64,000 nucleotides of DNA. Origin: an uncultured Nitrososphaeraceae archaeon. GTDB lineage: Archaea > Thermoproteota > Nitrososphaeria > Nitrososphaerales > Nitrososphaeraceae. Both the position numbers and the translations under genes were made by a program. The notes beneath the pieces are model-generated. The model saw only the letters and a program-made list of their open reading frames with translations. It searched no databases and was not told the origin of the DNA. The stretch is from assembly GCA_963837175.1 (NCBI GenBank), contig CAWIMJ010000016.1:64001-128000 (forward strand), written 5' to 3'. This document shows, one piece after another, positions 1-64,000 of the stretch (the stretch's first letter is position 1; each line of letters begins with the position of its first letter).

Positions 1-214
1 CACACATTTTCTCTTCTCCTCGATGCACATAGCCGGGATCAGGATCGCAATAAACAATATAATCTCCATCAAGCTTAATGGTAAATCTAAAGTGTCCTGA
101 ACCTGGATGTTGAGGTCCAACGCTTAGCGTCATTAAACGATCGTCAGGAGATTCTTTTACTATTTCCATGCTTAGTTTATCAGATTGGTCTATTCTATCT
201 TGAATATTTGCCAA
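1..214 (-). CDS. nuoD: NADH-quinone oxidoreductase subunit D, N-terminal part (runs off the window)
   Basis: Manual translation from TTG at 214 gives MANIQDR...[45 protein letters not shown]. This has the NuoD GPQHP and GYxHRGxEK motifs. AGGTGA RBS upstream; follows nuoC. Confidence 0.93.
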
Positions 215-227
215 TTTTTCTCTCACC

Positions 228-909
228 TTATCTACCTTTTATTCTAAACTCCTTTCTCAATGGCGGAATATCAGCCCAGTCTTCAGGCAAGAGGAAACGC
301 TCATTTCTTGGATGTCCTTCAAAATACACACCGAGCATTTCAAATGTCTCTCGCTCATGATACTCTACGCTTTTGTAGACGTTAATTAATGTTGGCAATC
401 TTGCATCGTCACGATTTGTCCGAGTAGCCAAAACCAGGATATGGGCACCAAGATCTACTCTTGAATAAGAGCCTAAATGATAAACAACTTCAATTTGATT
501 ATCTTTGGGATAATCAGTGCCTGCAATAGACTCTGCATGATCAAATGCCATAGAATCACGAAGAAAAGATGCCACTTCTACAATATTTGCAGGGTCAACA
601 TATATTTTTATACGCAGGGGTCTTATATAACTAACTTTTACCTTATCTCCCAATTGAGAAGATATTTGATTTACAAGTTCCTTTTCAAAGAGTGGAGGCT
701 CAGGTTCTTTTTTTGCTAGAGAAGTAGGCGCAGGAGGTTTAGATGGCGGCGTTGAGGGTGATGCTTTGGTCACAGGAGTAGATGAAGAAATATTAGTGCT
801 TGGACTATTAGCGAGCAGCGGGTTTGGATGATGATGAAGAGGAGGAAGATATTGAAGATTCAGAAATGTTTGTGTCGCCAGATTTATTCTTATTTGAATC
901 TTCACTCAT
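228..909 (-). CDS. nuoC: NADH-quinone oxidoreductase subunit C, with an apparent +1 frameshift near 813 in the Ser/Pro-rich N-terminus
   Basis: C-terminal [16 protein letters not shown]...LLPEDW...PLRKEF motif. The natural ATG at 909, 1 nt after the nuoB stop, reads [11 protein letters not shown]...KPAAR* and joins the main frame if one base is removed. Confidence 0.92.
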
Positions 910-910
910 A

Positions 911-1426
911 TTACTTAATCTTCGACCTTTTGATCTTTTCTTGTAGCAACATCGTGCCTTGGATCAACGTTTCAGGTCGAGGAGGACATCCGGGAACATA
1001 TACATCTACTGGGATAATTCCATCGACTCCCGGAAGCACATTGTATGAATCAATATACAATCCGCCTGTGATTGCGCATGCGCCCATTGCGATTACGTAT
1101 TTTGGCTCAGGCATCTGATCATAAACCATCCTCAATCTAGGTGCCATCTTACGAGTCACAGTACCTTGTACGACAATCAAATCGCACTGTCTTAATGAAC
1201 CGAATGCTTCAATAATTCCAAATCTTTCAACATCATATCTAGGACCTGAAGCTGCCCCAAATTCTACACTACAGCATGCCGTTTCTAAGTGTACAGGCCA
1301 TAAGGACCAAATTCTTCCCCAATTGATCGCAAAGCCTAAAGGCTTGTCTAATGCCTTCACTAGTACATCACTTAATTTGCTAACCATGACATTGAAGTTC
1401 GTAGGATTAAGAAGGTCTCTGATCAT
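911..1426 (-). CDS. nuoB: NADH-quinone oxidoreductase subunit B
   Basis: TACCSVE, MGACAITGG and YVPGCPPRPE Fe-S motifs; operon position. Confidence 0.96.
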   Translation of the reverse strand: MIRDLLNPTNFNVMVSKLSDVLVKALDKPLGFAINWGRIWSLWPVHLETACCSVEFGAASGPRYDVERFGIIEAFGSLRQCDLIVVQGTVTRKMAPRLRMVYDQMPEPKYVIAMGACAITGGLYIDSYNVLPGVDGIIPVDVYVPGCPPRPETLIQGTMLLQEKIKRSKIK

Positions 1427-1493
1427 TGCCTTTTTTCCTCAGTATTGGTCCACAGTTTTGATATATAATACTTGTTAGTGAAAGATACTACTA

Positions 1494-1868
1494 TTACCAA
1501 ATCCCTTTCCTGCCCGACAAATAAAGTGCATAGGCCATAGAGGAGAACATTATTCCTAAGAAAGCCATAATTGGAAGGGTTGCAGTTCTCGGAATTGAAA
1601 ATAGAGCTGTTGCCCAAGAAAAAAGGAAGATTGACATGACATCAAATACAACAAACATCAAAATGTAAGCATAATATTGCATCATAAAGTGCGAACGACC
1701 TTCACCGCTGGGCATCTGGCCACATTCCATAGGTAGGAATTTAACTGGATTGTATCGTCGTCTAGGTGATAATAGTCTAGATAAAATTAATGCGGGAACA
1801 GCAGCTAGTATACCAAACCCGAACATGTACATAATTGGAGTAAATTGTGCAACAGTCTCTCCAGCCAA
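1494..1868 (-). CDS. nuoA: NADH-quinone oxidoreductase subunit A
   Basis: Three hydrophobic segments, MECG loop, FVVFDV motif; first gene of the nuo operon. Confidence 0.94.
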   Translation of the reverse strand: MAGETVAQFTPIMYMFGFGILAAVPALILSRLLSPRRRYNPVKFLPMECGQMPSGEGRSHFMMQYYAYILMFVVFDVMSIFLFSWATALFSIPRTATLPIMAFLGIMFSSMAYALYLSGRKGIW

Positions 1869-1907
1869 TGCACCACTTGCTGATTTATGAAGATATAAAA
1901 GTCTTGC

Positions 1908-3119
1908 TTAATGTTTTGAAACTATATTAAATAGTTGGCGAGCAGCAAGCTTTGGATGGTTTAGGGCCAATCTCATCATCTTCACTGTTGTGAACTCTGC
2001 TTTAATAAAATCTAAAAACTCATCTGTAGATAAATCTCTTAATATATCAATTTCTTTATCCCATTCATCGTCTGAAAGTCCAATCCAGCGTGCTTGAACC
2101 TTAAGAGCTGCCTTGATTTTTGATTCTACCCTCTTTCTCACAATTTGCTCATACACCATAAGGGATGCCTTCTCAGAATCTTGAGTAAGAGACCTAGCTC
2201 CAATTTCGCCTGCCAACCTACCGAATTCAATAGCATACCTAATTCCTTCTAATACCAGCGGATTAGACTGTCCTGCTGAATCTCCTACCATGATAAAGCC
2301 ATCAGAGACAGAAGATTCCCTAAGGCCCTCGTTTGGTATAAATCCATAATGTAACTCTATCGGTTGGATTTTACCTAGCCTGTCTAATGGTTTCAATTTC
2401 TTTTCAAATATCCAATGTAACTTTTGCATTGGATCTATATTAGATTCAGGTCTACCAACACCAATTCCGATTCTTACTCTATTCTTTGACACTGGAAAAA
2501 CCCATGCGTAGCCAGCGTCCGAATACGTATGTCCTACCATGAGTGTCCATGTTGCAGGATCCACGTGCTCACAATAGCACTCGTATTCAGCTCCGACTCC
2601 GTATCTTTTCCATTCGTTAACACTCCGCAACCTTCGACCAACAGAACTAGTGAAACCGCTTGCATCAATCACTAATTTACAATTTATTGCTAAATCTCCT
2701 TTTGGTGTGCTTACTTTTAATCCTACGGCTCGGTTTTTGGAGTCAGTTATTACATTGGTAACATTGCTCCTTACCATAATTTCGGCACCGGCCTCTGCTG
2801 CTAAAAACGCAAGAAACTGATACGTCATTCGAACATTTAATACACATGATTTTGCGGTATCTCCACTGATAGTAACTTCATTAGAAGGCGATATCAAAGA
2901 ATAATTGTTTATCGGATTATAATGGTCTTTTGAAATTCCAAGTTTTTCTATATCCTCTATCCAACTCACACCACTAGTTCTTATGTTATGTGCAATCGAA
3001 TCATCCTTTTCGAACAGGATTACATTTGCTCCTAAGATTGAGGCTTTATATGCAGCTGAGAGTCCTGCAGGACCTCCACCTACAATTGCAATATCATATC
3101 TTAAAGTGGTAGTAGTCAT
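1908..3119 (-). CDS. Geranylgeranyl reductase-family FAD oxidoreductase
   Basis: VGGGPAGLSAA FAD motif, DASG, YAWVFP, and GDSAGQSNPLVLEGIRYA. Confidence 0.85.
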   Translation of the reverse strand: MTTTTLRYDIAIVGGGPAGLSAAYKASILGANVILFEKDDSIAHNIRTSGVSWIEDIEKLGISKDHYNPINNYSLISPSNEVTISGDTAKSCVLNVRMTYQFLAFLAAEAGAEIMVRSNVTNVITDSKNRAVGLKVSTPKGDLAINCKLVIDASGFTSSVGRRLRSVNEWKRYGVGAEYECYCEHVDPATWTLMVGHTYSDAGYAWVFPVSKNRVRIGIGVGRPESNIDPMQKLHWIFEKKLKPLDRLGKIQPIELHYGFIPNEGLRESSVSDGFIMVGDSAGQSNPLVLEGIRYAIEFGRLAGEIGARSLTQDSEKASLMVYEQIVRKRVESKIKAALKVQARWIGLSDDEWDKEIDILRDLSTDEFLDFIKAEFTTVKMMRLALNHPKLAARQLFNIVSKH

Positions 3120-3122
3120 ATC

Positions 3123-4451
3123 TCATCCTGCAGTAAATGAAATATTGTCAAACCGCATGTAAGGAAGAATAGAATCTGATAGGACCTTTTGTTCTTTTGA
3201 GATACCAGTAAGATCATTTAATGCATCAAATACATTACCTGCCACCATAACTTCCTTTATAGCATATTCAATATTTCCCTTCTCTATGTATTGTCCACCT
3301 TTAACAACACCTGAAAAATCACCATTTACAGGATTCACATTTCCAGAAAATCTGTTTATTATAATGCCTTTGTCCATTTCAGAAATCAGAGTTTCTGCTC
3401 TTGACTTACCTGCTTCTATTATAATATTAGTTGTAGATACTATAGGGGGAGTTTTAGGAGAACCGCCTGCATTGCCCGTACTTTCTGTATTATCTTTATT
3501 AGCAGTATAGGTATTGTAAAGGAATTTTTTCAAAATTCCTTTTTCAATTATTATGTTACATTGATGAGAAATACCCTCTCTATCAAAACTTGACGCTGCT
3601 AAACCCTTAGTATTAGTAGCATCGTCTATAATGGTTAGTAAATCAGAAGAGACGGATTTTCCAAGCTTTCCCTTAAATTTACTCGCATCTTTCTGCATGG
3701 TCTGTGAATTAATTGAATACGCGACTACATCCTGTACCAATTCAGTTACTGCAGAAGGAGTAAGGAGCATTTCTCCCTTAAAGCTCTGGATTTTTTTAGA
3801 ATCCAAAGAATCTATAACTGACTTAGCGAATTCTCTGCTTGTTGAACATACATTGATATCTTTGACATTGTGAGTACCACCGAATTGAAAATCAAAATTA
3901 GATACTTCACTGCCGTCTATTGCCATTCCCATAATAGACCACGAAAATGCACTGATTGTTTCTTTTACTCTTATTCCATTGGAGTTCAGCAAAGCATGGG
4001 TCATCACAGAGCTTGTAAAATTACCGCTATCGACACTCACCCTCTTGTCATAAGCTTTTGCAGCATCTAACATATCGACTGCCATTTTTACAGCATCAGA
4101 TGCTGTAAAAGATTCAGATTTTCTATCATAGATACCATTTAGCAATTCTACTCTTCGTGAAAAAGGCATCGAATTGAATTTATCAGATGGACTCACCCTA
4201 GCAAGTTTAATAGCCTGCGTAACTGCGTCGCTGACGCATTCCTTTTCTAGCACATTGGTAGAAGAAAAACCTAATGAATTATTTACAAACACTCTGATTC
4301 CCAATCCGCCAGTCCGGTGAGATTTGCACTGTTTTAGATCGTTATTCTCAATAAAGACCTCTGATTCTTTATTGCTCACTCCATAAGCTTCACAATAGTC
4401 AGCTCCCTTTTTTTCTGCCTCCCTCAATACAAAACTACAAATTTCTTCCAA
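3123..4451 (-). CDS. pmbA: PmbA/TldE family protein
   Basis: FDREG, TGNA, NPVNGDFS motifs and no HExxxH; directly downstream of tldD. Likely start is TTG at 4451 (ORF track extends to 4487). Confidence 0.9.
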   Translation of the reverse strand: MEEICSFVLREAEKKGADYCEAYGVSNKESEVFIENNDLKQCKSHRTGGLGIRVFVNNSLGFSSTNVLEKECVSDAVTQAIKLARVSPSDKFNSMPFSRRVELLNGIYDRKSESFTASDAVKMAVDMLDAAKAYDKRVSVDSGNFTSSVMTHALLNSNGIRVKETISAFSWSIMGMAIDGSEVSNFDFQFGGTHNVKDINVCSTSREFAKSVIDSLDSKKIQSFKGEMLLTPSAVTELVQDVVAYSINSQTMQKDASKFKGKLGKSVSSDLLTIIDDATNTKGLAASSFDREGISHQCNIIIEKGILKKFLYNTYTANKDNTESTGNAGGSPKTPPIVSTTNIIIEAGKSRAETLISEMDKGIIINRFSGNVNPVNGDFSGVVKGGQYIEKGNIEYAIKEVMVAGNVFDALNDLTGISKEQKVLSDSILPYMRFDNISFTAG

Positions 4452-4456
4452 TTTTC

Positions 4457-5866
4457 CTACTGCAGACCTCCGATAATCGCGTTGCATCTGATATGCGGTC
4501 CACCACCATCAACTTTTGCTGGTTGAAATTTACCACAGTATCCTGTTCCTATGTCGAATTTAAAATCCCTTCCTACCATGTCCACAGATTGTAATACATC
4601 AAAAGCACTACCAGAAATACTAGCACCTCTTAGAAGTTCCTTTAGTTCACCCCTTTCAATTAAGTATACTTCTTGAGATCCAAACATAAATTCCCCATTC
4701 GCATCAGCCTGACCATTTCTAGCGCCTTTTATTAGATAGCCGTGTCTTGTTTCCTTCACAATATCATCAAATTTATCATGTCCAGGTTCAATGAATGTAT
4801 TCCTCATCCTAATTAGCAGATCATCATCATATTCAAAGGCACGTGCGTTGCCAGTTGGTGGAACATCGAACATTAATGCAGTTTCACGGTTATGTAAAAA
4901 AGACTTAAGTATACCCTCTTCTATAATTACGGTTCTACTTGCTAAAACTCCTTCATCATCAACTATGGTAGTTCCAGCTCCATTTGAAGCAATATCCTCT
5001 TGACCGCTATCTATCATCGTAACGAGATGGCTTGCTATTTTTGTTCCGATTTTATCTTTGACTATTGAGCCGGAAAGAACAAAATCAGCCTCTACCATAT
5101 GACCTATAGCCTCATGTGAGATTAAACCTACCATCCCCGGATCTAAAATTATCGTTGTCCTTTCGCCGATGACATGTTTTGCTTCCAGCAGCTTTGTTGC
5201 CTTTTCCGATGCTAGATTAGCATAGTCAATATGATCTTTTTCAGAAAACAAATCTTGCCATCCACCGGTTATTCCAATTCCCTCTGAGGTTGTTACGCTT
5301 TCGTTTTCTTTGCGTGCGACTGTCGTTACATTAAATTCTGGTTTAGAATCATATATTTCTACTTCTGCCCCATCGCTGTTAACTATTAATTTATGGTCTA
5401 ACATTTCACGATAGACACAAGAAGCAAATTTAATTAATGGAGAATACTTTCTAGCCTGCACTTCAGCCTCTTTTGTAATTCTTACTTTATTTTCGATATC
5501 AATGCTAGAAAGGTCACCTCTAATCTTTGTTTTAAATAGACCCTTAGCTAGCTTTGATGATGCAAGCCCTTCAACTTTATTCTTTTTTGTTCCAGCAAGT
5601 AGTTTTGCTACTGTTATAGCTTCATAAAGAGAGTCTTTTAATGCATTCTTTGAAAGAAGGTTTGTACTGCTAAAACCCCAGCAACCGTCTACAAGGACTC
5701 TAATACCACATCCAGAGTTTTGAATGCTACGAATTCGTTCAAGTTCACCATTGCTAAAATTTACTTCATTTGTAGTTCTGGATTGATAACGCACCTCAAC
5801 ATATTTTGTATCCTTAGCTTTGGAAATCAGAGAACACAAGTCATCAATTACCAGCAAATTTGTCAT
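4457..5866 (-). CDS. tldD: TldD family metalloprotease
   Basis: HEAIGH zinc motif, DDEG, TGNARA, RMRNTFI, and C-terminal CGK. Confidence 0.93.
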   Translation of the reverse strand: MTNLLVIDDLCSLISKAKDTKYVEVRYQSRTTNEVNFSNGELERIRSIQNSGCGIRVLVDGCWGFSSTNLLSKNALKDSLYEAITVAKLLAGTKKNKVEGLASSKLAKGLFKTKIRGDLSSIDIENKVRITKEAEVQARKYSPLIKFASCVYREMLDHKLIVNSDGAEVEIYDSKPEFNVTTVARKENESVTTSEGIGITGGWQDLFSEKDHIDYANLASEKATKLLEAKHVIGERTTIILDPGMVGLISHEAIGHMVEADFVLSGSIVKDKIGTKIASHLVTMIDSGQEDIASNGAGTTIVDDEGVLASRTVIIEEGILKSFLHNRETALMFDVPPTGNARAFEYDDDLLIRMRNTFIEPGHDKFDDIVKETRHGYLIKGARNGQADANGEFMFGSQEVYLIERGELKELLRGASISGSAFDVLQSVDMVGRDFKFDIGTGYCGKFQPAKVDGGGPHIRCNAIIGGLQ

Positions 5867-6177
5867 TATGATAAAACCACATACTCAATTACTCTCAATT
5901 ATGTTTATCTAATGGCCTAGCCTAAGCTAGAGTACAAGTCCATTCCATACAATATAAATACAATGCTAAAAGAAACTGTGCATCAGAATGTAAGAGATAT
6001 TTAAGAATCAATAAATAATGAGTATCTTAGTATATGAGGTAAAGGATGAGAAATGATATTTTAATCAATTACTCTTACCTAACTATTTTGAGAATGATAT
6101 TGTTAGACTATCATTGTTTTTGCTTATAAATTTTCCCATCAAATACTCTTATTCATAGTAGGCATAATAAATTTAAT

Positions 6178-7170
6178 ATTGTCCCTGCCATACCTGCACC
6201 TGAATTTAAAGATATTTTCATTTGGGCAAATTCAGAGCCGCTTTCGATTAAAGGTTTGAATGGAAAGGTTATTCTGCTAGACTGCTGGACATATACATGT
6301 ATCTTTTGCTCGCGTACTATTCCTATAATGAAACATTTACAGCAAAAATATGCTAAGAATGGATTTCAAGTAATCCAAGCACATTCCGCAGAATATAATT
6401 TTGCTAAAGATGTATCGAATATACAGAGCACTATTACGATATAACATAAAAAATATTCCAGTTGCATTTGAAACCGATAATAAGAATATGGTAAGCATAT
6501 GGTAATACATATTGGCCAAAACATGTTTTAATAGATCATAATGGCTTTGTCCGTTATGAGCATGCAGGATATGGAAGAATTCAAGATTTTGAAGATGCAT
6601 TAGTAGAATTGTTAGAGGAGGCTGGTCAGAAACCAGCTAAATCCAGAGACTGAAAATCCGACTGATGAGATTTTTAATACTTATGGAATGCACTATGATG
6701 GTATCGCATCTGAGATATGCGTTGGTTATTCAAGTCTTGGAAGGTTTGGAAACAACCAAACAATGAAGCATGATAAACCAAATATCGTAGTAGATAGTGG
6801 ATGTCATGACAATAATTTAGTTTATCTGCGTAGGAAATGGATATGGGAGCATGAAGGCGTACGATTTTGTTCTGATCATAAAGAGAAAAACCCGGCAGTA
6901 ATAGCAAAATATGACAATGCAAAACGCGTACATGGAATTATTGGATCATCAGATGGCAAGGTTGGAAAGGTAGAAGATAAACTAGACGAAAACTATTTGA
7001 CAGAAAAATGTGCAGGAAAGGATGTAAGAATAAAAAATGGTGTCAGTTTTGCAGACATAAAATGGTCATTCATGCATAACTTGGTAAGAACACAAGAGCC
7101 TGAAATACATGAAATAGAGATAACTCCTCGATCCGAGAATTTTATATTTTATACGTTTGTATTCGGGTAG
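6178..7170 (+). pseudogene. DipZ-like redoxin/thioredoxin-domain protein, disrupted
   Basis: PAPEF...W.NSEPL...GKVILLDCWTYTCIFC, then continues in other frames as AYGNTYWPKHVLIDHNGFVRYEHAGYG and ends ...FYTFVFG. At least two frameshifts (about 6425 and 6487), an in-frame TAA near 6492 and a further break near 6650. Confidence 0.8.
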
Positions 7171-7310
7171 ATGGATAGCAGTAATTAATAATTTTATGGA
7201 ACTAGTACTGATCGATAATTATTATTTCTATGATTTAAACAATCGTCATCTTCATAATTGACAAGATCTCATGTTAAATGTTTTTCTATCAATAAGGTAT
7301 TCTGGTAAAT

Positions 7311-7817
7311 ATGTACAAAGATGATATTAAAGATGTGGAACAGCAGCAGCTCAGAGAGGGTGATATAGCACCAGACTTTACCTCATCTGATTCTGATGGT
7401 CATAGTTTCAAGCTATCGGATTTTCGTAGAAAAAAGAACGTCGTAGTCTACTTTTATCCAAAAGACTTTACACCGGGTTGCACAACAGAGGCAATAGAAT
7501 TCACAAAAGATTATAACAAGATAAAGGACTCTAACATTGAGATTATAGGTGTTAGCCCGGACAATGATGATTCACATAAAAAGTTTAGGCAAAAAATAAA
7601 AATTCCCTATCTGCTTTCAGCTGATATCCAAAACGAAACATCCAAGAAATATGGTGTTTATGGGCCTAAGAGTTTTATGGGTAAGGAGTATAATGGTGTT
7701 AACAGATCTACTTTTCTAATCGACACAAATGGAAAAATTATTAGAATTTTCTCAAAAGTAAAACCAGCTGGTCACAGTCAAGAAGTAATTGATTCCTTTA
7801 GAAGGAAAATTGAGTGA
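7311..7817 (+). CDS. bcp: Peroxiredoxin, BCP/PrxQ type
   Basis: YFYPKDFTPGCTTEA active-site motif and RSTFLID. Confidence 0.93.
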   Translation: MYKDDIKDVEQQQLREGDIAPDFTSSDSDGHSFKLSDFRRKKNVVVYFYPKDFTPGCTTEAIEFTKDYNKIKDSNIEIIGVSPDNDDSHKKFRQKIKIPYLLSADIQNETSKKYGVYGPKSFMGKEYNGVNRSTFLIDTNGKIIRIFSKVKPAGHSQEVIDSFRRKIE

Positions 7818-8205
7818 TGCAAAGAATGAGATCATATTGTTATTATAACTAATTATGTAGAATGATTTCACTCTGACATTTATTTATTAATCGCTGAAGA
7901 ATTTTTTAATCTCAAATAAAAAAAATCCTTTTTTTACTCATATTACTCTTTCTCTCTCGTCCAACGGCTGATCAGTCTTTTGTTTGAAGAACCTAAAATA
8001 ATCACTCATTTTTTTAATATTTTATGGCATAGATACTTGTTTTTGATCTTTCTAATTGAAACTAGAAGCTTATCACAAATAATAAAGAGATATGGTTGAT
8101 AGGGAATACTCTATAATATTCATCCTGTAAACTTCTAATCGAATAGATATATATGTATATATATAGTAGAGATGAAAATTTAGAGTTTTCTTCTTGGGTC
8201 TTAAG

Positions 8206-8290
8206 TGCGGGAGATGGGATTTGAACCCACGAACCCCTAAGGGATAAGAGCCTCAGTCTTACGCCTTTGGCCAAGCTGGGCGACTCCCGC
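8206..8290 (-). tRNA. tRNA-Leu(GAG)
   Basis: Reverse complement folds as a cloverleaf: GCGGGAG/CTCCCGC acceptor stem, TAAGA-CT-GAG-GC-TCTTA anticodon arm, long variable arm, GGTTCAAATCC T-loop. Confidence 0.96.
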
Positions 8291-8463
8291 TCGTTATAAA
8301 ATGAATACCGCTAATTTGAATATTACCCGTTTTGATGACCTAAATTACCATAATAACTAACAGACAAAGTCTTAAATTATATTAATAACAAATTGTCAAT
8401 AACTTATCACATTCATAATTGTATGATAATGGTTTTTATAGGTCTTTAAAGGAGGACAAAGAT

Positions 8464-8700
8464 GTGTTAGTACCCATACGTTGTTTTACCTGTGGGAATT
8501 TAGTTGCAGATAAATATGCAGAGTATTCAAACAGAGTACAAGCAGGACAAGATCCTGCGAAGGTTATGGATTCTTTAAATGTGAAACGTTACTGTTGTCG
8601 ACGAATGTTTGTTTCTACAGTCGAAACAATATATCAGGTAATACCTTATTACGAGGCGCTACGACAAAGGATGTCAGAAATTAAGTCAGAAATAGAATAA
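8464..8700 (+). CDS. rpoN: DNA-directed RNA polymerase subunit Rpo10 (N)
   Basis: PIRCFTCG and RYCCRRM zinc motifs; GTG start at 8464 after GGAGG. Confidence 0.95.
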   Translation: MLVPIRCFTCGNLVADKYAEYSNRVQAGQDPAKVMDSLNVKRYCCRRMFVSTVETIYQVIPYYEALRQRMSEIKSEIE

Positions 8701-8706
8701 GATAAA

Positions 8707-9954
8707 ATGCCATTAATCTCAGCGGTTAAAGGCAGGATTATTTTTAATAGTAGAGGAAGTAAAACTATAGAGATCGACGTTATCACTGACAACAAATTCT
8801 TTGGGAGAGCATGCGCTCCTTCAGGGGCTAGTGTAGGAAAATTAGAAGCGCAAAGTTTTTCTGACAATAGACCTGAAAAATCACTTGAAATATTCAATGA
8901 AAATATAAGGAAATTCATTGGCATAGAAGCACAAGATCCAAAGGCAATTTTTGACGTTTTAAAATCTATTGACAACAGTATGTCATATGCTAACATTGGC
9001 GGCGCGATTGCCTATGCTTTGAGCATTGCGTCTGTTGATTCAGCAGCAAAGGCACTAGATGTACCGTTATTCAAATTATTAAATGCAAGAAAACAATATA
9101 AGTTTCCTTATCCGTTAGGGAATATTTTAGGCGGCGGTGCTCATGCTGGCCCTGGTACTCCTGATATTCAAGAGATTCTCGCTTGTCCAATAGGTGCTAG
9201 AAATATAATGGAGGCTCTGGAAATGAACTTTCAACTCCATGCACAAGTTCGTAAAGTCATTGAATCCATTGACAAACGATTTACAAATGGTCGGGGAGAT
9301 GAGGGTGCATGGGCGCCTAATCTTAATAATGACCAAGCGTTAGATATTGTAGAGAAGGCTGTCAAAAATTGTGGTTTTACTATAGGTAAAGACATGGCTT
9401 TGGGAATTGACTTTGCTAGTTCTTCAATGTGGAATGAAAACAGACAAGTTTATGATTATTCTAGGCAGGGAATCTTACGAGATACCCAAGAACAAATTGA
9501 GTTTGTTAATTACTTAATTAACACCTACAAACTCATATATGTAGAAGATCCTGTTCATGAGGAAGATTTCGAGGGTATGGCAGCTGTCACTAAAAAGAAT
9601 CCAAATTGTCTAGTCACAGGTGATGACATATTAGTTACAAATGCTGCACGTGTAAGAGAAGCAATAAGGCGTGGATCCTGTAATGCCGCGATTTTGAAAG
9701 TGAATCAGGCAGGAAGTCTACATGATGCCCTGAACTTTGTAAACGAATGTAATAATAACAATATAAGAATTGTAACATCGCATCGATCAGGTGAATCGAC
9801 TGACTCACACATTTCTCACATTGCAGTCGCTACTGGTTCGAAGATGCTAAAGGCAGGGATTGTAGGAGGAGAACGTGTTTCAAAGCTAAACGAACTTTTA
9901 CGGCTATCGGAGTATGATTTAATAGATGGAATGGCTGAAGTGTCCTTTGCTTAA
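8707..9954 (+). CDS. eno: Enolase
   Basis: PSGASVG, GGGAHAG, GDEG, EDP, GDD, LKVNQ, SHRSGE motifs. Confidence 0.95.
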   Translation: MPLISAVKGRIIFNSRGSKTIEIDVITDNKFFGRACAPSGASVGKLEAQSFSDNRPEKSLEIFNENIRKFIGIEAQDPKAIFDVLKSIDNSMSYANIGGAIAYALSIASVDSAAKALDVPLFKLLNARKQYKFPYPLGNILGGGAHAGPGTPDIQEILACPIGARNIMEALEMNFQLHAQVRKVIESIDKRFTNGRGDEGAWAPNLNNDQALDIVEKAVKNCGFTIGKDMALGIDFASSSMWNENRQVYDYSRQGILRDTQEQIEFVNYLINTYKLIYVEDPVHEEDFEGMAAVTKKNPNCLVTGDDILVTNAARVREAIRRGSCNAAILKVNQAGSLHDALNFVNECNNNNIRIVTSHRSGESTDSHISHIAVATGSKMLKAGIVGGERVSKLNELLRLSEYDLIDGMAEVSFA

Positions 9955-9955
9955 C

Positions 9956-10699
9956 ATGAGTGATGAAAAGGAGATTCAGAATATGCCAGTGGAAACTGAT
10001 GTTGAACACAAAGGATCGGAACAAATTACCGACGATATGACTTCTGAACAATCAATTCCTACCGAATCTAAAGAAGATATGGATTACAGCCAGGATAGCA
10101 ACAATTTAGAGAAAATGATTCTTTCTACTGGTATTCGTGTTGGTACTCCAGTTAAGACTAAATATATGATACCATTTATTGTGCGTGCTAACCCGGAAGG
10201 TTTGTATATTCTTGACATTAGTAAAACCTTATCAAGGATTGATGTTGCGGCGAAATTTATTGGACGTTCGAATATAGCAAGAGTTGCAGTGACTTCTGCC
10301 CGTGAGTATGGTAAAACACCTGTAGAAAAGTTCTGTGAATTTACTGGTGCTACTGGTATCTTTGGACGATTTATGCCAGGGACTTTCACAAATCCATCCT
10401 TACCAAGATACATGGAGCCTGAAATCGTAATTGTTACTGACCCACAGGCCGACCAACAAGCAGTCATAGAGGCGACTAGAGCAGGCGTTCCAGTTATCGC
10501 GATCTCTAACAGTGATAATGTGACATCGAAAGTAGATCTAATCATTCCTGCAAATAACAGAGGCCGAAAGGCTCTGGCTACTGTTTATTGGCTCCTCGCA
10601 AGAGAGGTTTTAAAGAAACAAGGCACCATTAAGTCCGATAGTGATATGAAGGTGTCTATTGATGACTTTGAAACCAAATTAGTCGAGGAATTACCTTGA
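9956..10699 (+). CDS. rps2: 30S ribosomal protein S2
   Basis: GRFMPGTFTNP, DPQADQQA..EA, IPANNRG motifs; ATG at 9956. Confidence 0.96.
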   Translation: MSDEKEIQNMPVETDVEHKGSEQITDDMTSEQSIPTESKEDMDYSQDSNNLEKMILSTGIRVGTPVKTKYMIPFIVRANPEGLYILDISKTLSRIDVAAKFIGRSNIARVAVTSAREYGKTPVEKFCEFTGATGIFGRFMPGTFTNPSLPRYMEPEIVIVTDPQADQQAVIEATRAGVPVIAISNSDNVTSKVDLIIPANNRGRKALATVYWLLAREVLKKQGTIKSDSDMKVSIDDFETKLVEELP

Positions 10700-11547
10700 A
10701 TGGCAGGACGAAAATACGTCGACCTGCCGTAGCAGGAATTTTTTATCCAAATGATCCTTTTGAACTTAACCGGGCAATAGAACGATCTTTTAAAGATCAG
10801 CGATTTGGACCAAATCATATGCCACCCTCTGAGTCCAAGCGCAGAATTTATGGAATTGTGTCACCTCATGCTGGATACATCTATTCGAGCGCGGTTGCTG
10901 CTAATGGGTTTTATGAGGTGTCATCAATGGAATTTGATGACGTCATAATGATAGGGCCTAATCATTACGGGATAGGAACAGGAGTTGCTATCATGAGTTC
11001 TGGCCTATGGGAAACACCATTAGGCCAAATTGAAATTAATCAGGATTTATCGTTGGCGATTTCTAAAAATTCAGGAATAATTGATTTAGATGATTTTGCC
11101 CATAGTAAAGATCATTGCCTAGAAGTTCAGTTACCGTTTGTTCAATACATAACAAAGAAGAAATTCAGAATTGTGCCGATTGTCTTAATAATGCAAGACA
11201 GACAGACTGCCGATGACATTGGTAGATCTATTGCACAATCCACTGTAAATACAAACAGCTTACTTATTGCATCGTCAGATTTTACTCACTATGAATCAAA
11301 CAGTGAGGCACATAGAAAAGATATGGAGCTAATAAATGCAATCCTATCTTTAGATATTTTAAAATTTTATACAACTTTGGAAAGAGAAAATGTATCTGCT
11401 TGTGGCTATGGTGCAATTGCTTCAATAATGACAGCTGCAAAAAACCTTGGCGCTACGAAGGGTGAATTACTAAGGTATGCTACAAGCGGAGATATTATTG
11501 GTGATACCAATACAGTAGTAGGATATTCATCAATTGTATTTGTATGA
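10696..11547 (+). CDS. MEMO1 family protein (AmmeMemoRadiSam system protein B)
   Basis: RRPAVAGIFYP, PHAGY, GPNH, ASSDFTHY, VVGY motifs. Confidence 0.92.
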   Translation: MNGRTKIRRPAVAGIFYPNDPFELNRAIERSFKDQRFGPNHMPPSESKRRIYGIVSPHAGYIYSSAVAANGFYEVSSMEFDDVIMIGPNHYGIGTGVAIMSSGLWETPLGQIEINQDLSLAISKNSGIIDLDDFAHSKDHCLEVQLPFVQYITKKKFRIVPIVLIMQDRQTADDIGRSIAQSTVNTNSLLIASSDFTHYESNSEAHRKDMELINAILSLDILKFYTTLERENVSACGYGAIASIMTAAKNLGATKGELLRYATSGDIIGDTNTVVGYSSIVFV

Positions 11548-12527
11548 ATTGGGAAAAATCCTACGCCGAAACTTCTGCACCGGCAAAAATTATTTTATTT
11601 GGCGAACATTTTGTTGTATACAATAAACCTGCAATCCTTGCATCTGTAACTAAGCGTATCAAAGTAGGCATACACTTGAATAATAGTAAAACCATCAATA
11701 TCAAATCAGACCTCGGCATTGAAGCCTCATATAAAGAATCAGATTTTAACATAATCAAAGGAGCAAACAATTCTCAGACCACTTTATATCCTCTGTATGA
11801 ATCTGCTAGAAGCGTACTTTCAGAAAGAAATCAAATTCTGGGATTAGACATAGTAGTGAATTCTGAATTTCCCTACGGCCTCGGTCTTGGATCTTCGGCT
11901 GCATCTTGCGTTGCAACAGTTGCTGCGGTAGATTCATTGTTTCATAAACCAGATAAGCAATATGTATGCGATAAAGCAATTAAGTCAGAACGTCTAATTC
12001 ATAATAATTCCTCAGGAGCAGATTGCTATATTTCCACCTTTGGAGGTCTAATGTATTATATTAAGAATACGAGTTTTAATAGAATCTATTGTAGAAAGGA
12101 TCTATCTTTGATAATAGGAAACACAGGAATCAGACATTCAACTGGAGCCTTAGTCTCTTTAGTAAAGAAATTCAAAGACGAAAATAGTTCATTGTTCAAT
12201 GATTTATCTCGTCATGCAGGGAATATATGTCGAGACGCTGTTACTGCGATTATGAAAGGCGATGAGAGAAAACTTGGAAAATTGATGAGAGAAAACCACA
12301 CTTTACTACAGCAAATAGGAGTCTCTCACGACAAAATTGACTATCTGGTGAATGTTTGTGTTGAGAACGGCGCATTAGGAGCGAAACTTACCGGTGCTGG
12401 GGGCGGAGGAATAATGATAGCATTAGTTCCACAAGAAGAAAAGTTAAAGATAATTTCAACTATTGAAAAAAATGGATTTGAATGTATAGACGTCGAAATT
12501 GACTTCAATGGATTGATGTTAAACTAA
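11544..12527 (+). CDS. mvk: Mevalonate kinase
   Basis: PAKIILFGEHFVVY, GLGSSAA and KLTGAGGGG GHMP motifs. Confidence 0.95.
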   Translation: MNWEKSYAETSAPAKIILFGEHFVVYNKPAILASVTKRIKVGIHLNNSKTINIKSDLGIEASYKESDFNIIKGANNSQTTLYPLYESARSVLSERNQILGLDIVVNSEFPYGLGLGSSAASCVATVAAVDSLFHKPDKQYVCDKAIKSERLIHNNSSGADCYISTFGGLMYYIKNTSFNRIYCRKDLSLIIGNTGIRHSTGALVSLVKKFKDENSSLFNDLSRHAGNICRDAVTAIMKGDERKLGKLMRENHTLLQQIGVSHDKIDYLVNVCVENGALGAKLTGAGGGGIMIALVPQEEKLKIISTIEKNGFECIDVEIDFNGLMLN

Positions 12528-12562
12528 ACTTTAAATCTACTTTAAAAATATAAAATTTCTAA

Positions 12563-13345
12563 ATGCGAAATGAGCTAGCTTTAATCAAGCTAGGTGGATC
12601 AGTAGTTACCCTTAAAGAAAAACCTCTTACCCCCAATCTTGCAGCGATTAATAATATCACAACTGTAATTGCCAGGCTTAGAATTCCAATAATAATCGTA
12701 CATGGGGGCGGTTCATTTGGACATTATTGGTCTGCAAAATATGATATGCATACAAAACCAGATGATTACGATCCATATGGAATATCAATAGTACATGAAT
12801 CGATGATACATCTAAACCAAATAATAGTTAACTCTATGATAAAGGAAAGAATAAACGCATATGCACTTATGCCTTCAACTTTTATATCAGGCCATAGACC
12901 AATTACAAGAAAAATTAACGAATTACAGGTTATTGCACAACATGGAATAATTCCTGTGACATTTGGAGATATTGTTCATATTAAGAAAACTAAGTTCTCT
13001 GTCTTATCAGGAGATGTGATAATGACAATCCTTGCTCAGGCTTTACATCCTTCAAAAGTCCTTTTTACTCTCAACGTTGACGGCATTTATAAGAATATTA
13101 AGGCCAAGAAGGTCATAAAAGAAATTAAGAATAAAAATAGGTCTATTGAGTTGTCAACTGTAAAAGCTGATGTAACAGGCGGTATGCAGAGAAAGGTTAC
13201 AGAAGCATTTAAGATAGCACGCTCTGGAATAGATGTAGTAATGCTAAATGGACTTAAGCCAGAACGAATCATAAATGCTATAAACGGTTCAGATTTTGAA
13301 GGTACCACTATTAAAAGAATAGGAGGCAAAAAACAAAGTGCCTAA
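12563..13345 (+). CDS. ipk: Isopentenyl phosphate kinase
   Basis: KLGGSVVT, HGGGSFGH, SGD, DVTGGM; sits between mvk and fni. Confidence 0.93.
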   Translation: MRNELALIKLGGSVVTLKEKPLTPNLAAINNITTVIARLRIPIIIVHGGGSFGHYWSAKYDMHTKPDDYDPYGISIVHESMIHLNQIIVNSMIKERINAYALMPSTFISGHRPITRKINELQVIAQHGIIPVTFGDIVHIKKTKFSVLSGDVIMTILAQALHPSKVLFTLNVDGIYKNIKAKKVIKEIKNKNRSIELSTVKADVTGGMQRKVTEAFKIARSGIDVVMLNGLKPERIINAINGSDFEGTTIKRIGGKKQSA

Positions 13346-14429
13346 TCTATCGGATCTTCCATCTGATATAGAAATTATAAAAAAACGCAAAAGAGAGGGC
13401 ATTGAAATACCACTGCAAAAAAATGTCCAATCTAAAACAACCTCTACATATTTGGAATATGTTAGCCTTATTCATAATGCTTTACCTGAACTTGACTATG
13501 ATGAGATTGATATTTCGACAACTTTTCTAAAACAGAGATTTTCTGCACCTCTCATTATAGATTCCATGACTGGAGGTGCTCCTGAGGCAGCCAAAATCAA
13601 CGGAAGACTAGGTGATCTCGCAGAAAAATATGGTTTTGCAATGGGTTTAGGTAGTCAACGGGCCGGTCTTGAAAGCAAGGAACTGGCAGAAACCTATTCT
13701 ATTGCAAGAAAAAATGCTCCTAGTGCATTCCTTATCGCAAATATTGGCGGAGCTCAGCTTGCAAAAGGCCTCACGATAGAAAATATAAAAGAGATCATTA
13801 ACATGATACAAGCCGATGCTCTTGTAATACACCTTAATCCATTGCAAGAGCTTATACAGCCAGAAGGAGAACCAAAATATAAAGGAGTTTTCTCGAAGAT
13901 TTCTGAAATCTCTAGAGACGTCGATGTACCTGTAATCGTAAAGGAAGTTGGCGCAGGGATCTCTAAAGAAGTAGCAGTTAAGCTAGAGATGGCAGGTGTA
14001 GCTGCAATCAATGTTGCAGGAGCTGGCGGAACAAGCTGGGCGGGAGTCGAAAAGTTGCGTGCGGAGGCATCAAATAATGATCTTAAAATGCACCTAGGCG
14101 AAATTTTTTGGGATTGGGGAATACCTACAGCAGCCAGTCTTATTGAAGTAAAAAAAACAGTCGAACTACCAATTATTGCTTCAGGTGGCTTGCGAAACGG
14201 TCTGGAAATTGCAAAGTGTATTGCCTTGGGTGCAAGTATGTGTGCGATGGCTTATCCTTTTTTGTTAAGAGCGGCAGAATCAAGCGAACATTTGTTTAAT
14301 TTTGCTGATACTATTATAGCTGAACTTAAGAGTACCATGTTTCTCGTTGGTGCGATTAATCTTTCTGTTTTGAAAAGCTCAAGGTATATATTGACAGGAC
14401 CTTTAGCAGATCAGGTCAGCAATCGATGA
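13338..14429 (+). CDS. fni: Type 2 isopentenyl-diphosphate delta-isomerase
   Basis: MTGG, GSQRAG, HLNPLQE, KEVGAG, GGTSW, ASGG motifs. Confidence 0.96.
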   Translation: MPNLSDLPSDIEIIKKRKREGIEIPLQKNVQSKTTSTYLEYVSLIHNALPELDYDEIDISTTFLKQRFSAPLIIDSMTGGAPEAAKINGRLGDLAEKYGFAMGLGSQRAGLESKELAETYSIARKNAPSAFLIANIGGAQLAKGLTIENIKEIINMIQADALVIHLNPLQELIQPEGEPKYKGVFSKISEISRDVDVPVIVKEVGAGISKEVAVKLEMAGVAAINVAGAGGTSWAGVEKLRAEASNNDLKMHLGEIFWDWGIPTAASLIEVKKTVELPIIASGGLRNGLEIAKCIALGASMCAMAYPFLLRAAESSEHLFNFADTIIAELKSTMFLVGAINLSVLKSSRYILTGPLADQVSNR

Positions 14430-15430
14430 AAGCAAGTAGTATTAGAGATGAGCTTGAATCTAATGCTAGTATGTTAACTGATTTTATTCGCTCATATTTG
14501 CAGGGCGAACCCAAAGAGCTCTATCAGGCGTCAGAACATTATATTTTAAGCGGAGGTAAACGACTGCGGCCTTTCATGACAATTAAAACATGTGAAATGT
14601 TGGGCGGCAATTTAAGAAGGGCATTACCTCCAGCCGCAGCAGTAGAAATGATCCATAATTTCTCTTTGGTGCATGACGATATAATGGATAATGATGATAT
14701 GCGTCATAATATTCCGACTGTTCACAATTATTATGGCACACCTCTTGCTATATTGTCAGGAGACATTCTCTTTTCTAAAGCATTCAAATTATTGGTGGCA
14801 GAGGGAAGAAAAGTAGGGCATTCGGAGAGTGCAATTTCTGAAATGGTAGCACGACTTTCAAATGCATGTATTTATGTGTGTGAAGGGCAGGCTACTGACA
14901 TTGGCATGACATTAAATCGGCGATTCTCTAGTGGATCGAATTATATTGACATGATAGGTAAAAAAACAGCCGCGCTATTCGAAGTCTCTTGTGCATTAGG
15001 CGCATTATCAGTAATAGATTCAGACAATGAAGATGTAGAAAATCTATCCTCGTTTGGAAGGAACGTAGGAATTGCATTCCAACTTATTGATGATTTAATA
15101 GGAATAACAGGAGATCCAAAACTTACAGGAAAGTCAGTAGGAAATGATATTAGGGAGGGTAAAAAGACATATCCCATTCTTCTCGCTCTTAGAAACGCGA
15201 AAGAGAAGGAGAGAAGTAAAATCATCAAAGTTTTCGGAAAGAATTCGTCAACGGCTGACCTAAAATTAGCAGTTAGAACCATTTCAGATATAGGCATAGA
15301 AAAACAGGTAAAAAAGGCTGCAAAATCACATATTGATAGGGCAATCAAATCAATTGAACGATATAGTTATTCATATGCAAAGGAGATACTTGAATCGTCG
15401 GCTAATTTTATAGTAGAAAGGAGCCTGTAA
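14426..15430 (+). CDS. Geranylgeranyl diphosphate synthase (polyprenyl synthetase)
   Basis: GGKRLRP, FSLVHDDIMD (first Asp-rich motif), KTA, FQLIDD (second). Confidence 0.93.
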   Translation: MKASSIRDELESNASMLTDFIRSYLQGEPKELYQASEHYILSGGKRLRPFMTIKTCEMLGGNLRRALPPAAAVEMIHNFSLVHDDIMDNDDMRHNIPTVHNYYGTPLAILSGDILFSKAFKLLVAEGRKVGHSESAISEMVARLSNACIYVCEGQATDIGMTLNRRFSSGSNYIDMIGKKTAALFEVSCALGALSVIDSDNEDVENLSSFGRNVGIAFQLIDDLIGITGDPKLTGKSVGNDIREGKKTYPILLALRNAKEKERSKIIKVFGKNSSTADLKLAVRTISDIGIEKQVKKAAKSHIDRAIKSIERYSYSYAKEILESSANFIVERSL

Positions 15431-15436
15431 TAACAA

Positions 15437-17176
15437 GTGTCCTTTGATGAAGAAACAGAAAACATTACCAGAATCATAACACTAAAAAATGCTGTAGAAC
15501 ATGATGGCAAAGCAATGGCTGATGCCGTCATTGCAAAAATTGCCGCTTCCAGACCCAATCTTCGAAGTAATTTGAAGAACATCATTCCTGAAGTTAAAAA
15601 CTTGGTACAAAAGATCAATTCATTGCCATTATCCGACCAAAAAGCATTCCTTGAAGAAATTGCACCTGAGGAATCAAAGAAAAAAAAGAAAGTGTACGAA
15701 GCAGACCAGATACATCTTCCACCATTGCAAGGTGCAACAATGGGAAATGTGGTTACAAGGTTTCCTCCTGAACCCAATGGCTATCCTCATCTAGGACATG
15801 CCAAGGCAGCAATTATAGATGAAGAATATGCGCGTCTATATAATGGCAAATTAATTCTACGCTTTGATGATACTAATCCCGTAAATGAAAAGTTAGAATA
15901 TTATGATGCAATAAAGGAGGGATTAGAGTGGCTTGGAGTAAAGTTTGATGTCACAAAAAATACTTCTGACGATATTCAACTATTATACAAATACGGTAAA
16001 AAATTGATAATGGCTGGTGGAGCTTATGTATGTACGTGTCCTCAAAAAATTATACATAATCGCAGAGCAGATGGACTTCCTTGTGAGTGTAGAAAAGATC
16101 CAGCTGTTGCTATAGAAAGATTTCCAAAAGTTTTTGATGGATCTTTTAACCAAAACGATGCAATTATCAGATTCAAAGGAGATATGTCTGACCAAAATAC
16201 TGCTATGAGAGATCCGACACTTTTTAGAATATTAGAATGCAATCATCCGAAATTAGGAAATAAAATTCGAGTTTGGCCTACGTATGATTTTGCTGCACCT
16301 ATTGAAGATAGTCTTGATGGTGTGACTCATGCCATGCGCACAAAAGAGTACGAACTGCGTAATGAATTGTATTTTGCAATACTTGATAGACTAGGACTTA
16401 GGAAACCTATTATGATCGAATTTTCAAGATTAGATTTTGACGGAATTCCTGTTTCTAAAAGAAAAATAAAACCGTTGATAGAGAAGGGAATTATAAAAAG
16501 TTGGGATGATCCTCGCCTTCCTACTTTAATGGCAATGAGAAGAAGAGGCTTTTTACCTGAAGCAATAAGACTATTTGTTCTGTCTTTAGGTATGACACGT
16601 GCTGAAACAAAACCACCCTTTGAGGCTCTCGAAGCCTTTAACAGGAAAATTATTGATCCTCAATGTATAAGATTATTTTTTGTAAATAATCCTGTGGAAT
16701 TACATATTAAGAATATTACATCATCAAATGAAATAATATTGAAAAATCATCCTAATAGAGACTTTGGCTTTCGAAAAGTCAAGGTCTCAAATTCCTTTTA
16801 TATTTCTGGTGACGACGCAGTCAAACTTAATGTCGGAGACGAAATTAGATTAATGGAATTATATAATATTAAAATAGTCGAGATCAAATCAGAAAATCAT
16901 AAAAAACTCCTGATAGCAAACTCCATAGGAGATGAGTTAAAACAGGCTATTCCTAAAATTCAATGGGTCGCAAAGAATAATATAGTTCCTTTCAAAGTTA
17001 TGATTGCAAGAGAGCTATACATAGGTGAAGTCTATAACATAAACAGTCTCAATATCTCTGAAGGATTTGCTGAAGCATTTGTGTCCACACTGGAATACGG
17101 AACTATATCTCAATTCGTAAGATTTGGTTTCTGCAGACTGGACGAAAATAATACCGCTATATTTACTCATAGGTAG
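15437..17176 (+). CDS. gltX: Glutamate--tRNA ligase (archaeal type)
   Basis: RFPPEPNGYPHLGH (HIGH), RFDDTNP, SKRK, WDDPRL, QFVRFGF. Confidence 0.96.
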   Translation: MSFDEETENITRIITLKNAVEHDGKAMADAVIAKIAASRPNLRSNLKNIIPEVKNLVQKINSLPLSDQKAFLEEIAPEESKKKKKVYEADQIHLPPLQGATMGNVVTRFPPEPNGYPHLGHAKAAIIDEEYARLYNGKLILRFDDTNPVNEKLEYYDAIKEGLEWLGVKFDVTKNTSDDIQLLYKYGKKLIMAGGAYVCTCPQKIIHNRRADGLPCECRKDPAVAIERFPKVFDGSFNQNDAIIRFKGDMSDQNTAMRDPTLFRILECNHPKLGNKIRVWPTYDFAAPIEDSLDGVTHAMRTKEYELRNELYFAILDRLGLRKPIMIEFSRLDFDGIPVSKRKIKPLIEKGIIKSWDDPRLPTLMAMRRRGFLPEAIRLFVLSLGMTRAETKPPFEALEAFNRKIIDPQCIRLFFVNNPVELHIKNITSSNEIILKNHPNRDFGFRKVKVSNSFYISGDDAVKLNVGDEIRLMELYNIKIVEIKSENHKKLLIANSIGDELKQAIPKIQWVAKNNIVPFKVMIARELYIGEVYNINSLNISEGFAEAFVSTLEYGTISQFVRFGFCRLDENNTAIFTHR

Positions 17177-18058
17177 ATGAAAACAATAATGAAGATAGCA
17201 CGAATAAAAAATGCGATTATAGGTGAGACATATGCCATTGTTTCTGATGATGAAAAGAAAATAATCACAAAATCGGAAATTCAGGAACAAACTGGCATTC
17301 CTATTCCTCCTCGCATTAAGGAATTTATGTTTGAAGGTTGGTTAAAAGAAGTCAAAGAATATCAAGGAGCATTAGAATATATTCACAGAATTGAAGATGT
17401 CGGGCTGTTAGCCCCTCTCCCCAATCCATCCAAGATAATTTGTCTCGCTTTTAACTATTATGATCATGCAAGAGACGCGGGATTAACACCGTCTGATGAA
17501 CCTGTAATATTTATGAAACCAAGAACTACATTAAATCCTCCCTTTAGTGACATCATTTGCCCTTCGTTTGTCAAACGCTTAGATTATGAAGCAGAAATTG
17601 CTGCCATAATAGGAAAGGATACTAAAAAGGTATCTGAAGAGAACGCGCTTGATTCTATTTTTGGATATATGATCTTACATGATGTATCTGCCAGAGATAT
17701 CCAGTTCAAAGACAAACAATTTACAAGGGGAAAAAGTATTGATACTTTTGCACCTTGTGGTCCTTGGATTACAACCAAAGACGAAATAGAGGATCCACAG
17801 AACTTAAAGATTATTACTAAGGTTAACGGTGAGACACGACAGAATTCATCTAGTATAAATATGGTGATACCTATAAAGAAAATAATTTCGAGTTTGAGTA
17901 TGCTCATGACGATAGAAGCAGGTGATATAATTTCAACAGGAACTCCAGCAGGTGTAGCAATGTCTATGAAGGAACCAAAATATCTAAAGGATGATGACAT
18001 CGTTGAAATCTCCATAGAAAGGCTCGGGATGATTAGAAATCGCATTGTGTTTCAATAA
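17177..18058 (+). CDS. Fumarylacetoacetate hydrolase family protein
   Basis: KIICLAFNYYDH, LDYEAE, DVSARD, GDIISTGTPAGV. Confidence 0.92.
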   Translation: MKTIMKIARIKNAIIGETYAIVSDDEKKIITKSEIQEQTGIPIPPRIKEFMFEGWLKEVKEYQGALEYIHRIEDVGLLAPLPNPSKIICLAFNYYDHARDAGLTPSDEPVIFMKPRTTLNPPFSDIICPSFVKRLDYEAEIAAIIGKDTKKVSEENALDSIFGYMILHDVSARDIQFKDKQFTRGKSIDTFAPCGPWITTKDEIEDPQNLKIITKVNGETRQNSSSINMVIPIKKIISSLSMLMTIEAGDIISTGTPAGVAMSMKEPKYLKDDDIVEISIERLGMIRNRIVFQ

Positions 18059-18477
18059 CAATGAAAACATAGGCTGTGAAAAGAGAACATTAATGTAGAT
18101 CGTTCTTATCCAATGTGGAATAATGTAAGGATTATGGTACATCAAGAAGAATGATAGAAATCAAATTCGATTCTTCTTCCCTACACTCCTTTTATCTATT
18201 TTTATTCTTTATTATTCTTAATCTAATCATTTCGATTTTTAATAATTTTGCATAAGCTGCAAAATGGATCATTGCCCTATTAAAAAGCATCTAATGTTCT
18301 TCGATCTGCATTTTCATCTATGGCTTGTACAAGTTGATCTACTCATCAGAATGCATTAAAAGTGTTTATTTTGGGGCATTTGTCATTATTTTATAAAGCA
18401 TTTAATATCAAAATTGAATTATCTATCGCTAATGATAACAATATATTTATTTAGTATAAATAGAATTTGAAGGTTAT

Positions 18478-19320
18478 ATGGTAGTTGACAATAAAGGAAC
18501 ATGCACATATGTCCGTGTGCTCAAGGAAGATCTTTCTATTATCCGTGTAACTCCTTCTGACGGTCCAGTCCCAGATTTCAAAGCTGGCCAATTTGTTACT
18601 TTAGGAACTTATATACCAACTGAAGGAAAAATCATACGAAGGGCATATTCTATTGCTTCTCCACCTGAGCAAAAAAAATTTTTTGAATTGCTCATTAGAT
18701 GGGTAAGGAAACCTGTTCCAGGTCGACTAACCACTGACTTGTTCAATAAAAAAGAAGGTGACGAAGTCTTTTGGGTCAAACCCGTTGGAATATTTACTGT
18801 TAATGAAAAGATGCATGATGGATCGCCTGACAACAGAAGGATGGTTTTAATAGGCGGTGGCACAGGTCTTGCGCCCTTTATAGCGTATACTTTACATCTC
18901 AAATCAATTGGAAGTAAACGAGAGATAATTGTCCTACACGGTGCTAGTTACGTAGATGAACTAAGTTATCGTGAATTGTTAACTGATTTGGAAGAAGAGA
19001 GTTTAGATAAAGGTAGGGATAAATGGAACTTCAGGTATAGAGCGAGTATCAGTAGGCCTCAAGAGTGGTTCAATAGGACATGGAGTGGTCAGAAAGGAAG
19101 AGTAGAATCATTCCTAAGACCTATGCCTGGCACAGACCGATCACCTTTAGAAGAACTAGTGGGCGAAAAGATAACGCCAGAAAATACTTCATTTTATGTG
19201 TGCGGATGGCAAGGTACTGTAGATGGAGCACTCGATTACTTGGTTCCAAAGGGTTTTGTTACTGAACGAAATAAGAGAAAAGATGGAAGCTATGATGTAA
19301 AGTTCGAATCATATGGCTAA
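18478..19320 (+). CDS. Ferredoxin--NADP+ reductase family (FAD/NADP-binding)
   Basis: FKAGQF, RRAYSIAS, GRLT, GGTGLAPF, YVCG and C-terminal ESYG. Confidence 0.9.
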   Translation: MVVDNKGTCTYVRVLKEDLSIIRVTPSDGPVPDFKAGQFVTLGTYIPTEGKIIRRAYSIASPPEQKKFFELLIRWVRKPVPGRLTTDLFNKKEGDEVFWVKPVGIFTVNEKMHDGSPDNRRMVLIGGGTGLAPFIAYTLHLKSIGSKREIIVLHGASYVDELSYRELLTDLEEESLDKGRDKWNFRYRASISRPQEWFNRTWSGQKGRVESFLRPMPGTDRSPLEELVGEKITPENTSFYVCGWQGTVDGALDYLVPKGFVTERNKRKDGSYDVKFESYG

Positions 19321-19381
19321 GTAAAGTTCACTTTTTCCAGTTTTTAAAGCCTTATATCATGGAAACATCGACAACTAATAT

Positions 19382-19717
19382 ATGAAATTTGAATTTGAAG
19401 AATTCTCGACGGTAGAAGATGTTTTTCTTTACCTAGTATCTGTTGCACCATATATGAAACAGGTTCTACCTGTCAGCTCTTATAAAGGCTATGTGTTTTC
19501 CATTGTGCCTTTGACACCGCTTTCAGGAGATGTACTCATGATGATCTATACGAAAGGTGAGATGGAAACAGGAATGATAGAATTTGACATTTCGACTAAG
19601 AAATACAAAATAGTATCTGCAGTTGAAAGAGCCGATAAAAATTACTTTATCATCTTGACGCCTAAAAATGCAACTATCGCAGACAGTGCCATTCAGTATT
19701 TAGAATCTAAAGAATAA
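19382..19717 (+). CDS. Hypothetical protein
   Basis: Clean 111-aa ATG ORF in an otherwise empty gap, with protein-like composition. Confidence 0.75.
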   Translation: MKFEFEEFSTVEDVFLYLVSVAPYMKQVLPVSSYKGYVFSIVPLTPLSGDVLMMIYTKGEMETGMIEFDISTKKYKIVSAVERADKNYFIILTPKNATIADSAIQYLESKE

Positions 19718-19744
19718 ATATAATTAGAAAATTTTTACAATTTT

Positions 19745-21319
19745 TTAGAGACTTGGTGGTGCAGGGGCTGTCACCGATCGGTGTCTGGCATACCTATCAA
19801 CGATATCTTCAGGGTGCTCTCCATTAAAGAGATCTTTTGATAATCCCCGCAGATATTTCATTATAGCCCAAGTTCCAGCCTTTATTAATCCAGCCATGAA
19901 TACTTTCATTGCAGGACCATATGTCTTATTTCTGATAATTATAGGAATTATATCGTTGATTACCCATAAGTTGTGCTGCCAACATTTCCAGAATAAAGTG
20001 AATTGTGCTTCATTTAAGTTCCCAAAGTGCATAGAATTCTTCTCTGAAAAATCCTGGTAAAGTAGTGGCGCAACTAAACCTCTCATATTCATTTCTCTAA
20101 AGTCCTCAATAAGATCTATTGTATACTGTGTCTCATCGGGAGTTTCATCTGGCCATCCTATAATAAGCGTCAATGCAGGAAACCAATGATTTTGGTTTAG
20201 AATTTTACAACCCTCTCTTACTACTGCGCCCCATTCCTCAGGCTGATATGGCTTTGTCTTTACGCCTAGATGCTTTTTTACCATGCTAGGCGCTACTGTC
20301 TCTACTCCTAAATTAGTTGCAAGCCACCTTCCGCTCGCCTCCATGTTGTTTACCGTGGAAAGACTCTTGATAAGGCCTGGTGAAGACGTAACGGCTGATA
20401 ACGTCATATGGGTAGTTCCCACAAAATTTGCGCCCACAGATTTTAATCCTTTCCATACATCCAAAATTGCATCAGAATTTGGAATAAAATTCTTGTTGTC
20501 ACATCCATAAAGGAGCATTTCATCTGACTGAAGCCAAATAGAATCAAAGCCGTATTTCAAATTAATCCGGGCCTCGGTCAGCAATCTATCTAATGGTATA
20601 TCTTTCTTTGACCGTTTGTTAACATCACAAAAGTCACAACCCCTTCCACAACCACGCATTGCTTCGATCAAGGAATTTATTGTTGGGCCTCTTATCAAAG
20701 GAATGTTGTCAATATTTCTAACAAATGTGTGAAGTAATTCTGGTGCATCATCTCCCTCTAAATCTTGAAAAAGGTCCAGTGCAAGTTCATCAGCCTCGCC
20801 AATTACAACTGTATCAATTCCATGGATCTTCATTCTGTCAGGCTTAGCTAATTCCCAAGAACCATTTCCACCAACTACCACTTTAAAGTTAAACTTCTTT
20901 TTTAATTGTATGATTGAAGCACACATCTTCTTAAATTTCATAGCAACATAAGACAGTTTTTCTGGGGACATTGTTGTAGTAACTGGTGCCATACCCAGCG
21001 GATCCATTACATTAATACCCACCACTTTTGTGTCTGATCCTATACATTTATCAAGCATTTCTGGATGAGCAAGGAAAATATCTTCTCGCTTGTATTCTTT
21101 CAAAAGGGCTCCTTCGATTCTTCTTAATCCACATTGGGAAACCTTAACCTCTCCGGTAATTTTGTCAGTCTCGACGCTTGGACAAAATAATTTATCGAAG
21201 ACAAATTCAGGAACTAACTCATAAGGTCCGCATGCAATGAAACCATAAAGGAAGTTTCCTCTATAATTGGTCATTAGGCTACGGTCCGCTGTTAAAACTA
21301 TACGTCTACCAGCCGCCAT
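19745..21319 (-). CDS. Cobalamin-binding radical SAM protein, GDGT ring synthase (Grs)-like
   Basis: RGCGRGCDFC CxxxCxxC motif and a B12-domain VVVGG...GEAD. The N-terminal LTADRSLMTNY...LRRIEGAL and MDPLGMAP resemble the Grs family from memory; subfamily unverified. Confidence 0.8.
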   Translation of the reverse strand: MAAGRRIVLTADRSLMTNYRGNFLYGFIACGPYELVPEFVFDKLFCPSVETDKITGEVKVSQCGLRRIEGALLKEYKREDIFLAHPEMLDKCIGSDTKVVGINVMDPLGMAPVTTTMSPEKLSYVAMKFKKMCASIIQLKKKFNFKVVVGGNGSWELAKPDRMKIHGIDTVVIGEADELALDLFQDLEGDDAPELLHTFVRNIDNIPLIRGPTINSLIEAMRGCGRGCDFCDVNKRSKKDIPLDRLLTEARINLKYGFDSIWLQSDEMLLYGCDNKNFIPNSDAILDVWKGLKSVGANFVGTTHMTLSAVTSSPGLIKSLSTVNNMEASGRWLATNLGVETVAPSMVKKHLGVKTKPYQPEEWGAVVREGCKILNQNHWFPALTLIIGWPDETPDETQYTIDLIEDFREMNMRGLVAPLLYQDFSEKNSMHFGNLNEAQFTLFWKCWQHNLWVINDIIPIIIRNKTYGPAMKVFMAGLIKAGTWAIMKYLRGLSKDLFNGEHPEDIVDRYARHRSVTAPAPPSL

Positions 21320-21416
21320 TTCTATTCTGTATCCTCTCCAATTCGTCTACAAATTCGATATAAATCTATTACCATAACGTTTCTAGTATGGTCAGTAGGT
21401 TATCCACTTTAATTAA

Positions 21417-21839
21417 TCAATAGAGACCTTTTCTGTGACCTTTAATTAGTATTGACTTAAGCTGTCGATGGTCAAGAATACACAAAGCATTTGAAAATGT
21501 TACCCATTTATAGTCATCGTGCTCTTTCGAAATCTTTATTTTCCTAGTTGATGTAGTCGCAAAATAAAATCTGACTTCCTTTTCTGATTTCATCCCATCT
21601 GCTTTGAAATAAGAATAATGAATTCTACCAATATATGATTGAATATATAAGGATACTATGCCTGTTTCTTCACATACTTCTCTTATTAGCGTCTGTACTT
21701 CGGTCTCTCCTTTTTCTTTATGTCCCTGTGGAAAACCCCAAAAACCCCTTCTATTTCTTAAGAGAAGAAATTGAGATTCTACATTCTCTAGAGAAGTACC
21801 ATATCTTATAACTGCTCCTATAGACTGTTCCAGCGCCAC
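21417..21839 (-). CDS. NUDIX hydrolase (Ap4A hydrolase-like)
   Basis: WGFPQGHKEKGETEVQTLIREVCEETG Nudix box and SKEHDDYKW. Confidence 0.9.
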   Translation of the reverse strand: MALEQSIGAVIRYGTSLENVESQFLLLRNRRGFWGFPQGHKEKGETEVQTLIREVCEETGIVSLYIQSYIGRIHYSYFKADGMKSEKEVRFYFATTSTRKIKISKEHDDYKWVTFSNALCILDHRQLKSILIKGHRKGLY

Positions 21840-21930
21840 TCTATACCATTACTTAGAAATTAAGATAATTATAATATTGTTACCTTATCTTAAAGGTATT
21901 AATATCCTACTAAAACTGTTGATTAGTGCA

Positions 21931-22004
21931 GGGCCGGTCGTCTAGTCCGGTAGGATACGGCATTGGCATTGCTGAGGTCGTGGGTTCGAATCCCACCCGG
22001 TCCA
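21931..22004 (+). tRNA. tRNA-Ala(GGC)
   Basis: GGGCCGG/CCGGTCC acceptor stem with G3:U70, CGGCA-TT-GGC-AT-TGCTG anticodon arm, GGTTCGAATCC T-loop. Confidence 0.96.
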
Positions 22005-22034
22005 AATCTTCTGAGTATTTTACGTATGATAGAT

Positions 22035-22520
22035 TCATATAGTAAAATTCTCGTTAATTTCGAAAGCCACTCGTCGTTTATGTATAATTTGATAAATTCT
22101 AAATACTGATTTAGTTCTTGAATCATAACCGATTTCTAATATACGTCTGAAGGTTTCTAATTTAGAATCTACAATAATCTTTCCTAAACCTTCGTTCCTG
22201 TCCTTAATTTTCTTTATTATTTTTTGAGGAAGATATATCGGAAAAATATTTGATCTTGCATATGCTAATCGTTTCCCAGTTGTTTTATTGATAATACATA
22301 TCTCTCGTTTGATCAACTCAGGAGTTTCTTTCTGTTTTAAAACTTTTACTTCGGTTTTAGAGTTAGTCATTATACTCAATATTGGCTCTATTGTTCCAGT
22401 TTCCGAGATAAGGATTTTTGCATAAAGTGAAAGTGTGATGTTTGCTTTACGTTCCAATTCGGCTATCTTCTCTAGCATATAGCATCCAAATTCTTTTATC
22501 GTTATTGAAACGACAGCCAA
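22035..22520 (-). CDS. Chorismate pyruvate-lyase-like (UbiC/DUF98 fold) protein
   Basis: ILISETGT, KREICI, YARS, GLGKII...LETFR pattern typical of the archaeal DUF98 family. Confidence 0.72.
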   Translation of the reverse strand: MAVVSITIKEFGCYMLEKIAELERKANITLSLYAKILISETGTIEPILSIMTNSKTEVKVLKQKETPELIKREICIINKTTGKRLAYARSNIFPIYLPQKIIKKIKDRNEGLGKIIVDSKLETFRRILEIGYDSRTKSVFRIYQIIHKRRVAFEINENFTI

Positions 22521-22544
22521 TTGTTCTATAATAATATACGAACA

Positions 22545-23255
22545 TTAAAAAAATGATCCAGTGGCAAATCTAAAAACTAAAACGATAATGGTAAAAATTA
22601 TAGTTCCTAAACTCACTAATTTAAGCCTAGTTTCAAGTTTTTTCATTCGATATTTGTCACGTCCATTTCTTCTCATTTCTTTATATGGTCTAGATGTTCT
22701 AATTTCGATATAACTTTCAAGACCTGCGATTACAGATATAATTATCGGCAAGAACCCAATGGAATTAGTTTGCATAATAAATCCTGCCAGCAATGGTAGG
22801 ACTCCCCAAGATGTTGCAAACCAGAAGCTGTTATGAAAAAATCCTTTGAATAGTTCCAGATTATATGCAAAAACAAAAAATCCTTCTAATATGGCAATTA
22901 TGCAAAGTAGCGGTACATAAAAAATTATGTAATAGATTCCAATAGCGTATGCAACTGTTAATCCCGAAATTATCAACATCCATAATTGTCGTTTGTTAAG
23001 GTAATCCCCCCATGGCTTAATTTTTGAACCTAAGATATCAGCAGCATGCGCTGACACTCCTAGTGCTAGAGCATAAATAACAGAAATAGCAATAACTCTA
23101 TCCCACAATACGATAGGAGAAAGAAGAGAACCAATTATCGTAAAGGATATGCACATACCTGTATATGGAAGAAATAGTAAGCCTATAAAAATACGGAATT
23201 TTATAGGCCCAAATTTCGGTACAAACCACTCATTCAAACGAGTATCGTCATTCAA
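22545..23255 (-). CDS. Polytopic membrane protein, UbiA prenyltransferase-like
   Basis: About 7-8 hydrophobic segments, LPYT, HAAD, AYNLE, WG.LP. Likely TTG start overlaps the upstream TGA (TTGA at 23255-23252). Confidence 0.6.
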   Translation of the reverse strand: MNDDTRLNEWFVPKFGPIKFRIFIGLLFLPYTGMCISFTIIGSLLSPIVLWDRVIAISVIYALALGVSAHAADILGSKIKPWGDYLNKRQLWMLIISGLTVAYAIGIYYIIFYVPLLCIIAILEGFFVFAYNLELFKGFFHNSFWFATSWGVLPLLAGFIMQTNSIGFLPIIISVIAGLESYIEIRTSRPYKEMRRNGRDKYRMKKLETRLKLVSLGTIIFTIIVLVFRFATGSFF

Positions 23256-23929
23256 GGTTTTTTTGCTGAAATAATTGCAGCCGTCCCTAAAGTATAAAAA
23301 TTGCAAGAGATACTCTTGAATCCCGCCTGTTGTAGAACATACATCATTTCTTCTACCCATTTAGTATTTCTTATAACGTTATTTAAGTCCCTAAATACAG
23401 TTCCCCAAGAAGCCGAAAAGTTACCAACTATTTGAAGAACTACAAAATATGCACTCCATAAAATGCGAAAAATAATGTTTTGGGGATAAGTGAAGTCGTG
23501 AAAAACTATAACTCCATTATGGTTTAATACACGCCATGATTCTTCTACTAATCTCCTGATGTTCACATATTTAGCCAGGTAGGAAGATATAATCGTATCA
23601 AAACTGTTACTCCTGTAAGGTAGTGTTTCTGCATTACCATTAATAAATAAACCGTACCTTCTTTTCTTTTTTGCAATTTTCAAATAGTCTAATGCCAGAT
23701 CTAGACCCATTATTTGTTTTTTATTACTTTTTGATATTAATGAAGAAAGAATCCCAGTTCCACAAGCAAGGTCGAGGATATTTTCTCTTTTATCAAGGAT
23801 GCTTAACATATGATTTTTCCATAGGTAATCCTGTCCAAAAGTAGTAAGACGAACGATAAAATCATAGCTGGACGCAGTTTTAGAGTTAAAGAATTTTCTG
23901 GCAATTATATGTCCCTCATGTACTTGCAA
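23252..23929 (-). CDS. UbiE/MenG-like SAM-dependent methyltransferase
   Basis: FF...A.SYD, TFGQDYLWK, ILDLACGTG, GNAETLPY...FD. Confidence 0.85.
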   Translation of the reverse strand: MQVHEGHIIARKFFNSKTASSYDFIVRLTTFGQDYLWKNHMLSILDKRENILDLACGTGILSSLISKSNKKQIMGLDLALDYLKIAKKKRRYGLFINGNAETLPYRSNSFDTIISSYLAKYVNIRRLVEESWRVLNHNGVIVFHDFTYPQNIIFRILWSAYFVVLQIVGNFSASWGTVFRDLNNVIRNTKWVEEMMYVLQQAGFKSISCNFYTLGTAAIISAKKP

Positions 23930-24006
23930 TATTTTTATATTGTATGTTACTTCCTAATATATATTGAAACTTATACAGGCAGCTCACACTATATAGTAAG
24001 AATAAA

Positions 24007-24714
24007 TTGTATTTTGTCAACTGGCAAAGAAAGGTATCTATAGAATATGTTGATGGACGAAAAGTAGTTGTTAAAAAAAATAAATCAACAAAAGTTTTTC
24101 ATGAATATCTTTTAATATTCACTTATACGCTTGCCTCTATTTTGCTGGCTCATCCTTCTGCTCCACCTTATTTAGGAAAATTTATGTTACAAAACGAGAG
24201 TTACGATATGAGAAGGAATTTACAAAAGTTAGGTATTCCTACGCCACAGCTTATTTCAATTTCGGAGTCTGTTATAATCGAAGAATATATACAGCAAGGA
24301 GACCTGTATCGAGCGTTTTTAGATGGTAAAAATTCAACGTTAGCCTTCCAAGCAGGAGTTTTAACCGGAAAATTACATAAGGCAAATTACGTTTTTACAG
24401 ATAATAAATCGCAGAATTATCTTGTTGCCTCAGATAAGTCTCTCATTAGAACTGATTTAGGATTCATACAAAAAAAAAGTTCAATATTTTCACAGAGCAT
24501 CGATATTGGTTCATTTCTTGCCAGTGTAATAGATTTTGAGAACTCCCAATATCAGGCAATAGAAAGAGCTTTTTTCTATGGATACAAATCCGAGACAAAG
24601 CATAGTTTTCCATATCTTTCTATCGTACTGAGAAATATTCTTTCGTTCGGTTTTGCTTCTAATCACACTGCAATGCTTCGAAATATGGTTAGAGACTCTT
24701 CAAAGACACTATGA
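24007..24714 (+). CDS. Atypical kinase-fold protein (Bud32/Kdo/RIO-like)
   Basis: VVVKK, GIPTPQL, EEYI, LHKA, FTDNKSQN (catalytic D..N), TDLG. Confidence 0.7.
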   Translation: MYFVNWQRKVSIEYVDGRKVVVKKNKSTKVFHEYLLIFTYTLASILLAHPSAPPYLGKFMLQNESYDMRRNLQKLGIPTPQLISISESVIIEEYIQQGDLYRAFLDGKNSTLAFQAGVLTGKLHKANYVFTDNKSQNYLVASDKSLIRTDLGFIQKKSSIFSQSIDIGSFLASVIDFENSQYQAIERAFFYGYKSETKHSFPYLSIVLRNILSFGFASNHTAMLRNMVRDSSKTL

Positions 24715-25256
24715 ATCTGTTAGATGACGAAAGGAAAAGGACTAGCAAAATAAATTTTGTGATAAACACTATCATATATAATAAGCAGAAAACAATCAAC
24801 TTCTATATCTAATCGATTGTCATTATTTACTACATCTTGATAAAATTATTTCGGTCACTTATACTTATAAAACGAAAATATTAAAAGCTATTGCTCTAAA
24901 TATTTAATTTTTAAAATTAAGTACTAATTGTGTCACAAAATGGCTTCAAATTTCGGATCCAGTCAGACAAAGCAATGATAAGTTCATAAAAAAATGTGAT
25001 GGTAAATAAAAGATATATTCCAATACCGTCACGACGAATTTACACAATAACCTTGTTCAGAAGACGACACAGTCTGACAAGAATAGCAAAACCGTGATTT
25101 GCAGATGGCTATATTCTACTATCACTTAATAGGCCTATTTCGAATTTAAACAATCTCTATTTTCAAAAGGCTTCTTCTTAATATACGAAAGTATCTAGAT
25201 TTCCTTAGTTTTCTTGCCGTAATGTAGATAAACCCTCTCTAGTTTTAATAACAGAA

Positions 25257-26646
25257 TTGACTAGCTCAATAAGCAGTAACATTGATGAAAGCAGACGTAA
25301 AAAAAAGAAGAAATTACTTTTTGTTTTATCCGTTTCTATAATAATAGTAATCCTGACTATAATTATAGTCGCATTCCACTTTAACCTAGTGAATATGATA
25401 ATAGGCCAAATACAGCAACACAAAAAGAAACAAGGTCCATCTTTACAAATTCCATATAACTCTCTGAAAGTAGAATTGGTGACTGAAGGATTGTCTTTTC
25501 CTACAAGTATGGACTTTATAGATAGTAACAATATTTTGGTTTTGCAAAAGGATACTGGAACAGTACATCTTGTCTCAAATGGTATTCTACAGAAGAAGCC
25601 AGTGTTGAAAGTACAAGTTGACACAAAGGGAGAGCGTGGACTACTTGGAATCACACATAGTAGAAAAGATACTGTGTTTCTTTATTTTACTGAATCAGAC
25701 TATGGTGATAAGTCATTAAGAAATAGAGTATATAGGTATCATTGGAATGGAACGAATCTTCTTAATCGTACGTTGATTTTGGATTTGCCTGCAGCACCAG
25801 GTCCCTATCATCAAGGTGGAAAATTGAAGATTGGCTATGATAATTATCTGTATGCAGTTATAGGAGACCTTACTGGCAGCAGACGGTTTACTACAAAATC
25901 ATAAAGACGGAAAGAAGCCTAATGATAGCTCGGTCATATTGAGAGTAAATCCAGATAATGGTTCACCAGTCAATAATAATCCATTTTACAGCAATAATTA
26001 CAGTAGTAGTAGTAATAATAATAGTGATTATTATAATGATAAAGATGATGTTGAGAGCTTGTTGGGCAGCTATTATGCATACGGTATCAGAAATAGTTTT
26101 GGAATAGATTTTGATCCTATAACAGGAGCCTTATGGGATACAGAAAATGGAGAAATTGGCTATGATGAAGTTAATTTGATTAAACCAGGATTTAACAGTG
26201 GATGGGCACAAGTTATGGGGCCTATTACTAGAAATAATAAAACGGATAATGATTTAGTAAGTTTCCCCGGCTCTATATATACTGATCCCATATTTAGCTG
26301 GAAAGCTCAGATTGGAATTACTGACATAGAATTTCTAAATTCTTCAAAACTCGGAGATAAATATACAAATAACATTTTTGTTGGTGATATTAATAATGGT
26401 AATCTATATTACTTTGAAGTTAATGATAGAAGGACAGGCCTAAAGTTTGATAATAATAATAATAATAGGAGCAGCAGCCGTCACTATATTGGACTAACTG
26501 ATTTCGTGGTTGATAATGATGACGAATTATCAGCCTCAATTTTTGGAACTGGCTTTGGCCGTATAACTGATATTGAGACAGGTCCTGATGGGTTTTTATA
26601 TATATTGTCATACGAGGATGGAAAAATATATAGAATCGTAAGATAA
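25257..26646 (+). CDS. Membrane-anchored PQQ-dependent sugar dehydrogenase (GSDH family), one +1 frameshift near 25875
   Basis: N-terminal TM anchor, ERGLLG, HQGG, YAYGIRNSFG, DTENG, GFNSGW, GPDG. The two ORF-track pieces join as GDLTAADGLLQNHKDG if one G is removed. Confidence 0.85.
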
Positions 26647-27025
26647 TTACAGAATATAAACAACACAACAAGAGCATAATTCTTAATAAATTGGAATTAT
26701 TAGATATACATATTATGAGTTAAGTATATCACAGTATTCTAACCATGCGCTCTATAGAAGATTCTGCGAATGCATAATAGTTATGATAACATTAAATGAC
26801 AATTAATTTACATGAAGATTAGATAATCATTTTATTACAAGAACAAAATGCTAATACGTTTAAGGCAAATAAAATTGAAGTAGTTATTTATATCCATCCT
26901 GCATTTCAACTGATTTGTCGCTATGCATAAATGTTAGTTTGTCAAAACTCATTACCATTCATTTATAGCGCTAACAAGGTTGTTCAACGGTTATTGTCAT
27001 ACTTTAGTCTACTTCTCTATAGATC

Positions 27026-27418
27026 CTAAGGAACGATTAGTGTTTTTTTATCGAAACCACCGGAACCAAATTTGCAATAGAAGCATTGATCAGATTGCAT
27101 ATAGGGTATTCTTTGGACTATTACTGCCCCTATTTTAAGGGCTATTTTCGTCATCAACCTATACTTAAAAGGCATTGATGGAATTACTTCCCCAAAATAA
27201 AGACTATAATGATCAGGACAAAATTTGAGTATTACCTGAGCTTTTTGTCTTTGTTCAGGAACTATTTCTCTATTATTATTACTTACGACTTTGGCTATAT
27301 TAACCTGTTCACGTATATATTCATGCTTAGGGCATGGACAATTCTTACCGCCAGGATGCTTATAGGCTGGAACGTTCTTCCAATCCAAATTTGGGAAGTC
27401 TCTCTCAAAATCGTCCAT
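27026..27418 (-). CDS. Hypothetical Cys/His-rich protein
   Basis: 130-aa ATG ORF with CPCPKH, CPDH, CFYC. Confidence 0.7.
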   Translation of the reverse strand: MDDFERDFPNLDWKNVPAYKHPGGKNCPCPKHEYIREQVNIAKVVSNNNREIVPEQRQKAQVILKFCPDHYSLYFGEVIPSMPFKYRLMTKIALKIGAVIVQRIPYMQSDQCFYCKFGSGGFDKKTLIVP

Positions 27419-27569
27419 AAGCGATCAATAATCTCTAATAACGTCATGTCATATAAAGGTGTGGGAAACATTAATTTTTTTAAAAATTGCCTCCCTCCAC
27501 CTAATAAGAATTACGGTTCAAGAATGAGAAAAAATATATTTTTGAAGGTATAACAGAACGACAAGCAAC

Positions 27570-28607
27570 GTGACAAGAGACAAATACAGTAATGGAAATA
27601 GCAGTGCAGCGACTACTACTACAACTGCTGCTAGAAATAATATTATAAGGAGCAACCAGAATTCAGCAGATTCAAACCTCAATACTCTACTAGAATTCAA
27701 AAAAACTCTAGTAGAAGAACAGAAAACAGGCGAAAGTAAGATTCAAGAACTTAACAATAAGATAGAAGGTACAAAGAAGCAGATTGATGAGGAAAGGATA
27801 CGATTAGAGGATTTTCGTATCAAATTAAAAGAAATTAACGATCAGAAAGACACAGAATACTCTAAATTTACTGAAATGAAAAGTAATTTTATACAAGCAA
27901 AAAATCAAATGAAATCTCTTGATGATAAAGCTGGTCCAGCTGGATTATCTAAATCGCGTAAGGAACGTTTTGATCTAGCTAATTTGACCAAAGTTTTTGA
28001 ACAGATTGAGCGGGACATTCAAACAAAGAAACTATCAAAAGATGAAGAGAGAAAATTAGTCGCAAAATCGAAAGAGATTGCTACCAAATTGTATGCATTA
28101 AAGATTATCCACAAGAAAGAAGATCATTATAGAAAAATTTCATTTCAATATGATGCAATAAAATCAAAAATGAACAATATCTTTGATCTGAAATCAGAAT
28201 TTGGTAACAATATTGGCGAACTGAAGAAAAGCTTAGATGTTCTTTTAAATTTACGTGAGAATTTATACGAAGAAAGAAGAAAAATAATCCGCGAAGTAAG
28301 AGAAGCAGCAGCAAAATTAGAAATGGTCGAAACACAACTCAACGCAATTGAATTTAGAAAATCGCGTATTCAGGCTGCTGAATATAGGCAAAGAAAACAG
28401 AAGGAAAGCGGAGAAAGGCGAGAATCCAGATACGAAGTAGCTCAAGAGAGAGCCAAACGTAGTAAAGAGAACCAAGAAAGATGGAACACATTAAAGGAAG
28501 CCGCATTAAAAAAGATGTCAAGTGGCGAAAAGCTAACGTTTGAGGAAATGAAATTAATCTTTGGTGACAGTAATAATCCGGATCTGATCATGGGCTCAGA
28601 TGATTGA
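27570..28607 (+). CDS. Archaeal long coiled-coil protein
   Basis: K/E-rich heptad sequence, IQTKKLSKDEERKLV, and C-terminal GEKLTFEEM. Confidence 0.8.
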   Translation: MTRDKYSNGNSSAATTTTTAARNNIIRSNQNSADSNLNTLLEFKKTLVEEQKTGESKIQELNNKIEGTKKQIDEERIRLEDFRIKLKEINDQKDTEYSKFTEMKSNFIQAKNQMKSLDDKAGPAGLSKSRKERFDLANLTKVFEQIERDIQTKKLSKDEERKLVAKSKEIATKLYALKIIHKKEDHYRKISFQYDAIKSKMNNIFDLKSEFGNNIGELKKSLDVLLNLRENLYEERRKIIREVREAAAKLEMVETQLNAIEFRKSRIQAAEYRQRKQKESGERRESRYEVAQERAKRSKENQERWNTLKEAALKKMSSGEKLTFEEMKLIFGDSNNPDLIMGSDD

Positions 28608-29256
28608 GTTATTTCCTTGTAGTGGTTCATATAGTTCCTCAACTTATTTTATCATATTCAAAAGAAAAACTGAACAGAAAATATAAATATTTCAAATATA
28701 TATAACAATAGTATTTTAATCCAATATACCAGGAACCTGATTCTCATCTAATCATAGTCTAATCGGTTATTATTTGACCATATTTCATCACGATTTGTCA
28801 AATCGATTAGGACAAGAATTATTCTTATCTATTTAAGTTTCGTGCTAATCGAAAGAATAACCAAGATAAGCCTATTTAAAGAGTTAAGCTAAAACAATTA
28901 AATACGGCTTATTTTTGTACGACCTGACTTGCATAGGAGGGTTGAGAATCCCATTCATGTTGTTTTGTGAAATAAAAATATTTTCAGACATGTGATCGTA
29001 AGATACGAACCAGATTATAATATAATGAAATAAAGAAATCAAAAAGAACATAAAAAATAGACAAATAATGATAAAGACATTTTGGTAAAAGATCTCCTGT
29101 AGCAAATTCGAACTATGTACAATGTCTCGCTCTGCCTAGTGATCTGAGTGCCATAATAGTAATTTTATAGAAAGATAGAGATAACGGTAATGAAATTCTT
29201 AGGATATATAGCAACTTATAATTGCCCCAATTTCATATCTCATATCAGGATTGTGA

Positions 29257-29718
29257 ATGTCTGACACAAGGCAGCTTCTTGTTCGTAGAATCAAGGATGG
29301 AACAGTAATAGATCATATCGAATCTGGAAAGGCATTGCTTGTATTACGTACTCTAGATATTACAGGCAAAGAGGGCAACGTCATTACCGTTGCCTTAAAT
29401 GTTCCAAGTAGTAAGCATAATAAGAAAGATATTATCAAAGTAGAAAACAGATTTTTAGAAAAAAATGAAACTAACAAACTTGCCTTAATTGCTCCTCATG
29501 CAACTATTAATATTATCAAAGACTATAAATTATTTGAAAAACGTAAGATTCAACTCCCTGATTCTATTATTGGAGTTTTCAAATGCACAAATCTTAAATG
29601 TGTTACAAACAGTGATGAATATATTAAACCTATCATAAATATTATAGATAAAGAAAAAATTATATTAAGATGCAAGTATTGTTTTAGAACTCTTACTATA
29701 AACGAATTAGTGTCTTGA
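29257..29718 (+). CDS. pyrI: Aspartate carbamoyltransferase regulatory chain
   Basis: IKDGTVIDHI, KKDIIKVE, and C..xxC...CxxC zinc site (CTNLKC, CKYC). Confidence 0.95.
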   Translation: MSDTRQLLVRRIKDGTVIDHIESGKALLVLRTLDITGKEGNVITVALNVPSSKHNKKDIIKVENRFLEKNETNKLALIAPHATINIIKDYKLFEKRKIQLPDSIIGVFKCTNLKCVTNSDEYIKPIINIIDKEKIILRCKYCFRTLTINELVS

Positions 29719-29796
29719 TTATCATAAATACCATCTCAATCTATGTATCATCAGATAGTGCCAAGAGAATGATGAAAAAGGAAAATTATTACAATC

Positions 29797-30117
29797 TCAT
29801 GATTGTCCTAGAATTATGATTGCTACGACGATACCATAAATTGCGATTGCTTCTCCGAGAGCTGTAAACACTAACGCCTGTGATCGGAGTTCAGGTCTTT
29901 CGGTAATAGCCGCGAGTCCTGCTGCACCCACACCTCCAATGGCTATACCTGCACCAAGGGCAGCTAGCCCAAAGGCAACTCCTGCACCTATAAATTTCAT
30001 AGACCCACTAGCAGATGCTGCTGCCTGTTGGGCATCAACATTATTTGTCAAATGCTCTACAGAAAGTAAGGTTACGGCAGTAATAATTGCTACTGTTGAA
30101 AATGACAGTAATTTCAT
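29797..30117 (-). CDS. atpK: A-type ATP synthase subunit K (c, proteolipid) with N-terminal signal-like extension
   Basis: Gly/Ala-rich hairpin, ERPE loop, ion-binding Glu in ALGEAIAIYG; ATG at 30117. Confidence 0.93.
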   Translation of the reverse strand: MKLLSFSTVAIITAVTLLSVEHLTNNVDAQQAAASASGSMKFIGAGVAFGLAALGAGIAIGGVGAAGLAAITERPELRSQALVFTALGEAIAIYGIVVAIIILGQS

Positions 30118-30405
30118 AGACAAGGTAAGCAAGATAAGGTGCCATATTTAACTATAACTAAATGACCAAAAAGGTAAATTTTATGGATAATGAAGTCTCC
30201 AAGGTTATAAGAACTAGTTCAGGCTATGTTATTTTTAGCATTTAACATCAAAGAATCTATCTATTCATAATCAGTGTCTTTTAATTCAAAGTCGGATGCA
30301 GAGGATGTTCTACAGATTTTATTTTAATCTATCAATGATGACGGATCAATCTCTTCTAAAATGGTCCAATAGGATCAATGTTTCTCCCAAAACATTGCGA
30401 TATAA

Positions 30406-30546
30406 TTATATATGTTGTATCTTTATTAGCGTGTTCCTCTTGTAATTGGTTAAATCCTCTTTTATATTTTCAATCATTAAATCATGCTCCTGCTTTAATC
30501 GCATTTTGGCAGTTTCAAACATTTTGTTGATAATATCTTGAGCCAT
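30406..30546 (-). CDS. 46-aa helical protein inside the atp operon (possible small ATPase subunit)
   Basis: ATG 1 nt after the atpD stop; MAQDIINKMFETAKMRLKQEHDLMIENIKEDLTNYKRNTLIKIQHI*. Too short for the ORF track. Confidence 0.6.
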   Translation of the reverse strand: MAQDIINKMFETAKMRLKQEHDLMIENIKEDLTNYKRNTLIKIQHI

Positions 30547-30547
30547 T

Positions 30548-31186
30548 TTAAATCTTCTTCTTCTCCAACACAGCCTTCACTTTTTTGAGTCTTACGAATT
30601 CTTCTCGTTCTCTTTCCTCCAAGGTTGCTTTTATAAAGTAAATTGCATCTTGATATTGAGGAATGATGACAAATTCTAATGCATTTATTAGTTTTTGTGT
30701 TCTTTCAAGCTCTTTAGCTAAACTGAAGATCGCATTTTCATATTCTGCTGCCTTACATATTCCTGGCAACGCATCCTTTATCAGTTTGGCGGCCTTATCT
30801 ACGTAGGCATTTGTGTCGGCAAAACCATATGCTATTGTTTGTGCCCCTTCTTTCGCTGTTACCTGAAGAGTAGGTACTTTAACATCAACAATTCTCCGGA
30901 CATTGACATCAACTTCCATTGTACCTGGTGTGGAGGTTGCAATGGATTCGATAGTTGATGTACCTAGTGAAAGATATGCATCATAGACTGATTTGTAAAT
31001 CTCTTCCAATGGTAGCCAAATATCTTCTCTTGCTTTGTTTGCCTCCTCAATCATTTCATCTATTTTCTTTAACAATACTTCCCGCTTATCGTCGAGAATT
31101 TTGTGAACCATCTTTGCGACTTGCATTGATCGCCGTATCTTAATCCATTCAATTTTGGTCGCTATAGCTTTTTTGCCAAATGACAT
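30548..31186 (-). CDS. atpD: A-type ATP synthase subunit D
   Basis: LDDKREVL, INALEFVIIP, LEEREREEF.RLK. Confidence 0.95.
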   Translation of the reverse strand: MSFGKKAIATKIEWIKIRRSMQVAKMVHKILDDKREVLLKKIDEMIEEANKAREDIWLPLEEIYKSVYDAYLSLGTSTIESIATSTPGTMEVDVNVRRIVDVKVPTLQVTAKEGAQTIAYGFADTNAYVDKAAKLIKDALPGICKAAEYENAIFSLAKELERTQKLINALEFVIIPQYQDAIYFIKATLEEREREEFVRLKKVKAVLEKKKI

Positions 31187-31195
31187 AGATTACTA

Positions 31196-32590
31196 TTACA
31201 CTCCTCCAGTCCCTTTATAGAACCGTCGGACATTCTTATCCTTGATCTTAGTGAGTTCTCCTTCCGGAAGCGTTGACAAGACATCCCATGCCTTGCCAAG
31301 CGTTTCCTCAAGATTTCTGTTCTCATCTGCACTTTGCTTTAGAAATTGATTTTCAAACATATCACCTACATCTAGATATTTCAGGTCAACACCAGTTAAT
31401 CCTGCCCTACCAACAATTTCTGCAAGTGCTCTTACCTCTTGTGCCCTAGAATAAGCATCATAAAGCTGATTTCCTACTTCCATGTGATCCTCTCTAGTTT
31501 TTCCTTCACCTACTCCATCTTTCATTAATCTTGAAAGAGACATCAGCACGTTGACTGGCGGATAGATACCTTTCCTGAATAAATCTCGGCCCAGCACGAT
31601 CTGACCCTCAGTAATGTAGCCTGTAAGATCAGGAATAGGATGGGTTATATCATCTGCTGGCATGGATAAGATGGGTACTTGTGTTACACTGCCATTTTTT
31701 CCTTTAATTCTTCCTGCACGCTCATAATTATTTGCCAGATCAGTATATAAGTATCCAGGATAACCCTTCCTACCAGGTACTTCTTCCCTTGCTGCACTAA
31801 TCTCCCTAAGCGCTTCTGCATAGTTAGTCATATCAGTAAGAATTGCCAATACATGCATACCCAGATCAAATGCTAGATATTCTGCAACAGTCAATGCGAC
31901 TCTTGGAGTTATGATTCTTTCAATGGCTGGATCGTCTGCCAAGTTTAGAAAGAGTACACTTCGTCTAAGCGCTCCAGATTCCTCTAAACTACGTTTAAAA
32001 TATTGTGCCTCTGAATATTGTACTCCTATAGCTGCAAACACTACGGCGAAATCCTCTTTAGTTCCTACTACTGATGCTTGGCGGGCAATTTGAGCTGCCA
32101 AAATATTATGAGGCATACCAGAACCTGAAAAGATCGGAAGCTTTTGTCCTCTCACCAAAGTTAACATCCCATCAATTACTGAAACACCAGTCTGTATAAA
32201 GGAAGTAGGATACTCTCTTCGTTCGGGATTCATTGGTTCCCCGTTTACATCTATGAATCGATCTGCAATAGGATCCGGCAACCCATCATTTGGTCTTCCT
32301 AGGCCATCAAAGACCCTCCCGAGCAATTCCTGTGAAACTGGCATTGCCATTGTTTTTCCCAAAAATTTTGCCTTTGTACCCGTGATTGCTAGACCCGTTG
32401 TACCTTCAAACACTTGAACAACTGCTCTGCCATACCCTACCTCTAATACTTTACCAAGTCTTCTTTCGCCTTCACTGGTCTCGATTTCTACAAGTTCATC
32501 GAAGGAAGCTTTAGTGATTCCATCAACAATCATGAGTGGACCTTTAATCTCTGCTATCTTAGTATATTCTACGCTGGTAGATTCAGACAA
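31196..32590 (-). CDS. atpB: A-type ATP synthase subunit B
   Basis: [40 protein letters not shown]. Confidence 0.97.
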
Positions 32591-34370
32591 CTGCTTTTAC
32601 CTCCTCATGTGTGACAACTTTTCGGAATTGCTCGGTCATCTGTTTATCCAAATCATCCAGTCTCATGAGTTGATCGTCAGGAATTTCAAATTTGGCTTTG
32701 AGGAGTAAAGGAATAATGGGCATAGCTCTAATATCTGCGAGAATCGCACCTTCTTTAAGAGATTTAAGAGATTCTTTATAGAATCTTACCATTAATTTGA
32801 CTAATTTCAACTGTTTTTGGGGGCTGCAATAAGTATCCACTTTGTCGAAAGAATTTTGCTGTAGTATACCTATTTTTATCATTCTCGCGACTTCCAATAC
32901 CAATTTTTCTTCATCCGGTAATGCTTCAGGACCCAGTAATCTGACTATTTCTTTTAAAGTGTCTTCTCTCTGAAGTATATGGTACGATTCTGCCCTCAGA
33001 TCGTACCAATCAGCACTTACATTACTTGTCCACCATTTTGAAACATCGTCGAGATATCCAGAATATGACTGCATCCAATTTATTGATGGATAATGTCTTG
33101 AGTAAGCCAATCTAGTATCAAGAGCCCAGAAGGTTTTAATGAATCTAATAGTGTGTGTTGTTACGGGTTCTGTGAAGTCCGCTCCTGAAGGAGACACAGC
33201 ACCTACAAGTGTTACAGACCCCGCTCTTTCTGGCCTTCCCAATGCTCTAACGCGACCTGCTCTTTCATAGAATTCTGCTAATCGTGATGCAAGGTAAGAT
33301 GGATATCCTTCTTCTGCAGGCATCTCTTCAAGCCGGCCAGACATTTCTCTTAAGGCTTCAGCCCATCTACTTGTCGAATCTGCTACGAGTACTACATCAA
33401 ATCCCATATCTCTATAATATTCTGCAAGAGTAACTCCTGTGTAAATTGAGGCTTCTCGAGCGGCCACAGGCATATTGCTCGTATTCGCTACAAGAACTGT
33501 CCTTTCCATTAATGGTCTACCTGACCTGGGGTCAATTAAATGCGGAAATTCAACAAGCACTTCAGTCATTTCATTGCCACGTTCACCGCAGCCAATATAG
33601 ACTACAACTTTGGAATCAGCCCATTTTGCAATTTGATGCAACGTGACAGTCTTGCCAGTTCCGAACCCTCCAGGTATAGCACCTGTTCCGCCCTTTGCTA
33701 TAGGGAAATAAGTATCTATGATACGCTGACCCGTTATTAATGGAACTGTAGGATCATATCTTTCTGCATAAGGTCTGGGTTTTCTCACAGGCCACTTATG
33801 ATACATTTTTAGTTGGATTTTGTTTCCATCTTTTTCGGCCGTAGCAATAATGTGTTCTAGATCATACTCGCCTTCAGAGGAAATATCTATCAATTTTCCC
33901 CCCTTAAAGTCAGGCGGAACAAGTATGCTATGAGTCAAAAGTGGAGTTTCTTCTACACTTCCAAGAATAGAACCTGCTTCAATTTCATCTCCTTTTTTGA
34001 GTATTGGCTTGAATTTGTACTTTCTTTTCATGTCAACTGGAGTTGTGATTACGCCTCTACTAATGAACGCTCCTGATTTTTGAGCAATTTCATCGAGTGG
34101 TCTTTGAATTCCATCATAAATTCTTCCAATGATCCCGGGCCCTAGCAACACTGACAGTGGTTGGCCTGTACCAACAACGGGCTCTCCAGGTTTTAAACCA
34201 GAAGTAGATTCATAAACTTGAATAAATGCAACATCTCCAGTCAATCTTAGGACCTCGCCGATTAATTTTGAATCTCCTACTGTTACGGTTTCATACATTT
34301 TCGCCGAAGCCATACCATCAGCCCTTACAGCTGGACCACTAACCCAAACAATTCTTCCTTTAGTTACCAT
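32583..34370 (-). CDS. atpA: A-type ATP synthase subunit A
   Basis: GGFGTGKT P-loop, [17 protein letters not shown]; no intein. Confidence 0.97.
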
Positions 34371-34373
34371 TAG

Positions 34374-34991
34374 TTAAATCTCGCCTCTTAGCATTTGGGC
34401 AATATTCTTCCTTATTAAAGGTTTAAGCCCCTCTATGCGAGAATCAAGCGTATTATCAAATGTCATCGATTCATCAGCTGACTTTACTCGGATTCCACCA
34501 ATAGCGTTTATAGGATGATCTGATATTTTTATTTTTAACTTATTATTTTCGTTGAAACTATCGGCAATGGCCTTTTCGATTAATTTAATATCATTCTTAT
34601 TACATTCAACAATAAGCTCCTCTGAATTTATCATCTTAACACTGTCTTTCAGAATTTTTGTCATCAGAATTCTATAACCACTCTCTTTATTTGACGATGC
34701 CAATAATGTTTTCGCTTTTTCAAATGTATCGTTTACAGCCTTTTCAATTAGGATAAGCTGTTTGTTTCTGACAGACAATCTGCTAGAACCAATGATCTGT
34801 CTCTTGAGATTATCTGCCTGTTTTTTTGCACTCTCAAGAGTTCTATTATATTCTGCCTCAAGTTTTGTTCTCGAAGCTTCAAGATTCTCTAATGATTTCT
34901 GATAAGAAGAATCAATCTGTGTGATAAAATCCGCATCGGCCTGGGATATCACCTTATTTATTGTTCGCTCCAAAGCGGAAGATGAGCTCAT
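34374..34991 (-). CDS. atpE: A-type ATP synthase subunit E
   Basis: N-terminal coiled coil, IGG...FDNTLDSR; directly upstream of atpA. Confidence 0.92.
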   Translation of the reverse strand: MSSSSALERTINKVISQADADFITQIDSSYQKSLENLEASRTKLEAEYNRTLESAKKQADNLKRQIIGSSRLSVRNKQLILIEKAVNDTFEKAKTLLASSNKESGYRILMTKILKDSVKMINSEELIVECNKNDIKLIEKAIADSFNENNKLKIKISDHPINAIGGIRVKSADESMTFDNTLDSRIEGLKPLIRKNIAQMLRGEI

Positions 34992-36241
34992 TTAAATTTC
35001 TGATTGGTTATCGAAATTTAATCTTTGTTATTTCAAATTAAAGAATATGTAAATTCTGCTAGTATAATTCATTACGACTCCATATTCAAAAGATATGCTT
35101 ATTAAAATATTCATAAATCCTTATAATGGAACTTGTATTATGACCTTTTTTCTGAATAAGAGTCTGTTTTGCTCTTACGGATTTACATCGAAAGGTATAA
35201 AAGGCAAATACACGGAGCCAATAATTAGATTAACGCTCGATTATTTTTTCTTTCTACTTTATACAATAAGCTAGTTGTGAAACAGTATTCTTATTGGAAT
35301 AATTAAAACGTCATCTATCATAATTCTAACGAATTTTACGAGTGTTTTGATCTTAATTTATATACGCAGCATATTTAAATATTCTAATTTGAACCAACAG
35401 TCTGACAAGATTCATATTAGAAATTTTCTTGAATTATTTAATATTTCCACATTAGAATGAGTTTCAGCAGACGACCCAAAGTGTATTACCGATAATCTTC
35501 TTCTCTAAGCAGCGACTGAAGTTGATCTTGTCTCTACATTGATCCAGCAAAAATCTAATAAAAAAATAAAATTGAAAATCTTAGATACATAAGAATAATT
35601 TCTTGAAGATTACAATAAAGCAGATCATGCTGAGACGAGTTAGAACAAAATAATAATTTGGTCTATCAGATTTCGATTCTATTGGGATTTGGAATAAAGC
35701 GGTATGCGGCGGAACATCAAAACAGTCAGACAATAATATTACAGAGACGTCAAAGAATACACGTACACATGTTCAAAGCATATCCGGTTAACATCATGAC
35801 AATACTAAATAATTTTTACAGTTTGATGTTATTTCTAGGCAACAGATTTATTAAGTGTAGACAGAAAATGCGGAGGCTCTATAAAAACTATTCCCGCAAG
35901 TAACAACGCCAACAGATTATGATATTTTGTTCCAATAATAATGGTAAAATGATAAATGAAATACAAATGAAAGCAGATCAACATCCTTTTAATATGCTGT
36001 TTGTTTGAGGTGTCCCTTATGATTCAAGGTAATTTTTGAAACCCAACTCCAATTGCTGCTGTAATGACTCCTCCTATCTTTCTAAATTCTATTTCTTAAG
36101 AATAAGGAATTCTACTGAATTATTTATCAGTCAACTATTGCTTTGTTATAAGTATAATATTGGGAGTTTTCGACTTACCTCTTGTTATTCTTCCTCCCAG
36201 ATATACAATGACGGATAATAATAACATCACCTGCCTCCTCC

Positions 36242-36760
36242 TTAGATAGGATGATTGAATTGCCCCTCAATAACCTTGCACATTATTTCATTGATCAATT
36301 TTACAGTTTGCTGTATATGAGTTAAATGGCTCGCCTTCCCAATATATTTTTTTACAATCTGAGCATTTAAAAAATTGTTTGTGTAGTTTAAGAACATTTG
36401 AATGAACATCTTTTTTAACATCAGAAGGTTTTTTTCTTATCAGCAATCCATTACATCTAACACATCTGGAATCTATAGTATGAAACAACAATGAGGCAAT
36501 CCCGCATTTAGATAATATATGAACTATGTCTTTTAGATCATCTGAACCTTGCAACAAAACACTTTGTGCTTCTTCTTTTAGAGTCCTTTTAAACAACTCC
36601 TTGTCACAGGTCAAGATAATTCTATCCTCTGCAATGCCAATTTTTAATATCTCATCGTCATGTGCATGAGCAACATACAATGTATCGAAGCCAAAAATCC
36701 GTAATTTGCGAGCTATACTTCCCAGCATAGCATCAGCTAAAAAAGTTGGCTTTGAATTAA
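36242..36760 (-). CDS. Mut7-C RNase (PIN) domain protein with zinc ribbon; +1 frameshift near 36332
   Basis: FLADAMLGSIARKLRIFGFD, ILTCD, RCVRCN, CSDC. Removing one base restores the conserved YWEGSH and gives a stop at 36242. Start codon unclear. Confidence 0.85.
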
Positions 36761-37341
36761 CTAATGATCTCTCCCCTACATTCTTCACATGTAAATGTAC
36801 CTTCCTCATATTGCAAAAGATCAGACCATTCACCACACTCATCGCAATATCCTGAAACATTGCCCTTAGACCGACCGGTTTCTCCTCGAATAAGCGCTGA
36901 TTTCTCTGAAATGACGTCAACCAAATCTGGAGTTACTGCAATAACGTCTGAAGCAGAGATAATTCCAACAAGTCTATTCTTATAGACCACACCTAATCTC
37001 TTAATATTATGTTTTCTCAATATACGGGCAGCCTCGGTGACTCCTTCTTCGCCTTCTATCGTGTGTAATTGTTGCATAATATCAGAAGCGTTAAGCAAAC
37101 TTGGTTTGATATCTTTAACAACAGCATTTGAAACTATATCCCAATCAGTTACAATTCCTAATGTCTTTTCCTTATCCATAATTACAATACTTCCAATCTT
37201 TTCTTCTTTCATCTTTATTGCTATGTCTTTGATGCTTGCCTCAGTGGAAGCTGAAATGACAGGGCTATTCATAATATCTCTGACAAGCACTCTAGTTGTC
37301 ATGTTAGCATCACCATGTTGCCTGACAGGTTTTTTTACCAC
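36757..37341 (-). CDS. CBS-pair protein with C-terminal zinc ribbon
   Basis: Two CBS repeats (GIVTDWDI, GIISASDV) plus CDEC...CEEC. Confidence 0.88.
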   Translation of the reverse strand: MVKKPVRQHGDANMTTRVLVRDIMNSPVISASTEASIKDIAIKMKEEKIGSIVIMDKEKTLGIVTDWDIVSNAVVKDIKPSLLNASDIMQQLHTIEGEEGVTEAARILRKHNIKRLGVVYKNRLVGIISASDVIAVTPDLVDVISEKSALIRGETGRSKGNVSGYCDECGEWSDLLQYEEGTFTCEECRGEIIS

Positions 37342-37364
37342 AACATTAAATCAAAATTATGTCC

Positions 37365-39389
37365 TTAAGTACTTTGCTCATCGGGCAAAGATGCTCTTGG
37401 TAAGGGAACGTGTTCTCCATCACCTCTTCCTGTAAAATAAATCTTTGACTGTCCGCTCGGGAGTGTTCTAATAAAGTCATCGAGAGAAGTGTTTTTGATA
37501 AAATCTGCCAAACCGTAACTTTCATCTCCATGAGTATCAGGTGCAGCCACTCTAACAAGTTCACTCTTTATTTTTTTTGCTGCGTTCATTGGATCCATTC
37601 CACCTGGCAACAAGATTGAAAAGACTAGAGATTTTTTCTTAATAGATCCAACAGGCCCACAAACTAGAAGATATCGACCGCTCAAATACATAATTCCTAC
37701 TGCGAGTCTTATTTCAGACCCCTTGATATAATTTCGCTTACCCTCTATAACAAAAGATCCTTTTGGAAGATATTGTCCTGTTGGAGCACCCTTCTTTATC
37801 TGATCTGGCATTACCCAATATGCATCTGCGCTAGATAAGCCATCCTTCCATGCTCTACTAAATGACACAGTTGCCTGTGCTACTTCCTGCAGTGTTGTTT
37901 CTATTTCTCCAGCTTTAATTGCATTTTTGATAATGAAGAATGGAGAGCCATATACTTCAGCATGGAATACTAGATCATATTCCGTCAAATGCTTGCGTAT
38001 TATAGCAGAGTTTGATGAAGCATCTCTCCCCCCGAAGGTTAGCAATCCTTCACCTGTGATAAACCATCGATATCGCTCATACCACTCTCTATTAGCTTGT
38101 TGCTTGATAACAATTTTCTTCTGAATCGCAGTACTCCTATTTCGTAATCTTTCAATTTGATCAAGCAGGCCTCTTTTAGTTTCTTCGATTGAGATATTGC
38201 CACGTTCCATTTCCTTAGCCCTTTCATATAACATTGAAGATACCTTGGGAAGATTAGAATTCAAGTGAATACGTTCGCCTACTACTTCAAGATATTTTAG
38301 TCCTCTTTCGTTTACAATAGCTGCATAATTTGTTTGAAGCAGTCCCTTGACTGAATTATCAGCATAATCATGAATTCCAAGATAAGAGAGTTCCATTAAT
38401 TCATTGGCAATTTTTCGGATAGCAGTAGCCTTTGAAATAACTTCCTCTTTTGCCTTATTCAGTTCTGAAAGATCATGTTCTAATAATGCAATTTCTCTAT
38501 CTATTTCAATTGTCCTAATATTGCTGTCTATATTCATAATATTGTTGCTTAAAACCTCGTCTACGGCGTCGAGATAAGAATTAACTTTTCTGATTTTCAA
38601 TTTTCTGGCTTTATCTGTTATAATAGGAAGTGCATCCTGTGCTTTCCCGTCGTCTCCCAGAATGACAATTGGTTCATGATTTCTCCCTGTACTTATATCC
38701 GTAACTAGATCCTTAACAGCATCGTATATTCTAATCACATCCTCCTCTGAAAGCTGTCCAACCTTTCTTGATTGTATTCCTATCCTTGTTGCAATTTCTT
38801 CTACAAATTTTTTTGGCATTGAAAGATTTCTTCCCATCCATCTTAAGACATCAAGATCCATTATCTCGCGTTTTATTGTTGTTTTTAACTGCTCTAACGA
38901 AAGCTCAAAGACATCGAATCCTCTAATAGGCGGAGGTGTGTATCGTAATCCAACCTTTAACGTTCTATGCCTTACTTCAATAGAATTGATAATAGATATA
39001 ATCTGCAGACTCCCATCACAAAGAATAATATTTCCTTCACCAAAGAATTCGACAATCATTATTCTCACATCACCTTCCAAATGCATAAATTTGATGGTCA
39101 CAATTCGCTCGCTGCCTATCTGATCGATGAATTCAACTTTAGATCTTTCAACTTCAGCTTTAATAATGTCAATTTGTTCATTTTCCTCGACTGGTTTAAA
39201 TTTCAACTTTGTGATCCAGATACCTTTAACAGAAACCATTAGAATAATATCTGGTTCTTTTGAGTGATGTAACTTTAAAAGAAACGAATCTTTTGTAACG
39301 GCATTTATACTGCTAACGTAATACCCTGATATAATTTTGGATTTAACCTCATTTACTAGGTAACGTAGCTCAATGCCAGACAATTCCAT
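37365..39389 (-). CDS. Ribosome quality-control protein, NFACT/RqcH (Rqc2) family
   Basis: ERIV, EFFGEGNIIL, WYERYRWF, GGRDASSN, GQYLPKGSFVIEG. Confidence 0.92.
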   Translation of the reverse strand: MELSGIELRYLVNEVKSKIISGYYVSSINAVTKDSFLLKLHHSKEPDIILMVSVKGIWITKLKFKPVEENEQIDIIKAEVERSKVEFIDQIGSERIVTIKFMHLEGDVRIMIVEFFGEGNIILCDGSLQIISIINSIEVRHRTLKVGLRYTPPPIRGFDVFELSLEQLKTTIKREIMDLDVLRWMGRNLSMPKKFVEEIATRIGIQSRKVGQLSEEDVIRIYDAVKDLVTDISTGRNHEPIVILGDDGKAQDALPIITDKARKLKIRKVNSYLDAVDEVLSNNIMNIDSNIRTIEIDREIALLEHDLSELNKAKEEVISKATAIRKIANELMELSYLGIHDYADNSVKGLLQTNYAAIVNERGLKYLEVVGERIHLNSNLPKVSSMLYERAKEMERGNISIEETKRGLLDQIERLRNRSTAIQKKIVIKQQANREWYERYRWFITGEGLLTFGGRDASSNSAIIRKHLTEYDLVFHAEVYGSPFFIIKNAIKAGEIETTLQEVAQATVSFSRAWKDGLSSADAYWVMPDQIKKGAPTGQYLPKGSFVIEGKRNYIKGSEIRLAVGIMYLSGRYLLVCGPVGSIKKKSLVFSILLPGGMDPMNAAKKIKSELVRVAAPDTHGDESYGLADFIKNTSLDDFIRTLPSGQSKIYFTGRGDGEHVPLPRASLPDEQST

Positions 39390-39487
39390 AATAACTCAAA
39401 GGTTTTGTCACAAATATTAACCAAAACAATTTAATTGCTAGTTTTACAAAAGGATCAACCGTAAGAAATTAAACCAAGTGCCATTTA

Positions 39488-39803
39488 ATGACAGAAAGTA
39501 ACCTATTTGGAGTCTTTAGACAGAGTTTTTTATATGAGAGCAATTTTAGGATTGATTGCAGGTATAATCAGTGGATTTATAATAACACCGAAGACAGATC
39601 AATCTACAGCAGTAGGGACAATACTTCTTATTGCTATTATATTTTACATAATATCTTATACACTTGCGAAGCGTATTGCAAAAGATACTCCGAAGACAGC
39701 AAAAAGAAAGTTAGCTACAAATGGTATATTCCCATTTATTTTCCTGTTAATGATGTTCATGATCGTCGTATATACTGGATTGTGGCAGTTCATGGCACGT
39801 TAA
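39488..39803 (+). CDS. Small three-TM membrane protein (EMC6-like, tentative); +1 T near 39507
   Basis: The ORF 39507-39803 has three hydrophobic helices. The ATG at 39488 joins it as MTESNLLESLDR if one T of TTT is removed. Confidence 0.65.
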
Positions 39804-39832
39804 AATACTGCTTTTTTTATAAATACACTACA

Positions 39833-40417
39833 TTGCTTTGGGATTATGATACACCAGGTATTCCCGATGAGTTATTTGACAGAGATGATGAAGTTCCAAT
39901 TACCAAGGAAGATATCAGGTCTGTAATAATTAGCAAATTAAGATTAAAAAAGAATTCGTCTGTGATAGATATTGGATGCGGAAGTGGAAGCATCACTGTT
40001 GAGCTCTGTTTACAAACAAGAGACGGCAACGTATATGGTGTTGATTTTAATCAACGTGCAGTCGAACTAACTAAAAGGAATCTTCAAAAATTTGGAGTGA
40101 AAGCAAAAATATTCTTATCAAACGCACAAGATATTTTGCCATTACTGCCACAAGTAAACTCAGTAATGATTGGCGGGACATGGGGAGATACCGAGCGAGT
40201 TATACAATTAGGTATAGATAGATTGAAGAAAGGTGGTAGAATTGTAATTGACACAATTCTAATTGAAACAATGTACAAGACGATAACTATGATAAATGAA
40301 GCAAAACTGAATGAAGTTGATATTACACAAGTAACAATTTCAAAGGCAAGAAAAGTATCGACGGGTACGATGATGACTTCAAGGAATCCAGTAATGATTA
40401 TTTCGGCTACAAAATAG
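39833..40417 (+). CDS. cbiT: Cobalt-precorrin-6B C15-methyltransferase (decarboxylating)
   Basis: PGIPDE.F, PITKEDIR, DIGCGSGS, RNPV. Likely TTG start at 39833. Confidence 0.92.
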   Translation: MLWDYDTPGIPDELFDRDDEVPITKEDIRSVIISKLRLKKNSSVIDIGCGSGSITVELCLQTRDGNVYGVDFNQRAVELTKRNLQKFGVKAKIFLSNAQDILPLLPQVNSVMIGGTWGDTERVIQLGIDRLKKGGRIVIDTILIETMYKTITMINEAKLNEVDITQVTISKARKVSTGTMMTSRNPVMIISATK

Positions 40418-40994
40418 CAATAAAACTATAGCAGAAAAAAACTTCAACTACGTGTTACACAAACTATTTAAGAAAAATTTCCCTATCAAGATAATAATAT
40501 GCAATACATTGAATAAAAAATTAATTAGTATGAGTAAAACAGATGCTGATTGCTATCAAATATTCCCATTAATATACATTGGTAAATCATAGACTCATGA
40601 TCAGCAAAAGACATCAAGGCATTATCACCAATACAAGTTCCATCATTTAACTTATAACTGTGTAATGAAAAATACATTATTGGCCGACATTGAAATTTAA
40701 ACATAATTAAATCTTAAAGCATCTGATCCACTAATCGATAAGGCATTAATGATTACATATACACATAATATATTCGTTACAAAAAATTGCAAATTCACCA
40801 ATCTTCCTGGTCAATCGATTGTCGTCACTATTTCGTTCAATGTGTGATACCATATACAGCTTTATGTATGTTTTAGTAAATTTCTTTTGTGGGCATACAA
40901 TAGTCTGTTATTAGTTCACTAATCTCAGTAAATAAGTGCCTTTTATAGAAGGATTATGATGTTTTAAATAACGCTCTCCTTTGAGAAAATGTGA

Positions 40995-41738
40995 ATGAAA
41001 CTATTTTGTGTGGGATGTGGTCCAGGAGATCCTGAATTACTTACCGTCAAAGCTGTCAATCTGATTAAAAATGCAGAAATTATTTTCGCACCTACAGCAA
41101 GAGAAGGCAAACCTAGCATCGCGCTTTCAGTAGTTGAAAGATATGTAGATAAGTTCGCAAAGATAGTGGATCTTATATTTCCTATGATCAAAGACAGGCA
41201 ATCTTTAATAGATTATTGGAAAAGAAATGCGGATGAAATAGCTGATGCTGTAAGAGCAGAGAAAAGAGTAATCTATTTGACTGTTGGTGATCCTGCATTA
41301 TATAGTACGTGGATATATGTACACAGAGAGCTGCAAAAGAATCACCATGATATAGAAATAGACATAGTTCCTGGTATTGCATCTATGTTTGCATTTGCTG
41401 CGCAGGCAAAAATGAGTCTAGCAGAAGGAGATGAAACTCTAGCGATCGTCCCTGCTTGTTATAATTTAGATAGAGTTAAACAGATGGCAAACAGTTGTGA
41501 TACAATCATTTTTCTCAAGGATGGTAGATACTTTGACAGCGTAATTGAAATGCTTGCTGACGTAGGCTTTGCAGACGATTCGATGATTGCAATCGCCCAA
41601 GACGTATCAGTAACAGGTGAAATAATGAAAATGAGCAAACTTAGCGATTTGCGCGGAAGAAAAGGTACGACAGAGAAATATTTCTCTATAATGGTAGCAG
41701 AAGAAAAATGGTTGAAGGGAACACGGTTTTTTTCGTAG
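40995..41738 (+). CDS. cbiL: Cobalt-precorrin-2 C20-methyltransferase
   Basis: GCGPGDPELLT, FPM, TVGDPALYST, VPGI, YFS. The true end may be 41715 if there is a +1 base near 41700. Confidence 0.9.
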   Translation: MKLFCVGCGPGDPELLTVKAVNLIKNAEIIFAPTAREGKPSIALSVVERYVDKFAKIVDLIFPMIKDRQSLIDYWKRNADEIADAVRAEKRVIYLTVGDPALYSTWIYVHRELQKNHHDIEIDIVPGIASMFAFAAQAKMSLAEGDETLAIVPACYNLDRVKQMANSCDTIIFLKDGRYFDSVIEMLADVGFADDSMIAIAQDVSVTGEIMKMSKLSDLRGRKGTTEKYFSIMVAEEKWLKGTRFFS

Positions 41739-42484
41739 GATCAGGTCCTGGCGACCCTGAACTTATCACGATTAAAGCCAAAAGGCTTTTAGAAAAAGCT
41801 GATGTTATAATTTATTCCGGTTCCCTACTAAATCCAAAAATATTACAACATGCAAAAAAAGAAGTGCAGCTGTACGATGCTGCTGTCTTAGATAGGGAAG
41901 AAATTTATCAAATTCTAAGAGATTCAACGAATAATGGCAAAGTTGCCATTAGATTACATGATGGTGATCCTGGACTTTTTAGTACTATCCGAGAGCAAAT
42001 CGATAAATTAGAAAAGGATGGATTACAATGTAAAGTAGTTCCAGGAATAACCGCAATACTTGGTGCAGCTTCTGCCATGAACTTGGAATTAACTCTTCCT
42101 GGTAATACTCAAACTGTAATAATAACACGCGCAGAGTTTAGGACTCCTGTACCCGAGAGAGAAAAAATTTCGGAACTTGCGAAGCATGGAGCTACAATGG
42201 CATTTTATCTCAGTGTTCATTTGATTACTGATATTGTAGAAGAGCTAATGAAGGGTGGAGTATATACAAAAGAAACTCCAGCAGCAATTGTTTACCGAGC
42301 AACTTGGGAAGACCAGAAGATAATAAAAGGAACTCTTGGAGATATTGTAAAGAAAACAAAAGAATCCAAAATAATCAAAACTGCATTAATTATTGTTGGA
42401 GATGCCATAGCACCAAAACAGTATGAATTTTCTAAGGTATATGACGCAGGGTTTACACATGGATATAGACGATCAAACAAATAG
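41708..42484 (+). CDS. cbiF: Cobalt-precorrin-4 C11-methyltransferase
   Basis: GPGDPELIT, YSGSL, RLHDGDP, EQ, QTVIITR, RATWEDQ, YD..FTHGYR. Confidence 0.93.
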   Translation: MVEGNTVFFVGSGPGDPELITIKAKRLLEKADVIIYSGSLLNPKILQHAKKEVQLYDAAVLDREEIYQILRDSTNNGKVAIRLHDGDPGLFSTIREQIDKLEKDGLQCKVVPGITAILGAASAMNLELTLPGNTQTVIITRAEFRTPVPEREKISELAKHGATMAFYLSVHLITDIVEELMKGGVYTKETPAAIVYRATWEDQKIIKGTLGDIVKKTKESKIIKTALIIVGDAIAPKQYEFSKVYDAGFTHGYRRSNK

Positions 42485-42932
42485 TAGTAGTATGAGATTG
42501 AAGTATGAAAATATACCTGTTGCACGGTGAGTCTATACATTAATCGGAAAATAAAAAGATAATTTTATTACTCAACTATTATTTTGGCCTCTATATAGAG
42601 ATAATACAGAAATTTTATTAATATGTTATTACTTTCTTTAGGCGATTCTCTATGCTAGTATAATCTTCGCATTTATTGGAGTCTATCGTTTACGTATATC
42701 TTGCTTCCGATACTCTATGCTTTACCATAATTGATTTTTTATTGTACTTCGGCAATCAGATTAATGTGTCTAGATGTATTACCCAGATTCAGAATAAAAG
42801 TGGCAAAATTTCTCTATAAACCAATAGTAAGCCAGATCATACTTTCGAACTGAATTCAGGGCTCGCTTATTTATGATATTGTGTGTGTTTTACGCTATTA
42901 AAAAAATTTTAACAGCTGAACAATCAAACAAT

Positions 42933-43232
42933 TTAATTCAGAGGTATTCTGTACAGTTCCTTCTGAGATACAGAGGACCAGGCACCCATTCCACTTCCGC
43001 CAGTTGCGTTTGTGTCTACAATTTCACTGACAACAATTTCCTTTGGATCCATTGGCGGCCAAATCATTGCAACATACTCTTTGGCATTTCCTGTCCTATC
43101 AAGGCTCGCTAATTGCATATTCTCTTTTTCAAATCCTTGCATAACAAGTTTTTCTTTTATCCGATCAAGAAAGTGGTGCTGCCCATGAACTATAAGGTAT
43201 ATCTTTTTACTACTATCTAAAGAAGACGACAT
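42933..43232 (-). CDS. Hypothetical protein
   Basis: Clean 99-aa ATG ORF divergent from 43305, with WPP and GMGAW. Confidence 0.7.
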   Translation of the reverse strand: MSSSLDSSKKIYLIVHGQHHFLDRIKEKLVMQGFEKENMQLASLDRTGNAKEYVAMIWPPMDPKEIVVSEIVDTNATGGSGMGAWSSVSQKELYRIPLN

Positions 43233-43304
43233 ATAATTTTCATATGTTACTAGAATCGCATACCTTTAAACATATTGATAACATATGATAGATAAAATCA
43301 AGTT

Positions 43305-43898
43305 ATGACAATAATTACCGATTCATATATGCGAATGATTCTTCCTGAAGATACATCAATTCGTCTATCTGAATTCATTGCGGGTAGACAGAATTTTCCA
43401 TTTATCAGAAATGAGGAAGTGATGTGCATTTTTTATCTCTATGGAAAGAAAAATGGAATTAGATACGATAAAGAACGTAATGAAGTTATGAATCTTGCAG
43501 AGAATACCGTAATTAATTTACGGAGATCTATAGAAACATATAATGACAGTGCTAAATCAAAGATGGATTCACAATTTATACACAGCAAAATCGTCAGAAG
43601 GGAATTACAAGTCACTGTTGAAGAAAAAAAACATGTCTCTAAAGAGAGACTTTTGAATGATCCGGTAATAATATCTGACTGTTTTGCACAGCATGTGTCC
43701 TACTATAATGAAGAATATTTTTTTCAATTATATGGGCCCCTGCGAGAATACGATCTCATAAAGGACATAAGAGAACAACTCTCAGGAAGAATGGTGATGT
43801 TAGGATTTAATAGAAAGGATGAACAGTCATTGCCATTTCAAAATGCCTTTATACCATTATGCGTATGGATAAGAGATCACATGCAGATCGATGCATGA
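43305..43898 (+). CDS. Hypothetical protein
   Basis: 197-aa ATG ORF, too long to arise by chance in AT-rich DNA; no recognisable motif. Confidence 0.75.
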   Translation: MTIITDSYMRMILPEDTSIRLSEFIAGRQNFPFIRNEEVMCIFYLYGKKNGIRYDKERNEVMNLAENTVINLRRSIETYNDSAKSKMDSQFIHSKIVRRELQVTVEEKKHVSKERLLNDPVIISDCFAQHVSYYNEEYFFQLYGPLREYDLIKDIREQLSGRMVMLGFNRKDEQSLPFQNAFIPLCVWIRDHMQIDA

Positions 43899-44823
43899 TT
43901 GTCTGATAATTGTTTTTCGAGTATTAAGTGAATTATTTTTATATGCTCTGCAGGATATTTTTTTTAGCGATATCTATCATAAAATTAACAAGATAAAATT
44001 GTATATTAATTCTAACCTATGTTGCTGACAAGCAGAGAAAGAGTTCGTTGGCCTATTATTTTTTCCAGTATTCTGACATTTCTAAATGATGTTTTTGATC
44101 TCGTATCCTGATTTTGCAAATCAGGGCCTTCCAATTTAGCTATTACCAATTAACTTTTATCTTTTCATTATTTATTGAGTATATGTACTTCTTTATTACT
44201 TGAATCTCCATACTATTATTTTCTCTTACTGGTTTTCATACTATTTTCGTTGGAGAAGCAAAGCCACAAATTGCTCCTATTTCATGAACAGTATTACCAT
44301 TTTGTTGAGATAAATAGATTAAATTTTATAGCCATTGTCGACAGCAGTTAAACGGTCATTGTCTGGATCGGTAAAACGTAGGAAGAAACCTGATATTATC
44401 ACATTTATGAAGCACTTTCCAATGTAGTTGTGACAAGTAGAAGGTGGAGAGATTGCTGGGTACATTCCTGACTGTCATCCTTACAAGTAATCCATAAAGC
44501 CCTCAAAGACTCAAAATCCATATTACAAGGTTCTATGTTGCAATACCTACCTATTCCATTTGCTTCCAAAAGGCCCTACAATTACTGCATACCTAGTTGA
44601 CATACCCATGATTAACTCCTTTTTTGTCACGTGAGTCGGAGGCTTGTAGAGTTACTCACAGCGGAATACAGGTATAAGTAATAATCTTATAATTATATTT
44701 ATATAGAAATATTATTATCATAACATTAGCAACGTTTTTTATTATTATACCTGTATATTTCCAATTATAAGGGCTCCCTGTTTTTGCGTATTATTTACAA
44801 GCCTTAATTGGACTTCCAAATAG

Positions 44824-44878
44824 TCATTACCACATCATTACCACGTCATTACCACGTCATTACCACGTCATTACCACA
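44824..44878. repeat. Tandem repeat, 5 x 11 bp TCATTACCAC(A/G)
   Basis: Read directly; contiguous units with no spacers. Confidence 0.95.
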
Positions 44879-45104
44879 TATAGGTTGTTTGCTGAATTTC
44901 AGTGTAGCGATGATGGAAAGTTTAACACAAATTCACGTGGCCGCCCTTTATATGCAAAGGTTTCGATTACTATAATAATTAATGAACTAAAATACATCTA
45001 AGTCATGAGAGGCAGAGAATCATCTTTCAGCATAATTTTTTTATTTCTAGAATTATAAAGCTTGAACTTTATGTTATCTTATATGTAGGTTTAGTGTATA
45101 TTAT

Positions 45105-45437
45105 GTGATCTTTTTGATACAAAATAGTTTTCCGATGAGGGAATGGCACGTTGAACACATGGAAAAAATAATTGTGAAATACATAAGAGGATTATCGGAG
45201 AATGCTTCTGCATGGGAGAAGAGGCAGCACAAACGATACGGCAAAATAACAAATACATGTAGAAGTATTGACTATGATATCAAGCACGGAGTTACACATG
45301 AAGAAGTTCTTTTGCTTTTACAAAAAATTCGAAACCATTCGTCTTTTTCTAGTCTTCGAAAAAATGAAGGATCTATAGAAAGATTAGATGAGGTAGAAAA
45401 ATACTTTGTCCCATCCAAACGGACGAGCTGGCAGTAA
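45105..45437 (+). CDS. Hypothetical protein
   Basis: 110-aa ORF, possibly starting at ATG 45135 (MREWHVEHMEK...YDIKHGV). Confidence 0.7.
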   Translation: MIFLIQNSFPMREWHVEHMEKIIVKYIRGLSENASAWEKRQHKRYGKITNTCRSIDYDIKHGVTHEEVLLLLQKIRNHSSFSSLRKNEGSIERLDEVEKYFVPSKRTSWQ

Positions 45438-45779
45438 TATCAACTCCCAACTTAGATTGTATATACATAGATGTATATGATTATATGTATAATTTTTACA
45501 TAATATAGAGATAATATTATAATATTTACCATGGAAATGTTTGTCATAACGAAATATGTCAAAATGAGTTTGAATATAGTATAAAAGTAAATTATCATTA
45601 ATCATGATAATAGTATAATTCTTACTTATGAAGGCAATACAATAATTCAACTCTACCAATAAAACAAATTTGAGGTTATCCATTTATCCTTTAGCGTTTG
45701 ATAGCAAAATAGTTGGAGTCCCACTCATTTAACAATATTATATGAGATCTTACAATTAAGATAACTACATTTATACTTA

Positions 45780-46598
45780 ATGATGAAAAAATTATATATA
45801 TTGATAAATAATCCAGTAGCTATCTTCGATTCTGGTATAGGGTCGCTATCAATAATCCAAGAGTTAAAAAAAGAAATACCGCATGAGAATTTATTATATT
45901 TTGCTGATAAGGCACACTTTCCGTATGGAAATAAATCACCGGGGCACTTGCGCGATATTATATTAAGCACTGTAAACTATCTAGAAAGATATAAGCCAAA
46001 ACTAACCATAATTGCTTCTAATACTCCTTCTATAACAATATTAGATGAAATCAGGCGGTTGGTAAATATACCTTTAATAGGAGTTAGACCACCTTTAAAA
46101 GAAGCGTGTCGGTTAACAAAAAAGAAGCATATTGGAATAATGGCTACCGAACCGACAATCATTAGTAAGGAACTTGAAAATCAGATTCGAAGAGAAGTAC
46201 CTCAAAAGATCCTTGTCACAAAGTTTAATGCTTCACCTATAATAGAATTAATAGAGACTGGAACTTACATTTCTGATGAGCGCAAAACATTTAATACAAT
46301 AAACAAGATATTAGGCTATGAAGTAGATAAGGAAATCGATGTGATTACTCTATCCAGTACGCATCTTCCTTTTGTAAGACCCTATCTTTATTCTCTTCTG
46401 CCTACTATAAAATTTGTAGATTCTGCGAAAATTGTAGCAAAAGAGGTTAGGAAATATTTAGCTTTTAATAGAATGTTAAAGAAAACGGGTAACAGCAGAT
46501 TGCAAATACTTGTTTCTGATGGAAAAAAACAGTTTCAAGAAATAATACGAGCTATGGGAGTTAGAGAACCTGTAGAAGAGGTATTTCTTACCTTTTGA
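45780..46598 (+). CDS. Glutamate racemase-fold protein with Ser in place of both catalytic Cys
   Basis: FDSGIGSL, YFADKAHFPYG, MATEPT, FVDS; ASNT and SSTH instead of ACNT and GCTH. Confidence 0.85.
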   Translation: MMKKLYILINNPVAIFDSGIGSLSIIQELKKEIPHENLLYFADKAHFPYGNKSPGHLRDIILSTVNYLERYKPKLTIIASNTPSITILDEIRRLVNIPLIGVRPPLKEACRLTKKKHIGIMATEPTIISKELENQIRREVPQKILVTKFNASPIIELIETGTYISDERKTFNTINKILGYEVDKEIDVITLSSTHLPFVRPYLYSLLPTIKFVDSAKIVAKEVRKYLAFNRMLKKTGNSRLQILVSDGKKQFQEIIRAMGVREPVEEVFLTF

Positions 46599-46713
46599 GA
46601 AGATTCTGGAGTTATAAAATATGTAAAGCATAATATCATGACATATGAGTTTTGATACCATTTAAATAATGTAAAACGGAAATAGAAATTAGGCGTTCCT
46701 AAGTGGTTTTTGC

Positions 46714-48843
46714 ATGAATAAAAGAATTAGAGTTGGCATCGATGTAGGAGGAACATTTACTAAAGCTGTTGCCATTGATATAGTAGACGGAAAAATCATA
46801 GGTAAAGCTACAGTTCTCACAACTCACTCTTCCAAAGAAGGTGTAGCCACTGGGATCGTGGTAGCACTAACTGAATTAATGCAAAAGTACAATATTCAAC
46901 GCTCTAACATTGAATTGATCTCTCATAGTACAACCCAAGCAGTTAACGCGTTACTTGAAGGAGATACTTCAAAAGTTGGGATTATTGGCATGGGTGTTGG
47001 GATGGAAAAATCCAGCGTAATTAGGCGAACAAACATCAAGGATATTGAGCTGGCACCAAATAAGTATCTGAGAACGTGTTATCGTTTTTTAGATACAGCC
47101 AAGTATTTGCAAGACCAAGAAGTCGTTTCTGCAATTTCCGAATTGAAAAGAGAAGGCGCGGAGGTATTAATAGTAAGCGAAGCATATGGAGTAGACGATC
47201 CAAGTAATGAAGAATTCGTAATGAAAAAATCAGACATTCCTGCAACTGCTGGTCACGAATTAACAGGCTTATATGGTCTTGAAGTTCGCACTCTAACAGC
47301 CGCTATTAATGCAGGCATTCTTCCTAAGGCGATGAGTACTGCCCAATTTGTTGAATCGGCTGTCAAGAAAGAACAGATTGCTGCTCCAATAATGATCATG
47401 AAAGGCGATGGAGGAGTTACAGATATGAAGACATTTCGTAATATGCCGATAATAACAGTTCTTTCAGGTCCTGCTGCTAGTGTCGCAGGAGCCTTACTAT
47501 ATTTTCGTGTATTAAATGGAATTTTTATGGAGATTGGAGGTACATCAACTAATGTATGTATTATAAGGGATGGCAAACCAGAGATCAGATATGTAACTAT
47601 AATGCAGCATTCAACCTGTATCCGATCGGTAGATGTTCGGGTTGTAGGTATCGCAGGAGGGTCTCTTGTAAGATGGTCAGGTAGAAAAATAACGGATGTT
47701 GGTCCAAGATCTGCACACATCGCAGGTCTCCCGTACTCATGCTTTGCTAATATCGAAGAGTTGGAAGGAGGTCAAATTATTACCTTTAAACCAATGGATG
47801 GCGATCCTATGGATTATGTTGCTATAGAGACAGGCGGTGGTAAACGCTTCGCGATAACAAATACATGTGCTGCCAATGCATTAGGATTAATTCCAGAATT
47901 CGATTATGCTCATTCAAATCAAGAGACAGCAAAACTTGCGCTATCGATTCTGGCTCAAAGGATTGGACTTACAACTCTAGAAGCAGCGAAATCTGTTCTC
48001 GAAATATCAGCCAAAAAGATACTTGAAATCGTTGAACCAATGCTCAGAGAGTACAAGTTGAAGAAGGATCATATTGTAATTATCGGAGGTGGTGGTGGAG
48101 CATCAGTATTAGTTCCTTATCTAGCACAGAAATTACATATCAAGTACACGATTTCTGAGCATTCGGAAGTGGTATCTTCTATAGGTGTTGCAGCAGCAAT
48201 GATACATGAAGAACGTGAGAAGACAATCACTAATCCTAAACCAGATGATGCTTCTTCATTAATCGAAGAAGTAAAACAAATTGCTCTTAACCGTGGTGCT
48301 ACTCCAGAATCACTTATGCTCCAATCCGCCTACATCAGTGAGAGATCATTACTTCGTGTAACAGCAGTAGGCAATGTTAGTCTAGATATAGGCAATACAA
48401 GCACAAAGAAAATCAATTATGAAGAAGCGAGAAAGGTGGCATGTGAGTTATTTGGAATTAATGAAGGAGTGCATTACATTTTTGACACGGAACACTATCA
48501 TGTATTTGCTTGTGAGATATACAAAAAAAAATTATTCCTGAAATCGAGAAAACATCCAGTATTGGTGTTGGACAAGTTCGGCCGTGTAAGACTATTTCTC
48601 GAAAACGCGGCAACAATCAATGGAGATCCTAAGGAAGTTGCAGATAAAATCGAATTTCTTCTGCTAAATTCAAATGGAAAATCCAATTTTAGTGATCTTG
48701 CTCCACAGATACACATTCTTGATGGTATGAAAATTGTAGATTTTTCTAGTCTAACTGCACCTGAACAAGTTTCAAAAGCAGTCAGATATGAATTGGAAAA
48801 GGTTCACAATCAGCAGGTCATTGCTATTGTAAAATTATTATAG
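46714..48843 (+). CDS. Hydantoinase/oxoprolinase A-subunit family ATP-binding protein
   Basis: [44 protein letters not shown]. Confidence 0.88.
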
Positions 48844-48967
48844 TTAAAATGATATTAATTAAAATGTAAGAAAATTAGTATATACGTTAATTTATAAATA
48901 ACCGTTATTTATCGTAAATAGATTTAATGTTTTTAAGAACGAATTTGTTCTATGAATCTGTTCAATC

Positions 48968-49870
48968 TTGCAAAAAGAACTCTCGATAATAGATGGGCCA
49001 TCGTCACCAGATCTCGCTGCAAAAATAGCTCAAGATTTGCGGGCAGAATTGATCCCTGTCGATGTTCGCATATTTTCAGATGGTGAAAGTAGAATAAAAA
49101 TGGGCAATGTTAAAAAAAAAAACTGTGTGATAGTGCAGTCAACATATCCTCCTACCGATCGCCATCTTTTGCAAACACTGATGATGATAAAAAAGTGTAC
49201 TGACGACGACGCAGCAGATATTTGTACTGTCGTCCCATATATGGCCTATTCACGCCAAGATAGGGCATTTCAAGGTGGAGAAGTTATTAGCATGGAATTG
49301 ATTGCAAAACTACTAGAGGCTGCCGGAAATAAACGATTGATAACAATAGACATTCATAGTCCCCTGGCATTATCATATTTTAGTATTGATGTCCAAAATA
49401 TTTCTTCAATTCCCCTTTTAGCAAATTATGCAGCCAGTAATATGAAACTTAATAGAGCTGTTGTTGTATCACCAGACGCAGGAGGAATAAAACGAGCATC
49501 TGAATTTGCAAAAATATTGGGCTCTGACAGTATAGCTCTAAAAAAATGCCGCGATAGTAACTCGGGAGAGGTATTTATTGATGATAATTTAGAACGCAAT
49601 ATTGCAGAGAGAGATGTTATCCTCGTGGATGATATAATAACTAGTGGAGGAACCATAGCAAAAGCATGTCAAGTTTTAAAGAAAAATAACGCTGATAAGA
49701 TATATACAATGTGTGTTCATGCCCTATTGGTAAAAGAGGCTGCGGAAAAAATAAGAGCAGCAGGTGTAAAAGAAATAATTTCTACAAATTCCATACCCAG
49801 TCCTTATGCCAAAGTTGACATAAGTCCTATTGTGTCGGCAAGTCTTCGTTCCCTATCTCACCTACAATGA
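48968..49870 (+). CDS. prs: Ribose-phosphate pyrophosphokinase
   Basis: FSDGE, PYMAYSRQD, DIHS, SPDAGG, VDDIITSGGT. Confidence 0.95.
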   Translation: MQKELSIIDGPSSPDLAAKIAQDLRAELIPVDVRIFSDGESRIKMGNVKKKNCVIVQSTYPPTDRHLLQTLMMIKKCTDDDAADICTVVPYMAYSRQDRAFQGGEVISMELIAKLLEAAGNKRLITIDIHSPLALSYFSIDVQNISSIPLLANYAASNMKLNRAVVVSPDAGGIKRASEFAKILGSDSIALKKCRDSNSGEVFIDDNLERNIAERDVILVDDIITSGGTIAKACQVLKKNNADKIYTMCVHALLVKEAAEKIRAAGVKEIISTNSIPSPYAKVDISPIVSASLRSLSHLQ

Positions 49871-50596
49871 ATATTTTGCTGTTTAATACATGTCCCAAAG
49901 TTATCAAAGATTATCGCAATTTTATTGATCTTCAATTAAGTATCTATCATAATGAAGCAGCATAATAAGAAAAATTGCAAATTACCTTGTTAACGGCTAA
50001 CATTTTCTTGTCATGTAACGTTTTACATATATTTGTAGAGTCTAAAATCGTAGAAAAGGTTGTAGAAATAGGCGTTTTCATGTAAATTCTATAATAAGTT
50101 TCGAAATAGTCATGGATCTTGGTTTTTATTAGCCAAACCTTGAGCAACCATAACAAAAATAAATCAGATAAAAAATTTATTTGCCATTCTACCTAAACAC
50201 AACGGTTCTGAAGAACCTGATTTATCCTATGTAATTAAAATAATATGATAGAAGATCATTTTTCCTAGCCCTGCATTCTAATTGAAGCATAGCATCATCA
50301 AAAATCGCCACTTGCATGGTCATAAGAGACATAAATAGAGTAAAATTAAGTCAAATTATTATAACAATAACTTTGAGATATCACTTCAACCAAAAGGTAT
50401 TATATGCGAGATATAAGAAGTAAAAGCTTATTTGCATATATAAGTGAAAAATTGAATAGCTAGGTTCTCTAAGAGTATCAGCATTACGTTTTAAGGTAAT
50501 GAAAATATTCAATAAAAAATAGGATTGATATAATATGGTAAAAGAAAAAAGGATCTATTGTATATAAGAATCTGGCTCGCATTGTGACATTATTCC

Positions 50597-51526
50597 ATGG
50601 CGAATATGAGATTAATATTTCTAGGAACATCTGCTGCTGTACCTACATCAAAACGTGGACTTTCCTCTATAGCATTGCTAAGAGGTAATGAATTGCTGTT
50701 ATTCGATGCTGGTGAGGGTATGCAACGGAATTTTATAAAGGCCGGTATAGGTATGAATAAAAAAATGAAAATTTTTATTACTCATATGCATGCAGATCAC
50801 TGTGTCGGACTTCTTGGTCTCTTACAAACAATGTCTCTGCAAGGAAGAGAAAGAATGCTCGATATTTATGGTCCCCTAAGGTTACCTGAGTTTCTTAAAG
50901 AGAATATGCGTATTATGAATTTTGGATTGACTTTTAATATTAACGTTCATTTAATCAATAATGAGGGTGTAATTATAAAAGAGAATGATTATCAAGTTAG
51001 TTGTTGCAATGCGTACCATTCAGTACCTTCCTATTCATATTGCCTCACAGAATTTGAAAGACCAGGGATATTTAGTATTGAAGAAGCCAAACACTTAGGA
51101 ATTCCAGAAGGCAAACTCTATCATGAATTGCAACAGGGCCAGAATATCATATACGAAGGTAAGATTATTAAATCGAGCCAAATAATGGGTCCTTCCCGTC
51201 CTGGGAGAAAAGTAGGAATATCTGGTGATACAAGGCCCACTTCAAGACTACAGCATTTTTTTAAAGACTGCGATTTATTAGTTTTTGAATCTACATACAG
51301 CTATGAAAAACACCATAAGGCTCTCGAAAGTTTTCACTCCACCGCTACAGAAGCTGCACAACTTGCAAAAGCAGCTGGTGTTAAGAAATTAGTTCTTACT
51401 CACTTTAGCCCAAGGTATGAAGAAACTACCGACTTAGTTCAAGAAGCAAAAACTATCCATAACAATGTCGAAGCCGCTGAAGATCTGAAGATATCAGATA
51501 TCCATTATGGAGAAAAACAGAAATAA
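50597..51526 (+). CDS. rnz: Ribonuclease Z
   Basis: FLGTSAAVP, DAGEG, THMHADH, SGDT, HST, LTHFSPRY. Confidence 0.96.
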   Translation: MANMRLIFLGTSAAVPTSKRGLSSIALLRGNELLLFDAGEGMQRNFIKAGIGMNKKMKIFITHMHADHCVGLLGLLQTMSLQGRERMLDIYGPLRLPEFLKENMRIMNFGLTFNINVHLINNEGVIIKENDYQVSCCNAYHSVPSYSYCLTEFERPGIFSIEEAKHLGIPEGKLYHELQQGQNIIYEGKIIKSSQIMGPSRPGRKVGISGDTRPTSRLQHFFKDCDLLVFESTYSYEKHHKALESFHSTATEAAQLAKAAGVKKLVLTHFSPRYEETTDLVQEAKTIHNNVEAAEDLKISDIHYGEKQK

Positions 51527-51893
51527 TCACCGGTTGTTGTATGACAGTAACAGAGCGGATTTGGCAGCTTTAGATATTGTGGCCTTTCTATATTAATTCG
51601 ATAAAAATTCTGTGGAGAATATTACGAAGGAGATTATACAAAATTCGATCGATTCATCTATGCCAAATTAATAATTTACAGCAATTAACGACAAGGGGAT
51701 ATTTATCAGATAAAATATATACAAGATCTTAAAACCAAAATATAGTATATGTGCTAGAGAAGTACATACCTGAAAATTTTTCAAATTTCAATTGTGTAAT
51801 TGTAAAGTGAATAGTCATCCCCTGTGAAACTTTAAAGCCACGACTAAGGAGTAGCAATGTACTCTATATGGTTCCAAAAGTGATGATAAAATG

Positions 51894-52571
51894 TTAACCG
51901 ATTACCTTGAAAAAGCTCCTGACAAGTTCTTTTTGATCGGGCTGTAATCCAATAATTGCTTCAATGAGTTCTCTTTCCATCATTATCTGTTTTGAAATCA
52001 CTGATTGCAACTTTTTACTATCCAGTGGTGTTATATTATCAATTAAGCCATTACTGTAAGCATAGATATATTCATTTATTATTTTAGATGCGAAAGATGG
52101 AGCTAATCGTATCAATAGCAATAGTCCTTCCCGCATTATATTGTCACTTTGGGCCTCATATGGAATAGAAATAATATACTTCTCCAGCATTTTCATTCTA
52201 TTGCCACCAATCTCGTCTATCGAGACGGAAACTAACAATCCTATCTCTGTCAGTTCATAGAAAGGAACACCTTCAAGCTGGAGAGCTTTGGGACCACGTC
52301 TCAGGGGCAGCCTTCCTCCTTCTTTTACAACTCCTGATGGAATTAGCACCTCATCCAGGTCCCTAAAAATTCCTGAATAGATATTCTGCCATAAAATGCC
52401 ATGTATCTTAGCTATTGCATGAGCAATTGAAGTTCTAGTACGCAATTCTGGACTTTGTTCGGTAGCAAGATGAGCAATAATCCCCCGCTCCCTCATAGCT
52501 TCGCCTGTAAACTTATTCTTTCGCGTTTTGAAAGTATCAAATATAGCAATATTACCCTTATGAGCTTTCAA
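51894..52571 (-). CDS. Hypothetical protein, possible winged-helix N-terminal domain
   Basis: 225-aa ORF; RTSIAH...YSGIFRDL...FYELTEIGL resembles a wHTH ending in Y.LT..G. Confidence 0.75.
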   Translation of the reverse strand: MKAHKGNIAIFDTFKTRKNKFTGEAMRERGIIAHLATEQSPELRTRTSIAHAIAKIHGILWQNIYSGIFRDLDEVLIPSGVVKEGGRLPLRRGPKALQLEGVPFYELTEIGLLVSVSIDEIGGNRMKMLEKYIISIPYEAQSDNIMREGLLLLIRLAPSFASKIINEYIYAYSNGLIDNITPLDSKKLQSVISKQIMMERELIEAIIGLQPDQKELVRSFFKVIG

Positions 52572-53065
52572 TAGATATTCATCCTAAACCCAACTTTATT
52601 TGCTTAAATAGTTATAATAATAATATTTTAATTTGTTGGTGTTTTTAACAAAACTAAATAGATTCATTTCAAGAAATTTGCCCAAGTAATAAAAAGAGTA
52701 TAAATAATATTTTTTACCAATTGTTGATATATGTGTACATTCTCAAGATAGCATTTTAAATGGATATGTACTTTTATTAGATGCCTTTTTTTGCATTTTA
52801 GAAGCAATCTTTAAGACTTGAAATTTCAAATTAAGATTAATTAATTAATTGATGATTGGTATACTAAAAAAAATGATCAAAATCCACGGCTAGCTTGTAT
52901 TTCTGGTTATCTTCATGTATTGGATTAACATCGCCTCCAATATTGTCGGCGACATCTCAATGAACAAAAGCTGCTGTCTTGCTAGAATTTCGGTGGACAG
53001 ATTCTTTATTTGTTTTGACATTAATAATCCGTTGCTTTTACTTGTAATCCAGAGATAGTCTTCTT

Positions 53066-53314
53066 TTAATCTGTCTCGCTTGATTTATGTGTTTCAGCTT
53101 GTATTAGGAGTTTGCCGTTAATCGTCCATTTAGCGCTTCCCAATTCTTGACCTCTTGGACCTACTGCTCTAGGAATATCTATTATGAAATTCTCAAAGGA
53201 GTAAGTTACTGATGCCCCTTTACCTGTTAATCTATCAAATAATTCTCCGATCAATTCGGCCCACTGGCTTGATGCTTGTGCTGTTTTTTCACTATTGTTA
53301 GTATCTTTACTCAT
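53066..53314 (-). CDS. Hypothetical protein
   Basis: MSKDT...WAELIGELFDRLTG...AKWTING. The longer ORF-track start reads through AT-rich promoter-like DNA. Confidence 0.65.
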   Translation of the reverse strand: MSKDTNNSEKTAQASSQWAELIGELFDRLTGKGASVTYSFENFIIDIPRAVGPRGQELGSAKWTINGKLLIQAETHKSSETD

Positions 53315-53635
53315 AGTTACCATCATATATACACACAATGAATTTAAAAGCATACAAATTATTTCTCTTCTTATATAGTTATTACTCAATATACGTTTAT
53401 CCAAATATGATATTATTTCTTTATTGTATCCAGTCATAGTATATAATCAACGTTAAATTAAAATTTTTACCAAACCAGGAATATTCTGTTATCCATATAA
53501 TCAGATCTTCAGCGCTTAATTTGAGAAGAATCGATCAGATAATTGTGCTCTATCATGCATATATAATAAGAGGAGATTTTGTAAATAAAAAAATTTGTTT
53601 GAAATAATACTAAAAAATTTAAAATTTAGGATCTT

Positions 53636-53902
53636 TTATTTTTTCGCCGTCATTCTAAGTACATCTACTTGACCACTATGCAACCAATCCTTAAGCTCTT
53701 CATGACTTGGCTTAATATCATGTTTTCCTGCTAAATGGAGATGTAAAAGGACATAGTTAATTTGGTTTAACAACGGCTTATTTTGCTCATCCCCCTGGCG
53801 AGCTTTCTGTTTTAAATCAGCAGGTACAGTGTTCCACCAATCATTGAAACTCCTCTTTCCACCATTATTATGTTGTGAACCGAATCCCTTTGGCATTGTC
53901 AT
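53636..53902 (-). CDS. Hypothetical protein
   Basis: Clean 88-aa ATG ORF with protein-like composition. Confidence 0.7.
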   Translation of the reverse strand: MTMPKGFGSQHNNGGKRSFNDWWNTVPADLKQKARQGDEQNKPLLNQINYVLLHLHLAGKHDIKPSHEELKDWLHSGQVDVLRMTAKK

Positions 53903-54121
53903 ATTAAAAAAGCAGCATGTATACGAAGTTATTAAATGTATTTATTTTAAGCTCGTTAAAACTTTACTAACTTAAAATTACCAATTACTTTATATAAAAT
54001 GAAAATGGTTGTATGTATATAAAACACTAAAATGATCTGACAAATATCTAAGAGGAGTAAATACAGTTATTTAGACTTACCATCTCCTAGATTTAAATTA
54101 TCCTAAGGAGTTTAATTCATT

Positions 54122-54458
54122 ATGTCGGAAAAAACCACAACAGAACCAACAACCACAACAGAACCAACAACCACATAAAGAAGGATTTCGTGATGCGATA
54201 TACATAGGAAAGAAACCTCTGATGGCCTACGTGACCTCGACACTCATTCAGCTTGCTAATCAGCCTACAGTAACGATTAAGGCAAGGGGTTTAAGCATTG
54301 GAAGAGCGGTAGACGTTTCTCAAATCATTCTGAAGAGAATGGAGAGTGCTGGATACAATATAGGCGATGTAAGAATTGGCTCCGAAACTGTTCAATCTGA
54401 GGATGGCAGAACGCGAAACGTTTCTACGATTGATATAGAAATAAAAAGAAGCTCTTAA
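54122..54458 (+). CDS. alba: Chromatin protein Alba; +1 A in the A6 run at 54129-54134
   Basis: IYIGKKPLMAYV, IKARG..I.RAVDV, VSTIDIEI. The ATG at 54122 joins the frame if one A is removed. Confidence 0.92.
54134..54175. repeat. 18-bp tandem repeat (about 2.3 copies, ACCACAACAGAACCAACA) encoding PQQNQQ in the Alba N-terminal tail
   Basis: Read directly. Confidence 0.9.
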
Positions 54459-54511
54459 GCGCTCTCCGATGCTTTTTGTTCTTATATATCTCCTAATGTT
54501 CCACTAAAGCA

Positions 54512-55138
54512 ATGGGAAGACGGGCTCTAATTTATCTTGCTCACATAAATCCGTTGACTAAGGCACATCAGACTATCATCACTTCATTTCTAAAAAAGAA
54601 TTATGATATCTATATTTTTCCAGTGAGATTTTTAAAAGATGGAAGGGAGATCAATACACGAAGCTTCCCATTTCCTTATATAGTAAGAAAAGCTATGGTA
54701 GAATCAGTATTTAGTCATAATAATAATATATCAATTTTACCAGACTATACATTTTTTTATCCTTTTATAAAATATTTGCCACCTTTAATTTCTCCTTATT
54801 CTTGGATTCTGCGAAATCAAATACTTAGAAATATTAAAGAAAATGATTTCGTTGCTTACACAGGCGATAGAATAGAGAGTATAGGATTGAAATTATACAA
54901 GCTTCATCCAATCAAATCAAAGAGACTAGAAGTTTCTGCTTCTGAGGTGAAAGAAATGTTATATCATCAAGCCATCAAAGGAACTGTATACGATGGTGAA
55001 GCATGGCGTAATAAGGTACCAGAAAAAGTTGTTGGCTTAATCAAGGAAAATTGGAAAACAATAGAGAAATATGCAAAATCGCCTGATTTCACAACGAGGA
55101 TAATGGGAATGAAGTTTCCAAAAGAAGGTCTTTTTTAG
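54512..55138 (+). CDS. HIGH-superfamily nucleotidyltransferase-like protein
   Basis: LAHINPLTKAH (variant HxGH), FPF...RKAM, VSASEVK, W...VP..V as in the NMNAT/PPAT fold. Confidence 0.7.
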   Translation: MGRRALIYLAHINPLTKAHQTIITSFLKKNYDIYIFPVRFLKDGREINTRSFPFPYIVRKAMVESVFSHNNNISILPDYTFFYPFIKYLPPLISPYSWILRNQILRNIKENDFVAYTGDRIESIGLKLYKLHPIKSKRLEVSASEVKEMLYHQAIKGTVYDGEAWRNKVPEKVVGLIKENWKTIEKYAKSPDFTTRIMGMKFPKEGLF

Positions 55139-55158
55139 AAGATTTTTATAATCCAAAA

Positions 55159-56091
55159 ATGACTTTGGCTTCGATGAAGATAAAGGGTGCAGAATATATC
55201 TGGTTTGATGGTAAGTTCGTCAGGTGGGACGAAGCGACTGTTCCTATTATGACCCATGCTTTACATTATGGAACTGCTGTCTTTGAAGGTATACGGGCAT
55301 ATGCTTCAAGAAATAACTTGTATATATTCAAATTGAAGGAACATATGGAACGACTTCACCGTTCTGCCAGAGTATATTCTATTGCTCTTAATTATTCTAC
55401 AAAAGATCTCTGTGAAGCAACTACACAGTTATTAAAAAAGACAGGGCTGAGGGAGTCATGCTATATAAGACCTTTGACATTTGTAGGATTGCATGGGATA
55501 GATCTGGATATTACTAGCGAATCTCCAACTCATACGGTGATTATAATTTTTCCATTTGCAAAATATTTTAAGGGAGAAGGCATTAAAGCATGTATTTCGT
55601 CGTGGCGTAGAATTCATGATACTGCAACTCCGCCTATGGTGAAGGCTGCAGGAAATTATCTTAATTCTATACTTGCAACCCAAGAAAGCAAACGTAATGG
55701 ATATGACGAATCCATTTTGCTTGATAGAGATGGATATGTCAGTGAGGCATCGGGTGAAAATATATTTTTAGTGAGGAATAGCAATATCTATACTCCCTCT
55801 ATAGCTAGTTCTGTACTCGAAGGAATTACACGCGACACTGCAATAACCATTGCAAAGAATTTAGGATATGAAGTAAAGGAGCGTTCTATCTCGAGGACAG
55901 AACTATATATGGCAGACGAAATATTTTTGACAGGTACTGCCGCTGAAATCATCGCTGTCACTAGTGTTGATGACCGAACGATAGGTAATGGGACAGAAGG
56001 TTTGATTACAAAGAGTATTCGTGAAAAGTATTCAGAAATCGTATCCGCACGTGTCGAAGATTTTATGAGTTGGTTGACTCCTATATGGTAG
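55159..56091 (+). CDS. ilvE: Branched-chain amino acid aminotransferase
   Basis: HALHYG..VFEG, YIRP, K..GNY, E..GEN.F, LEGITR, FLTGTAAE. Confidence 0.95.
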   Translation: MTLASMKIKGAEYIWFDGKFVRWDEATVPIMTHALHYGTAVFEGIRAYASRNNLYIFKLKEHMERLHRSARVYSIALNYSTKDLCEATTQLLKKTGLRESCYIRPLTFVGLHGIDLDITSESPTHTVIIIFPFAKYFKGEGIKACISSWRRIHDTATPPMVKAAGNYLNSILATQESKRNGYDESILLDRDGYVSEASGENIFLVRNSNIYTPSIASSVLEGITRDTAITIAKNLGYEVKERSISRTELYMADEIFLTGTAAEIIAVTSVDDRTIGNGTEGLITKSIREKYSEIVSARVEDFMSWLTPIW

Positions 56092-57051
56092 TAAGAGAAG
56101 GCAAGCATAAACTAGCTATTGTCGGCGTTGGAGGATGGGGTAAAAATCACGCAAGAGTTTTGCATGATTTCGGTAGTTTGGTAGCGATATGTGAGAGTGA
56201 CCCTCAGCGTGGGAAAGAACTAGCAGATAAGTACGGTGCAAGATTATACTCTTCCATAGATGTCATGCTGAACAACGAGCAAAAATTAGATGCATGTCTA
56301 GTCTGTACACCAACTAAAACGCATTATGATATTGCCAAGAGAATAATGGAAAAAGGAATCAATGTTTTTGTTGAAAAACCACTCTCTTTTTCTTCTAAAG
56401 AATGCGAAGAAATGATGGATGTAGCTGAAAGAAATAAAGTTATTTTGACTTCGGGTTACATTGAGCGGTTCAACCCTGCTGTACAAGAAGTTAAACAGCT
56501 TATAGACTGCAATACATATGGGGATCTACTAATGATGGAATTTCATAGGGAAAACCGCATGCCATTACATGTCAAAGATGTTGGAATTATTTATGATACT
56601 TCGGTTCATGATATTGATACTGCGATGTTTCTGTTTAATTGTAGGCCACAAGTTGTATTTGCTCTTTCCGGTAAGAAATTCCACACTTATGAAGATTTTG
56701 CTACTATTATGTTAGGTTTCCGCGGTCACAAAGTAGCAATTATTGCATCAAACTGGATTACTCCAAAGAAAGTTAGAAAGTTTAGTGCAGTATGCACTGA
56801 TGGTACAATTGCTGGAGATTTTATCACACAAGAAATTACTATTGACTATAAAGATGCCACCATAATTCCTCGCCGCCAACAATTTCAGGAACCCTTGACT
56901 GTGGAACTGCAAAGTCTTTTGGATGCGATAGATGGCAAAATCGACAAGCCAGTTATTTCAGCAATTGAGGCGACAAATGTTACAAGAGTAGCAGAGGCGA
57001 GCACTTTTATCTAGTAATACTGGCTCTCCAATTTATCTGGATCTGGAATAA
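56085..57051 (+). CDS. Gfo/Idh/MocA family NAD-dependent oxidoreductase (sugar-nucleotide dehydrogenase-like); +1 G at 56999
   Basis: GVGGWG, EKP, GYIERFNP, D.SVHDID. The corrected end AEAALLSSNTGSPIYLDLE* stops at 57051, 4 nt before trm112. Confidence 0.88.
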
Positions 57052-57055
57052 TAAT

Positions 57056-57364
57056 ATGAAAAAATCAATGCTTGACATTCTTGCATGTCCTATAGACAAA
57101 CACTATCCATTAGAATTGTACGAAATCAATATAAAAAATGATAACGACAATAACGATATTGATCACAATGACAGTAATATCATTATAACTGAAGGTGTTT
57201 TGTTTTGTACTAAATGCTCTCGTTTTTATCCTATCATAGATGAGATTCCAGTCATGTTGCCAGATGAACTACGTGAAAAACAAACAGATATTAATTTTCT
57301 AAAGCAATGGAATGACAAAATTCCTGAAAAAGTTACAAAGCATGGAAATCCATACCATCTTTAG
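57056..57364 (+). CDS. Trm112 family methyltransferase activator
   Basis: LDILACP, EG.L.C..C.RFYPI..EIPVMLPD. Confidence 0.9.
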   Translation: MKKSMLDILACPIDKHYPLELYEINIKNDNDNNDIDHNDSNIIITEGVLFCTKCSRFYPIIDEIPVMLPDELREKQTDINFLKQWNDKIPEKVTKHGNPYHL

Positions 57365-58097
57365 AATAAAAAAAGAATTGAGAGAAAGGCATAGGAGAAG
57401 ACAGCTATGCAAATCATGGCAATAGTACGAATGAGTCTCGCGTAATACACTGTATTTTGAACCTGCAATAAATTAATAAAAATGTGAAGACCTGGCATTT
57501 TGCATATGTTTGGAGACATCAATAAAGGTGATAATGTTTCGAGCGCTCTCTTTCGCTCTGACTCAAATGACTATAAAGTAAAAACCCGGCTATAATACAA
57601 GAAGTTAATGTTCTACGCACGTCATTAGCATGTATAGCAAAGGTATTCATTGGTCCAATATTAGTTTTATCAATGATATTTTATCCTATGAACCATAAAA
57701 TGGTTGAGATATCCATATATATGAAGATGTAATTAGTGGCAAAGGAGAAGAAATACGGAGTAAGAATTTTGAACGATTAGAGTAGTCACAATAGCGGCAG
57801 ATTGAAAAAAATGTCCTACGCATTGTTATGTCATGAACCACTGACTTAAGTGAAATATTCCAGATGTGAATAATGACATGGAAAAAAGGATTTTGAGAAT
57901 TAAACGTATCGTCCATTAACTATCAATAAATAAATATTACACTGAATTAAAGACTGATTATAACCTGAATAAACTGTTAGTACAATTAACGACTAATAGT
58001 GCTTTCGAATATTTGTCATCCTGAGAGATTGTTAATGTTATTAATTATGAAAACAATGAAGGATTAGAAAAATGTTAATCAGTCTACATGGCTTGAA

Positions 58098-59294
58098 TTA
58101 TTTTTCTGATGATATTTTATCAAATGTCGTTTCGCATACAGGATTCGCTTTCATCAAGATAAAATCTGAGTTTCGTTTGTTTTTAGTTATAACTTTGGAA
58201 AAATCATATTTAGAACAAGCTACAATTATCATTGTTTTATCAGTTGGGTATAGATCAAAAGTGACACCTTGCTGTCGGTCAACATCTCCTATGTAATCTT
58301 TCAGTTTTGATTCAAGAGACGATAGTAGTTCTATCTTGTCGCCTCTCATCTCATTTGGATCTAGTGTCCAAGCAATGGCTACTTTAGTCCTACTTGCCTT
58401 TAATTCGCGTTTCCGTAGTATATCCCTAATTTCATCTATTAGATGTTTTATATAACCTTCTATGCCTTTGAGTGCACCGTTAACAAGATACATCAAAGGC
58501 CCTGCGCCACCCAAAGACGATCCAATTGCTCTTAAGTCATATAATCCGTTTGCAACATCATCAAGATATATCTCTCTGTATCCATGATGCATCACTTCCG
58601 TACGGACATTAGCATCATGGGCATGTTTACAAATTTCTAAGATGCTAGCCATGCCAGTGTAATGCCCTAAGATCTTGATGGAATGGACAAACTCTGCGGA
58701 AATGACGTTTACATAATTCAATTTATCATGTATGTTAGGATCATATAGCATCTTGGTTATCTGCGTATCCTGTCTTGATTTTAATGAACCTATCAAAGTT
58801 TCTGGACCTATAATGGCATCTGTATTGATCGGCATATAATAATAGAAAATATCTTTGCCTACAGACATACCGGTTATATGTTCAATTAATCCAATGTTTT
58901 CATTACTCCCTCCAATTCCCGTGGGAAGAGTATAAATAATTGAAGATCCCCTTTTCAAGGCTCTAATTGCATCTCTAAACTTGGATGTAACATCACTCTT
59001 TACCTCTTGTCCAATCTTCCGGATTCTTGGTGCAAAAAATATATAGTTAGCTTCACTAATTGCTACGTCAATTGGTTCGAGAGCTAGTAATGGTTCATCC
59101 TCGATTAAAGAGCTTACATTAGGATAGGTCCGAGCAATATCTGGCTTTAACATTATAGCCATTCGAGCAGATTCATCGATTAATGAAACCTTCAAACCTT
59201 TAGTTGCAATTGAAGAGGCAATGCGATAGCCTTCTGTACTTAATCCATATACTGCCGCTGTTATCGTTGTTGACGACGCTGATCTAGCACTCAA
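58098..59294 (-). CDS. Divergent UDP-sugar dehydrogenase-like protein
   Basis: Rossmann-like AVYGLSTEG start, AEF helix, C-terminal KVAIAW...RGD; overall layout of the WecC/WbpA family. Confidence 0.6.
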   Translation of the reverse strand: MSARSASSTTITAAVYGLSTEGYRIASSIATKGLKVSLIDESARMAIMLKPDIARTYPNVSSLIEDEPLLALEPIDVAISEANYIFFAPRIRKIGQEVKSDVTSKFRDAIRALKRGSSIIYTLPTGIGGSNENIGLIEHITGMSVGKDIFYYYMPINTDAIIGPETLIGSLKSRQDTQITKMLYDPNIHDKLNYVNVISAEFVHSIKILGHYTGMASILEICKHAHDANVRTEVMHHGYREIYLDDVANGLYDLRAIGSSLGGAGPLMYLVNGALKGIEGYIKHLIDEIRDILRKRELKASRTKVAIAWTLDPNEMRGDKIELLSSLESKLKDYIGDVDRQQGVTFDLYPTDKTMIIVACSKYDFSKVITKNKRNSDFILMKANPVCETTFDKISSEK

Positions 59295-59400
59295 ATTATA
59301 TAATGACCTTCCTCCAAAAGCATCGCCCCAATCTCCTTAGCTATCTAAAGTATGGTTAAAGAAAAGGTTTTTCCATTGCAATTTAGTTATCGGATTATCT

Positions 59401-60474
59401 TTGAGAGTTTGGTTTGACATATTAACACCAAAACAGGTGATGTTTTTTAAACCTGCACTGGATTTGTTTAGGGAAGCTGGTCATGAATTATTATGCACAT
59501 CTAGAGAATATAGAGAAGTAGTAGAACTGTCGAAGATGAAGCAAATTCATCTCAAAATTGTTGGAAGACACGGAGGAGCAGGAAAATACGAGAAATTGCG
59601 TGAAAGTGCTAATAGGATATTTGAATTATCCCATATGATAAAGCAATTTGAGCCTGATGTTGCGATAGCTTTTTCGTCACCCGAAGCATCTAGAGTTTCA
59701 TATGGACTTGGAATCAGCCATATTGGATTCAATGATTCCCCACATGCTGAAGCCGTTGCACGACTTACAATCCCGCTTATGGACCATCTGTTCTCTCCCT
59801 GGGTTATACCTTATTCTGCATGGAATACATTTGGGATTCCAAAAAATAGGATAACAAGATATAGAGCTTTGGATCCTGCGGCATGGCTCAAACGGAGCCC
59901 TCTATCTCCATCTTCAGCATCCAATTTGACAAAGGAAATAGGTCTTGAAGTATCGAAAAGGAACGTTTTGATAAGATTAGAAGAGACAAAAGCTTCCTAT
60001 ATTGCAGACAAGAAGATAGAAAACACTATACATATGGTCGATGCTATTGTTGATAATTTATCAGCGACAACTAATATTATTATTTTATGCAGATATGAAG
60101 ATCAGATAATCGAAATTACAAAAAGATACAAGGGAAAAGCTTATGTTATGCAAAATGTCCCAGATGGGACCTTATTAATATCATTAGCTGACTTATTCAT
60201 TGGGGCTGGAGGTACAATGACAGCCGAAGCATCATTACTTGGAAAACCTACTATTTCTATCGCTCCTGTTCGCTTTTACGTTGAAAAGTACTTAATCAAT
60301 TCAGGCCTTGTAAGACGCGCTGTTGGTTCTAGAGACCTTATTCGGCTAAGTAAGAAGATGCTAACCGATGAACAGTATATTATTAGTCAAGAGAATAGAG
60401 CGAGATTTATCCTTGATAGTATGGATGATCCTATTGATAAGATGTTCACATTTATAACAAATCGGCTGTGTTAA
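59401..60474 (+). CDS. DUF354 family GT-B glycosyltransferase-like protein
   Basis: WFDILTPKQ, GRHGG, SSPEA, DSPH, GAGGTMTAEASLLG. Its stop codon lies inside the IS inverted repeat. Confidence 0.85.
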   Translation: MRVWFDILTPKQVMFFKPALDLFREAGHELLCTSREYREVVELSKMKQIHLKIVGRHGGAGKYEKLRESANRIFELSHMIKQFEPDVAIAFSSPEASRVSYGLGISHIGFNDSPHAEAVARLTIPLMDHLFSPWVIPYSAWNTFGIPKNRITRYRALDPAAWLKRSPLSPSSASNLTKEIGLEVSKRNVLIRLEETKASYIADKKIENTIHMVDAIVDNLSATTNIIILCRYEDQIIEITKRYKGKAYVMQNVPDGTLLISLADLFIGAGGTMTAEASLLGKPTISIAPVRFYVEKYLINSGLVRRAVGSRDLIRLSKKMLTDEQYIISQENRARFILDSMDDPIDKMFTFITNRLC

Positions 60475-61205
60475 GTTAAGGATAAAGATATAGCTGCAAA
60501 TGTACTCTTATATCCCATGGATCGTGTGGTCGTGTTTGAACGTAAGAGAACATCCGCATAGATAGTAGTGTATGCACTATACTTACATTTTCTAGTCTGA
60601 TTTTTTAAATACTTCTAAGGCATTGGAAGCTTTTAAAGAAAATAAACGAAGTCATGTTGCAGTATGGAACTGGGCATAACAATTGATCTAAAAATAATCT
60701 ACTCTATAAAGATTAGGGTCAGTGCTTTTCTCATAGAGAAGACCATAATCCAAATGGGCCATAATGATGCATGGTTATAGGTTGCAATTGAACCTACTCG
60801 TAGAATGGTTATAGATGTCTATCTATTGTCTATCTATCACTACACATAAATATATGCTTGTAATAGAAAGCTTTCTATAATCATTACTTGAAAAGCTATG
60901 GTAAGCAGAGTGGAAACTCAGATGGAGAATATGACACCCTGAGTTATGTTCTTCTCTTGGTCTTGAGTATATACTTCATCTCCGTTTGAGAAAAGCATTA
61001 TTGAAGATCTATCCAATATTTTAAGGGCAGAAGAGAATGTTTTGATGACTATTATCCTTGCCGACGCATGGGTTGTTGTGGGATATCTCATGTATACAAA
61101 TGGGCAAGCTTGTTTATGTTTAAGTGAACGCCGAAATTAGATATATCAAATTTACTACAATGATTAGATTAATGAGGGGGTGATCAGCCTTAACTTAACA
61201 CAGCC
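60464..61205 (+). mobile_element. Decayed IS6-family insertion sequence (transposase pseudogene)
   Basis: Perfect 18-bp IRs GGCTGTGTTAAGTTAAGG (60464-60481) and CCTTAACTTAACACAGCC (61188-61205). 8-bp flanks AACAAATC/AACAAACC. Broken transposase fragments YALYLHF, RSHVAVWNW, RVSAFLIE.T, AWL*VAIEP. Confidence 0.88.
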
Positions 61206-61261
61206 AACAAACCATGCGTAACATTCTAAAGATAGTAAATTATACGAAAAATACGCCCGGA

Positions 61262-61352
61262 AGCCCGGTAGAGTAATGAATTCGCCGAATGTAGTGGCCA
61301 AGCATAGAGGCCTTTGGAGCCTTTGACCCCAGTTCGAATCTGGGCCGGGCTA
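61262..61352 (+). tRNA. tRNA-Gln(TTG) with an 18-nt non-canonical intron (61272-61289, position 10/11)
   Basis: Removing 61272-61289 gives a 73-nt cloverleaf: AGCCCGG/CCGGGCT, D-stem GTGT/GCAT, GAGGC-CT-TTG-GA-GCCTT, CCCAG-TTCGAAT-CTGGG. The junctions form a bulge-helix-bulge. Confidence 0.9.
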
Positions 61353-61492
61353 GGTTTTGTTTATAAACAATACACTAGATTATTTATTCTCTTTATTTTT
61401 GATAACCAAATATAAGATACATATTACTCGATGCAAATTAGTAAATTCTTTGCAAATGTCTATCTATCTTGGATTTGTTATCTTTATTAGGA

Positions 61493-62971
61493 TCAGTCTT
61501 TTAAGTAATTTTCAACAGATATCTTTAGGTTTTGGAAGGCAGCATCAACATTCTTCTTCCGTTTTGGCACTCCCTCCTTATAACCTGAGAGCCTACGTCT
61601 AGAAAACATAATCATTTCCTCCTGCTCCTTTGGATTTGGGGAGCCAAAAGAGATTCGTAACTCAAGAGATCTTTGCGGAGTGAGGTCTTGTATGACTCGC
61701 ATTAATTCGGCTGGTTGCAGATCTGATTCAATTTTTTCCACTACCTCTTTAATATCTTGTTCTTCTAACATCATAATCTGACCTTTGTTTTGGCGAGCTG
61801 CCTTCTCAACAAGACATCCGACTAGTTTGTGGGCAAGACGAAAAGGCATTGCTTTCTTTATAACTAATTGTTCTGCAATATCTACAGAGAGAGCATAGCT
61901 ATTCTTTGCTGTCTCTCGCATCTTCTCTTTGTGAACGTCAATTGAAGTTACAACTCTGTTAACTATTTTTACAGCTTCAAGAGCAGTACTTGATGTGTTC
62001 CATAAATGAGGTTTTAACTCTTGCAGATCTCTGCTGTATCCTGATGGAAGAGCTTTTACAATAGATAGGATCGTGACCAAATTACCAATAACAGATGACG
62101 CTTTTGCCCTGATAAGTTCTAAAGGATCTGCATTCTTCTTCTGCGGCATTGCACTGGAGGAAGAACTATATTCATCCGAGAGCTCCAGATATCCAAACTC
62201 AGCGGTGGACCAGAGTATAAAATCTTCTGCCAATCTACTTAACGTATTCATGAGAATTGAGATCACTGATGTAAACTCTATAAGGGTATCCCGCGAACTA
62301 GTTGCATCAACAGAATTTCTTAATAATCCGTCAAAGCCTAAAAAAACAGCAGTTGTTTTTCTATTAATGTTAATGCTCGAACCACCTATTGCACATGCGC
62401 CGAGAGGTGATTGGTTGATTCTTCCATATGTAACATAAAGTCTATCCATATCTCTAAAAAGCGCGTCCACATAGGACAAAAGATAGTGAGAAAAGGTTCC
62501 TATTTGAGCCTGCTGAAGGTGAGTATACATAGGCATTACAGTTTCTTTATTCTCGGTTGCCTTCTTCAATAGTGAATCAATCAGATCAATAATTGCAAGA
62601 CAAATGTTGTTAATATCATCACGCACCTTCATTCTAATGTCAAGTATTACCTGATCATTTCTTGATCTTGCAGTATGCATTTTCCCGCCTGCATCTATAC
62701 CAGCCTGTTTTATAACAAATGATTCTAACGATTCATGAATATCTTCAAAACTGTCTGTTTTTAGTTGTGTGGGATCCTTTCTAACATCCTCTAAAGCTTG
62801 CAAGATTTTTTTTAATTCTTGGATAGACAAAAGGCCAATATCACATAACATCATAGAATGCGCTTCGCTTCCCATTATGTCATAATATAATAAATCTTGA
62901 TCAGCATCCATTGAGGAGAGAAACTTCAAAGTATCCTCATTGAGTGAACCTCTTGGTCTTGATCGATACAC
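61493..62971 (-). CDS. argH: Argininosuccinate lyase
   Basis: EDIH, HTARSRNDQ, MPMYTHLQQAQ, SSAMPQKKN, PFR.AH. Confidence 0.96.
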   Translation of the reverse strand: MYRSRPRGSLNEDTLKFLSSMDADQDLLYYDIMGSEAHSMMLCDIGLLSIQELKKILQALEDVRKDPTQLKTDSFEDIHESLESFVIKQAGIDAGGKMHTARSRNDQVILDIRMKVRDDINNICLAIIDLIDSLLKKATENKETVMPMYTHLQQAQIGTFSHYLLSYVDALFRDMDRLYVTYGRINQSPLGACAIGGSSININRKTTAVFLGFDGLLRNSVDATSSRDTLIEFTSVISILMNTLSRLAEDFILWSTAEFGYLELSDEYSSSSSAMPQKKNADPLELIRAKASSVIGNLVTILSIVKALPSGYSRDLQELKPHLWNTSSTALEAVKIVNRVVTSIDVHKEKMRETAKNSYALSVDIAEQLVIKKAMPFRLAHKLVGCLVEKAARQNKGQIMMLEEQDIKEVVEKIESDLQPAELMRVIQDLTPQRSLELRISFGSPNPKEQEEMIMFSRRRLSGYKEGVPKRKKNVDAAFQNLKISVENYLKD

Positions 62972-63157
62972 AAACAGAATTTAATAAAATGGGTTTATTT
63001 AACCTATAATATATATGATAATTCACTCCCATTGTTTAGAAAAAATCAAAATCTTTTTAATACAAATGATGTTAATTTTACCAATTATGATCCATGGACA
63101 TTATCTTTTTCCAATTATATGCAATAGTTAAATAGGGTTTTACAAACTTATGTTATT

Positions 63158-63478
63158 ATGAGCCAGGACATGCAACAAACTCGTAGACTAATATTTGATG
63201 AATTAACGAAGATTGTCGATCCAGAAATTGGAGTGTCTATAATGGAACTAGAATTAGTTGACAACGTCGACATTAATGCAGATAAGGTAAATATCGATTT
63301 ACACTTGACTAGCCCATTTTGCCCAGCAGTGTTTGGTTTCAAGATTGCTCAAGATGTTAGAGATAATGTCTATAAAGTTCAGGGTATAGAAGGTGTTAAA
63401 GTCAATGTTAGTAATCACTTCATGGCTGATGCTATAAATAAGCAAGTAAATGAAAGTAAGCTTCCACCTAAATCCTAA
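63158..63478 (+). CDS. Fe-S cluster assembly protein (DUF59/SufT/MIP18 family)
   Basis: VDPEIGVSI.EL.LV and LTSPFCP motifs. Confidence 0.9.
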   Translation: MSQDMQQTRRLIFDELTKIVDPEIGVSIMELELVDNVDINADKVNIDLHLTSPFCPAVFGFKIAQDVRDNVYKVQGIEGVKVNVSNHFMADAINKQVNESKLPPKS

Positions 63479-63661
63479 ATTTGTAATAAACTGGTGAGAA
63501 TTTAGTACTAATGAGCATATAGCAATGTTATGATTTTCATTTTATGATACACTCATCATCGAGTCAAAATTAATGCTCTTCTGATTAAGTCTAGTTTTTA
63601 AAATTTCAACGATATACTATTGGTGAAGATGGAGCAAAATTATTGAATGTTCCTTTTGACA

Positions 63662-64000
63662 TCAGATTGTGCTTTGATTCTGAAATTTTGCTATTTTTTT
63701 TTCATTTTTTGAAAAACCCATCAAATGACCTCTCAGTAGTTGAATGCCCAATGCTGGATCTACTCCTTTCGGACAAACTGTACTACATGATCCAGCAAAA
63801 TGACATCTCCAAATACCATGTTTCTCATCTACGATATTCAATCGCTCTTTGGTATCATTGTCCCGTGTATCTGCATAGTATCTGTAAGCCTGTGACAAAG
63901 CCTGGGGACCAGGGAATTTCGTATCCGTGGCTACAGTAGGACACGCAGAGTAACATAATCCACATTTGATACAATAGGAGAATTGCAAATATTTATCAAC
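63662..64000 (-). CDS. sdhB: Succinate dehydrogenase iron-sulfur subunit, C-terminal part
   Basis: CIKCGLCYSACP, GPQAL, D.RD, WRCHFAGSCSTVCPKG. Confidence 0.93.
   Translation of the reverse strand, partial: VDKYLQFSYCIKCGLCYSACPTVATDTKFPGPQALSQAYRYYADTRDNDTKERLNIVDEKHGIWRCHFAGSCSTVCPKGVDPALGIQLLRGHLMGFSKNEKKIAKFQNQSTI

What the first reader, a model, noticed from the sequence alone, without database searches (positions are those of the whole stretch)
61254..61352. tRNA-Gln(UUG) with a position-10/11 intron and a decoy acceptor strand upstream: candidate pre-tRNA folding switch
Seen: an 18-nt insert (AGTAATGAATTCGCCGAA, 61272-61289) interrupts the D-stem right after G10. It forms a bulge-helix-bulge (BHB): exon nt 5-8 CGGU pair with intron GCCG, the bulges are AG|A and AA|U, and single G-C pairs close each side. 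Cutting after the second nt of each bulge, the established archaeal endonuclease rule, gives exactly the 73-nt cloverleaf. The helix uses nt 5-7, so it cannot coexist with the normal acceptor stem. Also seen: GCCCGG at 61255-61260 exactly copies acceptor nt 2-7 and is complementary to the 3' acceptor strand CCGGGC. Inference: the leader acts as a surrogate acceptor strand, freeing the real 5' exon for splicing and forcing splicing before RNase P cleavage. An intron this far 5' is unusual and likely missed by tRNA scanners; I do not know of a described leader-assisted mechanism like this.
Basis: partly seen in the sequence, partly recalled or inferred. Interest (0 to 1): 0.85.

Follow-up and report, generated by a model that had tools for sequence, protein, structure and literature searches.

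The report
tRNA intron with leader acceptor decoy
This is a real archaeal glutamine tRNA gene split by a short intron near its 5' end, and just upstream sits a copy of the tRNA's first helix strand that accompanies this intron in nearly every relative examined, which suggests a built-in RNA helper that lets the intron fold for removal.

Summary
Confirmed. Window 61262-61352 is tRNA-Gln(UUG): exon 1 61262-61271, an 18-nt intron 61272-61289 after G10, exon 2 61290-61352. Removing the intron gives a 73-nt tRNA whose 5' part equals that of intronless orthologues. ARAGORN and Rfam mis-call the gene.

The leader copy GCCCGG (61255-61260) is not chance. Of 112 distinct tRNA-Gln genes with this intron, 107 carry a strong leader copy able to pair with the 3' acceptor strand. 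Of 48 without the intron, 2 do. Leader changes are almost all C-to-U opposite G. One genome with acceptor AGCCCCG has leader GCCCCG and intron GCGG in both its Gln genes.

In an independent test, 17 of 17 tRNA-Glu genes with the same intron carry a copy of their own strand (GCTCCGG or GCTCCG), against 0 of 30 controls.

Best reading: the leader holds the 3' acceptor strand so that exon nt 5-8 can form the splicing helix. Transcription of the decoy, splicing and the order of events are not shown. Equilibrium folding supports the switch only partly. No description was found in the library searched.

The parts
61224..61231 (+). Putative TATA-like promoter box (TTCTAAAG; TTATAAAG in relatives)
   Evidence: Conserved among same-family orthologues. 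In 106 intron-bearing genes the A+T peak spans -24..-30 from the first decoy base. Its role as a promoter is inferred.
61255..61260 (+). Leader decoy GCCCGG: a copy of acceptor nt 2-7, complementary to the 3' acceptor strand nt 66-71
   Evidence: Strong in 107 of 112 intron-bearing Gln genes. 97% of cells are paired with the 3' strand, with C-to-U changes only and one compensatory change.
61261..61261 (+). Spacer (A) between the decoy and tRNA nt 1; the expected RNase P site lies 3' of it
   Evidence: Spacer length and sequence vary among relatives: 1-3 nt in UUG genes, 2-18 nt in CUG and Glu genes. The RNase P site is inferred.
61262..61271 (+). Exon 1, tRNA nt 1-10 (AGCCCGGTAG)
   Evidence: It forms a perfect 7-bp acceptor stem with 61345-61351.
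61266..61269 (+). Exon strand of the central 4-bp splicing helix (C5 G6 G7 U8)
   Evidence: Pairs with 61284-61287. 99.5% of cells are paired across 94 distinct sequences, with a compensatory change in G038.
61272..61289 (+). 18-nt non-canonical intron between nt 10 and 11
   Evidence: Absent from intronless orthologues at exactly this junction. Its internal helix covaries in relatives: 4 of 4 pairs show changes on both sides.
61284..61287 (+). Intron strand of the central helix (GCCG), followed by the 3' bulge AA|U
   Evidence: Variants GCCG, ACCG, GCTG, GTCG, GCCA, GCGG and ACTG all pair with the exon's nt 5-8.
61290..61352 (+). Exon 2, tRNA nt 11-73, with anticodon TTG at 61314-61316
61345..61351 (+). 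3' acceptor strand CCGGGCT (nt 66-72), the partner contested by the decoy and the true 5' strand
61355..61362 (+). T-rich tract (TTTTGTTT), the likely archaeal terminator
   Evidence: Sequence only. Inferred.

Best explanation
The locus is a functional tRNA-Gln(UUG) gene with an 18-nt endonuclease-type (bulge-helix-bulge) intron between nt 10 and 11.

The splice-site motif must borrow exon nt 5-8. Three of these belong to the acceptor stem, so the motif and the acceptor stem exclude each other. The first transcribed bases (GCCCGG, predicted to be the very 5' end of the RNA) copy the 5' acceptor strand.

Proposed course of events:
1. Exon 1 and the intron fold into the splicing hairpin as soon as they are made.
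2. When the 3' acceptor strand appears, it pairs with the leader decoy instead of displacing that hairpin.
3. The two-subunit splicing endonuclease cuts at G10|A and A|U11, and a ligase joins the exons.
4. With their intron partner gone, nt 5-8 take back the 3' strand. This restores a 7-bp stem continuous with the restored D-arm.
5. RNase P removes the decoy and spacer.

Shown here: the gene structure, the two alternative pairings, their conservation and covariation, and the near-exclusive co-occurrence of decoy and intron in three tRNA species.

Inferred: transcription of the decoy, cleavage in vivo, the order of the steps, and that the decoy is needed for efficient splicing.
For: 1. Gene and intron. 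Removing 61272-61289 gives a 73-nt tRNA-Gln that ARAGORN calls whole. Its 5' part is identical to that of intronless orthologues.

2. The intron is structured. Its inner helix has changes on both sides at 4 of 4 pairs, and the central helix is paired in 99.5% of cells.

3. Co-occurrence. Searches cover 160 distinct Gln gene sequences; one mis-sorted row, L168, was corrected by reading. 107 of 112 with the intron have at least 6 contiguous pairs between leader and 3' strand within 15 nt of nt 1. 2 of 48 without the intron do.
- By the tool's labels, UUG genes with intron and decoy come from 39 genera in 11 families. CUG genes come from 20 genera in 6 families.
- Within one family, the CUG gene of genus g15 lacks both intron and decoy (L137).
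- Intronless Gln genes of f13 show only decayed remnants, such as ACCGGC in L085.

4. Substitution pattern. In the leader helix, 39 cells are U.G against at most 4 unpaired cells of 94 at any one pair (17 in all). The one pair changed on both sides (G-C to C-G) is in G038, where the acceptor is AGCCCCG/CGGGGCT, the leader GCCCCG and the intron GCGG, in both its UUG and CUG genes.

5. Independent test. A pattern that did not include the leader found 17 tRNA-Glu genes with the same intron in 16 of 401 genomes. 17 of 17 have an upstream copy of Glu's own strand: GCTCCGG in 15 and GCTCCG in 2, with spacers of 1-18 nt. 0 of 30 Glu-type genes without the intron do.

6. Specificity. Of 36 tRNA-like candidates in the window's genome, only the two Gln genes have a G+C-rich decoy.

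7. Folding. The minimum-energy fold of 61240-61365 pairs leader with 3' strand and CGGU with GCCG. Without the leader the normal acceptor stem forms. The central helix has probability above 0.5 in 42 of 74 UUG precursors with the leader, in 3 of 74 without it, and in 2 of 74 with the decoy replaced by A.

8. Machinery. The genome has two endonuclease paralogues, each with the N- and C-terminal domains, and an archaeal RNase P RNA at 174 bits.

9. Promoter spacing. The A+T peak lies at -24..-30 from the decoy's first base. In intronless genes it lies at -26..-32 from nt 1. With the usual archaeal TATA centre near -26/-27 (recalled, not from a call), the start falls on the decoy's first base.
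Against: - No RNA evidence. The four RNA-library contig sets laid on the locus carry only unspliced copies and show neither joints nor ends.
- The predicted start sits right at the decoy. A start 2-4 nt further downstream would truncate it.
- Equilibrium 2D folding is only partly favourable. The central helix stays below probability 0.5 in 32 of 74 UUG precursors and 22 of 24 CUG precursors even with the leader.
- The decoy-plus-splicing-helix state is lower in energy than the acceptor state in 64 of 83 UUG genes but only 7 of 26 CUG genes.
- After in-silico splicing with the leader still attached, nearest-neighbour energies do not favour the true acceptor in 74 of 83 UUG genes. The return switch would therefore have to rest on tertiary structure or on irreversible RNase P cleavage.
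- Five intron-bearing genes have only weak or displaced decoys: L010, L063, L066, L067 and L132.
- Two intronless genes keep a decoy: L115 and L146.
- The window's own intron has a weak internal helix.
- The sequences are related, so the raw counts overstate independence.
Confidence: 0.7

Rival explanations
1. The decoy pairs with the 3' acceptor strand, but its job is timing or quality control rather than helping the splicing motif to form. It would hide the unspliced precursor from RNase P, the CCA-adding enzyme or the synthetase, or protect the 3' end, until the intron is gone.
For: It rests on the same pairing evidence. Equilibrium folding shows that the decoy often lowers acceptor-stem probability without raising the splicing helix, for example L016, L031, L094 and L141. 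With the decoy at the predicted 5' end, the decoy helix would leave RNase P nothing to cut.
Against: It does not explain why only introns whose motif needs acceptor nucleotides carry a decoy. Gln genes with introns at other sites (L102, L105) have no decoy. The other intron-bearing tRNAs of this genome have none either. The two roles are not exclusive.
Confidence: 0.15
2. The leader copy is a neutral scar of how the intron or gene arose, such as a tandem duplication of the 5' end, and has no function.
For: The decoy and the true strand are direct repeats, often adjacent. L115 has a 9-nt tandem copy (GCCCGGTGG) without any intron. L209 and L210 have GCTCCGG-TG-GCTCCGG.
Against: The flanks are fully diverged while the decoy is kept across several classes. 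Its changes are almost all C-to-U opposite G. It tracks acceptor changes (G038, tRNA-Glu). It decays where the intron is absent.
Confidence: 0.05
3. The conserved GCCCGG is a DNA-level signal, such as an initiator element or a protein binding site, and not an RNA pairing element.
For: It sits at the predicted transcription start and is usually preceded by a pyrimidine.
Against: Its sequence differs with the host tRNA: GCCCGG, GCCCCG, AGCYCG, GCTCCGG. It always matches that tRNA's own 3' strand. Its distance to nt 1 varies from 1 to 18 nt. Intronless genes of the same genomes lack it.
Confidence: 0.03
4. The decoy pairs not with the 3' strand but with exon 1 (through the CCGG palindrome) or with the intron's GCCG.
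For: In GCCCGG-A-AGCCCGG the two CCGG can form a 4-bp hairpin. This competitor probably explains the median central-helix probability of 0.44 in transcripts that lack the 3' strand.
Against: Neither pairing survives in G038 (GCCCCG) or in the family's CUG genes (AGCTCG, AGCCTG, AGTCCG), while pairing to nt 67-71 does. A central helix built on the leader would also put the cut in the spacer.
Confidence: 0.03

Closest known systems
Non-canonical bulge-helix-bulge tRNA introns of Crenarchaeota and Thaumarchaeota, cut by the heterotetrameric (alpha-beta)2 splicing endonuclease
   Same: A short intron outside the anticodon loop. A 4-bp central helix between four exon nucleotides and the intron. Two 3-nt bulges with the cut sites. 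An intron-internal helix. Two endonuclease paralogues in the genome. Passages read: PMC4090602, PMC8450103. The motif definition was read in preprint 10.64898/2026.10.13.758758.
   Different: None of the passages read, and none of the searches, mentions a leader element that stands in for an acceptor strand. Here the motif competes with the acceptor stem, and a second, conserved cis element accompanies it.
Split and circularly permuted tRNA genes (Nanoarchaeum, Caldivirga, Thermofilum, Cyanidioschyzon)
   Same: Leader or trailer sequences outside the mature tRNA pair to create the structure needed for processing by the splicing endonuclease (passages in PMC4090602 and PMC4033280).
   Different: There the leader and trailer themselves form the bulge-helix-bulge motif and are cut off by the endonuclease. 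Here the gene is colinear and the leader is not part of the motif. It pairs with the mature 3' acceptor strand and would be removed by RNase P.
Mutually exclusive helices in attenuators and riboswitches (anti-terminator and anti-anti-terminator logic)
   Same: One strand has two alternative partners, and which helix forms decides the next processing step (recalled general knowledge).
   Different: No ligand, ribosome or terminator is involved. The proposed trigger for the switch back is removal of the intron itself.
Pairing of the 5' leader with the 3' end in pre-tRNAs, which affects RNase P site choice
   Same: Leader bases that pair with the 3' side alter how the acceptor end is presented to RNase P. 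PMC3378863, passages read, changed a spacer to avoid pairing between A-1 and position 73.
   Different: Those are one or a few fortuitous pairs extending the stem. Here a 6-7 nt copy replaces the whole 5' strand and is conserved together with an intron.

Membership tests
tRNA (cloverleaf, Rfam RF00005) | A 7-bp acceptor stem, D, anticodon and T arms, and about 73-76 nt once intervening sequence is removed | tested here: met
   The spliced form is 73 nt. ARAGORN calls it whole as tRNA-Gln(ttg). The 7-bp acceptor is AGCCCGG/CCGGGCT. Unspliced, Rfam matches only model positions 9-63.
Archaeal bulge-helix-bulge intron | [quoted passage not shown] | tested here: met
   C5-G, G6-C, G7-C and U8.G in the window. 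99.5% of cells are paired in 94 distinct sequences, with a compensatory change in G038.
Archaeal bulge-helix-bulge intron | Two 3-nt bulges, each cut after its second nucleotide | tested here: met
   The bulges AG|A and AA|U give a junction identical to that of intronless orthologues. The cuts themselves are inferred, not observed.
Archaeal bulge-helix-bulge intron | A flanking intron helix h' of at least 2 contiguous pairs | tested here: inconclusive
   The window's copy has 1 contiguous pair, then a U.U mismatch, then A-U. 105 of 112 relatives have 2-9 contiguous pairs.
Archaeal bulge-helix-bulge intron | A flanking exon helix h of at least 2 pairs (needed only for the strict hBHBh' form) | tested here: not met
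   Only C4-G12 is possible in UUG genes, and none in CUG or Glu genes. The motif is therefore of the HBh'/relaxed class.
Archaeal bulge-helix-bulge intron | Cleavage by the splicing endonuclease and ligation in vivo | not testable with these tools
   The genome has two endonuclease paralogues. The RNA contigs laid on the locus showed no spliced joint.
Split or permuted tRNA | The leader and trailer of separate or permuted pieces pair to form the splicing motif | tested here: not met
   The gene is colinear, and the leader pairs with the mature 3' acceptor strand, not within the motif.

The most novel reading that the evidence does not exclude
A class of cis-acting 'acceptor-strand decoys' at the 5' end of pre-tRNAs, found across several classes of the phylum. 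Each decoy is a copy of its own tRNA's 5' acceptor strand. It captures the 3' strand so that an intron whose splicing motif must borrow acceptor-stem nucleotides can fold. This would impose the order splice, refold, RNase P: a natural strand-exchange switch reset by removal of the intron. Decoys may arise by tandem duplication of the gene's 5' end, and they may be what allows introns to persist at position 10/11 in tRNA-Gln and tRNA-Glu.
Probability: 0.55. Interest if true: 0.85.

Novelty: new variant of a known kind. Interest (0 to 1): 0.8.

Why it matters
Archaeal tRNA introns at odd positions have been catalogued for twenty years. How a splicing motif can form when it must compete with the tRNA's own strongest helix has not, as far as my searches show, been explained.

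A conserved leader element would be the first cis-acting folding helper described for protein-catalysed tRNA splicing. It tracks the acceptor sequence and accompanies exactly those introns that need acceptor nucleotides.

It makes testable predictions about the order of pre-tRNA processing. It shows what constrains where introns can persist.

It also has a practical use. Gene finders could use the decoy to recognise these otherwise mis-called tRNA-Gln and tRNA-Glu genes. ARAGORN and Rfam both mis-call the window's copy.

Tried and rejected
RNA evidence. The look-up of sequencing runs listed 6 RNA runs, each holding a small share of the words. Read laying on X15, X16, X17 and X19 gave one contig per run, all unspliced. 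X15's contig also covers the promoter region. The other three resemble the window only from 61255 to 61352. There were no joints and no ends, so nothing follows about splicing or the start site.

The MAFFT alignment A1 put no gaps in the leader, so decoys with 2-3 nt spacers were out of register. I built covariance model R1 with the alternative structure and re-aligned to get A2. Counts on A2 lean towards the model's structure.

Equilibrium folding as a proof of the switch gave mixed results, and these are reported as such. No kinetic folding program was at hand.

The R1 search of the phylum scores a leader helix, so it is biased. The decoy-like stretches it found upstream of intronless genes (L191, L197), and the further intron-bearing Gln genes L182-L186, L189 and L195 (all with decoys), were left out of the 112/48 count.

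The idea that the leader is the real exon 1 was rejected. The base before GCCCGG varies (C, T, G, A), and nothing after it supplies nt 8-10.

ARAGORN's own call, 61279-61352, was rejected because its acceptor stem is poor.

Literature. Searches found no leader decoy, nor did passages read in PMC4090602, PMC8450103, PMC4033280, PMC3218864, PMC3728597, PMC12397907, PMC3378863 and 10.64898/2026.10.13.758758. Marck and Grosjean 2003 (PMC1370505) is not held. Sugahara 2008 was not seen, and supplements are closed. A prior note of the decoy there, or in GtRNAdb, cannot be excluded. One search found nothing. One search found no start-site map.

The within-genus contrast in g37 (L059 against L170) may be a binning artefact, because the flanks differ. 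I do not rely on it.

Full report
The observation

GCCCGG is at 61255-61260. After one A comes AGCCCGGTAG (61262-71), then an 18-nt insert (61272-89), then TGTAG... through to CCGGGCTA (61345-52). ARAGORN calls a tRNA-Gln(ttg) at 61279-61352 with a poor acceptor stem. Rfam's tRNA model matches only its positions 9-63, at 34.8 bits.

Taking out 61272-61289 gives 73 nt that ARAGORN calls whole. The first 16 nt of this and of all other spliced forms are the same strings found in intronless orthologues. GCCCGG occurs 7 times in the window on both strands, 3 of them in this locus. The gene sits in a 1-kb gap between a DUF354 gene and an argininosuccinate-lyase-like gene.

The intron is real and structured

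Searches with the locus returned orthologues from 38 of 41 relatives, from 263 of 301 genomes of the class, and from ten genomes of other orders. Introns at the same junction are 14-68 nt long. They end in GCCG, ACCG, GCTG, GTCG, GCCA, GCGG or ACTG followed by two bulge bases, and each variant pairs with the exon's nt 5-8.

I built a covariance model with the alternative structure and used it to align 98 genes, of which 94 are distinct. On that alignment the central helix is paired in 99.5% of cells. All four pairs of the intron-internal helix show changes on both sides. This alignment is fitted to the model and so leans towards its structure.

The internal helix has at least 2 contiguous pairs in 105 of 112 introns. 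The window's copy is among the weakest, with 1. The outer exon pair C4-G12 never varies and cannot form in the CUG and Glu genes. By the definition I read in preprint 10.64898/2026.10.13.758758, the motif is therefore HBh' or relaxed.

The genome encodes two endonuclease paralogues of 183 and 207 aa, each with both domains, and an archaeal RNase P RNA. Reviews state that the two-subunit enzyme of this group cuts such relaxed motifs (PMC4090602, passage; PMC5829648, abstract).

The leader copy goes with the intron

I collected 160 distinct tRNA-Gln gene sequences from loci L001-L178. One row, L168, had been sorted as intronless by my pattern and was corrected by reading.

- Of the 112 genes with the 10/11 intron (85 UUG, 27 CUG), 107 have at least 6 contiguous pairs between the leader and the 3' acceptor strand within 15 nt of nt 1.
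- The other five have a bulged copy (L010), a shortened one (L063, L066, L067) or a distant one (L132).
- Of the 48 genes without that intron, 2 have such a copy (L115, L146).
- By the tool's labels, the intron-plus-decoy state covers 39 genera in 11 families for UUG and 20 genera in 6 families for CUG.
- Gln genes with introns at other D-loop sites have no decoy (L102, L105).
- In the window's own genome, only the two Gln genes among 36 tRNA-like candidates have a G+C-rich decoy.

The genome's tRNA-Gln(CUG) gene lies at contig C10:20209-20357 and has three introns. Its decoy is AGCCCG, 13 nt upstream.

The decoy behaves like a pairing strand

The flanks and the spacer vary freely, but the decoy changes almost only by C-to-U at the three positions opposite G. 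These account for 19, 13 and 7 sequences, with at most 4 unpaired cells of 94 at any one pair.

In the family's CUG genes the decoy reads AGCCCG, AGCCTG, AGCTCG, AGCTTG or AGTCCG. Each of these still pairs with nt 67-72.

Genome G038 has the acceptor AGCCCCG/CGGGGCT. Both its Gln genes have leader GCCCCG and intron GCGG.

These variants rule out two alternatives: that the conserved partner is exon 1 through the CCGG palindrome, or that it is the intron.

Beyond the class, and a test on a second tRNA

The model search of 151 genomes of the phylum found the same arrangement in Gln genes of other classes, in families f31, f38 and f57.

It also found tRNA-Glu genes with a 10/11 intron whose leaders copy Glu's own strand, GCTCCGG. 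Because that search scores the leader, I repeated it with a pattern holding only exon 1, the intron's end and exon 2. This gave 17 genes in 16 of 401 genomes.

All 17 have GCTCCGG (15) or GCTCCG (2) upstream, with spacers of 1-18 nt. For L209 and L210 my script started at the decoy itself, and the reading is GCTCCGG-TG-GCTCCGGTCG.

As a control I took the first 30 loci of Glu-type genes without the intron, from 151 genomes. None has it. The four longest matches there are six-base stretches with 2-3 G.U pairs each.

Folding

With the leader, the minimum-energy fold of 61240-61365 pairs the leader with the 3' strand and CGGU with GCCG. Without the leader the acceptor stem forms.

Across orthologues the central helix has probability above 0.5 in 42 of 74 UUG precursors with the leader, 3 of 74 without it, and 2 of 74 with the decoy turned to A. 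For CUG genes the figures are 2, 0 and 0 of 24.

Constrained ensembles put the decoy-plus-splicing-helix state below the acceptor state in 64 of 83 UUG genes and 7 of 26 CUG genes. After in-silico splicing the true acceptor is favoured in only 9 of 83 UUG genes. Equilibrium 2D energies therefore describe two states of similar stability, not a clean switch. A kinetic reading is an inference. In it the hairpin forms first, the decoy denies the 3' strand a foothold, and RNase P makes the return irreversible.

Is the decoy transcribed?

There is no direct evidence. Indirectly, the A+T peak of the promoter lies at -24..-30 from the decoy's first base in 106 intron-bearing genes. In 48 intronless genes it lies at -26..-32 from nt 1. 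The decoy is usually preceded by a pyrimidine. With the usual archaeal spacing (recalled), the start falls on the decoy's first base. The RNA-type substitution pattern points the same way.

What is known

Non-canonical introns in this group are known, and tRNAscan-SE 2.0 models them (PMC8450103, passages). I could not run that program, so the intron itself may already be annotated in reference genomes.

Leaders that build a splicing motif are known from split and permuted tRNAs. A leader that replaces an acceptor strand was not found in six searches and eight papers read in part. Two key older papers and all supplements were out of reach.

Verdict

The functional consequence and the order of processing remain inferred.

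Noticed in passing
G000 contig C10:20209-20357 (+), loci L118/L119: The genome's tRNA-Gln(CUG) gene is 149 nt long and has three introns: 33 nt at 10/11, about 24 nt in the D-loop, and 19 nt after nt 38. Neither ARAGORN nor Rfam at E<=1 found it.
   Followed up: partly
G000 contig C17:49700-49860 (-): A tRNA with anticodon loop CTCCTAA (Arg-CCT by my reading) is interrupted by an intron of about 30 nt in the D-loop. Rfam matches only model positions 9-63, the same truncated pattern as the Gln gene.
   Followed up: no
L115 (G108, family f26): An intronless tRNA-Gln(UUG) is preceded by GGCCCGGTGG directly before AGCCCGGTGG. This 9-nt tandem copy of exon 1 may be a relic or a precursor of the decoy arrangement.
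   Followed up: no
L146 (G035, family f12): A tRNA-Gln(CUG) without the 10/11 intron still has AGTCTGG one base upstream. That gives 7 pairs to the 3' strand, two of them G.U, and may reflect a recent intron loss.
   Followed up: no
L073, L090, L091 (family f9, genus g26): The 10/11 intron is expanded to 59-68 nt, but the ends, the central helix and the decoy are kept.
   Followed up: no
L029/L100, L030/L103, L097, L098, L099: These tRNA-Gln(UUG) genes carry a second intron of about 19-20 nt near nt 25-27, ending in CTTGA(A/G)TA. L097 has a third intron after the anticodon.
   Followed up: no
L019 (G004, labelled same genus as the window): This 2-kb contig's Gln locus resembles those of genus g15 (L049, L053) rather than its own genus. 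G004 is 72% complete with 3% contamination, so the contig may be mis-binned.
   Followed up: no
L063, L066 (genus g38): The leader reads GGCCGG-TCAA-GCCGGC. The shortened decoy could fold into a hairpin of its own upstream of the tRNA.
   Followed up: no
window 8205-8290 (-) and 21931-22004 (+): Two ordinary tRNA genes, Leu(GAG) and Ala(GGC), both intact by ARAGORN and Rfam.
   Followed up: yes
G000, whole genome: ARAGORN with introns allowed lists 38 tRNAs, and several are doubtful: a Glu with an 891-nt 'intron', a Tyr(ata), a 'Stop' tRNA at a contig end. Several expected tRNAs do not appear, which suggests that more genes are hidden by non-canonical introns.
   Followed up: no
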